Position numbers and translations under genes: made by a program. From assembly GCA_943358385.1 (NCBI GenBank), contig CALRGX010000008.1, forward strand, positions 1 through 50,196: 50,196 nt of DNA, read 5' to 3'. Below, one piece after another: positions 1 through 50,196 of this stretch. Within the stretch, counting starts at the first letter, position 1. Every line of letters starts with the position of its first letter. The notes under the pieces are model-generated. The model was not told the origin of the DNA and made no database searches. It was given only the letters and a program-made list of their open reading frames with translations. This DNA is from Parcubacteria group bacterium. Lineage in GTDB: Bacteria > Patescibacteriota > Minisyncoccia > Phycocordibacterales > UBA2100.

Positions 1-791
1 GCATACTGCCAAATTTTCTGCTCCAGCTGCAGGCGCATCTCAGCCTCCGAGAGTTGCCCTTGAAGAAGTCGTGCAATGTATCGATATTCAAGCCCTAGGG
101 ACTCCATACGTTCGTAGGAGAGACCTTCGGCATGCAGATGGAGTACTTCATCAACCATGCCGTTTGCGAGCCGCTCATTGAGGCGTTTTTGTATTTTTTC
201 TCTCAATACTTTCATATCTGGTTTTAGCCCGAGCCAGTGGACGCTATGAGAAAATGGCGACATGTCTTTTGTTGTTGCAGGAGGTGCCGCGGCAATCTCG
301 AGTGCGCGAATGAGACGCACTTTGTTGCGGCGTTCACTGTTATTCATGCCTTCTGCGCGCCGAGGATCTTGCATTTCCAACATCTCAAATAATTCGCCTA
401 CAGATTGTCCTGCAAGTGTGTCGCGCAGTGCTGCATTTTTTTCCACAGACGCTGGCTGCACGAGACCAAACAGTGTGTCGATATAGAATCCAGTGCCGCC
501 AACCACCAGTGGCGTTTTCCCACGACGCACTATATCGTCCATCGTTGCCCGGGCATCCTGCGCAAAATCGTGCGCTGTGTAGGTCGCCTGTGGCTCCACT
601 ATATCTAAAAGGTGATGCGGGATTCCGTCCATCTCCTGTGCGGTCACCTTACCAGTCCCTATATCAAGCCCGCGATATACCTGCCGGGAATCGGCGGAGA
701 TGATTTCGCCATTGAGTTTCTTGGCCAACGCAATAGAGAGGGAAGTCTTCCCTGATGCGGTTGGTCCTACGATGGTAATGACGCGTGCCAT
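1..791 (-). CDS. miaA: tRNA dimethylallyltransferase (3' end runs off window)
   Basis: Not in ORF track. Manual translation from ATG 791: MARVITIVGPTASGKT...IISADSRQVYRGLDIGTGK...PHHLLD...VVGGTGFY, the hallmark MiaA motifs. No stop before the window edge. Confidence 0.95.
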   Translation of the reverse strand, partial: MARVITIVGPTASGKTSLSIALAKKLNGEIISADSRQVYRGLDIGTGKVTAQEMDGIPHHLLDIVEPQATYTAHDFAQDARATMDDIVRRGKTPLVVGGTGFYIDTLFGLVQPASVEKNAALRDTLAGQSVGELFEMLEMQDPRRAEGMNNSERRNKVRLIRALEIAAAPPATTKDMSPFSHSVHWLGLKPDMKVLREKIQKRLNERLANGMVDEVLHLHAEGLSYERMESLGLEYRYIARLLQGQLSEAEMRLQLEQKIWQY

Positions 792-810
792 ACCCGCACC
801 CTAAAAGAGA

Positions 811-839
811 ATGCACCGTGCCGCAAGGGCACGGTGCAT
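811..839. terminator. Hairpin downstream of pyrE
   Basis: ATGCACCGTGCC-gcaag-GGCACGGTGCAT, 12-bp perfect stem just after the pyrE stop. Confidence 0.6.
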
Positions 840-850
840 CAACGTCAGCG

Positions 851-1537
851 TTACTGCGCGAGATAGCGCTTAATAGCTTGGGCGTCGTCTTCGGTGATCA
901 TCTTCTGCTCTCGGTACACCGCGAGCATGTCGCTGATTGAAAGGACCGATGCCAGCGGAACATCAGGCTTGGATAATTTGCGGATGCCTGATTTGCTGCG
1001 ATCCAGATAGACGCCAATACCTGCCACTTTGTGTCCTGCATTCAAAAGCGCCTCCGCCGCCATCTCTTTCATTGTCTTTGAGGTGACGAGGTCGTCGATG
1101 AGGAGGACATGCTTGGCTTCCATCGAGCCGTTCGTTGCCGATGAATCGGTATGTACACGAAGGCGGCGCAAACCTTTGCTGTCTTCGGACTTCATAAGCG
1201 AGACGTGAGCAACCGGACTTCTGATGTCGTGCAGGTAGCGTTCGGCAGCTTGAGCGAATGGACGGCCCGCATTTGGGATACCAGCGATGGCGTCAAAACG
1301 TATGTGACGTTTCGCCACTGCTTGCACGATCTCAATCGCGATACCACGCACCAGGTCGTCTGTGAGCGGCCCAGGTTTGGGGTTGCTGTCGGTCCGCAGG
1401 TTCAAATAGAACGGCGAGAGTGGTGCGTGCGGATTCTTGTCGTGCAGGGACAGGCGAAAGCCCTCCTTGGTGTCGACCTTGAACGCGCCTACACGCATGA
1501 GACTCATAACGAGTTGTTGCTGGCACTTGGTGAGCAT
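851..1537 (-). CDS. pyrE: Orotate phosphoribosyltransferase-like type I PRTase (divergent)
   Basis: F.L...SPFYLNLR, IAGIPNAG, VLLIDDLVT, VYLDRS motifs. Adjacent to pyrF. GGAGG SD upstream. Confidence 0.75.
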   Translation of the reverse strand: MLTKCQQQLVMSLMRVGAFKVDTKEGFRLSLHDKNPHAPLSPFYLNLRTDSNPKPGPLTDDLVRGIAIEIVQAVAKRHIRFDAIAGIPNAGRPFAQAAERYLHDIRSPVAHVSLMKSEDSKGLRRLRVHTDSSATNGSMEAKHVLLIDDLVTSKTMKEMAAEALLNAGHKVAGIGVYLDRSKSGIRKLSKPDVPLASVLSISDMLAVYREQKMITEDDAQAIKRYLAQ

Positions 1538-1618
1538 TGGTTTCCTCCAGTTCTGTGCAGTCTGGGCGACACTCTAGCATGCAGAATGGTGCGCTGCATG
1601 TGCAGCCAGAATAGAGTT

Positions 1619-1643
1619 GGGCGGGCACCTTTGGTGCCCGCCC
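1619..1643. terminator. Hairpin downstream of pyrF
   Basis: GGGCGGGCACC-ttt-GGTGCCCGCCC, 11-bp stem between pyrF and pyrE. Confidence 0.6.
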
Positions 1644-1684
1644 TGTATTTCTCTATCTGTCTGTATTCAGTATTTCCGGGAAGG

Positions 1685-2470
1685 CTAGATGTATCTCTGG
1701 GCGAGATATTGCCTAGCCTTCGCCTGCTGCCCTGCTGCAATGTTCTCGGCCACGCGCTCTGCGTTCCCGACCCAATCGTCGCTACCGAAAATATCGCGAC
1801 CACAGACGACGAAATCCGCACCCCCAGCGACAGCATCGCCAGGAGTCATCACTCGTTTCTGGTCATGTGTACTTGCTCCTGGCAAGCGTACGCCAGGAGT
1901 AATCCTCAAGAGCTTCTGGCGTTCGCCGACGTTCATGAGCTGCAGCTCATGTGGGGAACTGACGAGAGCATGCCCACCAGCACGAGCAAATCGCTCAGCA
2001 AAATGTGGCACCGTGTCCTCGACCTTCTCGTTGTAAGTGTCGAAGCATTCTTCATCCGATGTGTCGGTCAATACGGTGACACCGATGACCTGTGCCTTGC
2101 CTGCAAAGCGAACGGCCGCTTTCAGTGATTCCAGTCGTGCGGACGCGTGCACCGTGAATCCCCACACGCCCAAATGAGAGACGCTTTTGGCAAGACCGGC
2201 CATCGTGTTTTCGATGTCGAGCCCTTTGATGTCCCAAAAGATCTTCAGGTGTGGAAAGAAGTGCTGCAGATGCACGCGAAGGGCGTGACCAACGGTGATA
2301 GAGCTGCCCAACTCAATCGGCATATGCATTGCTTCCAAGCCAATCTTGAAGCCGCCCACGTGGGGAACCAACTTCTCGACGGCGTACTTGTCTTCCTTCG
2401 TGAATGAAGGACGATCCCACGCACAGAAAATCCGCTCGTGGGGTTCCAAATTCGCGTAAGCTGCTTTCAT
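1685..2470 (-). CDS. pyrF: Orotidine-5'-phosphate decarboxylase
   Basis: FKIG, DIKGLDIENT (DxKxxDIxxT), TVHAS, VTVLT, TPGVR, DQKR, VCGR motifs. Start set at ATG 2470 behind GGAGG; the longer track ORF overlaps the tRNA. Confidence 0.92.
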   Translation of the reverse strand: MKAAYANLEPHERIFCAWDRPSFTKEDKYAVEKLVPHVGGFKIGLEAMHMPIELGSSITVGHALRVHLQHFFPHLKIFWDIKGLDIENTMAGLAKSVSHLGVWGFTVHASARLESLKAAVRFAGKAQVIGVTVLTDTSDEECFDTYNEKVEDTVPHFAERFARAGGHALVSSPHELQLMNVGERQKLLRITPGVRLPGASTHDQKRVMTPGDAVAGGADFVVCGRDIFGSDDWVGNAERVAENIAAGQQAKARQYLAQRYI

Positions 2471-2567
2471 CAGTACCTCCAAAGAGCCATTGTGGCTGGG
2501 GAGAGCATACCAATCATTTAAGAAAGGTCTAGAATCCAATCGACAAATGCGGTAGAATCGGTGCATT

Positions 2568-2645
2568 GCCAGAATGGCGTAATGATAGAGCCAGGCAGCG
2601 CAGACTCGCAATTGGTCAGGTTGCTTGTCTCGTGGGAGTGAGGTT
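2568..2645 (+). pseudogene. Decayed partial copy of tRNA-Leu (5' end to start of T-loop)
   Basis: GCCAGAATGGCGTAATGATAG matches tRNA GCCGGAGTGGCGTAATGGTAG at 18/21. Later blocks GCGCA-GACTC, TGTCTCGT and GTGAGGTT match the tRNA in order. Confidence 0.6.
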
Positions 2646-2655
2646 GCTGACGAAT

Positions 2656-2736
2656 GCCGGAGTGGCGTAATGGTAGCCGCGCACGACTCAAAATCGTGTC
2701 TCGTAAGGGGTGAGGGTTCAAGTCCCTCCTCCGGCA
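2656..2736 (+). tRNA. tRNA-Leu(CAA)
   Basis: Acceptor GCCGGAG/CTCCGGC+A, anticodon arm CACGA-CTCAAAA-TCGTG, long variable arm, T-arm GAGGG-TTCAAGT-CCCTC. CCA not encoded. Confidence 0.95.
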
Positions 2737-2908
2737 CAGAAAACAGTTGAGCCGAGAGCGTGCCTCTCGGCGATTACTGTTTTTGCCGGGGCGGGACTTG
2801 AAAGGCGGAGCCGGTATACAAGACGAGCGCAGCGAGTGCTTGTCGGCGAGCCAGGGCAGGAACCACTTTCCCGAGCGCGGAGCATGCGAGGGATTAGTGA
2901 GTTGCGCC
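2720..2908 (+). mobile_element. Putative non-autonomous structured insertion at tRNA-Leu T-loop (copy 1)
   Basis: 16-bp direct repeat CCTCCTCCGGCACAGA at 2725-2740 and 2912-2927. Antisense copy of the tRNA 3' end at 2784-2802. Two-hairpin core 2803-2908. Confidence 0.7.
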
Positions 2909-3011
2909 AAGCCTCCTCCGGCACAGAGCCAAGCGATAGGGCGGAGAGAAAAGTGGCTGGTCTCTGTAAACGGGTGGAAAACTGGGCACGGGTGCATGAT
3001 ATACTCGCGCC

Positions 3012-4010
3012 ATGGACAACGATAATCGTTACTATTCCAACTCGATTTTCTGGGTAGAGGTGGAACGCATCAAGCCAAACCCCTACCAGCCGAGAAAGAC
3101 GTTCGATGAATCTAACCTGAATTCACTTGCTGAATCAATCCGCCAATACGGCGTTTTGCAACCATTGGTGGTTACTCGACAGGAAATAGAAATTCCAGGC
3201 GAAGGCATTCGTGTAGACTACGAATTGATTTCTGGTGAGCGACGTTTGCGCGCCGCGCGCATTGCGAAAGTTGCACAGGTCCCTGTCGTCATCCGGTCTC
3301 ATGAAGAGAGTGACAAGATGAAACTTGAGCTCGCTATCATTGAAAACCTCCAGCGTGAAGATTTGAATGCACTGGATCGTGCGAAAGCATTTCGCCAACT
3401 TGTTGAAAGTTTCAATCTCACCCACGCAGAAGTGGGCCGCCGTATGGGAAAGAGTCGCGAGTATGTTTCGAATACCCTGCGCATTCTACTTCTCCCCGAA
3501 GAAATGCAGCAGGCATTGGTAGATGGACGTATTTCTGACGGCCATACGCGCCCGCTCTTGATGCTTGCCGATAAACCGGAAGAGCAACTAGTCTTGTTTA
3601 AGGAAATCGTAGATAAAAAAATGACGGTCCGTGAAGCAGAGGCCGTGTCGCGCCGTGTGGCCGTAGAGCGGGCTCGCAAGCAGAACTTGCCGCCCGAGCT
3701 TCTGAATCTAGAAAAGGAGCTCACTGAAACGCTCGGCACACGGGTGCGCATCGAGCCACGCGAAAAAGGCGGCAAAGTGCTCATCGATTTCTTCTCATCG
3801 GAAGATTTGGCTCATTTGGTAACGGCAATCGCTGCGCGCCAAGCACATGCTGCCGATATGCCCAATTACTTGCCGCCACCGTCCGATACTCCCGTTTTGG
3901 ATAGCATGGTTGCTAACGATGCACCGCTTACTATAGAAGAAGTCGTCACCGACACGCTGACCCCAAAGGAAGAGGAAGATCTCTACTCAATGAAAAATTT
4001 CAGCGTTTGA
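3012..4010 (+). CDS. parB: ParB/Spo0J chromosome partitioning protein
   Basis: PNPYQPRKTF, GVLQPLVV, ISGERRLRA, IENLQREDL, HTH GKSREYVSNTLR. Confidence 0.95.
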   Translation: MDNDNRYYSNSIFWVEVERIKPNPYQPRKTFDESNLNSLAESIRQYGVLQPLVVTRQEIEIPGEGIRVDYELISGERRLRAARIAKVAQVPVVIRSHEESDKMKLELAIIENLQREDLNALDRAKAFRQLVESFNLTHAEVGRRMGKSREYVSNTLRILLLPEEMQQALVDGRISDGHTRPLLMLADKPEEQLVLFKEIVDKKMTVREAEAVSRRVAVERARKQNLPPELLNLEKELTETLGTRVRIEPREKGGKVLIDFFSSEDLAHLVTAIAARQAHAADMPNYLPPPSDTPVLDSMVANDAPLTIEEVVTDTLTPKEEEDLYSMKNFSV

Positions 4011-4067
4011 CCTGGCAGGACATACTTTCTATACTCGGCACTGGCATCAGCAAAAGGATTCACTACC

Positions 4068-4355
4068 ATGACACAGACGAGTGCGCATGCAAGCGTGCGC
4101 TGTCCATTTTACGGAGTCGGCCAGACGTGGGGGCTGATCCGCTGGGAGTGCAATCAGTGTGCTTTCAAGAACCTCCATTCGCCATGCGATATGGAAGTTG
4201 CCGGCGAACGTCCCGATTGGGATCGCTGTGTCCGCAAAAGCCAGACATCGCAATCAGAAATAGACGGCCTGATGAAGCAGACGCTCTTGAGTATGATGCC
4301 GCGCGAGCCGGACATACCATTCTCCCAATGGTTCGCGAAAGTTATGAGCCGGTAA
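4068..4355 (+). CDS. Cys-containing hypothetical protein
   Basis: 95 aa. TATACT and AAAGGA upstream, hairpin 4374-4399 downstream. Fills the gap between parB and relA. Confidence 0.6.
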   Translation: MTQTSAHASVRCPFYGVGQTWGLIRWECNQCAFKNLHSPCDMEVAGERPDWDRCVRKSQTSQSEIDGLMKQTLLSMMPREPDIPFSQWFAKVMSR

Positions 4356-4373
4356 TCCCGCCGTGCATCGTCC

Positions 4374-4399
4374 AAGGCGCCTCGCTCTCGAGGCGCCTT
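4374..4399. terminator. Hairpin between convergent genes
   Basis: AAGGCGCCTCG-ctct-CGAGGCGCCTT. Confidence 0.6.
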
Positions 4400-5915
4400 A
4401 CTGTTGCCCCAATGCTGAGCGAATGTGCTTTTTCGCCATGGTGGTCTTCGCAATGTCGAGCCATTTCTTGCTCGGCTTTGCGCTCTCTTTTGTGGTGATT
4501 TCCACGATGTCACCGTTGCGCAGTGCGGTATCCAAGGACACCAACTTACCGTTTACTTTTGCCCCCGCAATATGGTTGCCAATATCTGAGTGCACCGCAT
4601 ACGCAAAATCGATAGGGGTTGCCATCAACGGCAAATCGATAGGGTCACCCTTGGGGGTAAAGACGAATATACGGTGCTCAAAGAAATCGTCTTTAATATT
4701 CTCCAGGTACTCGCTTGAATCAGAATCGTCTTCTTTAAATGCGGCAAGCTGTTGCACCCATTGGGGTACATTTTCGTTTCGCTTGGGGGTGGCTTTCGTT
4801 ATTTGGCCCGCTCGGCGTGGGAGGAATTGGCGAACCCATTCAGCACCCGAGCCACGGCCACCACTTAAGTAGCCGCTCTCCTCTTTGTATGAAAAGTGCG
4901 ATGCAATACCAAACTGTGCCTCTTTGTGCATCGCCTCGGTGCGCACCTGAATCTCAAGTGTGCCGCCATCACCCGTGTACACGGTTGTGTGAATACTTTG
5001 GTAGCCATTTGGTTTTGGGTTTGCAATGTAGTCTTTGATTTTGCCAGGCACAGGGCGCCAGTGTGCGTGAATGATGCCCAGAGTGTTGTAGCAGTCAGCC
5101 ATGCTGGGAACGATGATGCGCAAGGCGAGGATGTCGTGAATCTTGGTGATATCCCAATCTTTGCGCTCCAGTTTCTTGTAGAGACTGTAGGCACCCTTCT
5201 TGCGCGCTTCGGTGTGGAATTGGCGTATGCCCGCGGTAGCCATCTCTTTTTTCAGTGTGCGGTCGGTTTTTTCAAGACGATGCTCACTTTCTGTGTGGCG
5301 TTCCTTTAAATGTTTCTTTACTCGCTCGTATTCTGCAGGGAAGGCAAAAGGGAATACGGCATCTTCCAGCTCTGTTTTTAAAACACTCATACCCAAGCGA
5401 TCGGCAATGGGTGCATATATTTCGAGTGTCTCCATGGCGATGCGCTTTCGCTTATGTGGAGGCACGTGTTCAAGGGTTTGCGCATTGTGTCGACGGTCCA
5501 TCAATTTAATGATGAGTACACGGATATCTTGTGCCGTTGCGGCAAATAATTTGCGCAAACTTTCAGTGTGCCGCTCGAGCCCGCGGTAGCGCAAGGCACC
5601 AAGTTTGGTCACTCCATCAACAAGGCCGAGGATTTCATTACTAAATTCCTTTTCAATCGTTTCAGGAAGTACCCCCACATCTTCGATACTGTCGTGTAAA
5701 AGACCTGCAGCAATCGTGGGCGCATCCATACCCATATGTGCCAACGAGTGGCCCACTTCGGCAAGGTGCAGGAAATAAGGCTCCCCCGAGTAGCGTGTTT
5801 GGGCTTTGTGAGCGTCTCTGGCGAACGTATATGCCTTTTCAACGAGGGCAACGGATGCTGGCTCCTTCGCCTGCATTTCTTTGATAATACTCTCGAGAGA
5901 TTTGACGGATGCCAT
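4398..5915 (-). CDS. relA: RelA/SpoT family (p)ppGpp synthetase/hydrolase (HD + synthetase + TGS, no ACT)
   Basis: RYSGEPY, LLHDSIED, DRRHN, DILALRII, KPNGYQSIHT, EIQVRT, FVFTPKG, DFAYAVHSDIG. Start may be 5915 or 5927. Confidence 0.93.
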   Translation of the reverse strand: MASVKSLESIIKEMQAKEPASVALVEKAYTFARDAHKAQTRYSGEPYFLHLAEVGHSLAHMGMDAPTIAAGLLHDSIEDVGVLPETIEKEFSNEILGLVDGVTKLGALRYRGLERHTESLRKLFAATAQDIRVLIIKLMDRRHNAQTLEHVPPHKRKRIAMETLEIYAPIADRLGMSVLKTELEDAVFPFAFPAEYERVKKHLKERHTESEHRLEKTDRTLKKEMATAGIRQFHTEARKKGAYSLYKKLERKDWDITKIHDILALRIIVPSMADCYNTLGIIHAHWRPVPGKIKDYIANPKPNGYQSIHTTVYTGDGGTLEIQVRTEAMHKEAQFGIASHFSYKEESGYLSGGRGSGAEWVRQFLPRRAGQITKATPKRNENVPQWVQQLAAFKEDDSDSSEYLENIKDDFFEHRIFVFTPKGDPIDLPLMATPIDFAYAVHSDIGNHIAGAKVNGKLVSLDTALRNGDIVEITTKESAKPSKKWLDIAKTTMAKKHIRSALGQQ

Positions 5916-5963
5916 AAGAATATACATACTACGCCCCAGACTGTTTTAGGCAAGGAGGAAAGC

Positions 5964-6227
5964 ATGGAAACCCCATCGAGTCTCTCGATCCAAGATATGA
6001 ATGAAAGCGGTGCCAAGGTGGTCGCACTCATTGCACGGCTGCCCACACCCCCGCACTTTCGAACACAGCGACCATCGCCCGTCGGCATGACGGTCCGCGA
6101 GTATCTGGATCTGCTGAGCGCTGGCGACAAGGCCACGCACGCCTGCGGGTGCGGATGGAAAGGCACTGCCTCAGGAGACGCCGGCGCCTGTCCAGCTTGC
6201 GGCGGGGTAGTCACCCCTCAAACGTAG
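5964..6227 (+). CDS. Small zinc-ribbon hypothetical protein (87 aa)
   Basis: AAGGAGG SD before ATG 5964. C-terminal CGCGW...CPACGG. Palindrome downstream. Confidence 0.65.
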   Translation: METPSSLSIQDMNESGAKVVALIARLPTPPHFRTQRPSPVGMTVREYLDLLSAGDKATHACGCGWKGTASGDAGACPACGGVVTPQT

Positions 6228-6250
6228 CGCTGTCAGAACAGCACCGAACC

Positions 6251-6276
6251 ACAACCACCTGCATGCAGGTGGTTGT
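6251..6276. terminator. Perfect 26-bp palindrome between convergent genes
   Basis: ACAACCACCTGCATGCAGGTGGTTGT. Confidence 0.6.
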
Positions 6277-6379
6277 TACTTTTTGGAGGCTGCTTTTGTA
6301 TTTTTTGTGGCGTCTTCCGTCTTATGCGGATTGTGGTTTGGGCAAGTTTTGTTGCTGCAACGCTCGGGAATTGTTTTTG
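6276..6379 (-). repeat. Displaced second copy of the topA 3' end
   Basis: Encodes KTIPERCSNKTCPNHNPHKTEDATKNTKAASKK*. 34 bp (6346-6379) identical to 6548-6581, then synonymous differences only through ...HKTE. Confidence 0.9.
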
Positions 6380-6580
6380 GTCACCGATAATTTTCTCGTC
6401 GCCACTCGAAAATTTCCGCGACCCCGACTCGCGATTTCGTGTGCTCACGAAATATCGCTCCGTCTCACAAAAACGAGCTGTGCAAGAAGCGAAGGCTTCT
6501 GGCTGCCAGATTACTTTTCAGTCTTATGCGGATTATGATTCGGACAGGTTTTGTTGCTGCAACGCTCGGGAATTGTTTTT
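6379..6580 (-). mobile_element. Putative non-autonomous structured insertion in topA 3' end (copy 2, 202 bp)
   Basis: Direct repeats 202 bp apart. Antisense junction copy at 6466-6474. Core AGACGGAGC...GCGAGTCGGGGTC...GACC matches the architecture of copy 1. Confidence 0.75.
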
Positions 6581-8691
6581 GTGCCATCCATCATGAGGGC
6601 GCTACAGATCTTGCAGATGTTGCCGGTAGGGCGGGCCTTAATGGCTAGTTTGCAGTCTGGGTAGTTCGAGCAAGAAAAGAAAGGGCCGAATCGTCCACGC
6701 CGTTCTACCATCTCTCCATTCTCTCGTTTGGCAGCAATACAATCTGGGCATTTGACGCCGGTGGAGTTGAGGAGTGCATCTTTCTTTATATATTTACACT
6801 TAGGGTAGCGCGAACAGGCGATAAATTTTCCAAAACGTCCTTCGCGCTCGGTCAGCTGGCCCCCATGCTTTTCAAAACACTCGGGACACGTTTCCCCGAT
6901 TTCTCGCGGCGGCTCGATGATCGAACCGTCTTCTTTGCGTGCGCCATGGCATTCGGGGAATTTTTTGCAGCTCATAAACTTTCCGTTGCGCGAAAGTTTA
7001 AATTCCATGGGGCCAGCACACAGTGGGCAGGGAAATTCTGCCGGGACATCACCAAGAGAGGTAATTTTCGCGATTTTCTTCTTGCTCTTCACTGCCTTCG
7101 TGAAGGGACCATAGAAATCTTTGAGTGTCTTCACGTACTCACGCTTGCCGTCAGCTATTTCATCCAGCTCATCTTCCATTTCCGCAGTAAAGGAATCACT
7201 GATGTAGTCTTTGAAATGTTCTTCAATAAAGCTCGATACCACGTCGCCGGTATCGGTGGGGATGAGGGTGCGGCCTTCCTTCACTACGTAGCCACGAGTT
7301 ACCAGTGTATTGATGATGCTGGCGTAGGTGGAAGGGCGCCCAATACCGCGCTTCTCCAGCTCCTTCACCAGGCCCGCCTCACTATATCTGCCTGGCGGCT
7401 GCGTTTGCTTGTGCTCGCTCTCGATACTCATCAGTGAAAGCTTTTCTCCCGCTGTCACTTTCGGCAATTCCACGTCTTCGCCGCGTGCTTCGGGATCTGC
7501 CAGAAGCCATCCTTCAAACACCACGCGTGATCCGTTGGCAGTAAATGCAGGAATGCCCGCTCCTTCAGCAACAGCAGTAATAGTGGTGCGCATTACCCGT
7601 GCGTCGGCCATTTGGCTCGCGAGTGCGCGGGCGCGAATGAGGCGATAGAGTTTCTTCTGTTCTTCGTTGCTGCCGGCAGAAAGTTTGCGTGGGTCGGTGG
7701 GGCGAATGGCTTCGTGTGCTTCTTGTGCTGATTTACTTTTGGTCTTGTATTCCTTTGCTTCTGCAAAGGTTGGACCGAACTCTTTTGTCACCTGGGAAAC
7801 CAAGGCTCCTTGTGCTTCCTTGGCTAGATTGGTTGAGTCGGTACGCATGTATGAAATGTGTCCTGCTTCGTACAGTTTTTGCGCGACCTGCATCGTGCGT
7901 GACGGTGAAAAACCAAATCGCGTGGAGGCGGTCTGCTGCAGTGTAGAGGTAGTAAACGGCGCACGTGTGGCGCGCTTCTGTTCCTTTTCTTCTACCGACG
8001 CAACGCCCCATGCACCTTTGCGCCCTGCGGCAAGGATGCGCTCTGCTTCTGCTTCACTACGTGGCTCTTCGACGCAGCTAGCTACAAAGAGTGCGTTTGC
8101 CTTTGTTTTAAACTGAGCGGCAAGCGTCCAGAAGTCTTCGGGGATGAATGCGCGAATTTCGCGCTCACGCTCCATGATGATGCGCAGAGCAGGGGATTGC
8201 ACACGGCCAGCAGAAAGCCCGTAGCGTACTTTTTGCCAGATAAGGCCGGAGAGGTCATATCCAAAAAGGCGATCCAGCACGCGGCGTGCTTCTTGTGCTT
8301 CACGCAGCTGTGTGTCTACTGGTCGCGGGTGCTTCAATGCCTCGTTTACTGCTGATTCAGTGATTTCATGGAAGACAATGCGTTGCGGCTTTTTAAGTTT
8401 AAGCGCCTGCGCCAAATGCCACGCTATCGCCTCGCCTTCACGGTCGGGGTCGGTTGCCAAAAGGACAGTATCTGCTTTCTTTGCGAGGGCACTGAGCTCG
8501 CTGATGATTTTTTCCTTGCCTTTTACGACGACATAATTCGGTACGAAACCTTTTTCAATATCAATAGCATTCTTACTGCTTTTTGGGATATCGCGAATAT
8601 GCCCCACGGATGCGCGGACGGTGTACCCCTTGCCGAGGTATTTTTCGATGGTTTTCGCTTTTGAGGGCGACTCTACAATTACGAGATGCAT
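6511..8691 (-). CDS. topA: DNA topoisomerase I (type IA) with C-terminal zinc ribbons
   Basis: LVIVESPSKAKT, ATDPDREGEAI, SAGRVQS, ISYMRTDS (catalytic Tyr), QEAHEAIRPT, GIGRPSTY, zf-C4 repeats. Confidence 0.98.
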   Translation of the reverse strand: MHLVIVESPSKAKTIEKYLGKGYTVRASVGHIRDIPKSSKNAIDIEKGFVPNYVVVKGKEKIISELSALAKKADTVLLATDPDREGEAIAWHLAQALKLKKPQRIVFHEITESAVNEALKHPRPVDTQLREAQEARRVLDRLFGYDLSGLIWQKVRYGLSAGRVQSPALRIIMEREREIRAFIPEDFWTLAAQFKTKANALFVASCVEEPRSEAEAERILAAGRKGAWGVASVEEKEQKRATRAPFTTSTLQQTASTRFGFSPSRTMQVAQKLYEAGHISYMRTDSTNLAKEAQGALVSQVTKEFGPTFAEAKEYKTKSKSAQEAHEAIRPTDPRKLSAGSNEEQKKLYRLIRARALASQMADARVMRTTITAVAEGAGIPAFTANGSRVVFEGWLLADPEARGEDVELPKVTAGEKLSLMSIESEHKQTQPPGRYSEAGLVKELEKRGIGRPSTYASIINTLVTRGYVVKEGRTLIPTDTGDVVSSFIEEHFKDYISDSFTAEMEDELDEIADGKREYVKTLKDFYGPFTKAVKSKKKIAKITSLGDVPAEFPCPLCAGPMEFKLSRNGKFMSCKKFPECHGARKEDGSIIEPPREIGETCPECFEKHGGQLTEREGRFGKFIACSRYPKCKYIKKDALLNSTGVKCPDCIAAKRENGEMVERRGRFGPFFSCSNYPDCKLAIKARPTGNICKICSALMMDGTKTIPERCSNKTCPNHNPHKTEK

Positions 8692-8752
8692 ACAATAGAT
8701 TGAAGGGTACACGCAAGGTGCGCGGGCGTACAGTACACGCTATCCCCATAAC

Positions 8753-8780
8753 TTGCAAGTTTACACAAATATGCTATAAT
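8753..8780 (+). promoter_or_regulatory. Sigma70-type promoter
   Basis: TTGCAA-16 bp-TATAAT with extended TG, upstream of AAGGAG SD and GTG 8816. Confidence 0.55.
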
Positions 8781-8815
8781 GCAATTTGACTGAGCACTCG
8801 TAAAGGAGCATCACC

Positions 8816-8977
8816 GTGAGCGCAGTTCATCACCTTGCCGACCTCGCCTCCAATAACGAGAACTTGCCTCTCCTCATCGTCGTAACGTTGCTTTTCCCCT
8901 TCGCGATGCTCTTTGTGGGCAGCGCGGTGCAGAGCATGATTCGTGCGATGCCTCGGCGCCTGTTGCGTCGTGAGTGA
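8816..8977 (+). CDS. Small single-TM protein (53 aa, below track cutoff)
   Basis: MSAVHHLADLASNNENLPLLIVVTLLFPFAMLFVGSAVQSMIRAMPRRLLRRE. Own promoter, SD and 13-bp hairpin at 8987-9015. Confidence 0.6.
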   Translation: MSAVHHLADLASNNENLPLLIVVTLLFPFAMLFVGSAVQSMIRAMPRRLLRRE

Positions 8978-9018
8978 GCAGCAGCATGGCCGCCAGCACC
9001 TTGTGCTGGCGGCCACTA

Positions 9019-9876
9019 CTACGCGCGGCGCAGCATCCCATTCCTCTCCACAATCAATCCGCTCAGTTCCATTTGCGCAATCAAGACCTGCACGTGATGC
9101 GCGGGTCTTTTCATGTGAGCCAACAATGCGTCGCGCGTCATAGGTTCGTGTAATAAGTGCATCACTTCGGCCTCGTCGCTGGTGAGCGTGAGTGGCAGAG
9201 TGGTCTGTGTCGCAGTTAGATCAATACCAAGGGCATCAAGGATTTCCTCGGGCGATGATACTAATGTAGCACCGAGGCGTATGAATTGGTGGGTGCCTTT
9301 CGTACCTTCGTTGAATATTGAGCCGGGAAGCGCTAAAAGGTCTCGATTATATTCAGCAGTGAGTCGTGCAGTGATTAGGGTGCCCGATTTTTCTCCTGCT
9401 TCAACCAGCAGCACTGCATGCGAGAGGCCCACCATGATGCGGTTTCGTTCGGGGAACATCCACGGTGCTGCATGTGCATCGGGGGCATACTCTGAAAGGA
9501 GCGCTCCGCCACGTTCAACAATCTCGCGCGCGAGCGTGTAATTGCTCCGTGGATACAACACCTTCCAATCCAGACCGGATCCAGGCACGCCCACACAGGG
9601 GAGTCCCGCATCGAGCGCAGCCCGGTGAGCGATAGCATCGATGCCGAGCGCTAGCCCAGAGACAATCGCCACATCGTATCCCCGCAAACCCGAAATCAGA
9701 TACTCGCATGCTTCTTTTCCATACGAAGAATACTTACGTGAGCCGACGACTGAGAGCCACGGCATGTCGGGCGCTGGGAGTGTGCCGCGGCACCACAGTT
9801 TTTTTGGGGGTTGGGGAATCTCAAAGAGACGCGCGGGCACATCCCCTTGGCCAAGTTGTACGAGCTCGTGCTCCAC
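9019..9876 (-). CDS. dprA: DNA-protecting protein DprA
   Basis: VVGSRKYSSYG, IVSGLALGIDAIAH, FPERNRIM, EAGEKSGTLITA, ALPGSIF. Lies upstream of topA as usual. Confidence 0.96.
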   Translation of the reverse strand: MEHELVQLGQGDVPARLFEIPQPPKKLWCRGTLPAPDMPWLSVVGSRKYSSYGKEACEYLISGLRGYDVAIVSGLALGIDAIAHRAALDAGLPCVGVPGSGLDWKVLYPRSNYTLAREIVERGGALLSEYAPDAHAAPWMFPERNRIMVGLSHAVLLVEAGEKSGTLITARLTAEYNRDLLALPGSIFNEGTKGTHQFIRLGATLVSSPEEILDALGIDLTATQTTLPLTLTSDEAEVMHLLHEPMTRDALLAHMKRPAHHVQVLIAQMELSGLIVERNGMLRRA

Positions 9877-9893
9877 GGTATTATCCTAACACT

Positions 9894-11159
9894 ATGTTAG
9901 ACATCAAATTCATCCGCGAGAACAAGGAGCTGGTAGTACTGGGGGCAAAGAAAAAGCACATGGAAGTGGACGTCGAGCGACTGCTTACGGTGGACGACCG
10001 TCGCCGAGAGCTGCAGCTATCCATGGATGAGAAGCGGGCAAAGCAAAATGCAGCGAGTACGAAAATTCCTTCAGCCGCTCCAACCGAGAAACAGCTGCTT
10101 CTTGAAGAGATGGGTCTGATTAAAGAAACGCTCAAACAGGAGGAGGAAGAGCTTAAAACCGTTATGGAAGAGTGGCGTGCGCTCATGGTGCGCGTGCCCA
10201 ACATCCCCGACATGACCGTTCCTGATGGAGATTCCGACGAAGACAATCAAGAGTACAAAGTGTGGGGCGAAAAGACGAAATTTAATTTCACTCCGAAGAG
10301 TCACGTCGATTTGATGCTCGAACACGACATGGCCGATTTTGATCGAGGTGCAAAGGTTTCTGGCTTCCGCGGATACTTTCTCAAGAATGATGGTGCGCGA
10401 TTGGCGTGGGCAGTATGGCGCTATGCACAGGATTTTTTCATGAACAAGGATTTTACTCCCATGATTGTGCCGTCGTTAGTGCGCCGTGAAGCATTTTTCG
10501 GCACGGGGTATTTGCCACAAGGCGAAGAGGATTTATACAAAACCCAAGATGGAGAATACTTGGCCGGTACTGCCGAAGTCGCCACCATGGGCTACTACAT
10601 GGACGAAACACTTCCTGCGGCAGAATTGCCCAAGCGCTGGATTTCATTCTCACCATGCTTCCGCCGCGAAGCAGGGGCGCACAGTAAAGACGTGAAAGGA
10701 CTCATCCGCGTGCACGAGTTCTATAAGTGGGAACAAGTGATTTTGTGCGAAGCCTCTCACGAAGAAAGCGTGAAGTGGCATGAATGGTTGAACCGCAATA
10801 CCGAAGAGTTTATTGAATCACTCAACATTCCGTATCACACCGTGGTGAACTGCGGTGGCGATCTGGGCCAAGGCCAGGTAAAAAAATACGATATTGAATT
10901 GTGGGTGCCCGCAGAGCAAAAATACCGCGAAATTGCTTCCACCTCGTACTTCCACGATTTCCAGACGCGTCGTTTGAATATTCGTTACAAGGATGCGGAA
11001 GGAATCACCCGATTTACGCACTCCTTGAACTCAACCGCAATTCCCACGCCGCGCATCTTGGTGTCGCTTATTGAAAACTTCCAACGCGCTGATGGTTCTA
11101 TCGAGATACCAGCAGTACTTCGCCCTTATGTTGGAAAAGAAAGCATCACGAAAGCCTAG
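9894..11159 (+). CDS. serS: Serine--tRNA ligase
   Basis: MLDIKFIREN start, coiled-coil arm, GTAEV, CFRREAG, RVHEF, REIAS, HSLNSTA motifs. Confidence 0.97.
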   Translation: MLDIKFIRENKELVVLGAKKKHMEVDVERLLTVDDRRRELQLSMDEKRAKQNAASTKIPSAAPTEKQLLLEEMGLIKETLKQEEEELKTVMEEWRALMVRVPNIPDMTVPDGDSDEDNQEYKVWGEKTKFNFTPKSHVDLMLEHDMADFDRGAKVSGFRGYFLKNDGARLAWAVWRYAQDFFMNKDFTPMIVPSLVRREAFFGTGYLPQGEEDLYKTQDGEYLAGTAEVATMGYYMDETLPAAELPKRWISFSPCFRREAGAHSKDVKGLIRVHEFYKWEQVILCEASHEESVKWHEWLNRNTEEFIESLNIPYHTVVNCGGDLGQGQVKKYDIELWVPAEQKYREIASTSYFHDFQTRRLNIRYKDAEGITRFTHSLNSTAIPTPRILVSLIENFQRADGSIEIPAVLRPYVGKESITKA

Positions 11160-11175
11160 TGGCGACTGGCTCACC

Positions 11176-12030
11176 GTGCATAAAAGGCACCAGCCTCAAG
11201 AAAAACAACGCGAGCGCCTGGCAAAAAGGCGTCAGAGGGGCCGCCTCATTATTCTGGGAGGCACGTTGGTGATCTCGCTGCTGGTAGCGGTACTCTTGAT
11301 TGCGGCAACGCACGCACGTTCGCTTCAAATTGCACGCGTCGAGATTTCTGGAAATGCTGCCATTTCGACTGAGTTGCTGCAGAAACATACAGACGCATAT
11401 TTGGCTCTCCTTTCTCGCGGCATTTTTGCAAAAGCAAATGCGAGCTTGTTTCCGACACCCGCGTTTGAAGCGAGTGTGGTGGGATCATTCCCACGAATAG
11501 AAAAAGCACAGGTGGAAATAATCGGTTTCATCGAGCCAGTGCTCTCCCTCTCTGTACAAGAACGCACAGCCTACGCCCGCTGGTGCCGTGAAGGGGGATG
11601 TTTTCTTATGGATGGGGGTGGATTTATATTTGCGCATGATGCGGGAGAATCGCGCGCACTCGCCACAGATTTCTATGGATTGCTTACTAATGATGTCGTC
11701 ATTGGGCGCGTATACGCGCATGAAAGTTTCGAGAAACTTAAACTCCTTACGGCAGCACTTGCGCAGCGAGGTTTTGGCGCGGTGCGTGCCGAGCTAGTGG
11801 GCGAGACCGTGCATTTTACACTTGCGCGCGGTTTCATCGTGCGCGTGCCACTCATGAACGACCCTGAAACAGTCGCCTCTACGCTTGACGTCTCGCTCGC
11901 ATCTGACGCATTGCGAGGAAAAAGTGGAAAGCTCGAATATGTTGACATGAGATTTGGTAATCGCGTTTATTACAAATTCCAGGGCGACCCGATTCCTTCT
12001 GTCGAACAGGCAGTGGGGGATGCTGAGTAA
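11176..12030 (+). CDS. FtsQ/DivIB-like cell division protein
   Basis: Basic N-terminus, single TM, POTRA-like VEISGN, C-terminal EYVDMRFGNRVYYK. Start uncertain; GTG 11176 chosen. Confidence 0.7.
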   Translation: MHKRHQPQEKQRERLAKRRQRGRLIILGGTLVISLLVAVLLIAATHARSLQIARVEISGNAAISTELLQKHTDAYLALLSRGIFAKANASLFPTPAFEASVVGSFPRIEKAQVEIIGFIEPVLSLSVQERTAYARWCREGGCFLMDGGGFIFAHDAGESRALATDFYGLLTNDVVIGRVYAHESFEKLKLLTAALAQRGFGAVRAELVGETVHFTLARGFIVRVPLMNDPETVASTLDVSLASDALRGKSGKLEYVDMRFGNRVYYKFQGDPIPSVEQAVGDAE

Positions 12031-12036
12031 TGGCGG

Positions 12037-12061
12037 AGGCGGCAACCGTAGGTTGCCGCCT
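12037..12061. terminator. Hairpin between convergent genes
   Basis: AGGCGGCAACC-gta-GGTTGCCGCCT. Confidence 0.6.
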
Positions 12062-12086
12062 GGTGCGTGCCGTGTGCCAGCGCTTT

Positions 12087-12368
12087 CTAGGCCATCATGC
12101 AGCGACTTACAGCAGCGGTAGTGTCGGGCAAGTGCGTGCAGACAAATTCGAGCTGTTGCGCATCCGCCAATGCTTCGGCGATTGCGTTCAAGTCTCGTTC
12201 GGTGAGCACACTGTACTGATTGTCTAGAAGAACCAGAGCTTCGAGAGCGGATGCTGTGGCAGGGGTAAGCGGTCGCTCGGTGAGCGACGCATACACCAAG
12301 TCGCGAAACTTGTTGCGCCATGTCTGCTCGCCTTCGAGTAGTGTGAGTATAGCTTTGCGAATGTTCAT
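12087..12368 (-). CDS. Hypothetical protein (93 aa)
   Basis: ATG 12368 behind GGGAG SD. Helical composition. Hairpin downstream. Confidence 0.55.
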   Translation of the reverse strand: MNIRKAILTLLEGEQTWRNKFRDLVYASLTERPLTPATASALEALVLLDNQYSVLTERDLNAIAEALADAQQLEFVCTHLPDTTAAVSRCMMA

Positions 12369-12476
12369 GCCAGACTCCCTTTTTCCTGCGACGCACCAGT
12401 ACGTCTGCATACACTGAACACTACTGTATGCATTGTCGCAACTGCCATCTGTGCAGAGCTGTGGTAGGGTGGCAGC

Positions 12477-13439
12477 ATGCATTTTTGGCAGACACTAAAG
12501 AAACCACTGATGGTCATGGCACCATTAGAAGATGTAACCGACGCCGCGTTCCGGCGTATGTTTGCTGCCTATGGAAAGCCCGATGTGACGTGGACAGAAT
12601 TCACTTCGGCAGACGGACTCCTTCTGGCGCAAGGAGTGGGCAAAGAAAAACTCCTCAAGAAGCTGGAGTTTTCCGAAGGAGAGCGCCCGATTGTGGCGCA
12701 GCTCTTCACTTCCGATGGTGCGCGCATGGAACAGGCGGCAGCTCTAGTACAAGAGTTGGGCTTTGATGGATTGGATATCAACATGGGCTGTCCTGATAAG
12801 AAAGTAGAGAAGCAGGGATGTGGATCTGCGCTGATTAAAACGCCTGAAAAAGCAAGAGAGCTCATTCGTGCCGCCAAACGCGGCGCGCCACAGTTGCCCA
12901 TATCAGTAAAGACACGCGCAGGGTATCGCAGTGATGATGAGCTGGTGCCGTGGCTCACAGCACTTCTGGAAGAGGACATTGCTGCGCTCACCTTGCACGC
13001 GCGCACGCGAAAGGATTTGTCACTCGTTCCTGCTAGGTGGGAGCTGGTGGCGCGTGCCGTGGAGTTGCGCAACGCGCTCGAGAAAGAAACCATCATTTTG
13101 GGGAATGGTGATGTGACGGATTTGAAAGACGCCGAGAGTAAGGTCGCAGAGACGGGGTGCGATGGGGTGATGTTTGGGCGTGCGCTCTTTGGAAACCCAT
13201 GGCTCTTTACCGGGCACCACGCTACAGAACTCGAGCGCATCGAGGCACTCATACGCCACCTGCAGCATTTCGACGAACTTCTTTCCAGCCACACGCACTA
13301 TGCAGTCATGAAGAAACACTTCAAGGCATACATTTCAGGATGGGATCATGCAAAAGACGTGCGCATTGCGCTCATGGAAACAAACGACGTGCAGTCTGCG
13401 ACACACATTTTGACCGAAGCAAAAAAAGCTTTCGTATAG
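12477..13439 (+). CDS. dus: tRNA-dihydrouridine synthase (Dus family)
   Basis: MAPLEDVTDAAFR, TEF, DINMGCP, SVKTRAG, LHARTR, GNGDV, DGVMFGR, GNPWLF. Confidence 0.94.
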   Translation: MHFWQTLKKPLMVMAPLEDVTDAAFRRMFAAYGKPDVTWTEFTSADGLLLAQGVGKEKLLKKLEFSEGERPIVAQLFTSDGARMEQAAALVQELGFDGLDINMGCPDKKVEKQGCGSALIKTPEKARELIRAAKRGAPQLPISVKTRAGYRSDDELVPWLTALLEEDIAALTLHARTRKDLSLVPARWELVARAVELRNALEKETIILGNGDVTDLKDAESKVAETGCDGVMFGRALFGNPWLFTGHHATELERIEALIRHLQHFDELLSSHTHYAVMKKHFKAYISGWDHAKDVRIALMETNDVQSATHILTEAKKAFV

Positions 13440-13510
13440 CTTATACACAGTGTTACTTTTTTGGGCGAGGTATATAGTCGATGTAGTTGCGATAGGGAAG
13501 AAGGAGAACC

Positions 13511-13744
13511 ATGATGTCACGCCAGCAGCTTAACCTCGGCGACGGACGAATCATGAATATCATTCTTGCAGCGAGGGCGATCGCCAGTCGATCCGAAGTA
13601 GTAACAGCGTCAGGAATTGCGCGGGAACTAAAGTTCCGCTCCGCCGTTCCAGTGCTGCTTTCGGTCATCGAGCATGATGCCTGGGATGCTGCCCACTTGG
13701 ACAAGCATTTCAAGTGCACGTTCGAAAAGCGTGTAGCGCATTGA
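13511..13744 (+). CDS. Hypothetical protein (77 aa)
   Basis: AAGGAG SD. Hairpin 13753-13780 after the stop. Confidence 0.6.
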   Translation: MMSRQQLNLGDGRIMNIILAARAIASRSEVVTASGIARELKFRSAVPVLLSVIEHDAWDAAHLDKHFKCTFEKRVAH

Positions 13745-13752
13745 TGCATTTT

Positions 13753-13780
13753 CGAAAGGGGCGCTCCGGCGCCCCTTTTG
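13753..13780 (+). terminator. Intrinsic-terminator-like hairpin
   Basis: CGAAAGGGGCGC-tccg-GCGCCCCTTTTG. Confidence 0.65.
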
Positions 13781-13790
13781 TGCGTCCCAT

Positions 13791-13946
13791 ATCAACTTTG
13801 CCGTCAGTCGCCCCTCTCTGGAAGCCCGCAAATATTATTGCTCGTTTTTGGATGTGAAGTAGGGGAGGGTACACCCGCACACCTTCTCCCTCCGCGTGCA
13901 GATGGTGGTTCGTGTTCCACAGTCCTGGCTCACGGTAATTGTTGGT
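13791..13946 (+). ncRNA. Candidate rod-shaped structured RNA upstream of dnaX (identity unknown, 6S-like shape)
   Basis: Nested pairings ATCAAC/GTTGGT, TGCCGT/ACGGTA, AGTC/GGCT, TGGAA/TTCCA, TATTAT-TGC/GCAGATGGTG and apical GGAGGG/CCCTCC. G-U pairs favour the + strand. Confidence 0.45.
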
Positions 13947-13981
13947 TTTAGATGTGAAGGTGTGCGGGTATACTTACTCGC

Positions 13982-15055
13982 ATGGCCAAAAAGACTGAAG
14001 AGGAAAAGCGGCACAGTGCGCTGTATCGGGAGTATCGCCCACACACATTTAAAGACGTGCGCGGCCAAGATCAGGTGGTGTCGGTTTTGGAAGCCGCAAT
14101 AAAAAAGGGCACTATTGCGCACGCATATGTATTTTCCGGTACGCGGGGCACAGGGAAAACATCCATCGCGCGTATCCTCGCACATGAATTGGGTACCGCC
14201 GATCACGATATCTACGAAATCGATGCGGCAAGCAATCGTGGCATCGATGACATTCGCGAACTGCGCGATGGAGTTGCTATGATGCCGTTTACTTCGCGCT
14301 ACAAGGTGTACATCATCGACGAGGCGCACATGCTCACCAAGGAAGCGTGGAACGCCCTTCTGAAGACCCTGGAGGAGCCGCCAGCGCATGTGTTGTTTAT
14401 CTTCGCCACCACCGAATTTCATAAAGTACCCGACACCATCAAGTCGCGCTGTGATGTATACACCTTTTCACAACCTTCGCGCGCGCTGCTTTCGGATGTC
14501 GTCACTGACGTAGCCAAGAAGGAAGGCTACACACTGGAGCGCTCCGCGGCCGACTTGGTTGCAACGCTCGCCGAGGGTTCCTTCCGAGACGCACTGGGCA
14601 TCTTGCAAAAAGTACTCACCATCTCACACGACAAAAAAGTAGATATCACCGAAGTTGAAAAGGTCACTGGAGCACCTACGGGCAGCATGTTGCGAGCTCT
14701 CACGGCTGCGCTGCATGCGGGCGATGCACAGGCAGCACTTGTAGCAGTGCATCAGGCAATCCAGGGGAATATGGATGCACGTATGCTCCTTAAACTCATA
14801 CTTGAGCGTGTACGTGCAGTGATGCTTTCACGAAATGCGCCGGATGTTGCCGCGCTTATCGCGCATGAATTTACCGAGGCTGATTTCGCAGAGTTGGCGG
14901 CTATGGGCAAGGATGCATCATCGAAAATAAACTCAAACCTTTTGCGGGCGCTGCTTTCCGCACACGAACAGATGGCATACGCGGCACTACCTCACCTGCC
15001 GATAGAGTTGGCAATTCTCGATTCGTTTGCACGCAGCGAGCTTCCTGCCAAATAA
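13982..15055 (+). CDS. dnaX: DNA polymerase III subunit gamma/tau (short form)
   Basis: LYREYRP, GTRGTGKTS, EIDAASNRGIDDIR, IIDEAHML, NALLKTLEEPP, TIKSRC, GSFRDAL. Confidence 0.97.
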   Translation: MAKKTEEEKRHSALYREYRPHTFKDVRGQDQVVSVLEAAIKKGTIAHAYVFSGTRGTGKTSIARILAHELGTADHDIYEIDAASNRGIDDIRELRDGVAMMPFTSRYKVYIIDEAHMLTKEAWNALLKTLEEPPAHVLFIFATTEFHKVPDTIKSRCDVYTFSQPSRALLSDVVTDVAKKEGYTLERSAADLVATLAEGSFRDALGILQKVLTISHDKKVDITEVEKVTGAPTGSMLRALTAALHAGDAQAALVAVHQAIQGNMDARMLLKLILERVRAVMLSRNAPDVAALIAHEFTEADFAELAAMGKDASSKINSNLLRALLSAHEQMAYAALPHLPIELAILDSFARSELPAK

Positions 15056-15369
15056 TGTGTGGTGTTATGCAGAAAAGAAAAGCTGCCATCAGATACTTTG
15101 AACCCGAGGTGATGCATCGCCTTGAGGACCTGCCCAATATTGGGAAAGAAATTGCAGAGGATTTGCGGGCGATTGGTATCAAAACGCCCCAAAGCTTGAA
15201 AGGGAAAGATCCACTCACGCTATACAAAAAAATCTGTGCATACCAAGGACAGCGTATCGACCCGTGTCTATTGGACGTCATGATGGCTGTGGTGGCATTC
15301 GTAGGCGGAGCTCCATCGAAGCCCTGGTGGTTTTTCACACCAGAAAGAAAGAAGTTGTACAAGGTGTAG
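15055..15369 (+). CDS. Cdd1/mitomycin-resistance-like HhH protein
   Basis: LEDLPNIGKEIAEDL..IGI..P..L.GKDP..LY..IC...G...DPCLLDV...PWW pattern. True start may be downstream. Confidence 0.75.
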   Translation: MCGVMQKRKAAIRYFEPEVMHRLEDLPNIGKEIAEDLRAIGIKTPQSLKGKDPLTLYKKICAYQGQRIDPCLLDVMMAVVAFVGGAPSKPWWFFTPERKKLYKV

Positions 15370-15427
15370 CGTTGCCGCGAGCAGTGTAGACTGTATTTCC
15401 AGATAGCTCTCTTGAAAGGGGTTCGAC

Positions 15428-16621
15428 ATGGTACAAAAACTGTCCTTCGAGACGGAGAAGATTCGCGCCCAAGAACGGTCCCAGGCATTTCAAGCACTGC
15501 TGCCTCTTGCAGCAATCAACCGGCTGCCGCAGATGCGGGAAACCTTTGATACGCTAGAAGAGCTGAAGACCAGTATCGCCCAGAAGGGGCAGATAGCACC
15601 CGGTGTCGCCGCAGTTCTTACGCCTCATCAGGCGAAAGACTACATCGATGCCATCAATGCTATAAGGCACGCACATAGGTCAATCGATGAGATGACCAGG
15701 ATTCATCTCGATGGGAAGCCACGCTATGTGATTCTGATTGCCGGCGAGCGTCGCTTCCGTGGTTGCGTTGAGTTGGAAGAAGAGCACCCAGGAAAAGGTC
15801 CCATTGGCGCCTACAAGCGCAAATACTGGGTCACCTTGTGCGTGGGTATTAGCGTCGATGAAGCGTTGGAACTGCAGCTGCAGGAAAACCTGCACAAGCC
15901 GGTTCCTCCTGTCGAAGCTGCTGCGTACACACGTGATTTGTATGCGTGGCGGAAAGCTGCACATCCTCAGCTGAGTCTGGCGCAGTTTTCAAAAGACATT
16001 TCGCGATCAGATGGATGGGTGCGCGACGCGCTGCGTTTTTGCGAATTGCCACTTTCCATTCAGGCACTTGCAAAAGAACAGGGTCCGGTAAAGGTGCCGT
16101 TTCAGATGCTGGTCAAGCTCGAACGCTTTGCGTTTCGCATGCGTACTGAAGCGCAGACAATACTCAGCGAGCAAGACCTCCTCTCTCATGTGCATGTCGC
16201 ACTCGCACGCCAGATGAATGCCAAGAAATTTGGTGAGCATCTACAAAGGCTTCTCGAAGCAAAAACGGGTGGCCAAGGCGAACTGTTTTCGGTGCAGGAG
16301 GCAGTGCCTCTGTCTCGTGCCGACACAGAAGAAACACTTTTTCGTGGACTCGTTGGATTCAAATCATATGTGCGTATGGTGGAAACACTACGTGCGCGTG
16401 GCGCATTTGGATCATCGAGCTATATCGAACCGCGTCAGGGTGGTGCAGTGGGTTCAGATACTTCACTGACGCTTCTGGGCGATTTGGGTGAGATATTCCA
16501 AGAGGTGGAAGCTCACACACGAAACCTAGCGGGGCGCACTGCACGAAAGATGGCAAAAGCTGTTCCTGCAGCTGATTCAGTCGCTCGCAATGCGCGACAG
16601 CTCGTAGCCAGTTCCAAGTAA
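15428..16621 (+). CDS. Divergent ParB/Srx-domain protein
   Basis: Q.RETF..LEELKTSI..KGQIAP, LIAGERRFR, LQLQENLH, then an HTH-like segment and an unrecognised C-terminus. Confidence 0.8.
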   Translation: MVQKLSFETEKIRAQERSQAFQALLPLAAINRLPQMRETFDTLEELKTSIAQKGQIAPGVAAVLTPHQAKDYIDAINAIRHAHRSIDEMTRIHLDGKPRYVILIAGERRFRGCVELEEEHPGKGPIGAYKRKYWVTLCVGISVDEALELQLQENLHKPVPPVEAAAYTRDLYAWRKAAHPQLSLAQFSKDISRSDGWVRDALRFCELPLSIQALAKEQGPVKVPFQMLVKLERFAFRMRTEAQTILSEQDLLSHVHVALARQMNAKKFGEHLQRLLEAKTGGQGELFSVQEAVPLSRADTEETLFRGLVGFKSYVRMVETLRARGAFGSSSYIEPRQGGAVGSDTSLTLLGDLGEIFQEVEAHTRNLAGRTARKMAKAVPAADSVARNARQLVASSK

Positions 16622-16627
16622 ACGTTA

Positions 16628-16653
16628 AACCCCGGCCGCATGCGGCCGGGGTT
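16628..16653. terminator. Perfect 26-bp palindrome between convergent genes
   Basis: AACCCCGGCCGCATGCGGCCGGGGTT. Confidence 0.6.
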
Positions 16654-16676
16654 ACTGTTTGTCATATAGTAGATTG

Positions 16677-17720
16677 TCAGGTGCTTTTTTTCGGAAACAC
16701 CCGCGGTGCATCGGGGAACAAATCGCTGCTTTTCAGATGCTTGGGAGGCTGCGGGCGCACACGCGTGAGCTCGAAGTACCCTTTTTGATAGTAGACGTTC
16801 GCCTGTACCGCAATCGTGCAGTACTGCTGCAGTGGGCATGAACCGCACGTGCGCACATAGCGAGTACGCACCTCGGGATTATCCCAATCCACACCCATCA
16901 ATTCACCGTCACGTGTTTCAGTAACGGGAGATTCACTGCAGAGCCTGCTTGAGAGAAGCCACAGTGCATCACCCAGCTCGCGCATGCCGATGTTGTGGCG
17001 TTTCATCAGTACTTTGTATACGTGCTCGCCAATGGGGCGCAGTTCTTCGTACCGTGCTTGTGTTCTACCAGGCACATGGATGGACTGAGTGGCGATTAGG
17101 ATGCGCAAATGATGGAAATCAACCGGCGGAACCGTTTCTTGTGGGAACGGCTGCACGAGTCGGCAGGATTCCAAAAAGTAGGCCAGCATGTTTGCCATCT
17201 TTTTCTGGAAGCCCAAAAAACCGTCCTCGTTCAGATTTCCTGTGCGTCCCTGCAATCGCACCGTAACGCGATTGGTTACGTAGCGGTACAGGTCGCTCTG
17301 CTTGCGAGCTACAGAAAAAATGATGCGCGGGTCACCGTGCCAGTGCAAGACCAGCCGACGGGAATTTTCGATCCACGAGCGGGCGATTTGCTCGCTCTTG
17401 TAGGGAATCATGGCATGCAGGCGCTTCCGCACTTCTTCATACGGTAGCTGCATGGCGTGATGTGGGTCGAAGAATTCCGGAGACTGTGCGTGCAAGCCCA
17501 CAATTTTGCGCATTGCGTACCCACTCTTGATTGTGCCGCGCATGTAGTGGCAGCTGTAAAACAGAATGAGAGCAGCGGTGCCTTTATCGGCACGGAGTGA
17601 TTTAGGCAGCATATCCTGCGGGAGTAGAATGTTTTGGTACGGATATGCCCGCTGTCGATAGGCCTGTACGGCGGTCTGCACCACGAGAGTGGCGCGTCGC
17701 ATCCTGATGCGCTCTTTCAC
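16677..17720 (-). CDS. Divergent HhH-GPD / endonuclease III-like protein with probable [4Fe-4S] motif
   Basis: FLGFQKKMANML (HhH-like), PPVDFHHLRI (cf. PVDTHVxR), LWLLSSRLC...CGSCPLQQYC. AAAGGAGG SD before GTG. Confidence 0.65.
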   Translation of the reverse strand: MKERIRMRRATLVVQTAVQAYRQRAYPYQNILLPQDMLPKSLRADKGTAALILFYSCHYMRGTIKSGYAMRKIVGLHAQSPEFFDPHHAMQLPYEEVRKRLHAMIPYKSEQIARSWIENSRRLVLHWHGDPRIIFSVARKQSDLYRYVTNRVTVRLQGRTGNLNEDGFLGFQKKMANMLAYFLESCRLVQPFPQETVPPVDFHHLRILIATQSIHVPGRTQARYEELRPIGEHVYKVLMKRHNIGMRELGDALWLLSSRLCSESPVTETRDGELMGVDWDNPEVRTRYVRTCGSCPLQQYCTIAVQANVYYQKGYFELTRVRPQPPKHLKSSDLFPDAPRVFPKKST

Positions 17721-17797
17721 GAGTGCCTCCTTTGCTAATGTACAACTGGGCGCATACTAGGGTAGGAAGCATGGCTCCACAAGGAAAGGGAATATGC

Positions 17798-17944
17798 ATG
17801 GCCGATGATACAAAAAAGCTGCCGCCAGTGGTAAAACCACAAATGACGCTGTGCCCGCGGTGCCGCGGCAAGAAAAAATTCTGCAGCATCTGCAGCGGCA
17901 AGCGATGGGTGCCCATAAAAGCACTCGGCATCAAGCGATCATAG
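17798..17944 (+). CDS. DnaJ-type zinc-finger mini-protein 1 (48 aa)
   Basis: CPRCRGK...CSICSGK. Purine-rich SD. 14-bp hairpin at 17970-18000. Start uncertain. Confidence 0.6.
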   Translation: MADDTKKLPPVVKPQMTLCPRCRGKKKFCSICSGKRWVPIKALGIKRS

Positions 17945-18061
17945 GGACGCTTTTGTATGCAGAACACACAAAGAGCTGATGCCGTTGGCATCAGCTCTTT
18001 ACATATTTAAATACCGTGATACAGTATTATTAGACAAGAAATTAAACAGAAGAGAGGTGTC

Positions 18062-18277
18062 ATGACAGCTAACCATAGCGTCGATACGGTAACCAATCCG
18101 TGCAGCAACTGCCGTGGTGTCGGGTCCGTTGTCGTTATGTGCTACAGCCGCGTGTGCCCGGTTTGCCACGGCATCGGTGCGGTCCAAGTACCTCGCCGGA
18201 CCGCTCAGAAGTTTCCAGCGGCCGATGTCGTACAGTTGCTCGACGTGCGCGCCAAACGCCTGCGGAAGGAGTCGTAA
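18062..18277 (+). CDS. DnaJ-type zinc-finger mini-protein 2 (71 aa)
   Basis: CSNCRGVG...CPVCHGIG (two CXXCXGXG). GAGGTG SD. Confidence 0.7.
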   Translation: MTANHSVDTVTNPCSNCRGVGSVVVMCYSRVCPVCHGIGAVQVPRRTAQKFPAADVVQLLDVRAKRLRKES

Positions 18278-18278
18278 G

Positions 18279-18551
18279 ATGCCCATCAAGTTCACCGTAT
18301 TCAGCGGTCCGCATACGTGCGGTCACTGCAACGGAAAAGGCAAGACTGGCTTTTGGCTCTGGAAGAAGGATTGCAGCGCATGCAAAGGTGCGGGCAAGAT
18401 TTTTGTTCCGCCGGAGCAAGTGGTATGGCCAAAAGAGCATGAACGGCCGCGCTCACCGATTCGCCGAGATGAGGCCATCGACGTGGAAGCGGTGCCACCG
18501 GACGCACGGCCTTACATGCACGATCGTCCTCGTCGCCCTCCGCGACGGTAA
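18279..18551 (+). CDS. DnaJ-type zinc-finger mini-protein 3 (90 aa)
   Basis: CGHCNGKG...CSACKGAG. AAGGAG SD. ATG 1 nt after the previous stop. Hairpin at 18584-18610. Confidence 0.7.
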   Translation: MPIKFTVFSGPHTCGHCNGKGKTGFWLWKKDCSACKGAGKIFVPPEQVVWPKEHERPRSPIRRDEAIDVEAVPPDARPYMHDRPRRPPRR

Positions 18552-18662
18552 CGTTTTCGCTCTGGCGGCATGCGCCACAAGGTTTGCCCGAGGCCTCCGG
18601 CCTCGGGCAATTGTTTTATGGAAAAGGTACAACATGCGCCCTGCAGCTGCTATGCTACCTAT

Positions 18663-19355
18663 ATGAAACACGCAGCAAAAGAGCGCGCAGTGCAGTTACG
18701 TAAAGAAGGAAAGACGTATCAAGAAATACGCACGCTAGTGCCGGTTTCAAAATCCACACTCTCGTTGTGGTTGCGCGAAGTGGGGCTCGCCAAACAACAA
18801 GCGCAACGCATTACGGCAAAGAAGCGCGCCGCGCAGAGAAAAGGCGCTGACGCAAAGCATGAACAGCGCCTCCAACGGATGGCGGCCGTCTTTGCCGAAG
18901 CTAAAAAGGATGTGCCAAAACTTTCTCGGCACGATTTGTGGCTATGCGGCGTCCTTCTCTATTGGGGAGAAGGAAGCAAAGAAAAATTATACCGTGGCGG
19001 TCAGCAAATAGATTTCGGGAACACCGATCCAGCGATGATCCGCCTATTTATCCTCTGGCTGCGGCGCATTATGCATGTGCCCGACGAGTTGATTGATTTA
19101 TCGATTTACATACACGAAAGTCATCGGACCCACATTGACCACATCAGTAGATTCTGGCTTGCGATTGCTGACATGCCTCATGGGATCATAAAGTATGTAC
19201 ACTATAAAAAACACAGAGTAGCGACGAAAAGGCATAATACAAGGGAGGAATATCGAGGAACGTTACGCATTCGTGTCCGGAAAAGTATTGCACTTCAGCG
19301 CAAGATTCAGGGGTGGATTTATGGTATAACAGAGGCACTTGGCAGAACCAAGTAA
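18663..19355 (+). CDS. HTH + LAGLIDADG-like protein, tRNA-adjacent
   Basis: N-terminal HTH (LRKEGKTYQEI...VSKSTLSLWLR), then LLYWGEGSK and FGNTDPAMIRLFILWL resembling a LAGLIDADG-fold core. Ends 6 bp before tRNA-Gln. Confidence 0.7.
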   Translation: MKHAAKERAVQLRKEGKTYQEIRTLVPVSKSTLSLWLREVGLAKQQAQRITAKKRAAQRKGADAKHEQRLQRMAAVFAEAKKDVPKLSRHDLWLCGVLLYWGEGSKEKLYRGGQQIDFGNTDPAMIRLFILWLRRIMHVPDELIDLSIYIHESHRTHIDHISRFWLAIADMPHGIIKYVHYKKHRVATKRHNTREEYRGTLRIRVRKSIALQRKIQGWIYGITEALGRTK

Positions 19356-19361
19356 AAAATT

Positions 19362-19432
19362 TGGGGGATCGTCTAACGGTAGGACAGCGCCCTTTGAAGG
19401 CGTTTATCTTGGTTCGATTCCAAGTCCCCCAG
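19362..19432 (+). tRNA. tRNA-Gln(TTG)
   Basis: Acceptor TGGGGGA/TCCCCCA+G, anticodon arm GCGCC-CTTTGAA-GGCGT, T-arm CTTGG-TTCGATT-CCAAG. Confidence 0.95.
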
Positions 19433-19434
19433 CA

Positions 19435-19567
19435 CTTCGACTCGCTTCACTCGCTCAGTGCGGGCACTACGCATCGTGCGAAGAGAAGTGCCCTGAGCTT
19501 GTCGAAGGGTAAGTTTGCATGCCCGCCCATAGCATTTGCGGAGGAGGGAGCTCGTTCGACAAGCTCA
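19435..19567. repeat. REP/MITE-like TTCGAC(AA)GCTCA repeats
   Basis: CTTCGAC..GCTCAG at 19435-19458, inverted CTGAGCTTGTCGAAG at 19493-19507, TTCGACAAGCTCA at 19555-19567. Confidence 0.7.
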
Positions 19568-19613
19568 CTATATAGGTTCGGACTCCGAGGAGTATCTGTG
19601 TTAGATTTAACCT

Positions 19614-19898
19614 GTGAATTTCTTAGAATATCACGAAGGTTGTGGGGCAAGCTTGGGTTGTTTTGGACCAACCGATAACTACTACACATTGTTTGGTACA
19701 GAGTTGCGTTTTTTAGCACCGCCAATAATAATTTCAGTATTGATTGGCTTGTGTGCTTATACTATTTTATTTCTACTAAGAAAAAGAAAGATAATTGAAA
19801 TTTCAACACTACCCTTATTTTTAATAGTGATTGGCATCAGCTCTCTATCTCTATATTTTTCTATAACGCTTTTCGATATAGGTACCGTGCGTTACTAA
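19614..19898 (+). CDS. AT-rich two-TM hypothetical protein
   Basis: Two hydrophobic segments. Visibly lower GC than flanks. TAGATT 6 nt before GTG. Confidence 0.5.
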   Translation: MNFLEYHEGCGASLGCFGPTDNYYTLFGTELRFLAPPIIISVLIGLCAYTILFLLRKRKIIEISTLPLFLIVIGISSLSLYFSITLFDIGTVRY

Positions 19899-20082
19899 AA
19901 CTCCCTGTTCCCACGGAGTGCTAGGGTTGCAGATTTTGAACGCAAAAAGCCCCGTGGGACTTGGTGGTTAAATTTAGGAGACCGAGGAAGTCAGCAAAGA
20001 TACCGTAAGCAGTACAAGATACGATACTCACAGGTATTTGCTTGCAGCGTCATTACGCGTGGTACTGTACTCCTATTGGTCT

Positions 20083-21456
20083 ATGATTTCTCCTGAAAAG
20101 AAAGTGAGCTCTTCGCACAGAATTCCATGGGTAGCAATAGGGCTTCTGCTTCTTGCGGGCGTGATACTTCTCTCGAGCTCCACAGATAGTGGCTTCCAAG
20201 GGCGAGAACTATTGAACATATACGCACCTGCTTACACTTTTTTTAGTATTGCACTAGGAGGAGCTTTTTTGGTCGCGCTGGTACTGTTTGGCTGGGGTGC
20301 GAGTAAGTACCTCATGGCGCAAGACGAAGCTCGAAAACATCAAGGCATGCATCTGATTGTGTGGAGCATAGTCATTTTTGTACTGCTCTGTCTGGTGTGG
20401 TCCAGTATGCATTTATTGCAACCCACATTTAAAGTTACCAGTGCGCAGCCGATGATCCCGAAAAGTATTCAGCTACAACAAGGTTCCTCCGGATACCCAG
20501 CCCCTACGTTGCGTGAATATTCGAGTACAGGGGCAGCTGACCTCATGGCAAAGTCCAGCGCACCGTATGAAGAGACGTCCGTAGGAAGCGTTGCATATCC
20601 ATCGTACATCCAGGCAGCGGACGCATCGATCAACGACACGCGCGAATTTCTGAAAACGAACTACAACGCCGACATGCATTCGCGCGATGTGCAGGGTATC
20701 GTCAAACGTGTCGAAACGACCGTGCGGGGCTACGGTGGTCGTGTCGATCAGACGTCGAGCTCGCCCAAGTTCGGCTCTGTGTCATTTATCGTTTCTGCGG
20801 AAAAGTTCGATGCATTTCGTGACGAGCTTGAGAAGATGGTACCTCCACGCTTCCTTTCGATTCATGTAAATTCGCTGAATCTTCTTCCGCAAAAGCAAAA
20901 CATCGAAGTGCAGCAAGAACATGTAGAGAAAAGTCTTGCCGACTTAGAGTCGGATCGAGCGAAACTCGTTGCCAGTCACTCGGTCACGAGCAAATCACTC
21001 CAATATCAACTTGATTCTCATCTCGCCGCGGCCAGCGCATACGGTTTAGAACTTGGTAATTTGAACATAGAAGTATCCAGCACGGATAGCAGTTCGTATC
21101 GCTATTCTGAAATTATTGCGCGCATAAGCGAAGTCTCCAGGCTCCTCTCAGGATCACGGGCATCCCAGGCAGCTATCCGCACTAAAATTGCCAACGAGAA
21201 CTCATCGTACAGCGCACAGCTGAATTCACTAGATTCAAGAATCAAGTATACAGATCAGAATCTTGAAGGCGTTAAGGCACAAGATCAAAAATTGCTCGAT
21301 GACGTTGCTACGGTGAACGGAACTGTTTCTGTAACGTGGATAAGCATATGGCAGATTGTGCAGCTATACGTGCCCGCGTCATGGATTGCACTCGCGCTCG
21401 CACTTTGCGCCGTAGTTGCCTATTGGTGGCAGCGCCGACGCGAGAGCCTGTCCTAA
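20083..21456 (+). CDS. DUF4349-like membrane protein with N-terminal pilin-like TM hairpin
   Basis: GGRVDQTSS...VSAEKFDAFRDEL, coiled coil and C-terminal TM (DUF4349-like). Three N-terminal hydrophobic segments. Confidence 0.65.
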   Translation: MISPEKKVSSSHRIPWVAIGLLLLAGVILLSSSTDSGFQGRELLNIYAPAYTFFSIALGGAFLVALVLFGWGASKYLMAQDEARKHQGMHLIVWSIVIFVLLCLVWSSMHLLQPTFKVTSAQPMIPKSIQLQQGSSGYPAPTLREYSSTGAADLMAKSSAPYEETSVGSVAYPSYIQAADASINDTREFLKTNYNADMHSRDVQGIVKRVETTVRGYGGRVDQTSSSPKFGSVSFIVSAEKFDAFRDELEKMVPPRFLSIHVNSLNLLPQKQNIEVQQEHVEKSLADLESDRAKLVASHSVTSKSLQYQLDSHLAAASAYGLELGNLNIEVSSTDSSSYRYSEIIARISEVSRLLSGSRASQAAIRTKIANENSSYSAQLNSLDSRIKYTDQNLEGVKAQDQKLLDDVATVNGTVSVTWISIWQIVQLYVPASWIALALALCAVVAYWWQRRRESLS

Positions 21457-21537
21457 CCTCAAGCTGTCCAGTATAGAAGACGTACTTGCACAAGCCGTTA
21501 TACGAACGGGCCCGCAAAAATGCGGGCCCGTGGGCGA

Positions 21538-21888
21538 CTATGCGGCGCGTGAACGCTCAGGAAATGTAGTGACCACAAGGGTGCGTCCGGCTACCTCTTG
21601 TAGGCGCGTCTGTAGGCGCGACAAATTCACCGCACCCAGATGCACATGTGCCCGCAGTTCAGGTTTCCCGTGGATCCCCACACGCACCATGCTGTGTTGA
21701 TGGTAGACAACCACGCAGAAGATATCGGCAACCGTCACCTCGTGCACGTTTTTGTGCTTTCGGATGAAGCTGGCGATAAGACGCAAGCTGTCCTCCAGTC
21801 GTACGATTGCCGTCCGCTTGCCAGCGCAGGCAGCTTCTTTCTGCTCTCGGAACAAATCTTTAAGCAGTATGTTCTTTGGGTCGTCCAT
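21538..21888 (-). CDS. Hypothetical protein (116 aa)
   Basis: ATG 21888 after GAGGG. Hairpin 21506-21531 after the stop. Confidence 0.5.
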   Translation of the reverse strand: MDDPKNILLKDLFREQKEAACAGKRTAIVRLEDSLRLIASFIRKHKNVHEVTVADIFCVVVYHQHSMVRVGIHGKPELRAHVHLGAVNLSRLQTRLQEVAGRTLVVTTFPERSRAA

Positions 21889-22033
21889 GGTTTTCCCTCT
21901 GTGTATGACCGCGCGGAATATAGCACAAGCAGGACTTTTGTGTCGATAAAAGAGATGTCTATATGACGTGAGTAGCACACTGTGTTGGACTGTGCTACAA
22001 CCGCATGAGTTTAAATCGAACCACGGAGGTTAC

Positions 22034-22648
22034 ATGATTCGTTATATCTTTGTGCTCATGAGCACGTTGCTGCTCTCGGGCTGCTACGTCACACAGGAAC
22101 GACTCTTCGGCGAGGACGGAGAAAAAACGCCGCTCACTCCTGGGCAGTATGTGTGCCCCTATGTCGGAAAAACTGATCGCCCCATGACCGTGCGCTATGT
22201 GGCGGACGGGGCGAAACATCAGTACGTCTTCACCATGGATGAGGCATACGACCAAAAAGTGCCGGACTTGTCCGTATTGCGAGGCACGCGTGCGTTCTAC
22301 CACGTGGCGAAAGACATCTACGTGGCAAGCTCAATTCCAGACTTGGAAGGTCCGTCGGGTCAATCGCACAAAGAATACATGAATCAAATCGTGCGCATTA
22401 GTGAACAGAAAATTGAATTCGTGAAGTATGTGGGTGAGCGTTACGGAAGCCAGCCTCCCGTTGAAACGGCGCTCGCCATTCTCAATAATGTGGAGCTCGA
22501 GTATGGGCGTGCAGAAAGCAAAGGATTGGTGTTTCTGAAAGGTTCGCTCGAAGAGATGCGCGATTTCGTGCGAGCGGTTGCTGAAAGAATCGCCGTCAAA
22601 GGTGGACCAGAAGTACACAGCTATGGAGAATGCACACTCCGCCAGTGA
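22034..22648 (+). CDS. Putative lipoprotein
   Basis: GGAGG SD, signal peptide with lipobox LLSGC, hairpin at 22654-22685. Confidence 0.7.
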   Translation: MIRYIFVLMSTLLLSGCYVTQERLFGEDGEKTPLTPGQYVCPYVGKTDRPMTVRYVADGAKHQYVFTMDEAYDQKVPDLSVLRGTRAFYHVAKDIYVASSIPDLEGPSGQSHKEYMNQIVRISEQKIEFVKYVGERYGSQPPVETALAILNNVELEYGRAESKGLVFLKGSLEEMRDFVRAVAERIAVKGGPEVHSYGECTLRQ

Positions 22649-22721
22649 GTTTTTGCACCCCGTCTGCCGATGCAGACGGGGTGTACGTTTTTAGAAAGTC
22701 TAGCAATGGTAGAATGTGCAC

Positions 22722-23147
22722 ATGGCGAAAATAGCGGCTAAAGGAATAGGCAAAGAAATCGTGGTGCCCGCTGATTTGCGTAAAGAGCTGGGGAAGAAAG
22801 CGGCGATTGTGGCGATATGGAAAAGTCTTACCCCGCTTGCGCGGCGCGACTGGATTAGCTGGATAGAATCAGCCAAGCAACCGGAAACGCGTAAGCGCCG
22901 CATCCTGCAAACATCTTCAAAGCTTGCGTCGGGGAAGCGTCGTCCATGCTGCTATGCGGTAGTGCCGATGAATTTATACAAGGCACTCGGTGAGCTGCCC
23001 AAAGCAAAAGCGCAGTGGCAAACACTCTCGGCCGACGAGAAACGCGATTTCGCCGATTGGATTGATGGTGCAAAAACGTCAGGTGAGCGCGCGGTGCGCG
23101 TTGCCAAAGCCATGAACTTGCTTGTGGCAGGGAAGAGACATCCGTAA
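22722..23147 (+). CDS. YdeI/OmpD-associated (OmdA) domain protein, tandem domains
   Basis: VPADL...W.SLTP...WISWIESAKQPETRKRR followed by a second similar repeat. Confidence 0.8.
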   Translation: MAKIAAKGIGKEIVVPADLRKELGKKAAIVAIWKSLTPLARRDWISWIESAKQPETRKRRILQTSSKLASGKRRPCCYAVVPMNLYKALGELPKAKAQWQTLSADEKRDFADWIDGAKTSGERAVRVAKAMNLLVAGKRHP

Positions 23148-23235
23148 GTGCGAGGTGCCATCGTGCTGCGGTATTTGACGTATCACAATATTTGTTTTAT
23201 TGTCACGCCAGTTTCATCCAAAAGAGGACAAAGCC

Positions 23236-23736
23236 ATGTCTGAACAAGGCTTCATCGTGGTTAACAAAAAAGTAGAAGCTCAGGTGCGCGCGAACATGCG
23301 CGTAGAAGACGTGACGCCGGCAGTGCTGACGCTCGTGCGCGCAGCAGTTGCTGTGCACGAGCATGCATTTCACCATCCCGAGGTCTCAAAAGAGATAGTG
23401 CTTGGCGTTGCTGTCGACGGTTTCGATGGTGGGGTAGCGTACCGCGCCAAGTCGCTGGCGCTTCTCAAAGACCGCAAGGCAGCACTAAAAGATGTGCTCG
23501 CGTCGGCCAACCTGCGCCGTGCGTTCGGTTATTCCTACATGCATGCGGCAACCGCAACGGATCCCTCACGCGACGCATTCGTGGCGTTTGTAAGGGATGC
23601 CTGGGATGCCGGGGCGCATCAGTACGCGGTCAACGAATGTACTGTGGAAGGCGGACTCAACAACGAGTACGGTGTGGCTATGTGCTTTGCCTGTCACCTC
23701 GCCATGTGGGGCAAGCAGAAAGGGTTGATCGTGTAG
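23236..23736 (+). CDS. Hypothetical protein (166 aa)
   Basis: GAGGA SD. Hairpin plus T-tract at 23754-23780. Confidence 0.6.
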   Translation: MSEQGFIVVNKKVEAQVRANMRVEDVTPAVLTLVRAAVAVHEHAFHHPEVSKEIVLGVAVDGFDGGVAYRAKSLALLKDRKAALKDVLASANLRRAFGYSYMHAATATDPSRDAFVAFVRDAWDAGAHQYAVNECTVEGGLNNEYGVAMCFACHLAMWGKQKGLIV

Positions 23737-23885
23737 GCGACCCGACGCAATACAAACAGCCGCGCAAAGCGCGGCTGTTTTTCTGTATTCTTTTTTCAAA
23801 CTGGCGACTGATGATAATTGACTAATTGCATAATATATCATATAATACAGTCCAGATTTGCACGTAGGAAACAGGAGACTAACAA

Positions 23886-24401
23886 ATGCGACTACTCTCA
23901 TGGGTTCCTAAGCCGGTACTCATGATGGGCAGGATTGTGTGGGGCCTGTTTGCCCTGCTCGGTATGCTCATCACCGGATTGCTGGCGTTCGAGATCGTCA
24001 ATCTTGACCCACGGAAGTTCGACCCTGTTGCACTCGCACTGAACTGCAACGACCCATGCATTATCAAGCACAATCCTGGCGGCAGTGTCAATCTGTTCCA
24101 GATGGCGGCCGACAGTGTGCTTGCTGGTGCTCGTAAGCAAGTGGTTGTCGACGGTCTCTGTGGGTCGTCTTGTGCTTTCTTTGCCGACAAGGCCCGGGCA
24201 CGAGTATGTGTTACGCCTCGTGCGGTGATGGCTTTTCACAAAGGCATGGTTGGCGACGATAAGCGTTTGCGCATCACTTTGCATCATTCACATGACATCG
24301 AGCAATGGGTGATGAAGCGCGGCGGGTATCCCAGCAATGGCATGCTCGAAATGAGGTTTGCCGATGCAAAAAAGTTCTGGCCCGTTTGTCCGAGCTTGTA
24401 A
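23886..24401 (+). CDS. Membrane-anchored ClpP/crotonase-like fold hypothetical protein
   Basis: NPGGSV, VDGLCGSSCAF, AVMAFH motifs. AGGAG SD. Hairpin at 24420-24442. Confidence 0.55.
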   Translation: MRLLSWVPKPVLMMGRIVWGLFALLGMLITGLLAFEIVNLDPRKFDPVALALNCNDPCIIKHNPGGSVNLFQMAADSVLAGARKQVVVDGLCGSSCAFFADKARARVCVTPRAVMAFHKGMVGDDKRLRITLHHSHDIEQWVMKRGGYPSNGMLEMRFADAKKFWPVCPSL

Positions 24402-24480
24402 GTATCTGCAAGAAATGCTGCCCGTCGACCAAGTCGACGGGCGGTTCTCTTTTTAATGGTACGATTCCAGACATACATGT

Positions 24481-25545
24481 ATGTATCGCATTACTCCGTA
24501 TCTATGCGCCGTAATCACTGCCGCCTCACTGCCACTGGTTGTTGCCGCTCAAACGGGGAGCATCGATCCAACAGGTGAACCATCAAAGGAACCTACCGAT
24601 ATTCCTGCTGCTCCTGACGCACCAATGGAAGAAGCTCCGGCAGCCGAGCAGCCGGTCGCTGAAACGCCCCAGAGCAATCCTGTAGGTACACCTGCTGCAG
24701 CCACCACTGCATCTGCTGCTGATGGGCCCCAAGGAGAGCCTGCAGTCCCTGCAGCCCAGATATCGAACCTTCTACAGGCGCCATCTGCAGCACCCAGCGC
24801 TGTGCCGATAGCGCAGGCAACGACAGTACCTGCGGAAGCCATTGCGGAAACGCTTGAAGCGGTACCGATCTCACCTCCGAGCGTGCTGCTCTGGTTGGTG
24901 CTTGGTTTTTTTGCGCTCCTTCCATTCGGCTATGTGGTCACCCAGCTGTTGCAATCAAAGAAGCAGCACTCCGAAACCGACGATACCGAGGACGGATGTT
25001 TCAACCTCAAGAAGATGCTCGATGAAAAATTGCAAGAGCTTACCGATGTGCGTGGCAAGATCGAAGGTAAAGCCAAGGCCGTTGCAAAAGATGCGCTCTA
25101 TGATGCGATTGATGGGACCGCGACGAAAGAAGCCTTGTTGTTGCTTGAAAAAGCCGAACGGGAATTCGAGCGCGTTAAGAAGCTGTACGAAAAATGCATG
25201 ATCGATGTTGAAAAATCGACTCTCGTAGGAACGATTGTTGAGAATAGTCTTGCTGATGCAACGTTTCTCAAAAAAGTGAAAGTAGAAGAAACTATGGTCC
25301 AAGACCTCTGGACGGTGCATCGCGTGTCGTTACGCGAAAAGCAACTTGCAGAACTTACTAAACAGGTAGCTGACGGTCCGTGGTACGCACATTTCTGGAA
25401 ACCAGGTAGTGATGATATGTGGGTGGTCTTTAAAGACATCAGCTACCAAGTAAAAGTGTCCGACAAAGCTACCTGGACGGATGCATTGGCACATGGTGCC
25501 GCGCTCGGGATTCCGCCAGAACAAATGGATTTTGTGACAGACTAA
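24481..25545 (+). CDS. Membrane protein with signal peptide, Pro/Ala-rich region and coiled coil
   Basis: 354-aa ORF with N-terminal hydrophobic segment, low-complexity linker and central TM. Confidence 0.75.
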   Translation: MYRITPYLCAVITAASLPLVVAAQTGSIDPTGEPSKEPTDIPAAPDAPMEEAPAAEQPVAETPQSNPVGTPAAATTASAADGPQGEPAVPAAQISNLLQAPSAAPSAVPIAQATTVPAEAIAETLEAVPISPPSVLLWLVLGFFALLPFGYVVTQLLQSKKQHSETDDTEDGCFNLKKMLDEKLQELTDVRGKIEGKAKAVAKDALYDAIDGTATKEALLLLEKAEREFERVKKLYEKCMIDVEKSTLVGTIVENSLADATFLKKVKVEETMVQDLWTVHRVSLREKQLAELTKQVADGPWYAHFWKPGSDDMWVVFKDISYQVKVSDKATWTDALAHGAALGIPPEQMDFVTD

Positions 25546-25617
25546 AAGTTGTTTGAAAGCAGGTGGTGCGGTGAAAGTAACTCAGGTGAACAAACAGAAG
25601 CTGACTATACGCACGAT

Positions 25618-26592
25618 ATGAATAAAATCGCACTCATTGTCGGAACTATGGTGCTCTTGGCCGCGGCTGTGGGCGCGGTGCTCTTTTTTCGCGCCGATGC
25701 TACCGCGCGCGTAATGGCTGAAGAAGATGCTGTTGAATCAATAATTGGTTTGTATCCAGAACTGGAGGCGTACAAAACAACTTCTCTGCCACCGAGTTCG
25801 ATTATTACCAAGCAGCTGGGCACTGGCTGGTATGTTGCTTTCATCGAAAGCGGTAGTGGTATCCCAGGCATTTTGACTGCGCGTTGTTATCGTGTTTCTG
25901 AAACAACCCGTGTCGAACAGGTCGGTACTTTCACTGCACAGGGTGGGCAAACAGCAGAACGTATGCAGCTGGAAACATGTAGCCCCATTTTTTCAGATGA
26001 ACAAGCGCCTGTTGCAACGAGTACCAGCACCCAGCCAGGAAATTCAGGCATACTCCCATACGGCAATACGACGCTCCGACTTGGTGAGCGTGCCCAATTT
26101 CCGGCACTCTCGGTTAAACCGGTCGCCATTGAAGAAGATAGCCGCTGTCCGAGCGACGTGCAGTGTATTCAAGCGGGCACGGTCCGCATCCAAATCGAAA
26201 TGGTTTCTGCCCAAGGCACAAGTACCGGCATACTGAAGCTCGACGAAGTATTTGCCACAAAAACAGAATCGATCACCATGGTGGGAGTAGAGCCGGGCAA
26301 GATCTCGACCGCCACCACCTCGCCTGATGCATATCTCTTCACGATTAAAGTCGTGCCGCAAGGCCTTTTGATTAAACCAAAGACCCCAGGAGAGTGTTTT
26401 ATTGGCGGCTGTTCATCTCACATATGCTCTGATACGAAAGATGCTGTATCGACCTGTGAATTTAGGGAAGAGTACGCGTGCTACAAAACGGCAGCGTGCG
26501 AAAGACAGCGTGATGGTGCTTGTGGATGGACCTTGAGCGCCGCCTTGACCTCGTGTCTTGCCGCAGCATCGAGCGGCACGATTGCAGAATAA
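25618..26592 (+). CDS. Membrane-anchored Cys-rich surface protein
   Basis: N-terminal TM, EDSRCPSDVQCIQAG, C-terminal CFIGGCSSHIC...STCE...ACY...CE...CGW cluster. Confidence 0.75.
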   Translation: MNKIALIVGTMVLLAAAVGAVLFFRADATARVMAEEDAVESIIGLYPELEAYKTTSLPPSSIITKQLGTGWYVAFIESGSGIPGILTARCYRVSETTRVEQVGTFTAQGGQTAERMQLETCSPIFSDEQAPVATSTSTQPGNSGILPYGNTTLRLGERAQFPALSVKPVAIEEDSRCPSDVQCIQAGTVRIQIEMVSAQGTSTGILKLDEVFATKTESITMVGVEPGKISTATTSPDAYLFTIKVVPQGLLIKPKTPGECFIGGCSSHICSDTKDAVSTCEFREEYACYKTAACERQRDGACGWTLSAALTSCLAAASSGTIAE

Positions 26593-26692
26593 AGACGACT
26601 GGTGCGCAAACTGCCGAGTATGCTAGGGTACTTTTGGGCGCGCTCATTCGAGCGACGTTCTTTTGCAGACTAAACAAGGGTGGAGAACAGCG

Positions 26693-28660
26693 ATGAGTCT
26701 CATCGACTTCAGGATGCGAGGCGACGTGGCGCCGGAGAAGCCAATACCGATCTTTGAGTTCTTCAGCGCGTGGAAAAATGAGCGTGCGTTCAATCGCAAC
26801 GCTTTCGGTAAGCTGGTGGACGCAGTTGGGGTGCCGGTCATTATCGACACTTCGAAAGACGAGCGTCTCGGACGCATCTTCTCGAACCGTACGATCTACC
26901 GCTACCCTGCGTTTGATCGCTTGTACGGCATAGAAGATCCGATTCGAAGCATCATGCGTTTTTTTGAGCATGGTGCAGAGGGTCTTGAGCAATCTCGGCA
27001 GATTCTGTACTTGCTGGGGCCGGTCGGCTCGGGCAAATCGACGATCGTCGAGACGCTGAAGCGCAAGTTCGAAGATGCCGCGGTGTATGTGCTTGCGGTC
27101 CCAGGAAATGAGGGCGGCAAACCGGTACTCAGTCCAGTGTTTGAGAATCCTCTCGGGCTTTTCGACGCTGAACTGCACGGTAAGCAAGTTGAAGATCGTT
27201 TCCAAATTCCGCGGAGTCGTCTGTGTGTACCGATGTCGCGATGGGCGAACGATCAGTGGAAGAAACTGGGCGGTGATATGTCCAAGTTTTTGGTCGTGAA
27301 GCTCACACCATCGATGGTAACGCGTGAATGTGTTGCCCGGGTGGAACCTGGTAGCGGACACTCTGCCGACGTGGGTACACTGATTGGTCGCGCGACTACT
27401 ATGACCGATGGAGACATCTCGTCTGCGTACGAGTACTCAGGAGGTCTTAACCGGACCACGCAAGGCGTCCTTGAAATCTTCGAGATGTTCAAGGCCCCGG
27501 AGCAGCTCTTGTATCCGCTCATCGGCGCAACCCAGGAGCACAAGTATTCTGGTGCGGGTTCGATTGGCGAGCTGCCATGCGAAACAGTGTTTCTGGCCCA
27601 TTCCAATGAGGCGGAATGGCTTGCGTTCAAGAAGTCCAAGAAGGATGAAGAGAAGTCCAAGAAAGATACCGAAGTTGCCGTGTCGCGTCATGACGCTCTC
27701 ATTGACCGTATCTACCCAGTGCATGTGCCGTACTGCGTGCGGCTCACGGAAGAAGCGAAGTTGTACCAACAGTACCTAGCCAACAGCGAATTGTGCAATG
27801 CACCCTGTGTGCCTCGTACGCTTGAGCTCTTGGCTAGATTCGCCATCGCCACGCGCGTGCATAGCGCTGATCGCGACAAGCGGATCCGTATCTACGATGG
27901 GCAATCCATAGGGCAGAAAGAAAAGTCTGCCGATGACTTTCGAAAAGAAGCTAACTGGCGTGAAGGAATGAATGGCATTTCCACCCGGTTCCTTTTCAAG
28001 AAGTTGCCAGAAATTGCCGAAGCCAATCCCGCAGCTGTGGGACTGGATCCGGTAACCTTGCTGGACGGCTTGCAGAAGATTGTGGTGCGCGAAGGCATTC
28101 CCGACTTCTCGGGGCGCTCCGCAGCACATATTCTGGAGCAAGACATCGCGCCTGCATGCAAAGAAGTCGTCACGCGTCTGATGCAGCATGCATCCTTTGA
28201 AGACTTCGAAAGTCACGCGGTGGCGAAATTCGATCAATACATCGCCATTGTGGATGCGTACTGTGAAGATGAGCTTTACAAAGACCGCGAAACTGGTGAG
28301 GTGTGGTCTCTCGAGCGAGTCGATGAAGCTCTTTGCAAGCTCGAGCGTGGCATGAATGTCGTTTCTCCAAAAGATTTTCGCTACGAAATGCTCAAGACCT
28401 TCCTTCGCCACAAAGCGGATATGAGTAAACAAGGGATACCCGCATGGCACGCAATGCAAGAGTCGCTTAAAGTAGCATTCGAGCGCAACATCATGCCCAC
28501 CAAGGAAGAGCTCTTGCCGCTCATCAACTACAACAAGCGGAAAGAGGTCAAAGAGCAAGAGAAGCACGATGCTTTCGTGGCGCGCCTCATGAAGCGGGCA
28601 CGGTGCAGTGCACTGCAGGCTCGACTCATGGTGGAGTGGTACATGGAGAAAGGGTCGTAA
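26693..28660 (+). CDS. PrkA/YeaG family AAA+ serine kinase
   Basis: LYGIEDPI, QILYLLGPVGSGKST, YSGGLNR, EMFKAP, LAHSNEAEW, DRIY.VHVPYC, EGMNGISTRF. GGAG SD. Hairpin at 28669-28693. Confidence 0.9.
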   Translation: MSLIDFRMRGDVAPEKPIPIFEFFSAWKNERAFNRNAFGKLVDAVGVPVIIDTSKDERLGRIFSNRTIYRYPAFDRLYGIEDPIRSIMRFFEHGAEGLEQSRQILYLLGPVGSGKSTIVETLKRKFEDAAVYVLAVPGNEGGKPVLSPVFENPLGLFDAELHGKQVEDRFQIPRSRLCVPMSRWANDQWKKLGGDMSKFLVVKLTPSMVTRECVARVEPGSGHSADVGTLIGRATTMTDGDISSAYEYSGGLNRTTQGVLEIFEMFKAPEQLLYPLIGATQEHKYSGAGSIGELPCETVFLAHSNEAEWLAFKKSKKDEEKSKKDTEVAVSRHDALIDRIYPVHVPYCVRLTEEAKLYQQYLANSELCNAPCVPRTLELLARFAIATRVHSADRDKRIRIYDGQSIGQKEKSADDFRKEANWREGMNGISTRFLFKKLPEIAEANPAAVGLDPVTLLDGLQKIVVREGIPDFSGRSAAHILEQDIAPACKEVVTRLMQHASFEDFESHAVAKFDQYIAIVDAYCEDELYKDRETGEVWSLERVDEALCKLERGMNVVSPKDFRYEMLKTFLRHKADMSKQGIPAWHAMQESLKVAFERNIMPTKEELLPLINYNKRKEVKEQEKHDAFVARLMKRARCSALQARLMVEWYMEKGS

Positions 28661-28815
28661 GAAATATGTGGCCGCCGACTTTGTCGGCGGCCATTCTGCA
28701 TATACACACGGTGGCTACCAGCGTAAGAAGTAATCATCCCAATCGTCTCTACACATTCTGCAGAAGTGCAGGGTCCTTCATTTTTACAAATACGTACTAT
28801 GATAGAATTCGCGTT

Positions 28816-29382
28816 ATGAAAAACACCCTCATTGTAGTCGCGGTTGTTCTGGTGCTTGTTGGAGGCAATTACCTATACGCACGACTGTCACCCGTAGAAC
28901 CTGTGTACGAAGATATCAACCCGCCCCCACAGCAGGTAACCCTGTCTGGCACCTACGAATGCTTACCGCACCTTGATTCCGAAGGCCCGCAGACCGAAGA
29001 GTGCACCTTTGGGTTTGTGACCGATGATGGTGTGCACTACGCAGTCAATTTTGGTGCCTCACCTGATGCCATGCAGCAGTTTCAAAGTGGCGCGCACGTA
29101 ACTGCAGAAGGATTTATAGTGCCGAGAGAGGCTCTCAGTACGGACGAATGGCAAAAGTACAACATGAAGGGTATGTTTACTATTACTTTTGCAACGAGTG
29201 CAGGAAGTGCATCAGGCAAAATCGATGTCGGCGTCGTGTGCGCGGGAGCACTCGCCTACATGACTTTCCCCGATGGCGCTGCGGCAGAGACATTTATTGC
29301 TGAATGTAAAGAAGGTAAGCATCCGGAGGTGATTGAGCGATACAAATCAGAATTGAATGTGGGCGACGGTGCCGCTATCTAG
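28816..29382 (+). CDS. Membrane-anchored hypothetical protein
   Basis: TAGAAT 7 nt before ATG. N-terminal TM, paired Cys. Confidence 0.7.
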   Translation: MKNTLIVVAVVLVLVGGNYLYARLSPVEPVYEDINPPPQQVTLSGTYECLPHLDSEGPQTEECTFGFVTDDGVHYAVNFGASPDAMQQFQSGAHVTAEGFIVPREALSTDEWQKYNMKGMFTITFATSAGSASGKIDVGVVCAGALAYMTFPDGAAAETFIAECKEGKHPEVIERYKSELNVGDGAAI

Positions 29383-29469
29383 CCACACCGTGGCGCCACT
29401 TGACTGGCCCCTGCTTCTACGTATAAATACCCGCTGCCAGGTTTCCTGGCTGTATTGATGGAGAAGCTC

Positions 29470-29793
29470 ATGAAGAGGCTCTTTGTGCCTGTTGTCCTCG
29501 CTGCATTCCTCCTCGCCGGGCCGGTTCCGGCTTGGGCATGCAATTGGGGAGATGCACAGGCAAATATCACCTGGGTCATCGACCGCGATGCTGGTGCTCA
29601 ATCCTGCTTCGCCGAGGCACGCCGTTGCCAACGTGTGCGCAATCACCAGACCGGCGAGATGGTGACATCCGGTGGATGCAAGGATGCGTTTGACGCCGTC
29701 TTGCATTGCCAGCGCCACAATTCGGGTGTCCAGAACGGCATTCGAGCATGCGAATCGCAGGCGCGTCAATACTTGAGCGAGCGCGGGAAATAG
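29470..29793 (+). CDS. Secreted Cys-rich hypothetical protein
   Basis: GGAG SD, signal peptide ending AWA, six Cys, hairpin at 29816-29844. Confidence 0.6.
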   Translation: MKRLFVPVVLAAFLLAGPVPAWACNWGDAQANITWVIDRDAGAQSCFAEARRCQRVRNHQTGEMVTSGGCKDAFDAVLHCQRHNSGVQNGIRACESQARQYLSERGK

Positions 29794-29876
29794 TTCTCGC
29801 GCAGGACATGTAATAAAGAGCCGACATCATGAATGTCGGCTCTTCCTACAAGTTGATTTGTGCTACCATCAAGGTT

Positions 29877-30203
29877 ATGACCAAAGGCATCATCGCGGTA
29901 GTACTGAGTCTCGCACTTGTGCTTGCAGTATTCTTAGGTGGTTCAATTCTCTTGCGCAATGCGCGTGCGAGCGTGGCACAAAACCGTGGTGAAGCGTTTG
30001 TTGCCAAGTTGTATGCTGAGTATCAGATTATGGGCAAGAGTTGCCAAGGCGAAGATACTGACGGTGATGCGTATGTGTCGTGCGACTTTCGTCTTAAAAA
30101 CCCGACCGATGCAGAGCGCGTGGTTCATTTGCAATGCCCCACTATGTGGAAAGCCTTTTTGGGGAATACCTGCAAGGAATCACGCCTAGTGTTACCTCAG
30201 TAG
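29877..30203 (+). CDS. Membrane-anchored hypothetical protein
   Basis: TM, then CQGEDTDGDAYVSC. TACCAT 7 nt upstream. Confidence 0.65.
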   Translation: MTKGIIAVVLSLALVLAVFLGGSILLRNARASVAQNRGEAFVAKLYAEYQIMGKSCQGEDTDGDAYVSCDFRLKNPTDAERVVHLQCPTMWKAFLGNTCKESRLVLPQ

Positions 30204-30205
30204 TT

Positions 30206-30709
30206 ATGCGAAAAGAGAAAGTGGCAGAGAGTGTCGATGAGTACCTGGCAGGACTTCCTGCGCCAGAACGAGCGGTGCTAGCCAGGATTCGTGATGCGAT
30301 TAAGTCAGCTGCACCCAAGGCGGAAGAAGTTATTAGCTACCAGATTCCGACGTACAGATACGAAGGCCCCTTGGTGCACTTCGCTCATCAACGCAAGCAC
30401 CTGAGCTTCTACGGGGTGAGTCTCTCTATTTTCAAGACATTTAAAAAACAACTCAAACCATTTGAAATTTCTGGGAGGACGATTCATTTCACCGTAGAGC
30501 GCCCATTACCTCTCGCACTCGTTAAATCTATAGTAAAGGAGAGGCTGGCAGAAAATCTTGCCCGTGCAGCAAAAGAGGAGAAGAGTGCTCAGGCAATTAA
30601 AGAAGCCACATCGCGCCGTGCACCTGAAAAAGTGTGCAGTCGTGGGCACCGCTTTATCAAAACGCCCTGCCAGAAATGCTACCCAGGTTTCTACAAAGTA
30701 CGCGCGTAG
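30206..30709 (+). CDS. DUF1801/YdhG-like protein with C-terminal Cys/His cluster
   Basis: SVDEYL, AEEVISYQIPTY, GRTIHF, LVKSIVKERL. Tail CSRGH..PCQKC. Confidence 0.85.
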   Translation: MRKEKVAESVDEYLAGLPAPERAVLARIRDAIKSAAPKAEEVISYQIPTYRYEGPLVHFAHQRKHLSFYGVSLSIFKTFKKQLKPFEISGRTIHFTVERPLPLALVKSIVKERLAENLARAAKEEKSAQAIKEATSRRAPEKVCSRGHRFIKTPCQKCYPGFYKVRA

Positions 30710-30758
30710 CACCGTGTGCATCTTGTATACTGAGTGCATTAGTCGCTCCTTGTAACCT

Positions 30759-30950
30759 ATGCAATTTTTTAAAAATACAACTTTCACGTGGATCCAGCTG
30801 GGTCTATTTAAAGTCTCAATCTTTTTTGTGGGTCTCGCACTGGGTGCGGTGTATTGGGATTGGGTGTTACCGTACGTTGACGCACTCCTCCTTGTAGCGG
30901 TTCCTGCAGCGCTGTATGTGGTCTACGTCTGGTTTTTCCAGCATCGATAG
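30759..30950 (+). CDS. Small two-TM membrane protein
   Basis: 63-aa hydrophobic ORF in a co-directional run. Confidence 0.6.
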   Translation: MQFFKNTTFTWIQLGLFKVSIFFVGLALGAVYWDWVLPYVDALLLVAVPAALYVVYVWFFQHR

Positions 30951-31001
30951 AGAAGTGAGTGAGGCGCTTTCGTCACCACGAATTGCGTGCTTTGATGAGG
31001 C

Positions 31002-31772
31002 ATGACCAGCAGTGGCCCGTCGCTCGACAAAGTGAAAGTTTCCATCCCTGGCAGTGTTGCACTTTCGGAGTATCCTTTTTGTTTACCGGTCATACGTACG
31101 CTGGAGGAAATCACTTTTCCCACCCAGGTTACTTTTTTTGTGGGAGAAAACGGCACAGGGAAGTCTACATTGCTCGAGGCTATTGCGGTACGTGCCGGGT
31201 TTGGGCGTGAAGGTGGAAGTAGGAATATTAGTTTTCAATCGACAGAGCAGCGCTTTGCAAACGAGACGGATGCACTTGCTCGCTGCATGCGTTTGTCGTG
31301 GCGCAAGAAGCCGCGTGACGGTTACTTTTTTAGAGCGGAGAGTTTTTTCAATTTGGCAAATCATGTAGACACGATAGCCCGAGAAGGTGGCCAAGGTGCA
31401 GCTGTTACCTATGCGCCGTATGGTGGCAAATCGTTGCACGAACAATCACATGGCGAGAGTTTTCTAGCCTTTTTTAACAACCGCATGGGTGGCGGGGGTT
31501 TTTATGTACTGGATGAACCTGAAGCTGCTCTTTCGCCGCAGCGTCAATTGGCACTCTTGCGAGTCATATTCGACCTGTGCAAGCACCCTGACACGCAACT
31601 CATTATTGCAACACACTCTCCTCTATTGCTTGCGTACCCTGGCGCGACTATTTATAGCTGCGATGGACCACAGCTCGAAAGAGTGGCATGCGAGGATACT
31701 GCACACTTCGACATCACCAAGCATTTTCTCGAGAATCCAAGCCACTATCTTGCGCACCTGTTTCGGGATTAA
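31002..31772 (+). CDS. Predicted ABC-type ATPase (COG3910-like)
   Basis: GENGTGKST, FFRAESF, SHGESF, LDEPEAALSP, ATHSP. Confidence 0.9.
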   Translation: MTSSGPSLDKVKVSIPGSVALSEYPFCLPVIRTLEEITFPTQVTFFVGENGTGKSTLLEAIAVRAGFGREGGSRNISFQSTEQRFANETDALARCMRLSWRKKPRDGYFFRAESFFNLANHVDTIAREGGQGAAVTYAPYGGKSLHEQSHGESFLAFFNNRMGGGGFYVLDEPEAALSPQRQLALLRVIFDLCKHPDTQLIIATHSPLLLAYPGATIYSCDGPQLERVACEDTAHFDITKHFLENPSHYLAHLFRD

Positions 31773-31822
31773 TATGTTTTTCCCTGCCTGTACCGACGAC
31801 AGTGGTGTGGTACACTCTCCAC

Positions 31823-32206
31823 ATGAAAAGACTTCCCAAGCATTGGCTCCTTATGTTTATCGGGCTTTTTATTGTTCTGCCGTTCGGATACCATTTTTAC
31901 AGTCTCTCGACTCCTGGTGAGCTTGACGGATTTACACAATGTCTTGCAGACAAGCAGGTAAAATTCTACGGCGCGTTCTGGTGCCCTCACTGCCAATCGC
32001 AAAAGAAGATATTTGGAAAGTCGGCAAAATTGCTGCCGTACGTTGAATGTTCAAATTCTGATGGCAAAACACAGACACAGATTTGTATTGATCAAAAAAT
32101 CACCAGCTACCCCACGTGGGAGTTCCCGGGTGAGCCTGAAAAACAAACCGGTGAGCTGACTCTTGCTCAGCTTGCAGAAAAGACCGGTTGTGTACTTCCG
32201 CAGTAA
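31823..32206 (+). CDS. Membrane-anchored thioredoxin-fold protein (CPHC)
   Basis: YGAFWCPHCQSQK..FG...YVEC...I.SYPTW. Confidence 0.85.
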   Translation: MKRLPKHWLLMFIGLFIVLPFGYHFYSLSTPGELDGFTQCLADKQVKFYGAFWCPHCQSQKKIFGKSAKLLPYVECSNSDGKTQTQICIDQKITSYPTWEFPGEPEKQTGELTLAQLAEKTGCVLPQ

Positions 32207-32211
32207 CGCGC

Positions 32212-32742
32212 ATGACCGTTGAAACCCTCAACAGTGTGGTGGGGATGGGGACGCTCGCACTCCATCTGCTTCTGGTGCTTTTGATTGGGTTGTATGTCAT
32301 GAAAGATGAGACTACCCAGGAGGTGGTAGGTAAGTGGGCGCTTACTGTGGCATTTCTTGCGGCCTTTGCCGGTAGCGCGATGACATTAATCTACTCCGAA
32401 TACTTTGGGGTTATTCCGTGTGGGTTGTGCTGGTTTCAGAGAATCTTTCTGTATCCGCAAATTATTCTCTTTGGTATTGCCCATTGGAAGAAAGACGTCA
32501 CGGTTGTTTTCTACAGCATAGCCATGTCTATTCTCGGTATGGCGGTCTCGCTCTACCAACACTATCTCCAGATGGGTGGAACCAGTGCGCTCCCGTGCCC
32601 TGCCTCGGGCGAAGCTGATTGTGGCAAACGCATTATTTTTGAATTTGGCTACATCACCTTTCCGCTGGCTGCCTTCTCGCTCTTTGCGTTTCTAACGATA
32701 CTGATGCTCTTTTACTATCGTTACTCTGTGTCACGGGACTAG
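32212..32742 (+). CDS. Disulfide bond formation protein DsbB/BdbC family
   Basis: PCGLCWFQRIFLYP, YQHYLQ, second Cys pair PC...DC, FGYITFP. Confidence 0.88.
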   Translation: MTVETLNSVVGMGTLALHLLLVLLIGLYVMKDETTQEVVGKWALTVAFLAAFAGSAMTLIYSEYFGVIPCGLCWFQRIFLYPQIILFGIAHWKKDVTVVFYSIAMSILGMAVSLYQHYLQMGGTSALPCPASGEADCGKRIIFEFGYITFPLAAFSLFAFLTILMLFYYRYSVSRD

Positions 32743-32745
32743 CGT

Positions 32746-33174
32746 ATGGCTGAGATTAAAACCAAACCTACGAAGGCATCGGTGACGGCGTTCATCAATG
32801 CAATAGCTGACACAAAGAAACGCAAAGAAGCCAAGCTCATACTGGCTTTGATGAAAGAAGCAACAGGCGAGAAGCCAGTTATGTGGGGAGACGCAATCAT
32901 AGGTTTTGGCAGGTATCACTACGAATCAGAGCGCAGTTCGCAGAAAGGGGACTGGCCGCTCACCGCCTATTCACCACGCAAAGCGAACCATACCATCTAT
33001 CTCATGAACGGTGTTGCGTTCTACGCGCAGGGTCTTAAAAAGATGGGGCCATATACCTCAGGGAAATCTTGCCTGTACCTAAAAGGTATTGAAAAACTTG
33101 ATTTGGCTGCACTAAAAAAAGTTGTTGCCACGAGTTTTACTGAGGTGAAACTGAAGTATCACGGAGTTGAGTAG
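32746..33174 (+). CDS. DUF1801 domain protein
   Basis: KTKPT.ASV..FI, MWGDAIIGFG.YHY, YSPRKA, GKSCLY. Confidence 0.85.
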   Translation: MAEIKTKPTKASVTAFINAIADTKKRKEAKLILALMKEATGEKPVMWGDAIIGFGRYHYESERSSQKGDWPLTAYSPRKANHTIYLMNGVAFYAQGLKKMGPYTSGKSCLYLKGIEKLDLAALKKVVATSFTEVKLKYHGVE

Positions 33175-33185
33175 AGCACTTACGT

Positions 33186-34349
33186 ATGGCTCTCTCAAAC
33201 ATAAAGAAACTTAGTATTGGGCTTCTCTCGCTATCGCTGCTTGTAGGAGTGGCAACGTTGGTCGAGTACGGTGCTCTTTTGAAGACACCTCTGCCTGCTG
33301 TGTCGACAACTGAGAGTGTTTCTTTTGAGGTTGAGGAAGTAGCCGCTGGTCTTGAAGTGCCGTGGTCTATGGTGTGGACAGGGAACGATCGCATGTTGAT
33401 TGCTGAACGACCCGGTAGAATTCGTGTGTTTGAAAATGGTGTATTGCGTAACCAGCCGTTGCATACGTTCACCGACGTAGCAACAGGAGGGGAGGAAGGT
33501 CTCATGAGTCTCGCGGTCTCTCCTTCGTATCAAGATGACCGCAGTGTATATGCGGCTCTCGTGTACGAGAGTACAGGAAAGCTCTTTCTTAAGGTGGTGC
33601 GGTTGCTCGACAGTGCAGAGCGATTGGTTGTTGATGGTGTCGTTATTGACGGCATACCAGCCGCACGTTTTCACGCAGGCTCGCGTATTGCATTTGGCCC
33701 TGATGGCAAACTCTACATAACAACGGGCGACGCTACCAACCGCGCGGATGCGCAGAACATTGCTCTTTTAGTGGGTAAGACATTGCGCCTTAATCCAGAT
33801 GGCTCGATACCTGCAGATAATCCGTACCCTTTGTCTCCTGTCTGGAGTAGTGGGCATCGTAATGCGCAAGGCATAACCTGGGACGAGCGTACTGGTGAAC
33901 AATACCAAAGCGAGCACGGGCCTTCAGTTTTTGATGGACCCGCGGGTGGCGATGAGATAAATCTGGTTGTTCGCGGTGGAAACTATGGTTGGCCACTGGT
34001 CTCGCATGGCGAGACCAAAGAAGGTACTCTTGCGCCTATCCAGATGTTCACCCCGGCAGAAGCGCCAGGGTCACTCATGTCGTATAGCGGAGATGTTTTT
34101 CCTGAATATAATGGCAATCTATTTTTCGGCGCTCTCAAAGGGGAAGGTCTTGTTCGTCTTGTGCTCTCGCCAGATACTGCCGACCACATAGTGTCTGTTG
34201 AGAAGTTGCCTGGGATTGTTTTTGGTCGCATTAGAGACGTTGCACAGGGACCAGATGGATTCATATACTTCACCACATCCAATCGTGATGGCCGCGGAGA
34301 GCCAGCAACGGCTGACGACAGGATACTGCGACTTGTTCCTCGGTTATAA
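33186..34349 (+). CDS. PQQ-dependent glucose/sorbosone dehydrogenase family beta-propeller
   Basis: GLEVPW, H.GSRIAFGPDGKLYITTGD, GHRNAQG, EHGP, DEIN...NYGWP, GRIRDV.QGPDG. Confidence 0.92.
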   Translation: MALSNIKKLSIGLLSLSLLVGVATLVEYGALLKTPLPAVSTTESVSFEVEEVAAGLEVPWSMVWTGNDRMLIAERPGRIRVFENGVLRNQPLHTFTDVATGGEEGLMSLAVSPSYQDDRSVYAALVYESTGKLFLKVVRLLDSAERLVVDGVVIDGIPAARFHAGSRIAFGPDGKLYITTGDATNRADAQNIALLVGKTLRLNPDGSIPADNPYPLSPVWSSGHRNAQGITWDERTGEQYQSEHGPSVFDGPAGGDEINLVVRGGNYGWPLVSHGETKEGTLAPIQMFTPAEAPGSLMSYSGDVFPEYNGNLFFGALKGEGLVRLVLSPDTADHIVSVEKLPGIVFGRIRDVAQGPDGFIYFTTSNRDGRGEPATADDRILRLVPRL

Positions 34350-34398
34350 GAGGATGTGCGTGGTTGCGTCGAGTGCACAGTATTGAAATACTATCGGT

Positions 34399-34806
34399 AT
34401 GATGCGGAAAGTACTCTTCACTATTCTCTCGATTGCAATCGCTTTTTTCGTCATGCTTGCCTTCGAATTTGCCAACTCATTCTTCTTTCCGCTTCCAGAA
34501 ACTTTGGATCGAATGAACCTTGATGCAGTACGAGCGTTTGCACAAACTCTACCTGCCTCGGCTTACATACTGGTTTTACTGGGTTGGTTCTTTGGCTCGT
34601 GTGCAGCAGGTTGGGCGCTTTCGCGCTACGTACCCACCGCTACTATCGTACATGTGCTGCTGATAGGTGGATTGCTTACACTGAATGGTGTATTGAATAA
34701 CCTGATGCTTATGCACCCACTATGGGTCAATCTTTTGGGGCTGCCACTTTTTGTTATTGGTACGTACGCAGGGTATATTGCCGCGCAAAGGTATGAACAT
34801 CGGTAG
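34399..34806 (+). CDS. Four-TM membrane protein
   Basis: Hydrophobic 135-aa ORF with HPLW motif. Confidence 0.7.
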   Translation: MMRKVLFTILSIAIAFFVMLAFEFANSFFFPLPETLDRMNLDAVRAFAQTLPASAYILVLLGWFFGSCAAGWALSRYVPTATIVHVLLIGGLLTLNGVLNNLMLMHPLWVNLLGLPLFVIGTYAGYIAAQRYEHR

Positions 34807-35053
34807 CTCCACACGGCAGGCTCCTAGAACGTGTGAGAGCTGCCTCATGCCTTTTTCCAAGGATTCCGGTACGCGTGAATCGGATAGATACTGCAGTCTC
34901 TGTTTCAAAAATAATGCATTTTGCTACGAGGGAGATAATCTAAAGGAGTTCCAAAAAGTGATGTATGCCAGCATGCGTGCGAGTGGGAGCAACGTGCTGT
35001 TCGCTGCGATAGCAACATGGATGACTCGTTTTGCACCGCGCTGGAGAAAGTAG
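34793..35053 (+). CDS. Zinc-ribbon domain protein
   Basis: CESCLMPF...YCSLCF...PRW. Confidence 0.75.
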   Translation: MNIGSSTRQAPRTCESCLMPFSKDSGTRESDRYCSLCFKNNAFCYEGDNLKEFQKVMYASMRASGSNVLFAAIATWMTRFAPRWRK

Positions 35054-35103
35054 CAATACCCACCGACCTACAGAGGCAGTGCAGGTGGTGCTACCATATA
35101 CAC

Positions 35104-35982
35104 ATGACTATGGTAAAAAATTGGCGAAAAGCCCCTCTTGTGCGAACGTTTGCGCTTGCTGCGTTTCTTTTACTCTTGCTTCCTGTGCACAGTGCACACG
35201 CGCTTTCGTGCGCCGCACCTGAGCCTGCGCGGCTCATCGCAAATGGAGGTTCGATTCTGTTTGGCACAGTAACCAATGTAGAGCGTGTCTCGATTACCAA
35301 TCAAACAAATGGTGGGTACCAGGAAGAAAGCCGCGTTACTATGACCGTCGAGAAGGGTTGAGGCATAGTTATGCCGACCGTTACTTTTTTAAATAGCGTG
35401 ACACATCGACCTGTTGATACCACTGGCACCTTGCCACAAATTGCGGGAGGTCCAATGGTGTCGTCTCCGTTTCTAGTGGGGAATCGGTACGCCATTATTC
35501 TTGAACGTGGCTATGCGCATCTGGGTACTTGCTCGCAATCAACTGAAAGTAATGGAGGAGTGCGTGATGCCTCATTTATCGAATCCTTGCGCAACTGGGG
35601 TTTGACTGGGGATCCGGTGTATCCAGTGACACCTCCTGTTTCCTATGCGCAATCCACCTACTACAATCAAGGAAACTACTACGCTCAGAGTACCTACATT
35701 ACGGATGAAGAAACACCGCAGGTGAGTCACTACTGCCCGATGTTGTCGAGTACCATGCAAATTGGCGCGCGTGACTCACTCACGAACCCTCGAGGTCAAG
35801 TGTCAGAACTCCAGCGATTTTTGGCGGATTGGTTTGATGTAGACGAGCGTGATTTGGTGACCGGCTATTTTGGCAGGAATACGCGTATGTACACACAAAG
35901 ACTGCAGCAGCAGTTCGGATTGCCCTCATACGGCATAGCAGGTGCTATGACGCGTGCAGTCATTGCTCGAGAGTGTCGCTAA
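35104..35982 (+). pseudogene. Secreted protein with C-terminal peptidoglycan-binding domain, interrupted by in-frame TGA at 35359-35361
   Basis: Track ORFs 35017-35361 and 35371-35982 are in frame, separated only by TGA plus 3 codons. Signal peptide in the first, VSELQRFL...TGYFG..T...Q...G in the second. Confidence 0.65.
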
Positions 35983-36049
35983 ATTCAAGCAGACAAGCAC
36001 ACGCTGGGTCTTCACGTGCATCCCATGTGCATGAGTGTATGATTAATGA

Positions 36050-36454
36050 ATGAAAAAAGGATACAAAAGTTCGCTGGAAAAACTTACCCTAAAAAATACG
36101 CAGTTTCGTAAAGTGCTCTATACCGCAGAGCACTGCCAACTGGTCCTGATGATGCTCCAGCCAGGTGAAGACATCGGCTTGGAGACCCACACTGAGGGTG
36201 ATCAATTTTTTCGTTTTGAAAGTGGCGAAGGGCGAGTCGTCGTGAATGGTAAAAAGTATACGATACAAGGTGGCGATGCGGTCATTGTGCCTGCAGGTGC
36301 GGAGCATAACATCACCAACACGTCGACGCAGGAACCGCTCACTCTGTACACTATCTACGCCCCCGCACATCATAAGGATGGCGTGGTCCGGAAAACAAAG
36401 GCTGCTGCACTACTTGATGCGCCAGAATTCGATGGCACAACGACGGAGCAGTAG
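36050..36454 (+). CDS. Cupin domain protein
   Basis: QLVLM.L.PGEDIGLETH..DQFF, VPAGAEHNI, LYTIYAP.HH. Confidence 0.9.
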   Translation: MKKGYKSSLEKLTLKNTQFRKVLYTAEHCQLVLMMLQPGEDIGLETHTEGDQFFRFESGEGRVVVNGKKYTIQGGDAVIVPAGAEHNITNTSTQEPLTLYTIYAPAHHKDGVVRKTKAAALLDAPEFDGTTTEQ

Positions 36455-36509
36455 CGTTGGTGCGCGAAAAAAAGGAGAGGCCGCCACATGAGTGGCGGCC
36501 TCGCCGCGG

Positions 36510-37100
36510 TTACGGTTGCACATCAGGCACTGACGGGCCTCGCGGTTGTGGGAACGGGTATTTCGCGCGCGTTATCAGTGTGCCGAGACACCAATCTGCT
36601 AACGGAAAGAGCACATTCAGGTTTTTCGAATGGTCTTTGTGGTGCAACAAGTGGTGAGCGTTTAGCCATTGATACCAGCGTTGGCGCTCAACCCATCGGT
36701 TCTGTGGATTATGCATGCACCAGTGCGTGTATTCGTAGCCCACGTAGTAGGCGACACACACCATGAGGCTGGATCCCCAAATCGCGATTGCAATGTAGAG
36801 AAACCCAAACTGGTAGAAGATGGTGCCCGTAATAAGGTAGGGCAGCATGCCGCCTGAAATCAGCACAATGCCATTCCACCAAGCCATCGTGATTTTTGTA
36901 TCACCGGCGTGCCTTTCATGCAGATGGTACGAGTCATCGGCGCGGTACCGGGTGTGGTGTACGCGAGCGTGTGCTTCATATGCATAACTGAAGCTGCCGA
37001 CCGGTCGGTGCATGACATACTTGTGCAGTGTCCATTCAAGAAACGATGCCATGACGACGCACACAAGAATCGTCGAGAGTGTCGTGAGTGCTATAACCAT
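36510..37100 (-). CDS. Sterol desaturase / fatty acid hydroxylase superfamily protein
   Basis: His boxes HKYVMH, HARVHH, HWCMH, HHLLHH. N.NVLFPLADW.LGT. GGAGG SD. Hairpin at 36477-36502. Confidence 0.85.
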   Translation of the reverse strand: MVIALTTLSTILVCVVMASFLEWTLHKYVMHRPVGSFSYAYEAHARVHHTRYRADDSYHLHERHAGDTKITMAWWNGIVLISGGMLPYLITGTIFYQFGFLYIAIAIWGSSLMVCVAYYVGYEYTHWCMHNPQNRWVERQRWYQWLNAHHLLHHKDHSKNLNVLFPLADWCLGTLITRAKYPFPQPRGPSVPDVQP

Positions 37101-37204
37101 GGGGAGTCCTCCCTGTGAAAGTTCAGTGTTGCTCGCTACACAATAGCACTTCAGTCCCCGCGGTACGGTGTACAGAGCCGCTAATGATGGTACAGTGCAC
37201 CTTC

Positions 37205-38668
37205 ATGGCACGCGCAGATGCAGTAGTCTCATTCGAGCAGGTCTCGTTTGAGCATGGTCACAGCAAACCGATATTAGAGTCGGTTGATTTTTCGGTGCGC
37301 AAAGGGAGCAAGGTAACCATCATGGGGCAAAATGGTGCGGGGAAAAGCACACTTTTCCAGCTCGTCACCGGAGCGCTCCATCCTGAGGAAGGGAAAATAA
37401 ATATTCCTCACGGTCTCACCATCGCGCATTCGCGCCAGGTGATTCCTCGCGATCAGCTCGATCTTTCCGTGCGTGACTTTTTCCGCGCGTGTTTTGCCAA
37501 GCCAGTGTACGACATTGATCCACGCATCGACGACGTGCTCGAGGTCGTGCACCTTAAAGGGCACGAGAAAGTGCACGACCGCACCATTCGCTCATTTTCA
37601 GGTGGCCAGCAGGCACGACTGCTCTTGGCCTCTGCACTCATTCAGAACCCAGACCTCCTCCTCCTTGATGAGCCAACAAACAATTTAGACAAGGCCGGCA
37701 TCGAGCACCTGACTGATTTCATTGTGCAGTATCCGAAAACCGTCATGGTCATTTCTCACGATGCGGCGTTTCTGAATGCATTTACTGATGCGGTTCTGTA
37801 TCTGGATGTGCGCACTCGCAAAATCGAACAGTACTCTGGTAATTACGACAACGTGGTCGAGCAAATCGCGCTACGTATCGAAAAAGAGAATCGCAAGAAT
37901 GCACAGCTGGCAAAAGAGATTCAAGAAAATAAGGACAAGGCAAATTTCTTCGCCCATAAGGGAGGGCAGATGCGACTGGTGGCCAAACGCATGCGCACCA
38001 AGGCAGAAGAGATGGAGGAAGAAAAAGTCGATGTACGAAAGGAGGACAAGACGATTCGCCCCTTTACTTTTCCTGTGCAGGAACCACTAACAGGCGACAT
38101 TGTGCGCATCACTTCGTTTTCAGTGATTGGAAAAAAGAACAAGCCGATGGAAAAGAAAGCAAACATTGTGTTACGTCGGAGCAACCGCCTGCTCCTACGA
38201 GGTCCAAATGGCATTGGAAAGACAACCCTTTTAGAATCTATGGCGCGTGGTACGGCATCGGGAACCATCATTGCACCAGGGGTGCGTGTCGGCTACTACC
38301 GTCAAGATTTTTCAACGCTCAATTTCGACGAAACAGTGCTGCAATCTCTCATGCATGCCTCGCACAAAAAGGATGAGGAGTTTGTACGCTCGGTCGCGGC
38401 AGGGTTTCTCATTACCGGTGAAGTGATGCGCACCAAAATCGGGTCGCTTTCTGAAGGGCAGAAGGGCTTGGTTGCTTTTGCACAGCTCGTATTTGAGCGT
38501 CCAGGGCTTTTGATACTCGACGAGCCGACGAACCACATCAACTTCCGCCATATTCCAGAGATCGCCAAAGCGCTTGATCAGTTCCAAGGCGCCATGATTT
38601 TGGTGAGTCACGTACCGGATTTCGTCTCGCAGATTCGGATTGATGAAGTGCTCGATTTAGATGCTTAG
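37205..38668 (+). CDS. ABC-F family ATPase
   Basis: Two NBDs (GQNGAGKS/FSGGQ/LDEPTNNLD and GPNGIGKT/LSEGQ/LDEPTNH), no TM. Confidence 0.92.
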   Translation: MARADAVVSFEQVSFEHGHSKPILESVDFSVRKGSKVTIMGQNGAGKSTLFQLVTGALHPEEGKINIPHGLTIAHSRQVIPRDQLDLSVRDFFRACFAKPVYDIDPRIDDVLEVVHLKGHEKVHDRTIRSFSGGQQARLLLASALIQNPDLLLLDEPTNNLDKAGIEHLTDFIVQYPKTVMVISHDAAFLNAFTDAVLYLDVRTRKIEQYSGNYDNVVEQIALRIEKENRKNAQLAKEIQENKDKANFFAHKGGQMRLVAKRMRTKAEEMEEEKVDVRKEDKTIRPFTFPVQEPLTGDIVRITSFSVIGKKNKPMEKKANIVLRRSNRLLLRGPNGIGKTTLLESMARGTASGTIIAPGVRVGYYRQDFSTLNFDETVLQSLMHASHKKDEEFVRSVAAGFLITGEVMRTKIGSLSEGQKGLVAFAQLVFERPGLLILDEPTNHINFRHIPEIAKALDQFQGAMILVSHVPDFVSQIRIDEVLDLDA

Positions 38669-39971
38669 TATGAAGACGCCGGCCACGACAGTGGTGTGGG
38701 ATGTGGTAGTGGTAGGAGGCGGGCCTGCAGGCATGATGGCTGCCGGACGAGCTGCCGAACGTGGCCGCCCGACCCTCCTTCTTGAGAAAAATCCAAAGCC
38801 AGGGAAGAAGCTGTTGATTACCGGAGGTGGCCGCTGCAACGTAACGAACAACAAGCAGGACATTCGTGTGATGCTTGCGCGTTATGGCGAGAGTGGCCAG
38901 TTCCTTTTTTCACCTTTTTCACAATTTGCCGTGCGCGAGACGCTCGAATTCTTTCACTCACGCGGTATGCCAACGAAAGAAGAAAATGACGGCCGTCTAT
39001 TCCCGGTGTCGGACTCTGCGCGCTCTGTGTGGGATGTGCTCGTCGGCTACCTGAAACGCACAGGTGTTACAGTACATACGAAATCTGAAGTTACGGCAAT
39101 TCAATACGACAGAAAGGAAAAACTATTTCTCATAACGCTGCAAGACAAGCAGAAGATTCGCTCGCGCACGTGCATTATGGCCACCGGCGGCACCTCGCGG
39201 CCTGAGACGGGTTCAACCGGTGAAGGTTTCCGTTTCCTCAAGCGATTGGGGCACAGTATCGGCGGACACGACATGACGCTTGTTCCTATCACGCTTTCAG
39301 ATCCGTGGATTGAGCGGGTCGCCGGGGTTACGCTGCCTGACGTAAAACTAACTACGATTGCAACAGGCGCGAAAAAGAAAGTATACCGAGGAAAGCTCCT
39401 TTTCACGCATGTGGGCATCAGCGGACCCACGGTACTAAACATGAGCCGTGACGTGGGCGCACTGCTCTCTGCTACTGAAGGTGCAGAGTACGAACAGAAA
39501 TCGTTATCCCACGGATCATCAACTGTTGCGATCGTCCTGGATTTGTTCCCGCAGCTAGACCATGGAGCATTGAAAGTTCGACTGCACGAAGTGCTCAGTG
39601 AGCATAGTAATAAATTGTTGCGTAACGCGCTGGCAGCACTTTTGCCTGCAGCGCTCGTAGAACCAATCTTGGCAGAGATCCACGTGTCTACAGAAACACC
39701 AGCACACAGTGTGCGCACCGAGGATCGCAACGCTCTCCTCATGCGTCTTAAGGCGCTACCACTTCACGTGTCGGGGCTCCTAGGTGCCGAAAAGGCAGTA
39801 GTCTCATCTGGCGGCGTGCCACTACAAGAAATCGACATGAAAACGATGCAGTCACACAAAGTACCTGGGCTGTATGTGGTGGGCGACGTACTCGACATCA
39901 ATCGACCGTCAGGTGGGTATAGCCTGCAGCTATGCTGGAGTACGGGGTACGTTGCTGGCAACAGTTGCTAG
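38661..39971 (+). CDS. HI0933/BaiN family flavoprotein
   Basis: GGGPAGMMAA, GKKLLITGGGRCNVTN, GRLFP, ATGG.S.P.TGSTG, LFTH.G.SGP, SGGV, GGYSLQ. Confidence 0.93.
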   Translation: MLSMKTPATTVVWDVVVVGGGPAGMMAAGRAAERGRPTLLLEKNPKPGKKLLITGGGRCNVTNNKQDIRVMLARYGESGQFLFSPFSQFAVRETLEFFHSRGMPTKEENDGRLFPVSDSARSVWDVLVGYLKRTGVTVHTKSEVTAIQYDRKEKLFLITLQDKQKIRSRTCIMATGGTSRPETGSTGEGFRFLKRLGHSIGGHDMTLVPITLSDPWIERVAGVTLPDVKLTTIATGAKKKVYRGKLLFTHVGISGPTVLNMSRDVGALLSATEGAEYEQKSLSHGSSTVAIVLDLFPQLDHGALKVRLHEVLSEHSNKLLRNALAALLPAALVEPILAEIHVSTETPAHSVRTEDRNALLMRLKALPLHVSGLLGAEKAVVSSGGVPLQEIDMKTMQSHKVPGLYVVGDVLDINRPSGGYSLQLCWSTGYVAGNSC

Positions 39972-39988
39972 CGTGGTAGTGTTACTCC

Positions 39989-40288
39989 ATGAAGGTGCAG
40001 TTTTGCTTCACTGCGAAAGTGTGGCTGTACTCAGGTGCGGCGGCGTGGCATTTCGTTAATGTTGATAAAAAGATCGCGACAACCTTGAAAAAGAGATATG
40101 GCGGCCAAGCGCGCGGGTTTGGATCCTTGCCGGTAGAGGTAAGGATAGGAAAGACGACCTGGCAGACGTCTATATTTCCCGATTCGCAGAGCGGGACGTA
40201 TTTGCTGCCGATCAAAGTCAAGGTGCGCCGCTCAGAAAAAGTGGGGGATGGAGACCTGGTACAAGTGCGACTCAGCGTCCGTGAATAG
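39989..40288 (+). CDS. DUF1905 domain protein
   Basis: AWHFV, GFGSLPV.V.IG.T.WQTSIFP, YLLPIK..VR. Confidence 0.85.
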   Translation: MKVQFCFTAKVWLYSGAAAWHFVNVDKKIATTLKKRYGGQARGFGSLPVEVRIGKTTWQTSIFPDSQSGTYLLPIKVKVRRSEKVGDGDLVQVRLSVRE

Positions 40289-40317
40289 TTGACTAAATAG
40301 CAAATAGTATGTATAAT
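40289..40317 (+). promoter_or_regulatory. Sigma70-type promoter
   Basis: TTGACT-17 bp-TATAAT. Confidence 0.65.
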
Positions 40318-40346
40318 GGCAGTAGGTAGAGGTTGGCCATGGAGAT

Positions 40347-40643
40347 GTGCCAATGAATATCGCTACAGCCGTGCTTGCTGCTTGCGCCCTCGTCGCCGTC
40401 AACACCCCAACTGCCGTGTTTGCAGCCGGGAAAGCAGCGACGGACGGTGAAAAGGCGGGCTCGGTAATTTGGTTGCTGGCGGGTGTGATTTTCGTCACCA
40501 CCGCTGCAACGAACTATCGAGCCATGCTCCGCAACAGCGGCGACCGGTTGCCTTGGTCGTTCGCCTTCGGGTCGGTCGGGGTCGCCTGTTGGGTGTCGCT
40601 CACCAACTCCTTACTACCACTTCTGAGAGATCAGGTGTCGTAG
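40347..40643 (+). CDS. Small membrane protein
   Basis: Promoter and GGAG SD upstream, three hydrophobic segments, 28-bp palindrome at 40651-40678. Confidence 0.6.
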   Translation: MPMNIATAVLAACALVAVNTPTAVFAAGKAATDGEKAGSVIWLLAGVIFVTTAATNYRAMLRNSGDRLPWSFAFGSVGVACWVSLTNSLLPLLRDQVS

Positions 40644-40702
40644 ATGAATTGAAGCCCGCGTGCATGCACGCGGGCTTCTCATAAATAAATTTGAACACAA
40701 AT

Positions 40703-40731
40703 TTGCACAAGTATATCAAGCGTGTTATAAT
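40703..40731 (+). promoter_or_regulatory. Sigma70-type promoter
   Basis: TTGCAC-17 bp-TATAAT. Confidence 0.6.
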
Positions 40732-40804
40732 CAATTTTACGTGAACAGGGGGACGTCGCTGCGGGCACCTTTTCTCTTATCAACAACTGCTAACGCAATA
40801 CGCT

Positions 40805-41335
40805 ATGGCATTTCCAAGATCTGGTGGATTTAATAAACGCCCGGGAGGGTTTAAGGGGGGAGGCGGTGCGCGCTTTGGCAACAAGCGCCCATTCGACCGT
40901 GATGCACGTGGCGAAGGACGCCCTGAAATGCATAGCGCAACTTGTGCAAATTGTCACAAGCCTTGCGAAGTACCATTCAAGCCAGATGGGAGCCGTCCCA
41001 TCTACTGTCGCGACTGTTTTGGCGACAATAAGCCAGAAGGAAGCGAACGATCAAGTGATCGCGCGCCACGTGAGTTTCATCGAAGCGAAAACCGCTCCTT
41101 TGACCGTCCTGAGCGCCGTGATTTTGCTCCGCGCGCTGCTGCTCCTGCAGCGGTAGACATGCGTCCTATTATGGATGCTGCTCGCGAGATGAATGCTCTC
41201 ACCGCTAAGCTCGGTGCGCTCATCGAGATTCTTGCAGCGGGACATGCGCCAAAAGGTGCTACGGAAAAAGTGGAGAAAACTGAAAAGAAAGATGCTGTTG
41301 AGAAGCCAGCGAAGAAAGTCTCAAAAAAGAAGTAG
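40805..41335 (+). CDS. CxxC-x17-CxxC zinc-binding protein
   Basis: MHSATCANCHKPCEVPFKPDGSRPIYCRDCF within Gly/Arg-rich and Lys-rich flanks. Hairpin at 41353-41383. Confidence 0.85.
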   Translation: MAFPRSGGFNKRPGGFKGGGGARFGNKRPFDRDARGEGRPEMHSATCANCHKPCEVPFKPDGSRPIYCRDCFGDNKPEGSERSSDRAPREFHRSENRSFDRPERRDFAPRAAAPAAVDMRPIMDAAREMNALTAKLGALIEILAAGHAPKGATEKVEKTEKKDAVEKPAKKVSKKK

Positions 41336-41434
41336 TAGTTACAAACTCCTTCCAAAAGATGCCGCGCAATGCGGCATCTTTTGTTTTGCGTGGGCAAAAA
41401 GTAAACCACGGCACTGGTGCCGTGGTTTGTGTTT

Positions 41435-42454
41435 TCAGAGAACTTTTCCTATGCGCTCGAGTCGTGGCGCCAAGACCGTATAGCCGCGCGTGTATGCAGC
41501 ACGTGGTAGCCCCATAGCAGCGAGGACATAACGGTAGAGGTCGAAATAGTTGCGTGGCGGATGCTCGCGGCGGCGGACGTGCAATTCGATTTCTCTCCGA
41601 AACGCCAAGGGCCAAATAGGTACCGGGAAGTCAGTGCCAAAAACCAGCCTTTCAGACAGTACTGAGTTTGCTATCGCATTCCGGAGGCGCGTCTTTCGAT
41701 GCGGTGACGCCATTCCAGAAACATCAAGCCATAGACTGCCATGATACTTTTCGGCGAGCTGTTGTACTTGCCAGAATTGTTCACGATCTTCTCTGAAAGG
41801 TACATTGCCACAGCAGTGAGCCGCGACTACCGTCACCCCTTCCCGAAGCATGTGCTCAAGTCGAGCAACGTTTGCGAAGTCATGGTTGATGACGGGCAAT
41901 GCGTACTCCATCCCGATGTGGCAAAGAAGAGGTAGCTGTGCTTCGCGCACTTTCTGGTAGAAGCGGGCAAACGAACGCTCAGTGGGATCGAAACCCATTA
42001 CGCTCGGGAGCCATTTCAACATAACCGCGCCTTCCTCCAGGACTTTGTCCAGCTCATCTTCCCAATCGCGGCGCATGGGATTGACCGATGCGCAGAACAG
42101 CATCTTTTTGTGCGCCGCACATGCAGCAACCACCGCCGCGTTGGTGACCATTTTAGGAGTGCGTGCAGAGTCAAAGTATCCTTGTGCTGTGTACACGCCA
42201 TCAAAGGCAAGAACGGTGGCGTAATCGACGGTAGACGCCTCCAAGTTGCTTGCCAGTTTATTGCTTATTCTTTCATGCAAGTCTTTGGGGTCGGGCATGC
42301 GGCGGGCAAGCAGTTCTCTGGGCGACAAGACGCCAAGCGTTGCCGCGACCCCGCGCGACCGTAGGCCACGCATAAACGCAGGGTGTACCCAGCATCCATG
42401 TGCGTCCGACGGAACTACCAAATGGCAGTGCATATCGATAATTGGCTGATTCAT
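41435..42454 (-). CDS. Amidohydrolase family (TIM-barrel metallohydrolase)
   Basis: IDMHCH, ASVNP, LKWLP, LCHIG, VAAHC, LVFGTDFP. Confidence 0.88.
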   Translation of the reverse strand: MNQPIIDMHCHLVVPSDAHGCWVHPAFMRGLRSRGVAATLGVLSPRELLARRMPDPKDLHERISNKLASNLEASTVDYATVLAFDGVYTAQGYFDSARTPKMVTNAAVVAACAAHKKMLFCASVNPMRRDWEDELDKVLEEGAVMLKWLPSVMGFDPTERSFARFYQKVREAQLPLLCHIGMEYALPVINHDFANVARLEHMLREGVTVVAAHCCGNVPFREDREQFWQVQQLAEKYHGSLWLDVSGMASPHRKTRLRNAIANSVLSERLVFGTDFPVPIWPLAFRREIELHVRRREHPPRNYFDLYRYVLAAMGLPRAAYTRGYTVLAPRLERIGKVL

Positions 42455-42549
42455 CGTGTGATCCTTCCAGTTGTTCCAGACGCACAATCACATATTAAAA
42501 AGAATCTGTCAAACGCCAGGGCGTACATAAAGTGTGTTACAAATACTGC

Positions 42550-42906
42550 ATGAAGCCAATTCCAACACGCGTGTGGGTAGGCATCGCTGGTGTTGCTGCG
42601 GTCATTTTGGCTCTCCAGGTTTTTTCATTTCTTCATCATGTGACGCCCGGAGATGCTGCGGGGCGCATTGTGGCCAAAGACGCCAAAGGTGTCATTATTC
42701 AAGATCGCGGCGGGCACCTCACGCAGATACTTATCGACGAGGCTACGATCATTGAAAGTGCGCGGCTAAGCGTGAAGCACGACACGCTCGTTTCCGGTAC
42801 GTATGTCGTTGTACTGGGCGAATCGCTAGGTGATGGCACTATACAAGCGCGAATGATTCGTTTGTTTGCCGATGAGGTGCCTCCATTCAAAAAGAAGCGC
42901 CCATGA
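42550..42906 (+). CDS. Membrane-anchored OB-fold-like (DUF5666-like) protein
   Basis: TM, then beta-rich G.I...T.I...L..G..V.V.G...G.I.A..I pattern. Confidence 0.6.
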   Translation: MKPIPTRVWVGIAGVAAVILALQVFSFLHHVTPGDAAGRIVAKDAKGVIIQDRGGHLTQILIDEATIIESARLSVKHDTLVSGTYVVVLGESLGDGTIQARMIRLFADEVPPFKKKRP

Positions 42907-43490
42907 CTTACGGGTCTGAAGCCTCATGGTGGCGTACTATACGCGGCGTGTGGCCCTTGATGGCTATTATCGCCTTGTCGCTCGGGCTTCTTTTTATTGT
43001 TACACCAGAGACATTAATTGATTGGGTAGGATTGAAGAATGCGTACCTTTTAATGTTTGTGACAGCACTTTTAGGCGGGCTCACCACGTTCAACACGGTG
43101 CCGTATCTTTCAATGCTACTGCTTTTAGCAAGTGGCGGTTTGAATCCCTACCTGCTTGGCGTTGCATCGGCCACGGGCGTGATGATGGGAGATACGCTGT
43201 CCTACCTGGTGGGACATCATGGCGCAAAAGCAATTCCCGCAATGTTTCTCCCTTTATTCGAGCGCATCAATCAATTTGCAGAAAAGTACCCGCAGAGGTT
43301 TCCAGTGATCTGTTTTTTGTATGGAGCGTTTTGCCCGCTCTCGAATGATTTCATCACCATACCTTCGGGCATGGCTCGTATTTCGTATATGCGCGTTATG
43401 ATTCCTCTGGCTTTGGGAAATCTGGTGTTTAACATCGGTACTGCACTGTTTGTGACCAGTATCTACGACGTCCTTGCACGTTGGTTCTAG
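42903..43490 (+). CDS. DedA/VTT-like membrane protein
   Basis: G..MGDTLSYLVG, P..ND...IPSG.ARISY. ATGA overlap with the previous gene. Confidence 0.75.
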   Translation: MTYGSEASWWRTIRGVWPLMAIIALSLGLLFIVTPETLIDWVGLKNAYLLMFVTALLGGLTTFNTVPYLSMLLLLASGGLNPYLLGVASATGVMMGDTLSYLVGHHGAKAIPAMFLPLFERINQFAEKYPQRFPVICFLYGAFCPLSNDFITIPSGMARISYMRVMIPLALGNLVFNIGTALFVTSIYDVLARWF

Positions 43491-43492
43491 AT

Positions 43493-44107
43493 CTATTTGA
43501 ACGTAACTCCCTTAGGGGTGCCGAGCATGGCAGTGTCTACTTTCCATGTATGGCAGTCCCAGCTGACGTTGTTGAGTGGTGTGCCGAGTACTACGCCTTG
43601 CGTAAGGTTGGCGGGAATCAGCATAGCAATATCTGCAGCCGAGCGAACAGAACTTTTCGTACCCGCGGCAGTCCCTTCAGTCCAAGTATAGAGCGCGCTT
43701 CCATCGTAATAGCTGATTGTGTTTTTCGAGACACCTGCGGTGGTTGTGCGGAATTCGCCGCGGATTTTACCGTTAGATATGAAGAGCGTATCTGAACTGC
43801 GAATGTTGCCGTCTACACGCTCGTAGCTGCAGGTGGTGTTGCCCATCCCAGCAATGACCTCACGCAAAGGCGCGGCAGTACTCTTGGTGGTAGCGGCAGG
43901 TGCAGTAGGTTTCTTTGCAGCCGCAGCTGTTGGTGCAGGAGCTGTGGTGTCGGCAGTGCTCGTTGATTCCGATAAGGTGTTTGTTGTCACTGGATCGAGG
44001 GTGACTTGTAGAGGCGCGCGATGAATCAATTGATCAAACCACATACCTAGACAGAACATGACGATAGCGCCCAGTCCCACCATAATGTACATACGTGATT
44101 GCTGCAT
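43493..44107 (-). CDS. Membrane-anchored hypothetical protein
   Basis: TM, Thr/Ala/Pro linker, beta-rich domain ending DC..W.VD.....P..V.F. Confidence 0.75.
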   Translation of the reverse strand: MQQSRMYIMVGLGAIVMFCLGMWFDQLIHRAPLQVTLDPVTTNTLSESTSTADTTAPAPTAAAAKKPTAPAATTKSTAAPLREVIAGMGNTTCSYERVDGNIRSSDTLFISNGKIRGEFRTTTAGVSKNTISYYDGSALYTWTEGTAAGTKSSVRSAADIAMLIPANLTQGVVLGTPLNNVSWDCHTWKVDTAMLGTPKGVTFK

Positions 44108-44214
44108 AGGTGTCGTAATTAAAGGATTTAAGTGACGCCACTATACCATGCATACGGTATGCTATGCCCGTGCGGTGGTTGCAGCGAGGGAAAGGCCTCG
44201 TATACTTCGCCTAT

Positions 44215-44814
44215 ATGCCCCTCTTTGCAGTAAAAATAGCTTTGATGAAATGGCTTCAGTACGCAATTATTATTTTGGTTGTTGGTGGTGCGGGATATCT
44301 CGGATTGCAGCAGGTGTATCGTAGTGGTGCAGACGACCCGCAGGTACAGATAGTAGACGACGTTGCGCGGGCAGTTGAGGGAGGTGTTGATCCGGCGCAG
44401 ATTATTCCAAATCCCAGTACCGATGTTGCGGTGAGCCTCTCACCGTTCTTGGCATCTTTTTCTGCTGAGCGCGTGCTCACTCTTTCTTCAGGCGTCATGG
44501 ACGGCTCTTCGATAAATATTCCAGCAGACATTTTTGCCGCCGCAAAAGATACGGGTGAGCATCGGGTCACCTGGGAACCGAAGGATGGGGTTCGCGTTGC
44601 GTTGGTGGTGCGAGCATTAAAGGACGGAACCTTTATCGTCGCAGGCCGGAATCTCCGTGAAATTGAGAATCGCATCGCTCACACGAGTACGTTTGTCGGG
44701 ACAGGTATTGCACTTGCACTGCTCCTCACACTTCTCTTGGAACTCTTTGGTGCGTGGCGCCATGCACAAGCAAAGCCACATGTGCAAAGTGCTCCCATTA
44801 CCCCCGCACAATAG
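44215..44814 (+). CDS. Two-TM protein with extracytoplasmic sensor-like domain
   Basis: TM-domain-TM layout, no kinase domain. Start 44215 or 44245. Confidence 0.7.
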   Translation: MPLFAVKIALMKWLQYAIIILVVGGAGYLGLQQVYRSGADDPQVQIVDDVARAVEGGVDPAQIIPNPSTDVAVSLSPFLASFSAERVLTLSSGVMDGSSINIPADIFAAAKDTGEHRVTWEPKDGVRVALVVRALKDGTFIVAGRNLREIENRIAHTSTFVGTGIALALLLTLLLELFGAWRHAQAKPHVQSAPITPAQ

Positions 44815-44820
44815 TTGTGC

Positions 44821-45282
44821 ATGACTCGTTACTGGCTGTTCAAATCTGAGCCCGATTGTTTTGGTATTTCAGATTTGAAAAGGAGAAAGAAAGCGACTTG
44901 GGACGGGGTGCGAAACTACCAAGCACGCAATTACTTGCGCGACGAAGTGCAGCTAGGAGACGTTGTGGTTTTCTACCATTCATCATGTGCCGAGCCTGCC
45001 GCTGTGGGCATAGCTAAAATTGTACGTGCAGCGTATGCCGACAAGACGGCCTGGGACTCACACAGTGAGCATCCCGACCCAAAAAGCACTCCCAAGAACC
45101 CTATTTGGTACGTTGTGGATGTTGCGTATGTACATACGTTTCAACACGCCGTGCTACTCAAAGTACTTCACGCGATGCCTGAGATGAACGGGTCACCCCT
45201 CACGCAGCGTGGGAATCGTTTGTCTATTTTGCCTTTGAGCGAAAAGCAGTATCGCGCCATCAAGAAAGAAGGCGGTCGTTAG
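44821..45282 (+). CDS. EVE domain protein
   Basis: YWLFKSEP, WDGVRNYQARNYLR, FYHS, RLSI.P. Confidence 0.93.
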   Translation: MTRYWLFKSEPDCFGISDLKRRKKATWDGVRNYQARNYLRDEVQLGDVVVFYHSSCAEPAAVGIAKIVRAAYADKTAWDSHSEHPDPKSTPKNPIWYVVDVAYVHTFQHAVLLKVLHAMPEMNGSPLTQRGNRLSILPLSEKQYRAIKKEGGR

Positions 45283-45332
45283 TTGCGCCACGTCGCAGCT
45301 CTGCTAGGGTGCCCACAGTAGAGGAGGATGGT

Positions 45333-45686
45333 ATGCGCAAAAAGCCAACATGGTGGATTAGCAGTGCGGTTGCAGGAAACGAAATCATCGCCCAGTTTTT
45401 TTCTGAGCACGCAGTACATGAGTCTGAGGTACTCTGTCGGGATGTTCTGTGTGCCGATGGGAGATTACGCGACTTGTGGCGCCTCACCGGCGAGCAGGTA
45501 AAGCATTTTCGAGGTGCGGCGGCAGTGTACACCTATGCTAGTTTCCGTTTCTTTATCCAAGACTCGCCAAACGGAAAGCCACGCGCAGCGGACTTCCTAA
45601 TGAAAAAGCGAGCGTCGAAGAAAGTGCTGGCTGCCAAAGCACGTTTGGAAGTTCTGAAACGCAAGCGAGCAGAGCTCATGGACTGA
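45333..45686 (+). CDS. Hypothetical protein (117 aa)
   Basis: GAGGAGG SD. Hairpin at 45691-45713. Confidence 0.65.
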   Translation: MRKKPTWWISSAVAGNEIIAQFFSEHAVHESEVLCRDVLCADGRLRDLWRLTGEQVKHFRGAAAVYTYASFRFFIQDSPNGKPRAADFLMKKRASKKVLAAKARLEVLKRKRAELMD

Positions 45687-45748
45687 ACGTGAGGCGCCCC
45701 AGAGGGGCGCCTCTTCTTTGATATACTGCATGCACGGCACCTGATACT

Positions 45749-46258
45749 ATGGACACAAAACGGCAAATCGCGGTGGGGGTTGGTTTGTTCGTGGTTTTTC
45801 TGATGCTGTGGTTTGGCGTGCGTGCTCTCATACCAGATGCTGCGCCTCTCCAGCCGAAAGGGACTTCCGTCTTCCTCTACTACTACGACGAAAGTAAGGA
45901 CCTTGATTCAAAGAAGAATGTCCGCTGCAGCAGTCGGGGCTTAGTGCCGGTCACACGCACCGTATACGGCTCGGACGTCATAACCGACACTTTTAAGATT
46001 CTTCTCAAGGGAGAAATGACTACGGAAGATCGAAAGCTAGGCGTCAAGGCTAATTTTCCGATCACACAGTTTTCGTTTGTATCGGCGGAACTTGATTCGA
46101 AGGGCGTCCTGACTGTTACCTTTTCCGACCCTCGCCACAACAGTAGCGGTGGCGCCTGTCGTGTGAACATTCTACGCGCGCAACTAAAGGCGACGGCGCG
46201 ACAGTTTGATGGGGTAGTGCAGGTGCGTTTTATGCCGCAAGACATTCTGCAGCCGTAA
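45749..46258 (+). CDS. GerMN-like domain membrane-anchored protein
   Basis: VPVTRTV, LLKG, GGACRV..LRAQL..TARQF..V..V, LQP C-terminus. Confidence 0.7.
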   Translation: MDTKRQIAVGVGLFVVFLMLWFGVRALIPDAAPLQPKGTSVFLYYYDESKDLDSKKNVRCSSRGLVPVTRTVYGSDVITDTFKILLKGEMTTEDRKLGVKANFPITQFSFVSAELDSKGVLTVTFSDPRHNSSGGACRVNILRAQLKATARQFDGVVQVRFMPQDILQP

Positions 46259-46321
46259 GAGACAAGTGCTCTTCTGGAGAATACTGTCGTGTTAAAAATA
46301 CCTTGTACAGTCGCGAAGTCT

Positions 46322-46879
46322 ATGACCACATCCGCACATAAAGATTGGCATGAGAAAGACGGAATTGTGTACCTCTCGGTGACGAGCGATGGAACAACGG
46401 GCGAGCATTGGATACGACGTTTGGAAGAAAACAGTTTCCGTGTAGGCGACTACGCCAAGCAGGTGCTCCTACATCCTGCCTTCAGCCCGACCAAGAATCT
46501 GACCACTGAAGTCGCCGTTCTCAGAGGCCTCCTCTTTGCGGACAACGACCGATGCACGGCAAAGATTCGTGCCGAGGCCGAGAAGCGCAACCTCTCGAAG
46601 CCGAACGCAGAAATAGCCTGCCTCATCCGTGATAAATTTTCTGATCTGGAGATTGAAGGGATGGGTCTGCAGTACATCGTTGCCATGCACGAGCCCATAA
46701 ACGACTCCGGTGGCCTTCCACGCTTGCTCAACGCAGACCGTAGTCACGAGGGTCGCTGGCTCTACGCGCACGGTGATAGGCCTGACCGCATGCGGGGTCA
46801 TGATTTCGGCTTTGCGTTCGTCGTGTCTTCCTGCTCCGCCGAGGCTTTTGAGGACAAGCAAGTCAGCTCTCGATGCTAA
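46322..46879 (+). CDS. Hypothetical protein
   Basis: 185-aa ORF in a co-directional run. TACAGT upstream. Confidence 0.65.
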   Translation: MTTSAHKDWHEKDGIVYLSVTSDGTTGEHWIRRLEENSFRVGDYAKQVLLHPAFSPTKNLTTEVAVLRGLLFADNDRCTAKIRAEAEKRNLSKPNAEIACLIRDKFSDLEIEGMGLQYIVAMHEPINDSGGLPRLLNADRSHEGRWLYAHGDRPDRMRGHDFGFAFVVSSCSAEAFEDKQVSSRC

Positions 46880-46971
46880 GGCCCCCGGGACTTCAATAAA
46901 ATAGAGACGGCCCTTGAATGCGACACATAGCCGCTACTTTTCACTTTTTTTGTTTACTGTACAATCGGCAT

Positions 46972-47847
46972 ATGCACACTGTGCTCCTATTCTACAAGTA
47001 TGTGACGATCAGCGATCCTGATGCGTTGGTTCTCTGGGTGCGCGAGCGTGCGCAAAAATTCAGACTGTTGGGCCGTTGCCTCATCGCAGCAGAAGGTATC
47101 AACGGTACGTTCGAGGGATTGACCGAAAACGCCGAGGCATTTGCAGCAGAGTTACTGCAACTCGACCTTTTTGCTGATATGAATATTAAACGAAGCCGTG
47201 GTACAGGCGCAGCATTTCCCAAGCTTGCCGTGAGAAAGCGCGACGAAATTGTGGGTACGCGCTTTTCAAAAAAAGATGCGGACCCAGAGCACAAAGCTGC
47301 GCCGCATATCAAACCCGAAGAACTAAAGGCGCTGTACGAGGAGCAGGCTGATTTTGTCGTAGTTGATATGCGCAACGACTACGAATTTGCATCGGGGCAT
47401 TTTAAGGGATCGATTGATCCAGGACTGCGGGCTTCGCGCGATTTGCCAGAAGTGCTTCCACAGCTCGATCCATACAAGAATAAAAAGGTGGTTACCGTGT
47501 GCACCGGTGGTGTGCGCTGTGAAAAAATGGCTGCGTATCTGATCAGTAATGGATTCAGCGACGTGTCTCAATTAGAGAACGGCATTCATGCATATATGGA
47601 GAAGTATCCCGGCCAAGACTTTTTGGGGACGCTGTATACATTTGATCAACGAGTCGTGATGGATTTTGGTGGCCCGCGCCAGAAAATAGGGAAGTGCTAT
47701 CTGTGCCAAACAGAGACCGAGCGCTACGTAAACTGTGCCAACTACGTGTGCCACCTACATTTCCTCGTCTGTGAGCAATGTGTAGGTACTGAAGGCCGCA
47801 CGTACTGCTCGGAAACGTGCAAAATCAGCGATAAAATTACAACATAA
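46972..47847 (+). CDS. trhO: tRNA uridine(34) hydroxylase TrhO/YceA (rhodanese domain)
   Basis: LFYKY, GR.LIA.EGINGT, D.RNDYE...GHF, CTGGVRCEK, L..GI..Y, FD.R, C-terminal Cys cluster. Confidence 0.88.
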   Translation: MHTVLLFYKYVTISDPDALVLWVRERAQKFRLLGRCLIAAEGINGTFEGLTENAEAFAAELLQLDLFADMNIKRSRGTGAAFPKLAVRKRDEIVGTRFSKKDADPEHKAAPHIKPEELKALYEEQADFVVVDMRNDYEFASGHFKGSIDPGLRASRDLPEVLPQLDPYKNKKVVTVCTGGVRCEKMAAYLISNGFSDVSQLENGIHAYMEKYPGQDFLGTLYTFDQRVVMDFGGPRQKIGKCYLCQTETERYVNCANYVCHLHFLVCEQCVGTEGRTYCSETCKISDKITT

Positions 47848-47925
47848 AAAAATAGTACGGCAAGTGCACGAATTGATTTTTTACGCTATAGTGGTCCTAT
47901 ATAAATTAGCGCCTGAAGCTTTATT

Positions 47926-49305
47926 ATGAAGCATTTCCTCGCATCGTTCGTTGTTCTTATGGCAGGTGGCCTCTTGGTTGCGCCCGAGGCTTTTGCGCAG
48001 AGTTACCCTGGTTCATATGCCGGAAACTCATGCGTGTCGATTAATCGAACACTTACCAGAGGTTCCCGCGGTGCGGACGTAACTTCCCTGCAGCAGTATC
48101 TCGTTGCCAACAATTACATTGGTAGTTGGGCTGTCACTGGCTATTTTGGTGCAGGTACTACTGCAGCAGTGCGAAACTTCCAAGTGACCCACGGTATTTC
48201 TGCAACTGGTTCAGTGGGGCCGCAGACACGGGCGGCACTCATGAGTGATTGCGGATACTCGTTTGACTACAATCCATACCCAATGCCGAGCTATCCAACA
48301 TACCCAACTTATCCTAGCTACCCAACGTATCCAACGTACCCGACCTATCCGACAACGCCGTACTACTACCCTTACCCAGTAGTTGCGCAACCAACTATTT
48401 CTTCAGTGAGCCCGCTCTCTGGAAGCGTAGGAAGTATGATCACTGTGCAGGGTGCTGGGTTTACCGCACAAGGGAACACGGTGCATTTTGGCCGTGGCAT
48501 CATCACGAATCTTCGATCTCCAGATGGTTCTGCACTTACATTTGCAGTACCAGCACAACTCACTGGCTATGGAAACGAAACAGTGACACTCACTACCTAC
48601 CCAATCTACGTAACCAATAGCGGTGGCCTGAGTTCAAACACACTACCGTTTACCGTGACCGGGCTCGCCACTTCTCAAGTGCAGCCAACTATCTCGAATC
48701 TGCAAGGGCCGACCAACCTTGCTGTGGGTGCGACGGGAACCTGGAGTATCACTGCAGGCGGTGCGTACAACACGAATCTGTCAACGTTTGTTACCTGGGG
48801 TGACGAGCAGTATTACTCATACAACAGCAGTCAGGCTGCGCAAGAAATCTACCTTGGATCAATACAGCAGCAGGTAACGTTTACACACGTCTACCAACAG
48901 GCAGGCACGTACACGGTGCGTTTCCGTGTGCGAAACAACCAATCTGGACTTGAATCACTCGCAACGATGACCGTGGTGGTGACTGGAAGCACAACTGGAG
49001 GAAACGTATCCCTTTCATCAATTCAGCCGAATGCTGGCAGCACGGGAACAACAATCGTTCTTACCGGTTCTGGATTCAGTACTACTGGAAACGATGTGCA
49101 TTTCGGCATTGGTGGAACTAGGAACGTGGCAGCCATCAATAACAGCACTATCTACTACACCGTACCGCACTATGTGTCGCCGTGTGATTTCACTGTCGGC
49201 ATGTGCAGTGCACCGGCGGTATTGGTGCAGAATGGCTCGTACCCTATCTTTGTGACGAATGCGCAAGGAACGTCCCAAACATTCACGTTCACTGTTAGTC
49301 AGTAA
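47926..49305 (+). CDS. Secreted surface protein: peptidoglycan-binding + YPT repeats + IPT/TIG/PKD-like domains
   Basis: L.RGSRGADV.SLQ.YL...TGYFG..T.AAV..FQ, (YP[TS])n, PTISSVSP.SG..G..IT..G.GF, WGD...HVY...G.Y. Confidence 0.85.
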   Translation: MKHFLASFVVLMAGGLLVAPEAFAQSYPGSYAGNSCVSINRTLTRGSRGADVTSLQQYLVANNYIGSWAVTGYFGAGTTAAVRNFQVTHGISATGSVGPQTRAALMSDCGYSFDYNPYPMPSYPTYPTYPSYPTYPTYPTYPTTPYYYPYPVVAQPTISSVSPLSGSVGSMITVQGAGFTAQGNTVHFGRGIITNLRSPDGSALTFAVPAQLTGYGNETVTLTTYPIYVTNSGGLSSNTLPFTVTGLATSQVQPTISNLQGPTNLAVGATGTWSITAGGAYNTNLSTFVTWGDEQYYSYNSSQAAQEIYLGSIQQQVTFTHVYQQAGTYTVRFRVRNNQSGLESLATMTVVVTGSTTGGNVSLSSIQPNAGSTGTTIVLTGSGFSTTGNDVHFGIGGTRNVAAINNSTIYYTVPHYVSPCDFTVGMCSAPAVLVQNGSYPIFVTNAQGTSQTFTFTVSQ

Positions 49306-49328
49306 ACCAAAGGTGCTATTGTGTGCGC

Positions 49329-49946
49329 ATGAACAACAACTTGCACACATACACGGGAGGGCTCCTCATAGGAGCCCTCTTTGTGCTTTCTGCATACGCC
49401 GCTCAAACGTACACTGCTGAACTTGAAGAATTACTGAAAGGGTATGCCATGATCGGCCCAATCGCGTACGTGTCTCTGGCAGCACTTTCGGTTATTTTAG
49501 CACCCTTGAACACGCTCTTCTTGCTTCCTATGGCGAGCATGCTATGGGGTCCTTTTTGGGCCGCGCTTCTTAGTGTGGCCGGATGGACTATGGGAAGTGT
49601 AGCGGCATATGCACTCGCGCGGCGTTACGGAAAACCTTTCGTGGCAAAGTTTGTTAATTTAGAAAAAGTTGAGCGCATGGAAAAAAGACTTCCTGCACAT
49701 CACCTGTTCTGGTGGGTAGTTGCCATGCGTATGGTGGTGTCGGTTGATGTGCTGAGTTATCTGTTGGGCCTCACTATTACGATGTCGTACTTACGCTATA
49801 CGATTGCCACGTTAATTGGCGTAACTCCATTCGCGTTCGTTTTCGCATATGCTTCAGCATTGCCTCTGCCGTATATGCTTGTGGCAACAGCGTTGGCACT
49901 TTTGGCGACTGGCAGTGGTGCGTATACATTACTGCGCAGTAGATAA
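49329..49946 (+). CDS. TVP38/TMEM64 (VTT/DedA) membrane protein
   Basis: G.T.GS..AY.LARRYG, R....D.LSY.LGL, Y.IATLIG.TP. Confidence 0.85.
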   Translation: MNNNLHTYTGGLLIGALFVLSAYAAQTYTAELEELLKGYAMIGPIAYVSLAALSVILAPLNTLFLLPMASMLWGPFWAALLSVAGWTMGSVAAYALARRYGKPFVAKFVNLEKVERMEKRLPAHHLFWWVVAMRMVVSVDVLSYLLGLTITMSYLRYTIATLIGVTPFAFVFAYASALPLPYMLVATALALLATGSGAYTLLRSR

Positions 49947-49947
49947 C

Positions 49948-50196
49948 CTACCTCTCCCTCCAAAACGGCAACGTCACCACCTCCTCTGTATCAGTGAAAT
50001 CAGACTCAGTCCCTGCATCCAGTCCATCACACGAAAGGGTATAGACAACCTTGTCTGCAATGGGGCTGGATGTTTGAGTCCCCGAGGTACCACTCCAGCT
50101 ATCTCCATTCGTCCCTGTCACGCTACATGACGCCGCGTCAGTCGTTGTCCAGCTCACCTGAGTTGTTGCATTGGTCTGCACAATACGACGGGAAAC
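49948..50196 (-). CDS. C-terminus of a Thr/Ser-rich surface protein (5' end off window)
   Basis: Frame open from the window edge: ...TTQVSWTTTDAASCSVTG...YTLSC...LPFWRER*. Confidence 0.7.
   Translation of the reverse strand, partial: VSRRIVQTNATTQVSWTTTDAASCSVTGTNGDSWSGTSGTQTSSPIADKVVYTLSCDGLDAGTESDFTDTEEVVTLPFWRER

Follow-up and report, generated by a model that had tools for sequence, protein, structure and literature searches.

Integrase islands at tRNA genes classically carry a block of identity that runs from the T-loop to the 3' end of the gene, and they accrete in tandem (Williams 2002; CIME and SCCmec literature). Tyrosine-integrase islands, CIMEs, and pseudo-SCC elements insert in the T-loop of tRNA or tmRNA genes or in the 3' end of protein-coding genes, supply a replacement for the gene end, accumulate in tandem, and include non-autonomous members. 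The elements that we describe here are alike in all of these respects, but they are just 0.15–0.25 kb long, their antisense arm is accompanied by a scaffold that shows covariation, and one family of scaffolds serves many targets. In IS110/IS1111 elements, a non-coding structured module (the bridge or seek RNA) is associated with a segment complementary to the target, and the choice of target is programmable in principle. The present elements also place a structured module beside a target-complementary segment, and in many copies this guide is bipartite around a hairpin, as in IS110/IS1111. Here, however, both parts of the guide pair with the same strand of the target, the element restores the target gene, and Rfam has no match. 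A literature search found no description of these elements.

We analyzed a window of 50,196 nucleotides from a Parcubacteria group bacterium (contig CALRGX010000008.1), which contains one insert in tRNA-Leu(caa) and another in topA. The initial annotation had proposed that these are two copies of one family, that they repair the genes they enter, and that their structure is conserved while the target-matching segment changes with the target. All of this was borne out. Both inserts have the repeats and the same three-helix fold, both duplicate the 3' end of their target and complete it (the tRNA-Leu gene and the topA reading frame), and both are genuine members of a large family of non-coding mini-elements of about 150–250 nt that are prolific and integrate at specific sites. 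In the orientation of the target gene, an element begins by repeating all of the target that lies beyond the insertion point, in many cases including a terminator, so that the gene remains whole. Next come an antisense copy of the target across the insertion point (the arm), the conserved hairpins D and E immediately 3' of the arm (the two-hairpin scaffold), and the displaced original end of the gene, which later decays. Because the restored gene end recreates the target site, elements accumulate in tandem. The arm is different for every target, and its position beside a conserved scaffold hints at a programmable choice of insertion site.

To count elements in this bacterium's very small genome (914 kb, 91.8% complete), we asked if each tRNA or tmRNA gene has an exact 9-nt antisense match to its own TTC plus 6 nt of the T-loop region within 160 nt downstream. 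This was the case for 21 of 39 genes, while the chance of such a match is, by our arithmetic, around 160/4^9 per gene. Many of these 21 genes also have tandem elements and displaced copies of the 3' end, and there are 28 tRNA-linked elements in total, several of them in tandem, so the further copies that the initial annotation had called for do exist. The T-loop is the main insertion site, and some copies lie near the 3' end of protein-coding genes such as topA or after a terminator; the arms in this genome match the 21 tRNA/tmRNA genes, topA, and one terminator-proximal site. At the boundary between the acceptor stem and the T-stem, a small hairpin (loop AACTGCTT) interrupts the arm in many loci. 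In the tandem copies at tRNA-Val(gac), the arm is still perfect but the elements' own displaced sense copies have decayed.

In the window, tRNA-Leu(caa) lies at 2656–2737 on the forward strand (identified by ARAGORN; 58.3 bits for the Rfam tRNA model), with 2656–2719 from the host and 2720–2737 supplied by the element. The element itself (189 nt; scaffold subtype E2) spans 2720–2908, with boundaries set by a repeat of the tRNA 3' end (2725–2740 is identical to 2912–2927, 16/16) and by the predicted fold. Its restoring sense arm (2720–2740) starts at T-loop position 57 and is followed by the apical hairpin B of helix A (2741–2782), which has a terminator-like core at 2751–2771. The antisense arm (2783–2802) includes an inverted copy of 2717–2729 (at 2790–2802; 13 nt, 92%; inverted repeat I10) and ends in GAA, which pairs with the host TTC at 2717–2719. 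The predicted fold of 2717–2908 consists of three helices: A (2717–2802, closed by the host TTC and GAA), D (2804–2851, with a GGA/GA internal loop), and E (2854–2908, whose 3' end is the right junction). The fold energy is -53.9 kcal/mol, as compared to -32.6 ± 3.5 for shuffled sequences (z = -6.0; 0 of 200 shuffles were as good). The displaced tRNA 3' end (2909–2927) has a 2-nt deletion that is shared with the congener G001.

The same tRNA-Leu site is occupied in genomes G000, G001, and G002 and empty in G003 and G005. At this site, G000 and G001 have different D/E subtypes. Modules that are nearly identical to this copy are present at other tRNA genes; for example, helix D is 100% identical to that of the element at tRNA-Asp (contig C4), while the E helices of these two elements differ. 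The shared and differing helices among loci and genomes suggest recent mobility and mosaicism.

The copy in topA (reverse strand, 6379–6580, 202 nt) has scaffold subtype E1. The 3' end of topA is duplicated with a spacing of 202 nt (6315–6379 versus 6517–6581; 65 nt, 91%). The element carries the last codons and stop of topA (6511–6580), which complete the reading frame at 6511–8712, and the displaced native end (6276–6378) is still an open frame up to its own stop. Beyond it is the native palindromic terminator of topA (6251–6276; inverted repeat I9), which is conserved in G001. The predicted fold has the same three helices: A (6583–6466), D (6464–6427), and E (6424–6379), with z = -2.9 (2 of 200 shuffles were as good). 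Within the antisense arm (6466–6478), a core at 6466–6474 is complementary to the junction, including the host CAC. Helix E, in which one G.U pair is invariant and G.A pairs occur in tandem, is the best match to our covariance model of the scaffold, R1 (94.3 bits).

Relatives, to which the initial annotation had pointed for comparison, do have empty sites: besides the tRNA-Leu sites above, G001 has no insert in its topA. Furthermore, a 609-nt contig without mismatches from run X4, from the same lake population, joins 6345 to 6548 and skips exactly 202 nt, while run X3 has the filled form. This element-free allele could also stem from homologous recombination across a 34-nt identical block. Of 65 nucleotides, 6 are not the same in the spare and displaced ends of topA, and since all six differences are synonymous, the spare end was imported; by eye, the displaced end is nearer to topA of G001 at three of the differing sites and the spare end at one.

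Some finer claims held in part. The junction was described as NNC^AA, which fits both copies in the window (C^AA) and one subfamily only; other copies have TTC^GA. Similarly, an antisense copy with exactly 3 host nucleotides is a property of subfamily 1; two further subfamilies retain GAA as the end of the antisense arm, but their displaced copies begin 3–4 or 7 nt further in, deeper in the T-loop or in the T-stem. The proposed scaffold word AGRCGGAGC has 17 matches in the genome (both strands) versus about 14 expected by our arithmetic, which is not significant on its own; 9 of the 17 are family members by context. As was claimed, no enzyme is encoded, and we found no open reading frame in the small copies. 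Longer copies, which the initial annotation proposed to look for, turned up, in that a few members are 2.5–3.3 kb with cargo genes, but no element-encoded recombinase was found.

Outside of this genome, R1 has matches in 26 of the 41 related genomes searched, a single genome having as many as 24, and the family is absent from 14 of the 41 by both the model and BLAST. Among 56 matches kept from 80 contig loci, which come from Saccharibacteria, Paceibacterota, and Elusimicrobia, 38 lie within 400 nt after a tRNA or tmRNA gene. The D/E scaffold is conserved from Patescibacteria to Elusimicrobia. We aligned 16 scaffolds from several phyla and found compensatory changes in 20 of the 29 predicted pairs. 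The one that had been noticed from the window (GGC/GCC versus GAC/GTC) is a true compensatory pair (columns 3 and 49; GC in 15 sequences and AU in 1). Overall, 92.6% of the cells in paired columns are pairs, as compared to 76.3% in shuffled alignments (none of 500 reached the observed value) and 30–42% in slid controls. No known Rfam family accounts for this structure: at the gathering threshold, Rfam 15 finds only the tRNA across the entire window, and with E up to 10, positions 2500–6700 give only the tRNA and a chance-level match of 22 bits on the tRNA. The analogy to group I introns found no support: there is no such match, the scaffold measures only about 100 nt, and the insertion duplicates the gene end instead of splitting it.

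We did not find a recombinase that is encoded by the elements or that co-occurs with them. This genome has one Xer-like tyrosine recombinase, four large serine recombinases, and one full-length and one truncated Y1 gene. The Xer-like gene is the only one with PF00589 and has an N-terminal SAM_1 domain; most relatives have one tyrosine recombinase per genome, with or without the elements. There is no match in this genome to IS110 (PF01548), RVT, TnpB, Nop, or L7Ae. RRXRR and Y2 were not matched either, and these two negatives say little because the searches did not match any control genome. No TnpA or TnpB adjoins any copy that we examined. Co-occurrence of recombinases with the elements is weak or nil.

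We propose that these are integrative mini-elements that are moved in trans by strand transfer guided by base pairing, at a three-way junction and via a single-stranded DNA intermediate. We infer this mechanism with a probability of roughly 45%. The top strand would fold into the three-way junction, with both recombination junctions located where the helices branch, one at the foot of helix A on its 5' side and the other at the 3' foot of helix E, and a trans-acting enzyme would bind the D/E scaffold. The antisense arm would pair with the sense strand of the target while it is single-stranded, perhaps because of transcription or replication. One strand would be cut just 3' of the C in the target TTC and just 3' of the last C in helix E, and the ends would be exchanged; the host TTC would then pair with the element's GAA and lock the product, and replication would fix the insertion. 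By analogy to IS200/IS605 peel-and-paste or to recombination of CTXphi and attC hairpins, we favor DNA as the intermediate.

The arm and scaffold could instead be transcribed, by read-through from the tRNA or from their own start, as an RNA with a 5' guide and a 3' scaffold for an RNA-guided recombinase or nuclease. Such an RNA, analogous to the IS110 bridge RNA or the omega RNA of IscB/TnpB, would mobilize or home the DNA element. We consider this to be a serious but improbable alternative. The covariation, the tandem G.A pairs, the GNRA-like loops, and a G.U pair that is invariant (16 of 16 sequences) would fit RNA equally well. Apart from that pair, G.T (7) and A.C (6) cells are balanced. 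The position of the arm immediately 5' of the scaffold, the bipartite arms, and the arms in tandem copies that still match the live tRNA gene also fit a guide RNA. On the other hand, neither copy in the window has a promoter-like site, and the terminator-like hairpin in helix A lies just upstream of the arm, which together weakly favor DNA over RNA. Also, this genome lacks an IS110, TnpB, or RRXRR-type protein (with the caveat above for RRXRR), and the IS110 gap is why we rejected membership in that group, as a 91.8%-complete genome has no DEDD_Tnp_IS110 match.

It is unlikely that these are miniature double-stranded att sites in the style of CIMEs or pseudo-SCC elements, with a conventional recombinase acting in trans and with hairpins that are palindromes for protein binding. 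The identity block from the T-loop to the 3' end and the tandem accretion do match the pattern of integrase islands, and the enzyme could be a phage or plasmid integrase or one of the four large serine recombinases, three of which abut tRNA genes (tRNA-Ser, tRNA-Glu, and tRNA-Ala). Large serine recombinases over the family cutoff, as in SCC-like elements, are somewhat more common in genomes with elements (16/27) than without (5/14). But 11 of the 27 do not have one, including G027 (14 copies) and G029 (12 copies), and there is no R1-type module beside recombinase genes in the 8 serine-recombinase loci that we searched. More than 20 different targets with nearly identical scaffolds should be unreadable for one sequence-specific recombinase, and pairing is maintained while the sequence of the helices changes, which is not expected of protein-binding palindromes. 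For tyrosine-integrase islands or CIMEs proper, there is no cognate integrase beyond the single Xer-like gene, which is present in most relatives regardless of the elements.

Slightly less likely again is that no dedicated mechanism exists: the elements would spread by DNA uptake and homologous recombination between flanking genes and reach new sites by rare illegitimate events, and the structure would have another role, such as termination or RNA stability. The lack of an enzyme, the synonymously diverged topA end, and the possible recombination across the 34-nt block would suit this account. Illegitimate events leave unexplained the matching antisense arm at every new site, and the account is at odds with the identical scaffolds at unrelated targets and with right junctions that are precise to the nucleotide (by eye, the displaced copy starts at position 57 of the T-loop among the subtype-1 matches listed, from several phyla). 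Finally, an immobile host RNA that acts downstream of tRNA genes in processing or regulation, with the repeats as by-products, would fit the high occupancy and the conservation across phyla, but it was already disfavored and is very improbable given the presence or absence at orthologous sites and within one population, the 14 relatives that lack the family, the tandem arrays with decaying gene ends, and the insertion within the reading frame of topA.

Our preferred reading, guided strand transfer of single-stranded DNA, can be compared with several known systems. IS200/IS605 elements and PATEs, which are moved by the Y1 HUH transposase TnpA, are likewise strand-specific, lack terminal inverted repeats, and insert 3' of a short target word; they include small non-coding copies that move in trans, as we propose for ours, and have subterminal hairpins at both ends, as the folds predict here. 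On the left, cleavage falls in the flank, at a site recognized through base pairing with a short guide that adjoins a hairpin foot on its 5' side; this guide here would be the GAA before helix D. The cleavage site on the right is paired at the base of the second hairpin, which here would be helix E. The predicted folds are compatible with this geometry: a single base separates GAA from helix D, and at the foot of helix E the terminal CC takes part in pairing. In contrast to IS200/IS605, our elements carry a long copy of the downstream target and an antisense arm of 10–25 nt. We rejected membership because Y1 genes (PF01797) do not co-occur with the elements (14/27 genomes with elements versus 8/14 without, and none in G001 or G029, with 12 copies each). 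Also, neighboring tRNA genes on opposite strands are both occupied (21499(+) and 22033(-) on contig C1; 4463(+) and 5226(-) on C2), so there is no sign of lagging-strand bias, comparing gene strands only. As for REP/RAYT systems (a single-copy RAYT and many REP palindromes with a 5' GTAG), a RAYT-like gene is present in this genome but does not co-occur with the elements, and GTAG precedes the arm only where the tRNA ends in GCACA.

In CTXphi attP(+), IMEX, and integron attC sites, a folded single strand that is built from inverted copies of the target is the recombination site, as we propose for our elements. In our reading, these sites would resemble ours further in that a few paired bases lock the strand exchange, the stems have bulged bases, the enzyme comes from the host or acts in trans, and the target site is regenerated, which leads to tandem arrays. 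Reading the junctions, we found no dif-like or R-box (GTTRRRY) word. The attC sites have R''/R' boxes (RYYYAAC/GTTRRRY) and a crossover at G^TT, but our junctions read C^RA, and TTC is missing from the displaced copies, which places the crossover elsewhere. Nor do these appear to be Xer elements of the IMEX or CTXphi type, which use dif and XerC/D: one Xer-like gene is present, but the targets are over 20 tRNA/tmRNA genes, topA, and the terminator-proximal site. Those systems each have one fixed target (dif or attI), whereas here each of more than 20 targets has its own matched arm, within an element of about 200 nt that adds a conserved scaffold of two hairpins.

Copy 1 lies in the tRNA-Leu(caa) gene (2656-2737, + strand; called by ARAGORN and Rfam) and occupies 2720-2908 (+ strand). 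The 3' end of this gene, from the T-loop on, is repeated 187 nt downstream (2725-2740 and 2912-2927 agree at 16 of 16 positions), and an inverted 13-nt copy of 2717-2729 is found at 2790-2802. Copy 2 lies at 6379-6580 (- strand), and the last 65 nt of its host frame, topA (ORF 6511-8712, minus strand), are present twice, with a spacing of 202 nt and 91% identity. Folded as single strands, both inserts form the same three helices (A, D, and E), with z = -6.0 for copy 1 and -2.9 for copy 2. In helix A, the copy of the gene's end (the sense arm) pairs with its own antisense (the antisense arm), and the closing pairs are three host bases: TTC/GAA in copy 1 and CAC/GTG in copy 2. Then come one unpaired A, helix D, two bases, and helix E, with the right junction at its final base. 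Given the repeats, the inverted copy, and the shared fold, the initial annotation was correct that the two inserts have a common architecture. Separately, the stretch just before tRNA-Leu(caa), at 2567-2650, contains a tRNA-Leu-like 5' fragment in which 22 nt match the beginning of the tRNA at 86% identity; neither ARAGORN nor Rfam calls it, and the congener G001 has a similar stretch.

Comparison with empty sites, which had been proposed as a check, shows that the inserts are insertions. In G001, the end of topA is uninterrupted, and both the palindromic terminator after it and the neighboring genes are as in this genome. Also, a 609-nt contig from a second sample of the same lake study joins 6345 to 6548 with no mismatch and omits exactly 202 nt; the joint lies in a 34-nt identical block, and the filled form is present in another sample. 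The tRNA-Leu(caa) site is occupied in this genome (G000), in G001, and in the relative G002, and it is empty in G003 and G005. The element in G001 has a different D/E subtype from the one in G000, and the displaced tail has the same 2-nt deletion in both genomes, so there is turnover of elements at a single site.

The restoring and displaced copies of the topA end encode the same 21 residues, and all six of the nucleotide differences between them are synonymous. If the target had been duplicated and had then diverged in place, changes should have hit all codon positions in the unselected copy, and by our own rough estimate six out of six synonymous differences would have a chance of ~0.003. 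Copy 2 therefore imported its functional topA end, which comes from another lineage, and a shorter tail (…TEK) took the place of the native one (…TEDATKNTKAASKK). A DGR was rejected, as the differences are not adenine-specific and there is no RT.

The initial annotation considered two copies to be thin support; further copies make this a large family, with 28 distinct tRNA-linked elements in this genome. ARAGORN identified 39 tRNA/tmRNA genes (one call without the T-loop word was left out of the evaluation). As a guide-independent criterion, we looked for an exact 9-nt antisense of the gene's own TTC plus 6 nt, at most 160 nt downstream, and 21 of the 39 genes have one; for two more, the exact antisense is found only beyond 460 nt. 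Tandem arrays of two or three elements follow the tRNA genes for Val(gac), His, Pro(ggg), Gly(ccc), and Tyr. Copies away from tRNA genes are the one in topA and a tandem pair after a terminator on contig C10. The scaffolds fall into four or more subtypes. Both window copies belong to subtype 1, where the displaced copy starts directly after TTC; in two others, it starts 3-4 or 7 nt later, and the antisense arm still ends at GAA. The word AGRCGGAGC, before which the initial annotation proposed to look for the antisense copy of the junction, is by itself at chance (17 matches versus ~14 expected by our arithmetic); 9 of the 17 matches share the whole architecture.

The scaffold formed by helices D and E is a conserved structure. 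For an alignment of 16 D+E modules, one from the topA copy and the other 15 from named Saccharibacteria, Paceibacterota, and further MAG contigs, RNAalifold predicted 29 pairs, with compensatory changes in 20, which bears out the compensatory change noted earlier between the two copies. On that structure, 92.6% of the cells are paired, versus 76.3% in shuffles, and none of 500 shuffles attained any of five measures; if the partners are slid, pairing falls to 30-42%. A G.U pair at a distance of four bases from the right junction occurs in all 16 sequences, and among the other cells, G.T (7) and A.C (6) are in balance. Both D and E have recurrent tandem G.A motifs in a C-GA-G context.

We searched for further copies with R1, a covariance model of the scaffold, as had been proposed. 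It found 13 copies in this genome (E <= 0.01) and copies in 26 of 41 related genomes, with a maximum of 24 per genome. BLAST with copy 1 adds one relative (G014), and the other 14 have no match by either method. We also scanned genome_contigs, which has one genome per species, for a 19-base scaffold pattern. This gave at least 120 loci, versus ~135 expected by chance (our own arithmetic); since the raw count is what chance predicts, we rejected it as evidence and used genomic context instead. Among the 80 loci examined (L042-L121), we kept the 56 matches that continue with NGG, and 38 of these lie within 400 nt downstream of a tRNA/tmRNA gene on the same strand. Most come from Saccharibacteria, many Paceibacterota lineages, and Elusimicrobia. 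Among the listed matches of subtype 1, displaced copies begin at T-loop position 57, as read by eye. At many loci, a small hairpin with loop AACTGCTT splits the antisense arm between the acceptor-antisense and T-arm-antisense parts. In one class of guides (L055, L060, L073, L082, L108, and others), the arm ends in GAGAA and not TCGAA; in that case, GA in the arm would lie opposite GA, the first two target bases past the cut, and the cleavage site might thus have a tandem G.A pair. A phage origin was rejected: the eight pattern matches in viral_contigs look like chance, as all of them lack the NGG continuation and also an antisense arm.

Some copies are associated with cargo. In an Elusimicrobium, a mini-element is followed by a 3.3-kb element with a Ser/Thr kinase and two ORFs without a family, which terminates in an R1-type module and a displaced tRNA-Val end. 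In this genome, the copies on contigs C5 and C6 have kilobases of cargo between the element and its tRNA: two stretches of 2.6-2.7 kb (C5:38186-40790 and C6:9030-11925) are bounded by a tRNA gene on one side and an older mini-element on the other. One of them, 2.6 kb long and downstream of tRNA-Ser(gga), has genes for a CsoR-like repressor, DUF305, and a MauE-like protein, with hairpin B, an arm, and an R1 module at its end; the other encodes a 725-aa HEAT-repeat protein. These stretches may be cargo-bearing members of the family. A search for longer copies with a recombinase-type ORF had been proposed; neither C5:38186-40790 nor C6:9030-11925 contains a recombinase.

The small copies encode no enzyme, as originally reported, and the ten ORFs that adjoin modules in other phyla are ordinary host genes. 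The genome (91.8% complete) encodes a single Xer-like tyrosine recombinase and four large serine recombinases, and it has two Y1 (RAYT-like) genes, one full-length and one truncated. It has no match to IS110, RT, TnpB, Nop, or L7Ae, and the absence of Nop and L7Ae family matches led us to reject K-turn-binding proteins. Searches for RRXRR and Y2 had no match either, and neither matched any control genome. Across the 41 genomes, serine recombinases are found in 16 of 27 element-positive versus 5 of 14 element-negative genomes, Y1 in 14 of 27 versus 8 of 14, and almost every genome has one tyrosine recombinase. No R1 module lies beside Y1 or serine-recombinase genes in the loci searched. None of the three is a convincing partner.

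Three of the large serine recombinase genes (L002-L004; C1:137299-138876, - strand; C3:33660-35261, - strand; C6:322-2199, + strand) are convergent with tRNA-Ser(gct), tRNA-Glu(ctc), and tRNA-Ala(ggc), and their frames extend into these tRNA genes, which have no mini-element. Resolvase, Recombinase, and Zn_ribbon_recom domains were identified in the genes on C3 and C9. On either side of the C3 gene is a perfect 92-nt inverted repeat (33719-33810 and 35324-35415), which begins at the end of the tRNA and includes a segment resembling an arm, antisense to the T-arm; a similar repeat on C1, of ~130 nt, lies at a contig end. Next to the C3 element, a 225-nt inverted repeat (C3:35413-35637 and 41641-41863; 98.7% identical) surrounds ~6 kb that may be an invertible or composite element. 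C6:1-149 and C7:1-149, the starts of two contigs, are 100% identical; breaks in the assembly fall in repeats of the serine-recombinase element. On C14 (L006, 1296-1789), inverted repeats of 26 nt bracket the truncated Y1 gene (64 aa), which has inserted into the 3' end of a gene whose product has a Cys-rich C-terminus. The final 47 nt of the interrupted gene occur twice (89% identity, with differences partly at synonymous sites), so here a second type of element also restores its target gene. Some relatives (G003, G013, G016, G019, G023, and G034) have 4-6 RAYT-like Y1 genes per genome, which behave like insertion sequences and not single domesticated genes.

The most far-reaching reading, to which we give a probability of about 35%, is a new class of nucleic-acid-guided, reprogrammable site-specific recombination. 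A ~100-nt two-hairpin scaffold and a 10-25-nt antisense arm would direct a putative enzyme, possibly a host housekeeping one, to exchange a single strand at a three-way junction, and any gene end could be a target if a spare copy is carried. The family is widespread in Patescibacteria and Elusimicrobia and capable of carrying cargo. Both recombination junctions would lie at the branch point of the three-way junction, the antisense arm would pair with the intact target across the cut, and after the exchange the host TTC would lengthen helix A by three pairs. A serious rival is that the guide is an RNA. A terminator-like hairpin of the restored gene lies inside helix A, and we saw no promoter-like site, which weakly favors single-stranded DNA as the intermediate. 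Alternatively, the arm might only form a hairpin with the sense copy. In tandem copies, however, the arms match the live tRNA perfectly while their own sense copies decay, which argues that the arm reads the target. Two observations are suggestive of retargeting: the arm of copy 1 scores slightly higher against tRNA-Leu(taa) than against its host (17 versus 15), and the element at tRNA-Ile(tat) carries the arm of the tRNA-Lys(ctt) element. A "pseudo-tRNA," in which the arm pairs with the displaced tail, is unsupported, as 20 of the 38 tRNA-linked matches have no exact copy of the tRNA tail after the module; many displaced tails have thus decayed. A hammerhead or other small ribozyme was dismissed by eye, as the topA copy has GTG in place of GAA and Rfam has no match.

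Regardless of the mechanism, the 3' ends of tRNAs in these lineages are often borne by elements, assemblies break at the element repeats, and a covariance model is now at hand for annotating them. More than half of the tRNA genes in this genome are occupied, and some copies are accompanied by metal-homeostasis or kinase genes. If the antisense arm sets the target, this would explain how DNA is shuffled in ultra-small genomes that have almost no recognizable transposases.

Searching Rfam at the gathering threshold and at E <= 10 gave only the tRNA. A full-text literature search, at the level of listings and abstracts, did not turn up a description of such elements, and a search by term found no relevant passage in the preprint 10.64898/2026.10.21.760802. 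Most of the known families tested for membership (IS200/IS605, integron attC, IMEX/CTXphi, tyrosine-integrase islands/CIMEs, IS110, group I introns, Rfam families, and REP/RAYT) have at least one defining feature that the mini-elements lack; as for large-serine-recombinase elements, 11 of the 27 element-positive genomes have no such recombinase over the cut-off. We classify the mini-elements as non-autonomous, target-restoring integrative elements. CRISPR-associated transposons and IS110 bridge RNAs are natural routes to programmable DNA insertion. If the arm sets the target, the mini-elements would be a third, with a donor that is very small, non-coding, and has built-in sparing of the target gene. 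The proposed geometry resembles that by which a guide pairs with the cleavage site at the ends of IS200/IS605, and that of the folded attP of CTXphi. Unlike either of these, the mini-elements have a long target-specific arm and a spare gene end.

Follow-up and report, generated by a model that had tools for sequence, protein, structure and literature searches.

The window analysed here, a stretch of 50,196 nucleotides from a Parcubacteria group bacterium (contig CALRGX010000008.1), holds a topA gene whose 3' end is present twice, and the question is what the 202 bp between the two ends represent. The product is topoisomerase I, with Toprim and Topoisom_bac domains and three Top1 zinc ribbon stretches (Pfam). 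On the protein, the repeat corresponds to the tail and the preceding half of the last zinc ribbon. The direct repeat is 65 nt long (6581..6517 inside topA and 6379..6315 downstream; spacing 202; 91% identity). The filler between the copies is 137 nt, and the insert of 202 bp in total has no space for a gene. The evidence below indicates that the 202 bp probably arose when a miniature non-coding element inserted among the final codons of topA; the element is a member of an order-wide family that is itself probably mobile. The parts of the locus, and of a second family member in the window, are listed in Table 1.

Table 1. Features of the topA 3' region and of a second family member (positions in the window).
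Feature	Position	Strand	Basis
topA coding sequence, 733 aa, with present stop	6511..8712	-	ORF list; Pfam Toprim, Topoisom_bac, Zn_ribbon_Top1 x3
Copy 1, proximal 34 nt, identical to 6346-6379	6548..6581	-	Sequence comparison
Copy 1, distal: six synonymous differences, then K-stop; replacement end now used	6511..6547	-	Sequence; tails of relatives support association with the element
Spacer hairpin: 7-bp stem, loop CTTC; followed by T-run 6469-6473	6483..6501	-	Sequence and fold
Antisense segment, partly complementary to topA at the repeat start: 9-nt exact CACAAAAAC plus GAGC	6466..6482	-	
Conserved structured core: P1 encloses hairpin P2; GGG linker; long hairpin P3 ending GTGAC	6380..6465	-	Covariance model, covariation
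Copy 2 of the topA 3' end, displaced native end	6315..6379	-	
ORF-like continuation of copy 2, DATKNTKAASKK-stop	6276..6314	-	
Perfect 13+13 palindrome, bidirectional terminator shared by topA and the convergent ORF 5736-6227	6251..6276	.	Repeat search and terminator scan
Second family member, 3' of tRNA-Leu(caa) 2656-2737	2738..2925	+	21.7 bits, E 6e-4
Second member, parts: spacer with GAG-hairpin-CGA module; antisense segment 2784-2804		+	
Second member, parts: core 2805-2907 (another subfamily); displaced sense copy 2908-2925		+	

Beyond the identical proximal stretch, the two copies differ at six sites (positions 32, 35, 38, 41, 44 and 59 of the 63-nt in-frame stretch; C/T, T/C, G/A, T/C, T/C and T/G). 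All six are third codon positions and synonymous, with the shared reading KTIPERCSNKTCPNHNPHKTE; the initial annotation had described six such differences after a 34-bp identity, and the repeat alignment confirms them. Copy 1 then ends with K-stop (TAA 6513..6511). Copy 2 continues as DATKNTKAASKK-stop (TAA 6278..6276), and the final A of this stop is base 1 of the palindrome, so that the downstream copy does read on to a stop touching the terminator, as had been claimed. Six random changes would all be synonymous by chance with P = 4e-5, and with P = 0.0025 if one copy was free to drift and the other constrained. Divergence of the same coding type is found in relatives, where 12 pairs of in-gene and downstream copies give a pooled pS of 0.63 and pN of 0.076, and where one species (G029) has Arg CGT/AGA and Ser TCA/AGC swaps between its topA copies. 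The suggestion that both copies have been under selection at the protein level is thus upheld, here and in related loci.

A simple tandem duplication of the gene's end with later drift would also leave a direct repeat of short period, and some pairs are indeed nearly identical (in locus L139 the topA copies are identical across 19 codons). Against it stand the nature of the sequence between the copies, a dispersed multi-copy element, the rarity of 6/6 synonymous differences even with one copy constrained, and a pooled pN/pS of 0.12 against about 0.5 expected, which leave this origin very improbable. The best reading is that copy 1 (...KTEK-stop) is the end in use by TopA, and copy 2 the native end left behind. 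The proximal 34 identical nucleotides are possibly a crossover or gene-conversion tract.

The layout was compared with independent assemblies (Logan contigs, 4 runs from 4 studies). In three runs a unitig of 228-231 nt starts in the stretch of copy 2 that is shared with copy 1, crosses the insert and the diverged part of copy 1, and reaches the shared stretch of copy 1, and in run X8 one contig spans copy 1 (6466-6696); uncovered parts in runs X5, X6 and X8 were given no weight. Contigs built from 31-letter words cannot join the copies across a 34-nt repeat, so the layout on one molecule rests on the assembly of the window and on the layouts of other species. No junction of an excised, circular, deleted or empty form appears in these contigs, which for the same reason could not resolve one. 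A strain-chimeric mis-assembly, or a 202-bp circle sharing 34 nt with the chromosome, would take advantage of exactly this, as the identical stretch is longer than the words from which the public contigs were built and forms a loop in the graph that contigs alone leave unresolved. Either is extremely improbable: an equal layout is found in 20 other species from unrelated assembly projects, the loop unitig recurs in three studies, and in run X1 the depth of the insert unitig (32.9) is about that of the flanking contigs (35.9 and 37.9), with the shared 34-nt stretch at double depth (68.8).

The greater part of the filler is a structured core, matched over about 97 nt (6377-6473) by a covariance model with a score of 107.4 bits. 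This model (R1), built from 26 cores, has 24 matches at E<=1 in the source genome (0.91 Mb, 91.8% complete), and at E<=1e-4 it has matches in 27 of the 41 genomes of the order, with 0-28 per genome. The hosts belong to an order of Patescibacteria, in records named Kaiserbacteria, Paceibacterota or Parcubacteria. Compensatory changes are seen at 25 of the 29 pairs of the core fold, and 94.2% of the cells are paired, versus 72.3% in shuffles (0/500 reach the observed value) and 30-45% with slid partners. The conserved G-U pairs are compatible with the gene-sense strand only. The P3 hairpin of the topA core recurs exactly, over 38 nt, behind other tRNA genes in five metagenome contigs. The insert had initially been viewed as an integrative element that brings a replacement 3' end; it does behave in this way, and its 137-nt filler proves to be a member of a large structured family. 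No match at E<=1 was obtained in Rfam 15 for the region 5900-7000 on either strand, and two exact-pattern scans of viral contigs, which miss diverged copies, gave no stretches. No account of such an element was found in the full texts of the literature searched or in passages of two 2026 preprints on non-coding elements, and the family is apparently undescribed.

The family is specialised for the 3' ends of tRNA and tmRNA genes, and topA is the protein gene that recurs among its targets. Of the 24 matches in the source genome, 19 have a tRNA or tmRNA gene on the same strand no more than 400 nt away, on their 5' side. Tandem arrays are formed by three units after tRNA-Val and by two units each after tRNA-Leu, tRNA-Tyr and tRNA-His; a nested copy lies behind tmRNA, and several subfamilies are present at a single tRNA. 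Along the target gene, the typical order is the sense 3' end, a hairpin or terminator, an antisense copy of this end, the two-domain core of about 90 nt, and a displaced sense copy. The sense, antisense and displaced-sense copies can be read directly, and 14 of 23 copies show at least one relation among them that is exact over 11 nt or more. The antisense segment is genuinely reverse-complementary and not a copied 5' strand of the tRNA (tRNA-Val, tRNA-His). It is separated from the sense end by a spacer of 30-60 nt, and at tRNA-Val its match is perfect (19/19). All three antisense segments of the tRNA-Val array are fully complementary to the working tRNA, and the displaced sense copies there are altered or shortened. 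A regular-expression survey gave a mean of 15.5 matched nucleotides of 24 for the antisense segment versus 11.7 for the displaced copy, from only 11 elements, too few to lean on. At locus L161 the tRNA-end copies are identical (22/22), and the antisense segment matches neither of them.

At topA, 20 of 80 related species have the core directly after the stop codon, in every case on the topA strand. Hairpins homologous to that of the spacer (loops CTGC, CTAC or CTTC) occupy the equivalent place in the other topA elements, and in the window the hairpin with the adjoining T-run may form the end of the topA transcript. On the TopA tree, the presence of the element needs at least 15 changes, 14 of which are forced by well-supported branches. 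Close relatives differ in its presence. For example, the congener G001 has an empty topA site, with a palindromic terminator after the stop that is homologous to the one after copy 2; this agrees with the initial proposal that the downstream copy is the one in ancestral surroundings. The comparison of TopA C-termini that had been recommended is informative in the clade with KLEG tails, in which element-free species have long tails resembling the downstream copies, and the in-gene tails are short and mutually alike. In two further cases (G013 and L132) the pattern of the window is reversed, with identity in the distal part of the copies and differences in the proximal part.

The in-gene copy is intact at all 20 loci, and the downstream copy is ORF-like at 12, decayed or partial at 6 and unrecognisable at 2. 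The downstream copy is hence better seen as a relic than as a maintained second end. This bears on a further point, implied by the initial annotation, that the two ends are used alternately. A programmed switch, in which reversible removal of the 202 bp gives TopA either a short or a long Lys-rich tail, could draw on the perfect 34-nt direct repeat, which would permit precise deletion, and on the frame of copy 2, which is still open up to the terminator; with decay or loss at 8 of 20 related loci, alternating use is not supported and a switch of this kind is highly improbable. The locus could also be the scar of a large integrative element, a prophage or island that inserted into topA with a replacement end and has since lost all but 202 bp. 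Such elements leave direct repeats of gene 3' ends with coding-type divergence, and the source genome has four large serine recombinase genes. The same small size and the same core are nevertheless found at 20 topA loci and, in 27 genomes, in about 250 matches (listed or counted) downstream of tRNA genes, and no recombinase gene adjoins the copies. A single 90-nt folded core would not be the common stopping point of independent deletions; this recurrence argues against a scar, which is regarded as quite improbable.

Alternatively, the core may be mainly a cellular functional RNA, that is, a 3' trailer which ends, processes or stabilises the transcripts of tRNA, tmRNA and topA genes, or which targets the 3' ends of tRNAs by means of its antisense segment, the duplicated ends being part of the fold and not insertion scars. 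The strong covariation and the G-U pairs that suit the gene-sense strand alone favour such a role, as do the orientation of all copies with the upstream gene, the perfect complementarity of the tRNA-Val antisense segments to the working tRNA, and a predicted fold (z -2.87) in which the antisense segment pairs with copy 2 and closes the core. The distribution speaks against it: it is patchy, with 14 of the 41 genomes, including one of the three of genus g5, having no match at E<=1e-4, and occupied topA sites turn up in scattered places across the TopA tree. Insertion is indicated by the tandem arrays, the nesting and the presence of more than one subfamily at a single tRNA, and the downstream topA copies decay. 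As the main account of the core, a functional RNA is unlikely; it is at the same time compatible with mobility, and the two are not exclusive. Returning to the insertion of a miniature element, we infer past or present mobility of the element, with the in-gene end moving along with it. This end may be carried by the element or may have arisen as a long target duplication, and the patterns at L139, L161, G013 and L132 bear on the choice.

Profile searches of the 41 genomes revealed no recombinase that tracks the element. Tyrosine recombinases number 1-3 in 39 of the 41 genomes, with or without elements, and are mostly single; the only one in the source genome is on another contig. IS200-like Y1 transposases are present in 22 of the 41 genomes and large serine recombinases in 21. 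Both are lacking in some element-rich genomes, for example G029 (16 copies), and occur in some without elements, for example G034. A Y1 gene is found in 12 of 18 genomes with at least five copies and in 7 of 14 genomes with none; four genomes with 9-17 copies (G001, G029, G017 and G015) have no Y1 gene, and the source genome has IS200-like Y1 genes as well as its four genes for large serine recombinases. Reverse transcriptase (PF00078), IS110 (PF01548) and TnpB gave no match in the source genome at its 91.8% completeness. A search for Y2 enzymes found no match in any control genome and carries no weight.

Integrative islands and prophages enter the 3' ends of genes (tRNA, tmRNA) and bring a replacement end; e14 and phage 21 do so in icd. 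The element resembles them in its target, which is the 3' part of a tRNA, tmRNA or conserved protein gene, and in the incoming copy that completes the gene. Further likenesses are the old end displaced as a direct repeat, the allele-like differences between copies, the start of the tRNA copies in the T-loop, and the partial direct repeats of the target 3' end that flank the insert (65 nt at topA; also at tRNA sites and other topA loci). It differs in size (only about 140-200 bp), in having no open reading frame and no integrase in it or adjoining it, and in its extra antisense copy of the target end, conserved folded core and tandem arrays of mini-units. REP/REPIN elements (mobilised by RAYT) and MITEs are likewise small, non-coding, hairpin-rich, multi-copy and often situated behind genes, whereas the present element is site-specific for gene 3' ends and duplicates 17-65 nt of its target. 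Unlike a MITE, it has no terminal inverted repeats, the only inverted repeat given by the repeat search in 6000-7000 being the terminator palindrome, and its duplication is 65 nt versus 2-10 bp; unlike the REP/REPIN-RAYT system, its counts do not go with Y1 genes.

Group II introns use EBS-IBS pairing and IS110 uses a bridge RNA, both being mobile elements directed by guide RNA. The element shares with them a segment complementary to its own target beside a conserved folded RNA-like core. In contrast to them, there is neither a reverse transcriptase nor an IS110 (DEDD) recombinase among the matches in the source genome, the complementary segment, which copies the flank in inverted form, is no longer than about 20 nt, and the L161 segment has no target match. 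Several other candidates were discarded. Template and variable repeats of a DGR do not fit, as the differences are not at template adenines and the source genome has no match to PF00078. Retron a1/a2 repeats and split or permuted tRNA genes were considered and dropped, as was a hammerhead-like core, for which the likeness was by eye only. An intron in the T-loop was rejected because the upstream gene copy is complete and splicing is unneeded.

A formal parallel is offered by the integration of CTX-phi-type phages, in which folded single-stranded DNA is recombined by host Xer recombinases, and by integron attC sites (PMC3442271, PMC4246890, PMC4792948). The likeness is one of form: two inverted copies of the attachment sequence lie close by and can pair within a single strand to give a duplex site, the fold is specific to one strand, the element brings no recombinase of its own, and tandem arrays occur; about one Xer-like recombinase per genome is found here. 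The element differs from the systems described there in targeting tRNA, tmRNA and topA ends and not dif or attI, and in having no phage genes or cassette ORFs.

By analogy, and as the least certain part of this account, the sense and antisense copies would pair within a single strand, and the resulting duplex would imitate the target site. A host enzyme might then recombine the folded duplex with the gene, as for the CTX phage or attC sites, and homologous recombination between species could spread the occupied alleles. In its widest form this would be a new class of non-coding mobile element without a recombinase of its own, in which sense and antisense copies fold, as DNA or as co-transcribed RNA, into a target mimic beside the core. 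The unit would then be spliced into tRNA, tmRNA or topA genes by a host housekeeping enzyme, and the gene entered would be mended at the same time. As a whole, this proposal is tentative and somewhat unlikely.

The genomes of these bacteria are smaller than 1 Mb, yet the source genome carries at least 24 copies of a folded element of 100-200 nt behind tRNA genes, the tmRNA gene and an essential topoisomerase gene. For annotation, this means that displaced copies mimic alternative gene ends or tRNA fragments, and that the cores make up an unannotated RNA-like family. If mobile, the element would be a very small gene-mending insertion element, and would show how a parasite that brings no recognisable enzyme can persist within the essential genes of a minimal genome. 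The combination of antisense segment and core hints at recognition of the site by folding or pairing of nucleic acids. Should the new-class proposal be true, the antisense copy would allow the element to be re-targeted through templated copying of a new flanking sequence.

The 3′ end of topA is present twice in the window, as a 65-nt direct repeat with a spacing of 202 nt, copy 1 lying within the gene and copy 2 downstream (table). The two copies share an identical leading stretch of 34 nt and differ thereafter by six mismatches, all silent and all at third codon positions, as the initial annotation had described; its main reading of the two topA ends is upheld in its main points. The probability that six random changes in the repeat are all silent is 4e-5, or 0.0025 if one copy is free and the other constrained. 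Copy 1 terminates with Lys and the stop, and copy 2 continues via DATKNTKAASKK to its stop, TAA, the final A of which also opens a perfect palindrome. An ORF convergent with topA, with a Cys-rich C-terminus, is syntenic in the congener G001 and had no match in a Pfam search.

Coordinates of the features (window positions unless a contig, C, or locus, L, is named; all in the window's own genome, G000, except the last row)
Feature	Position	Strand	Remarks
topA	8712..6511	minus	Pfam: Toprim, Topoisom_bac, Top1 zinc ribbon (three stretches)
Direct repeat, copy 1	6581..6517		within topA
topA target segment	6581-6560		contains CAATTCCCG
Antisense segment of topA element	6482..6466		
Stretch matched in relatives	6466..6376		
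Direct repeat, copy 2	6379..6315		downstream of topA
Perfect palindrome	6251-6276		3′ of copy 2
ORF convergent with topA	5736-6227	plus	163 aa
Second, weaker family member	2656-2925		other core subfamily; includes tRNA-Leu(caa), element 3′ of tRNA
tmRNA locus	C1:119150-119600 (L056)		
Large serine recombinase gene	C1:138409-138849		
Large serine recombinase gene	C6:397-834		
Large serine recombinase gene	C3:34788-35228		
Large serine recombinase gene	C9:8929-9390		
IS200-like Y1 (RAYT-like) gene	L074:1285-1950 (C2)		intact, 221 aa
IS200-like Y1 (RAYT-like) gene	L073:1504-1698 (C14)		truncated, 64 aa
HNH endonuclease gene	L003:267-758 (C11)		163 aa
tRNA-Leu(gag) region of G001	G001:C21:6700-7060 (L158)		

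The assembly of this region was checked in Logan contigs of four sequencing runs from four studies. A 228-231-nt unitig, found in three runs, leads from the identical stretch of copy 2 through the insert, then the divergent portion of copy 1, to the identical stretch of copy 1, and a single contig of run X8 covers copy 1 (6466-6696). Depth in run X1 was 68.8 for the shared 34 nt, 32.9 for the insert unitig, and 35.9 and 37.9 for the two flanking contigs. Unitigs and depths are consistent with two copies of the topA end per genome; the contigs are no proof of one molecule across both copies, because the repeat exceeds the 31-letter words. The contigs also showed no joints, which words of this length would not have resolved in any case.

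The 137 nt separating the copies have a 71% BLAST match elsewhere in G000 (914 kb, 19 contigs, 91.8% complete), within a tRNA cluster of a different contig, and the stretch following the antisense segment has many matches in 40 relatives, some at 78-96% identity. An alignment of 26 copies gave a consensus fold (RNAalifold) of 29 pairs, with compensatory changes in 25 of them. Paired cells amounted to 94.2%, vs. 72.3% after shuffling (0/500 as high) and 30-45% with partners slid, and the covariation score was 0.612 vs. 0.208. In this core a short helix P1 surrounds a hairpin P2 (loop approximately AGCA); a linker, GGG, leads to P3, a long hairpin whose apex is conserved and which is closed by GTGAC, the final bases of the element. 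Two conserved G-U pairs would become C-A mismatches on the opposite strand, and the fold is therefore that of the gene-sense strand. In the predicted fold of the topA element, the core is closed by base-pairing between the antisense segment and the beginning of the repeat. The element region matched no Rfam family.

A covariance model of the approximately 97-nt core (R1) has 24 matches at E ≤ 1 in G000, 19 of them following a tRNA or tmRNA gene on the same strand at a distance of no more than 400 nt; the others are the topA copy and four without a called tRNA nearby. Of 41 genomes from the order, 27 have matches at E ≤ 1e-4 (0 to 28 per genome), these counts being lower bounds, since at least one subfamily seen by eye escapes R1, whose E-values are rough. 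Presence is patchy within genera (g5, 2/3; g6, 1/3; g3, 1/4; g10, 0/3), and in an even sample of 150 genomes from elsewhere in the phylum, R1 matched 6 at E ≤ 1e-6. Kaiserbacteria, Paceibacterota, Parcubacteria and further Patescibacteria MAGs appear in the titles of related topA loci. Two scans of viral contigs, restricted to exact patterns, found zero copies.

At tRNA genes the order, with the target gene read 5′ to 3′, is the tRNA up to its T-loop, a sense 3′ part that completes the gene, a spacer, an antisense copy of the 3′ part finishing with the T-loop complement, the core, and a displaced second sense copy beginning within the T-loop. The antisense copy at tRNA-Val, complementary at 19/19 positions, is a true reverse complement (GCGCGAT vs. 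GCGCGGT in the tRNA 5′ strand, and the T-loop as complement), and the same holds for tRNA-His, whose T-loop is non-palindromic. When the antisense-sense, displaced-sense and antisense-displaced relations were scored, 14 of 23 copies in G000 had at least one exact over at least 11 nt, the maximum in shuffled controls being 11. Tandem units follow tRNA-Val (three) and tRNA-Leu, -Tyr and -His (two each). The tRNA-Leu(caa) element has a GAG-hairpin-CGA spacer, an antisense copy with two mismatches and a displaced sense copy. At the tmRNA the P3 hairpin is split by a 73-nt short family variant, a nested insertion; this variant occurs at four further places in G000.

The spacer is either a GAG-hairpin-CGA module or a terminator-like hairpin, its loop often CTGC. 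Spacer hairpins (L032, L035, L036, L037, L039, L043, L046 and the topA spacers) have variable, covarying stems and very often this loop. The GAG...CGA internal loop recurs in some spacers and at the P3 apex, which hints that one protein might bind both. The 9-mer CAATTCCCG of the topA target is also found in the T-arm of the G000 tmRNA (3′ end, C1), and an element targeting tmRNA or tRNA may initially have used the topA site as a pseudo-site. At tRNA-Leu(gag), G001 has a core subfamily differing from that of G000, so elements have turned over there since the two genomes split; the same locus has a perfect 64-nt duplication, terminator included.

The topA gene is a recurrent target. The core is present at 20 of 80 topA loci in species genomes, always on the topA strand and approximately 15-180 nt past the stop. 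All 20 loci have an intact in-gene copy. The displaced copy keeps its frame to the stop in 12, is truncated, frameshifted, internally deleted or partly read in six (L146, L087, L143, L140, L125, L131) and is beyond recognition in two (L082, L101). Over the leading 19 codons of the window and 11 loci (L116, with an altered second copy missed by the pattern, was left out), pS was 0.63 and pN 0.076, pooled over loci that are related and thus not independent trials. Silent and replacement changes numbered 5/0 in the window, 4/0 in L124, 8/0 in L089 and 7/1 in L102, and codons of the G029 copies are swapped between CGT and AGA and between TCA and AGC. The pN/pS ratio is far under the approximately 0.5 expected from simple drift of the downstream copy, in agreement with the proposal that both copies were under protein-level selection. 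In L134 the remnant of a second topA end lies past the stop, and L084 has a spacer-like hairpin with a T-run; both lack a core match and look like partly deleted elements.

Which end is native is indicated by element-free relatives. In G001 the insert is absent, the topA stop precedes a homologue of the palindrome behind copy 2, and three of four informative silent sites match copy 2. Within the KLEG-tail clade, the tails of element-free L104 and L106 are long and Lys-rich, resembling the downstream copies of L102, L108 and L089, and the in-gene tails of these three are short and mutually alike. The native end is therefore the downstream one, the in-gene end being associated with the element, which bears out the earlier proposal that the downstream copy is ancestral. 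On a TopA tree (FastTree; 81 rows, 21 with element; C-terminal columns, approximately 22 of 734, kept), presence changes at least 15 times, 14 changes being forced by well-supported branches; shuffled labels gave a mean of 18.7, with 8/500 shuffles as low. Presence differs even between close sequences (L097 vs. L101; L078 and L086 vs. L091). Because loss via the direct repeat is easy, the tree shows turnover, not direction.

The identical stretch of the topA copies is proximal in the window and L091, and distal in G013 and L132; the L139 copies are identical across all 19 codons. In the metagenome contig L161 the tRNA-end copies are identical at 22/22 positions, the core ends two bases early and the antisense segment fails to match the tRNA. 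These patterns do not fit a simple integrase picture; as alternatives to an end carried in by the element, they could come from gene conversion between copies, or from insertion with a long duplication of the target and later replacement of the allele.

Tyrosine recombinases number 1-3 in 39 of 41 genomes, with one in G000 (C1). The large serine recombinases of G000 have frames of 505-625 aa, two of the four at contig ends, and no core adjoins either Y1 gene of G000. Neither family tracks the element across the 41 genomes: G029 has 16 cores without Y1 or large serine recombinase, and G034 has zero cores, yet four genes for Y1 and five for serine recombinases. Searches of G000 for RT, IS110 and TnpB families gave no match. 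The HNH gene, within a tRNA cluster that also has a core, may encode a free-standing homing endonuclease.

The closest known kinds are integrative elements that target tRNA, tmRNA and gene ends and bring replacement ends, such as e14 and phage 21 in icd; integrase sites in tRNA genes include a T-loop sublocation. The target logic is common to both, but an encoded integrase defines those elements and is absent here, whereas the antisense copy and folded core are additional. A MITE is ruled out by the absence of terminal inverted repeats and by the 65-nt duplication, a REP/RAYT system by the lack of co-occurrence with Y1 genes across the 41 genomes, and a DGR by the nature of the copy differences and the lack of an RT match in G000.

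The preferred mechanism, a tentative one against which the balance of probability still lies, is folded single-strand integration resembling that of CTX phage and integron attC sites (PMC3442271, PMC4246890 and PMC4792948). Sense and antisense copies of a single strand would fold into a duplex imitating the target, a host recombinase would swap one strand within the T-loop, and replication would then fix the product; the order so predicted (sense copy, spacer, antisense copy, core, native end) is that observed. Such a mechanism, its single-stranded stage being hypothetical, would agree with the tandem arrays and the strand specificity of the fold, and with an element that lacks a recombinase of its own in genomes with one Xer-like gene each. 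Arguments against it are that Xer acts on dif and that the targets include many different tRNAs. The core may have a role at the RNA level. As a second layer, occupied alleles have likely spread between species by homologous recombination, with the left and right arms provided by the conserved gene and the displaced copy, respectively; this would account for the allele-like divergence of the copies.

No description of such an element was found in the literature searched, which included two recent preprints. The larger result is a family of miniature structured elements that sit at the 3′ ends of genes and are apparently undescribed. The element is a dispersed, folded, strand-specific, non-coding unit with sense, antisense and displaced sense copies of the gene end, and it probably is or was mobile, keeping the invaded gene whole by supplying its end.
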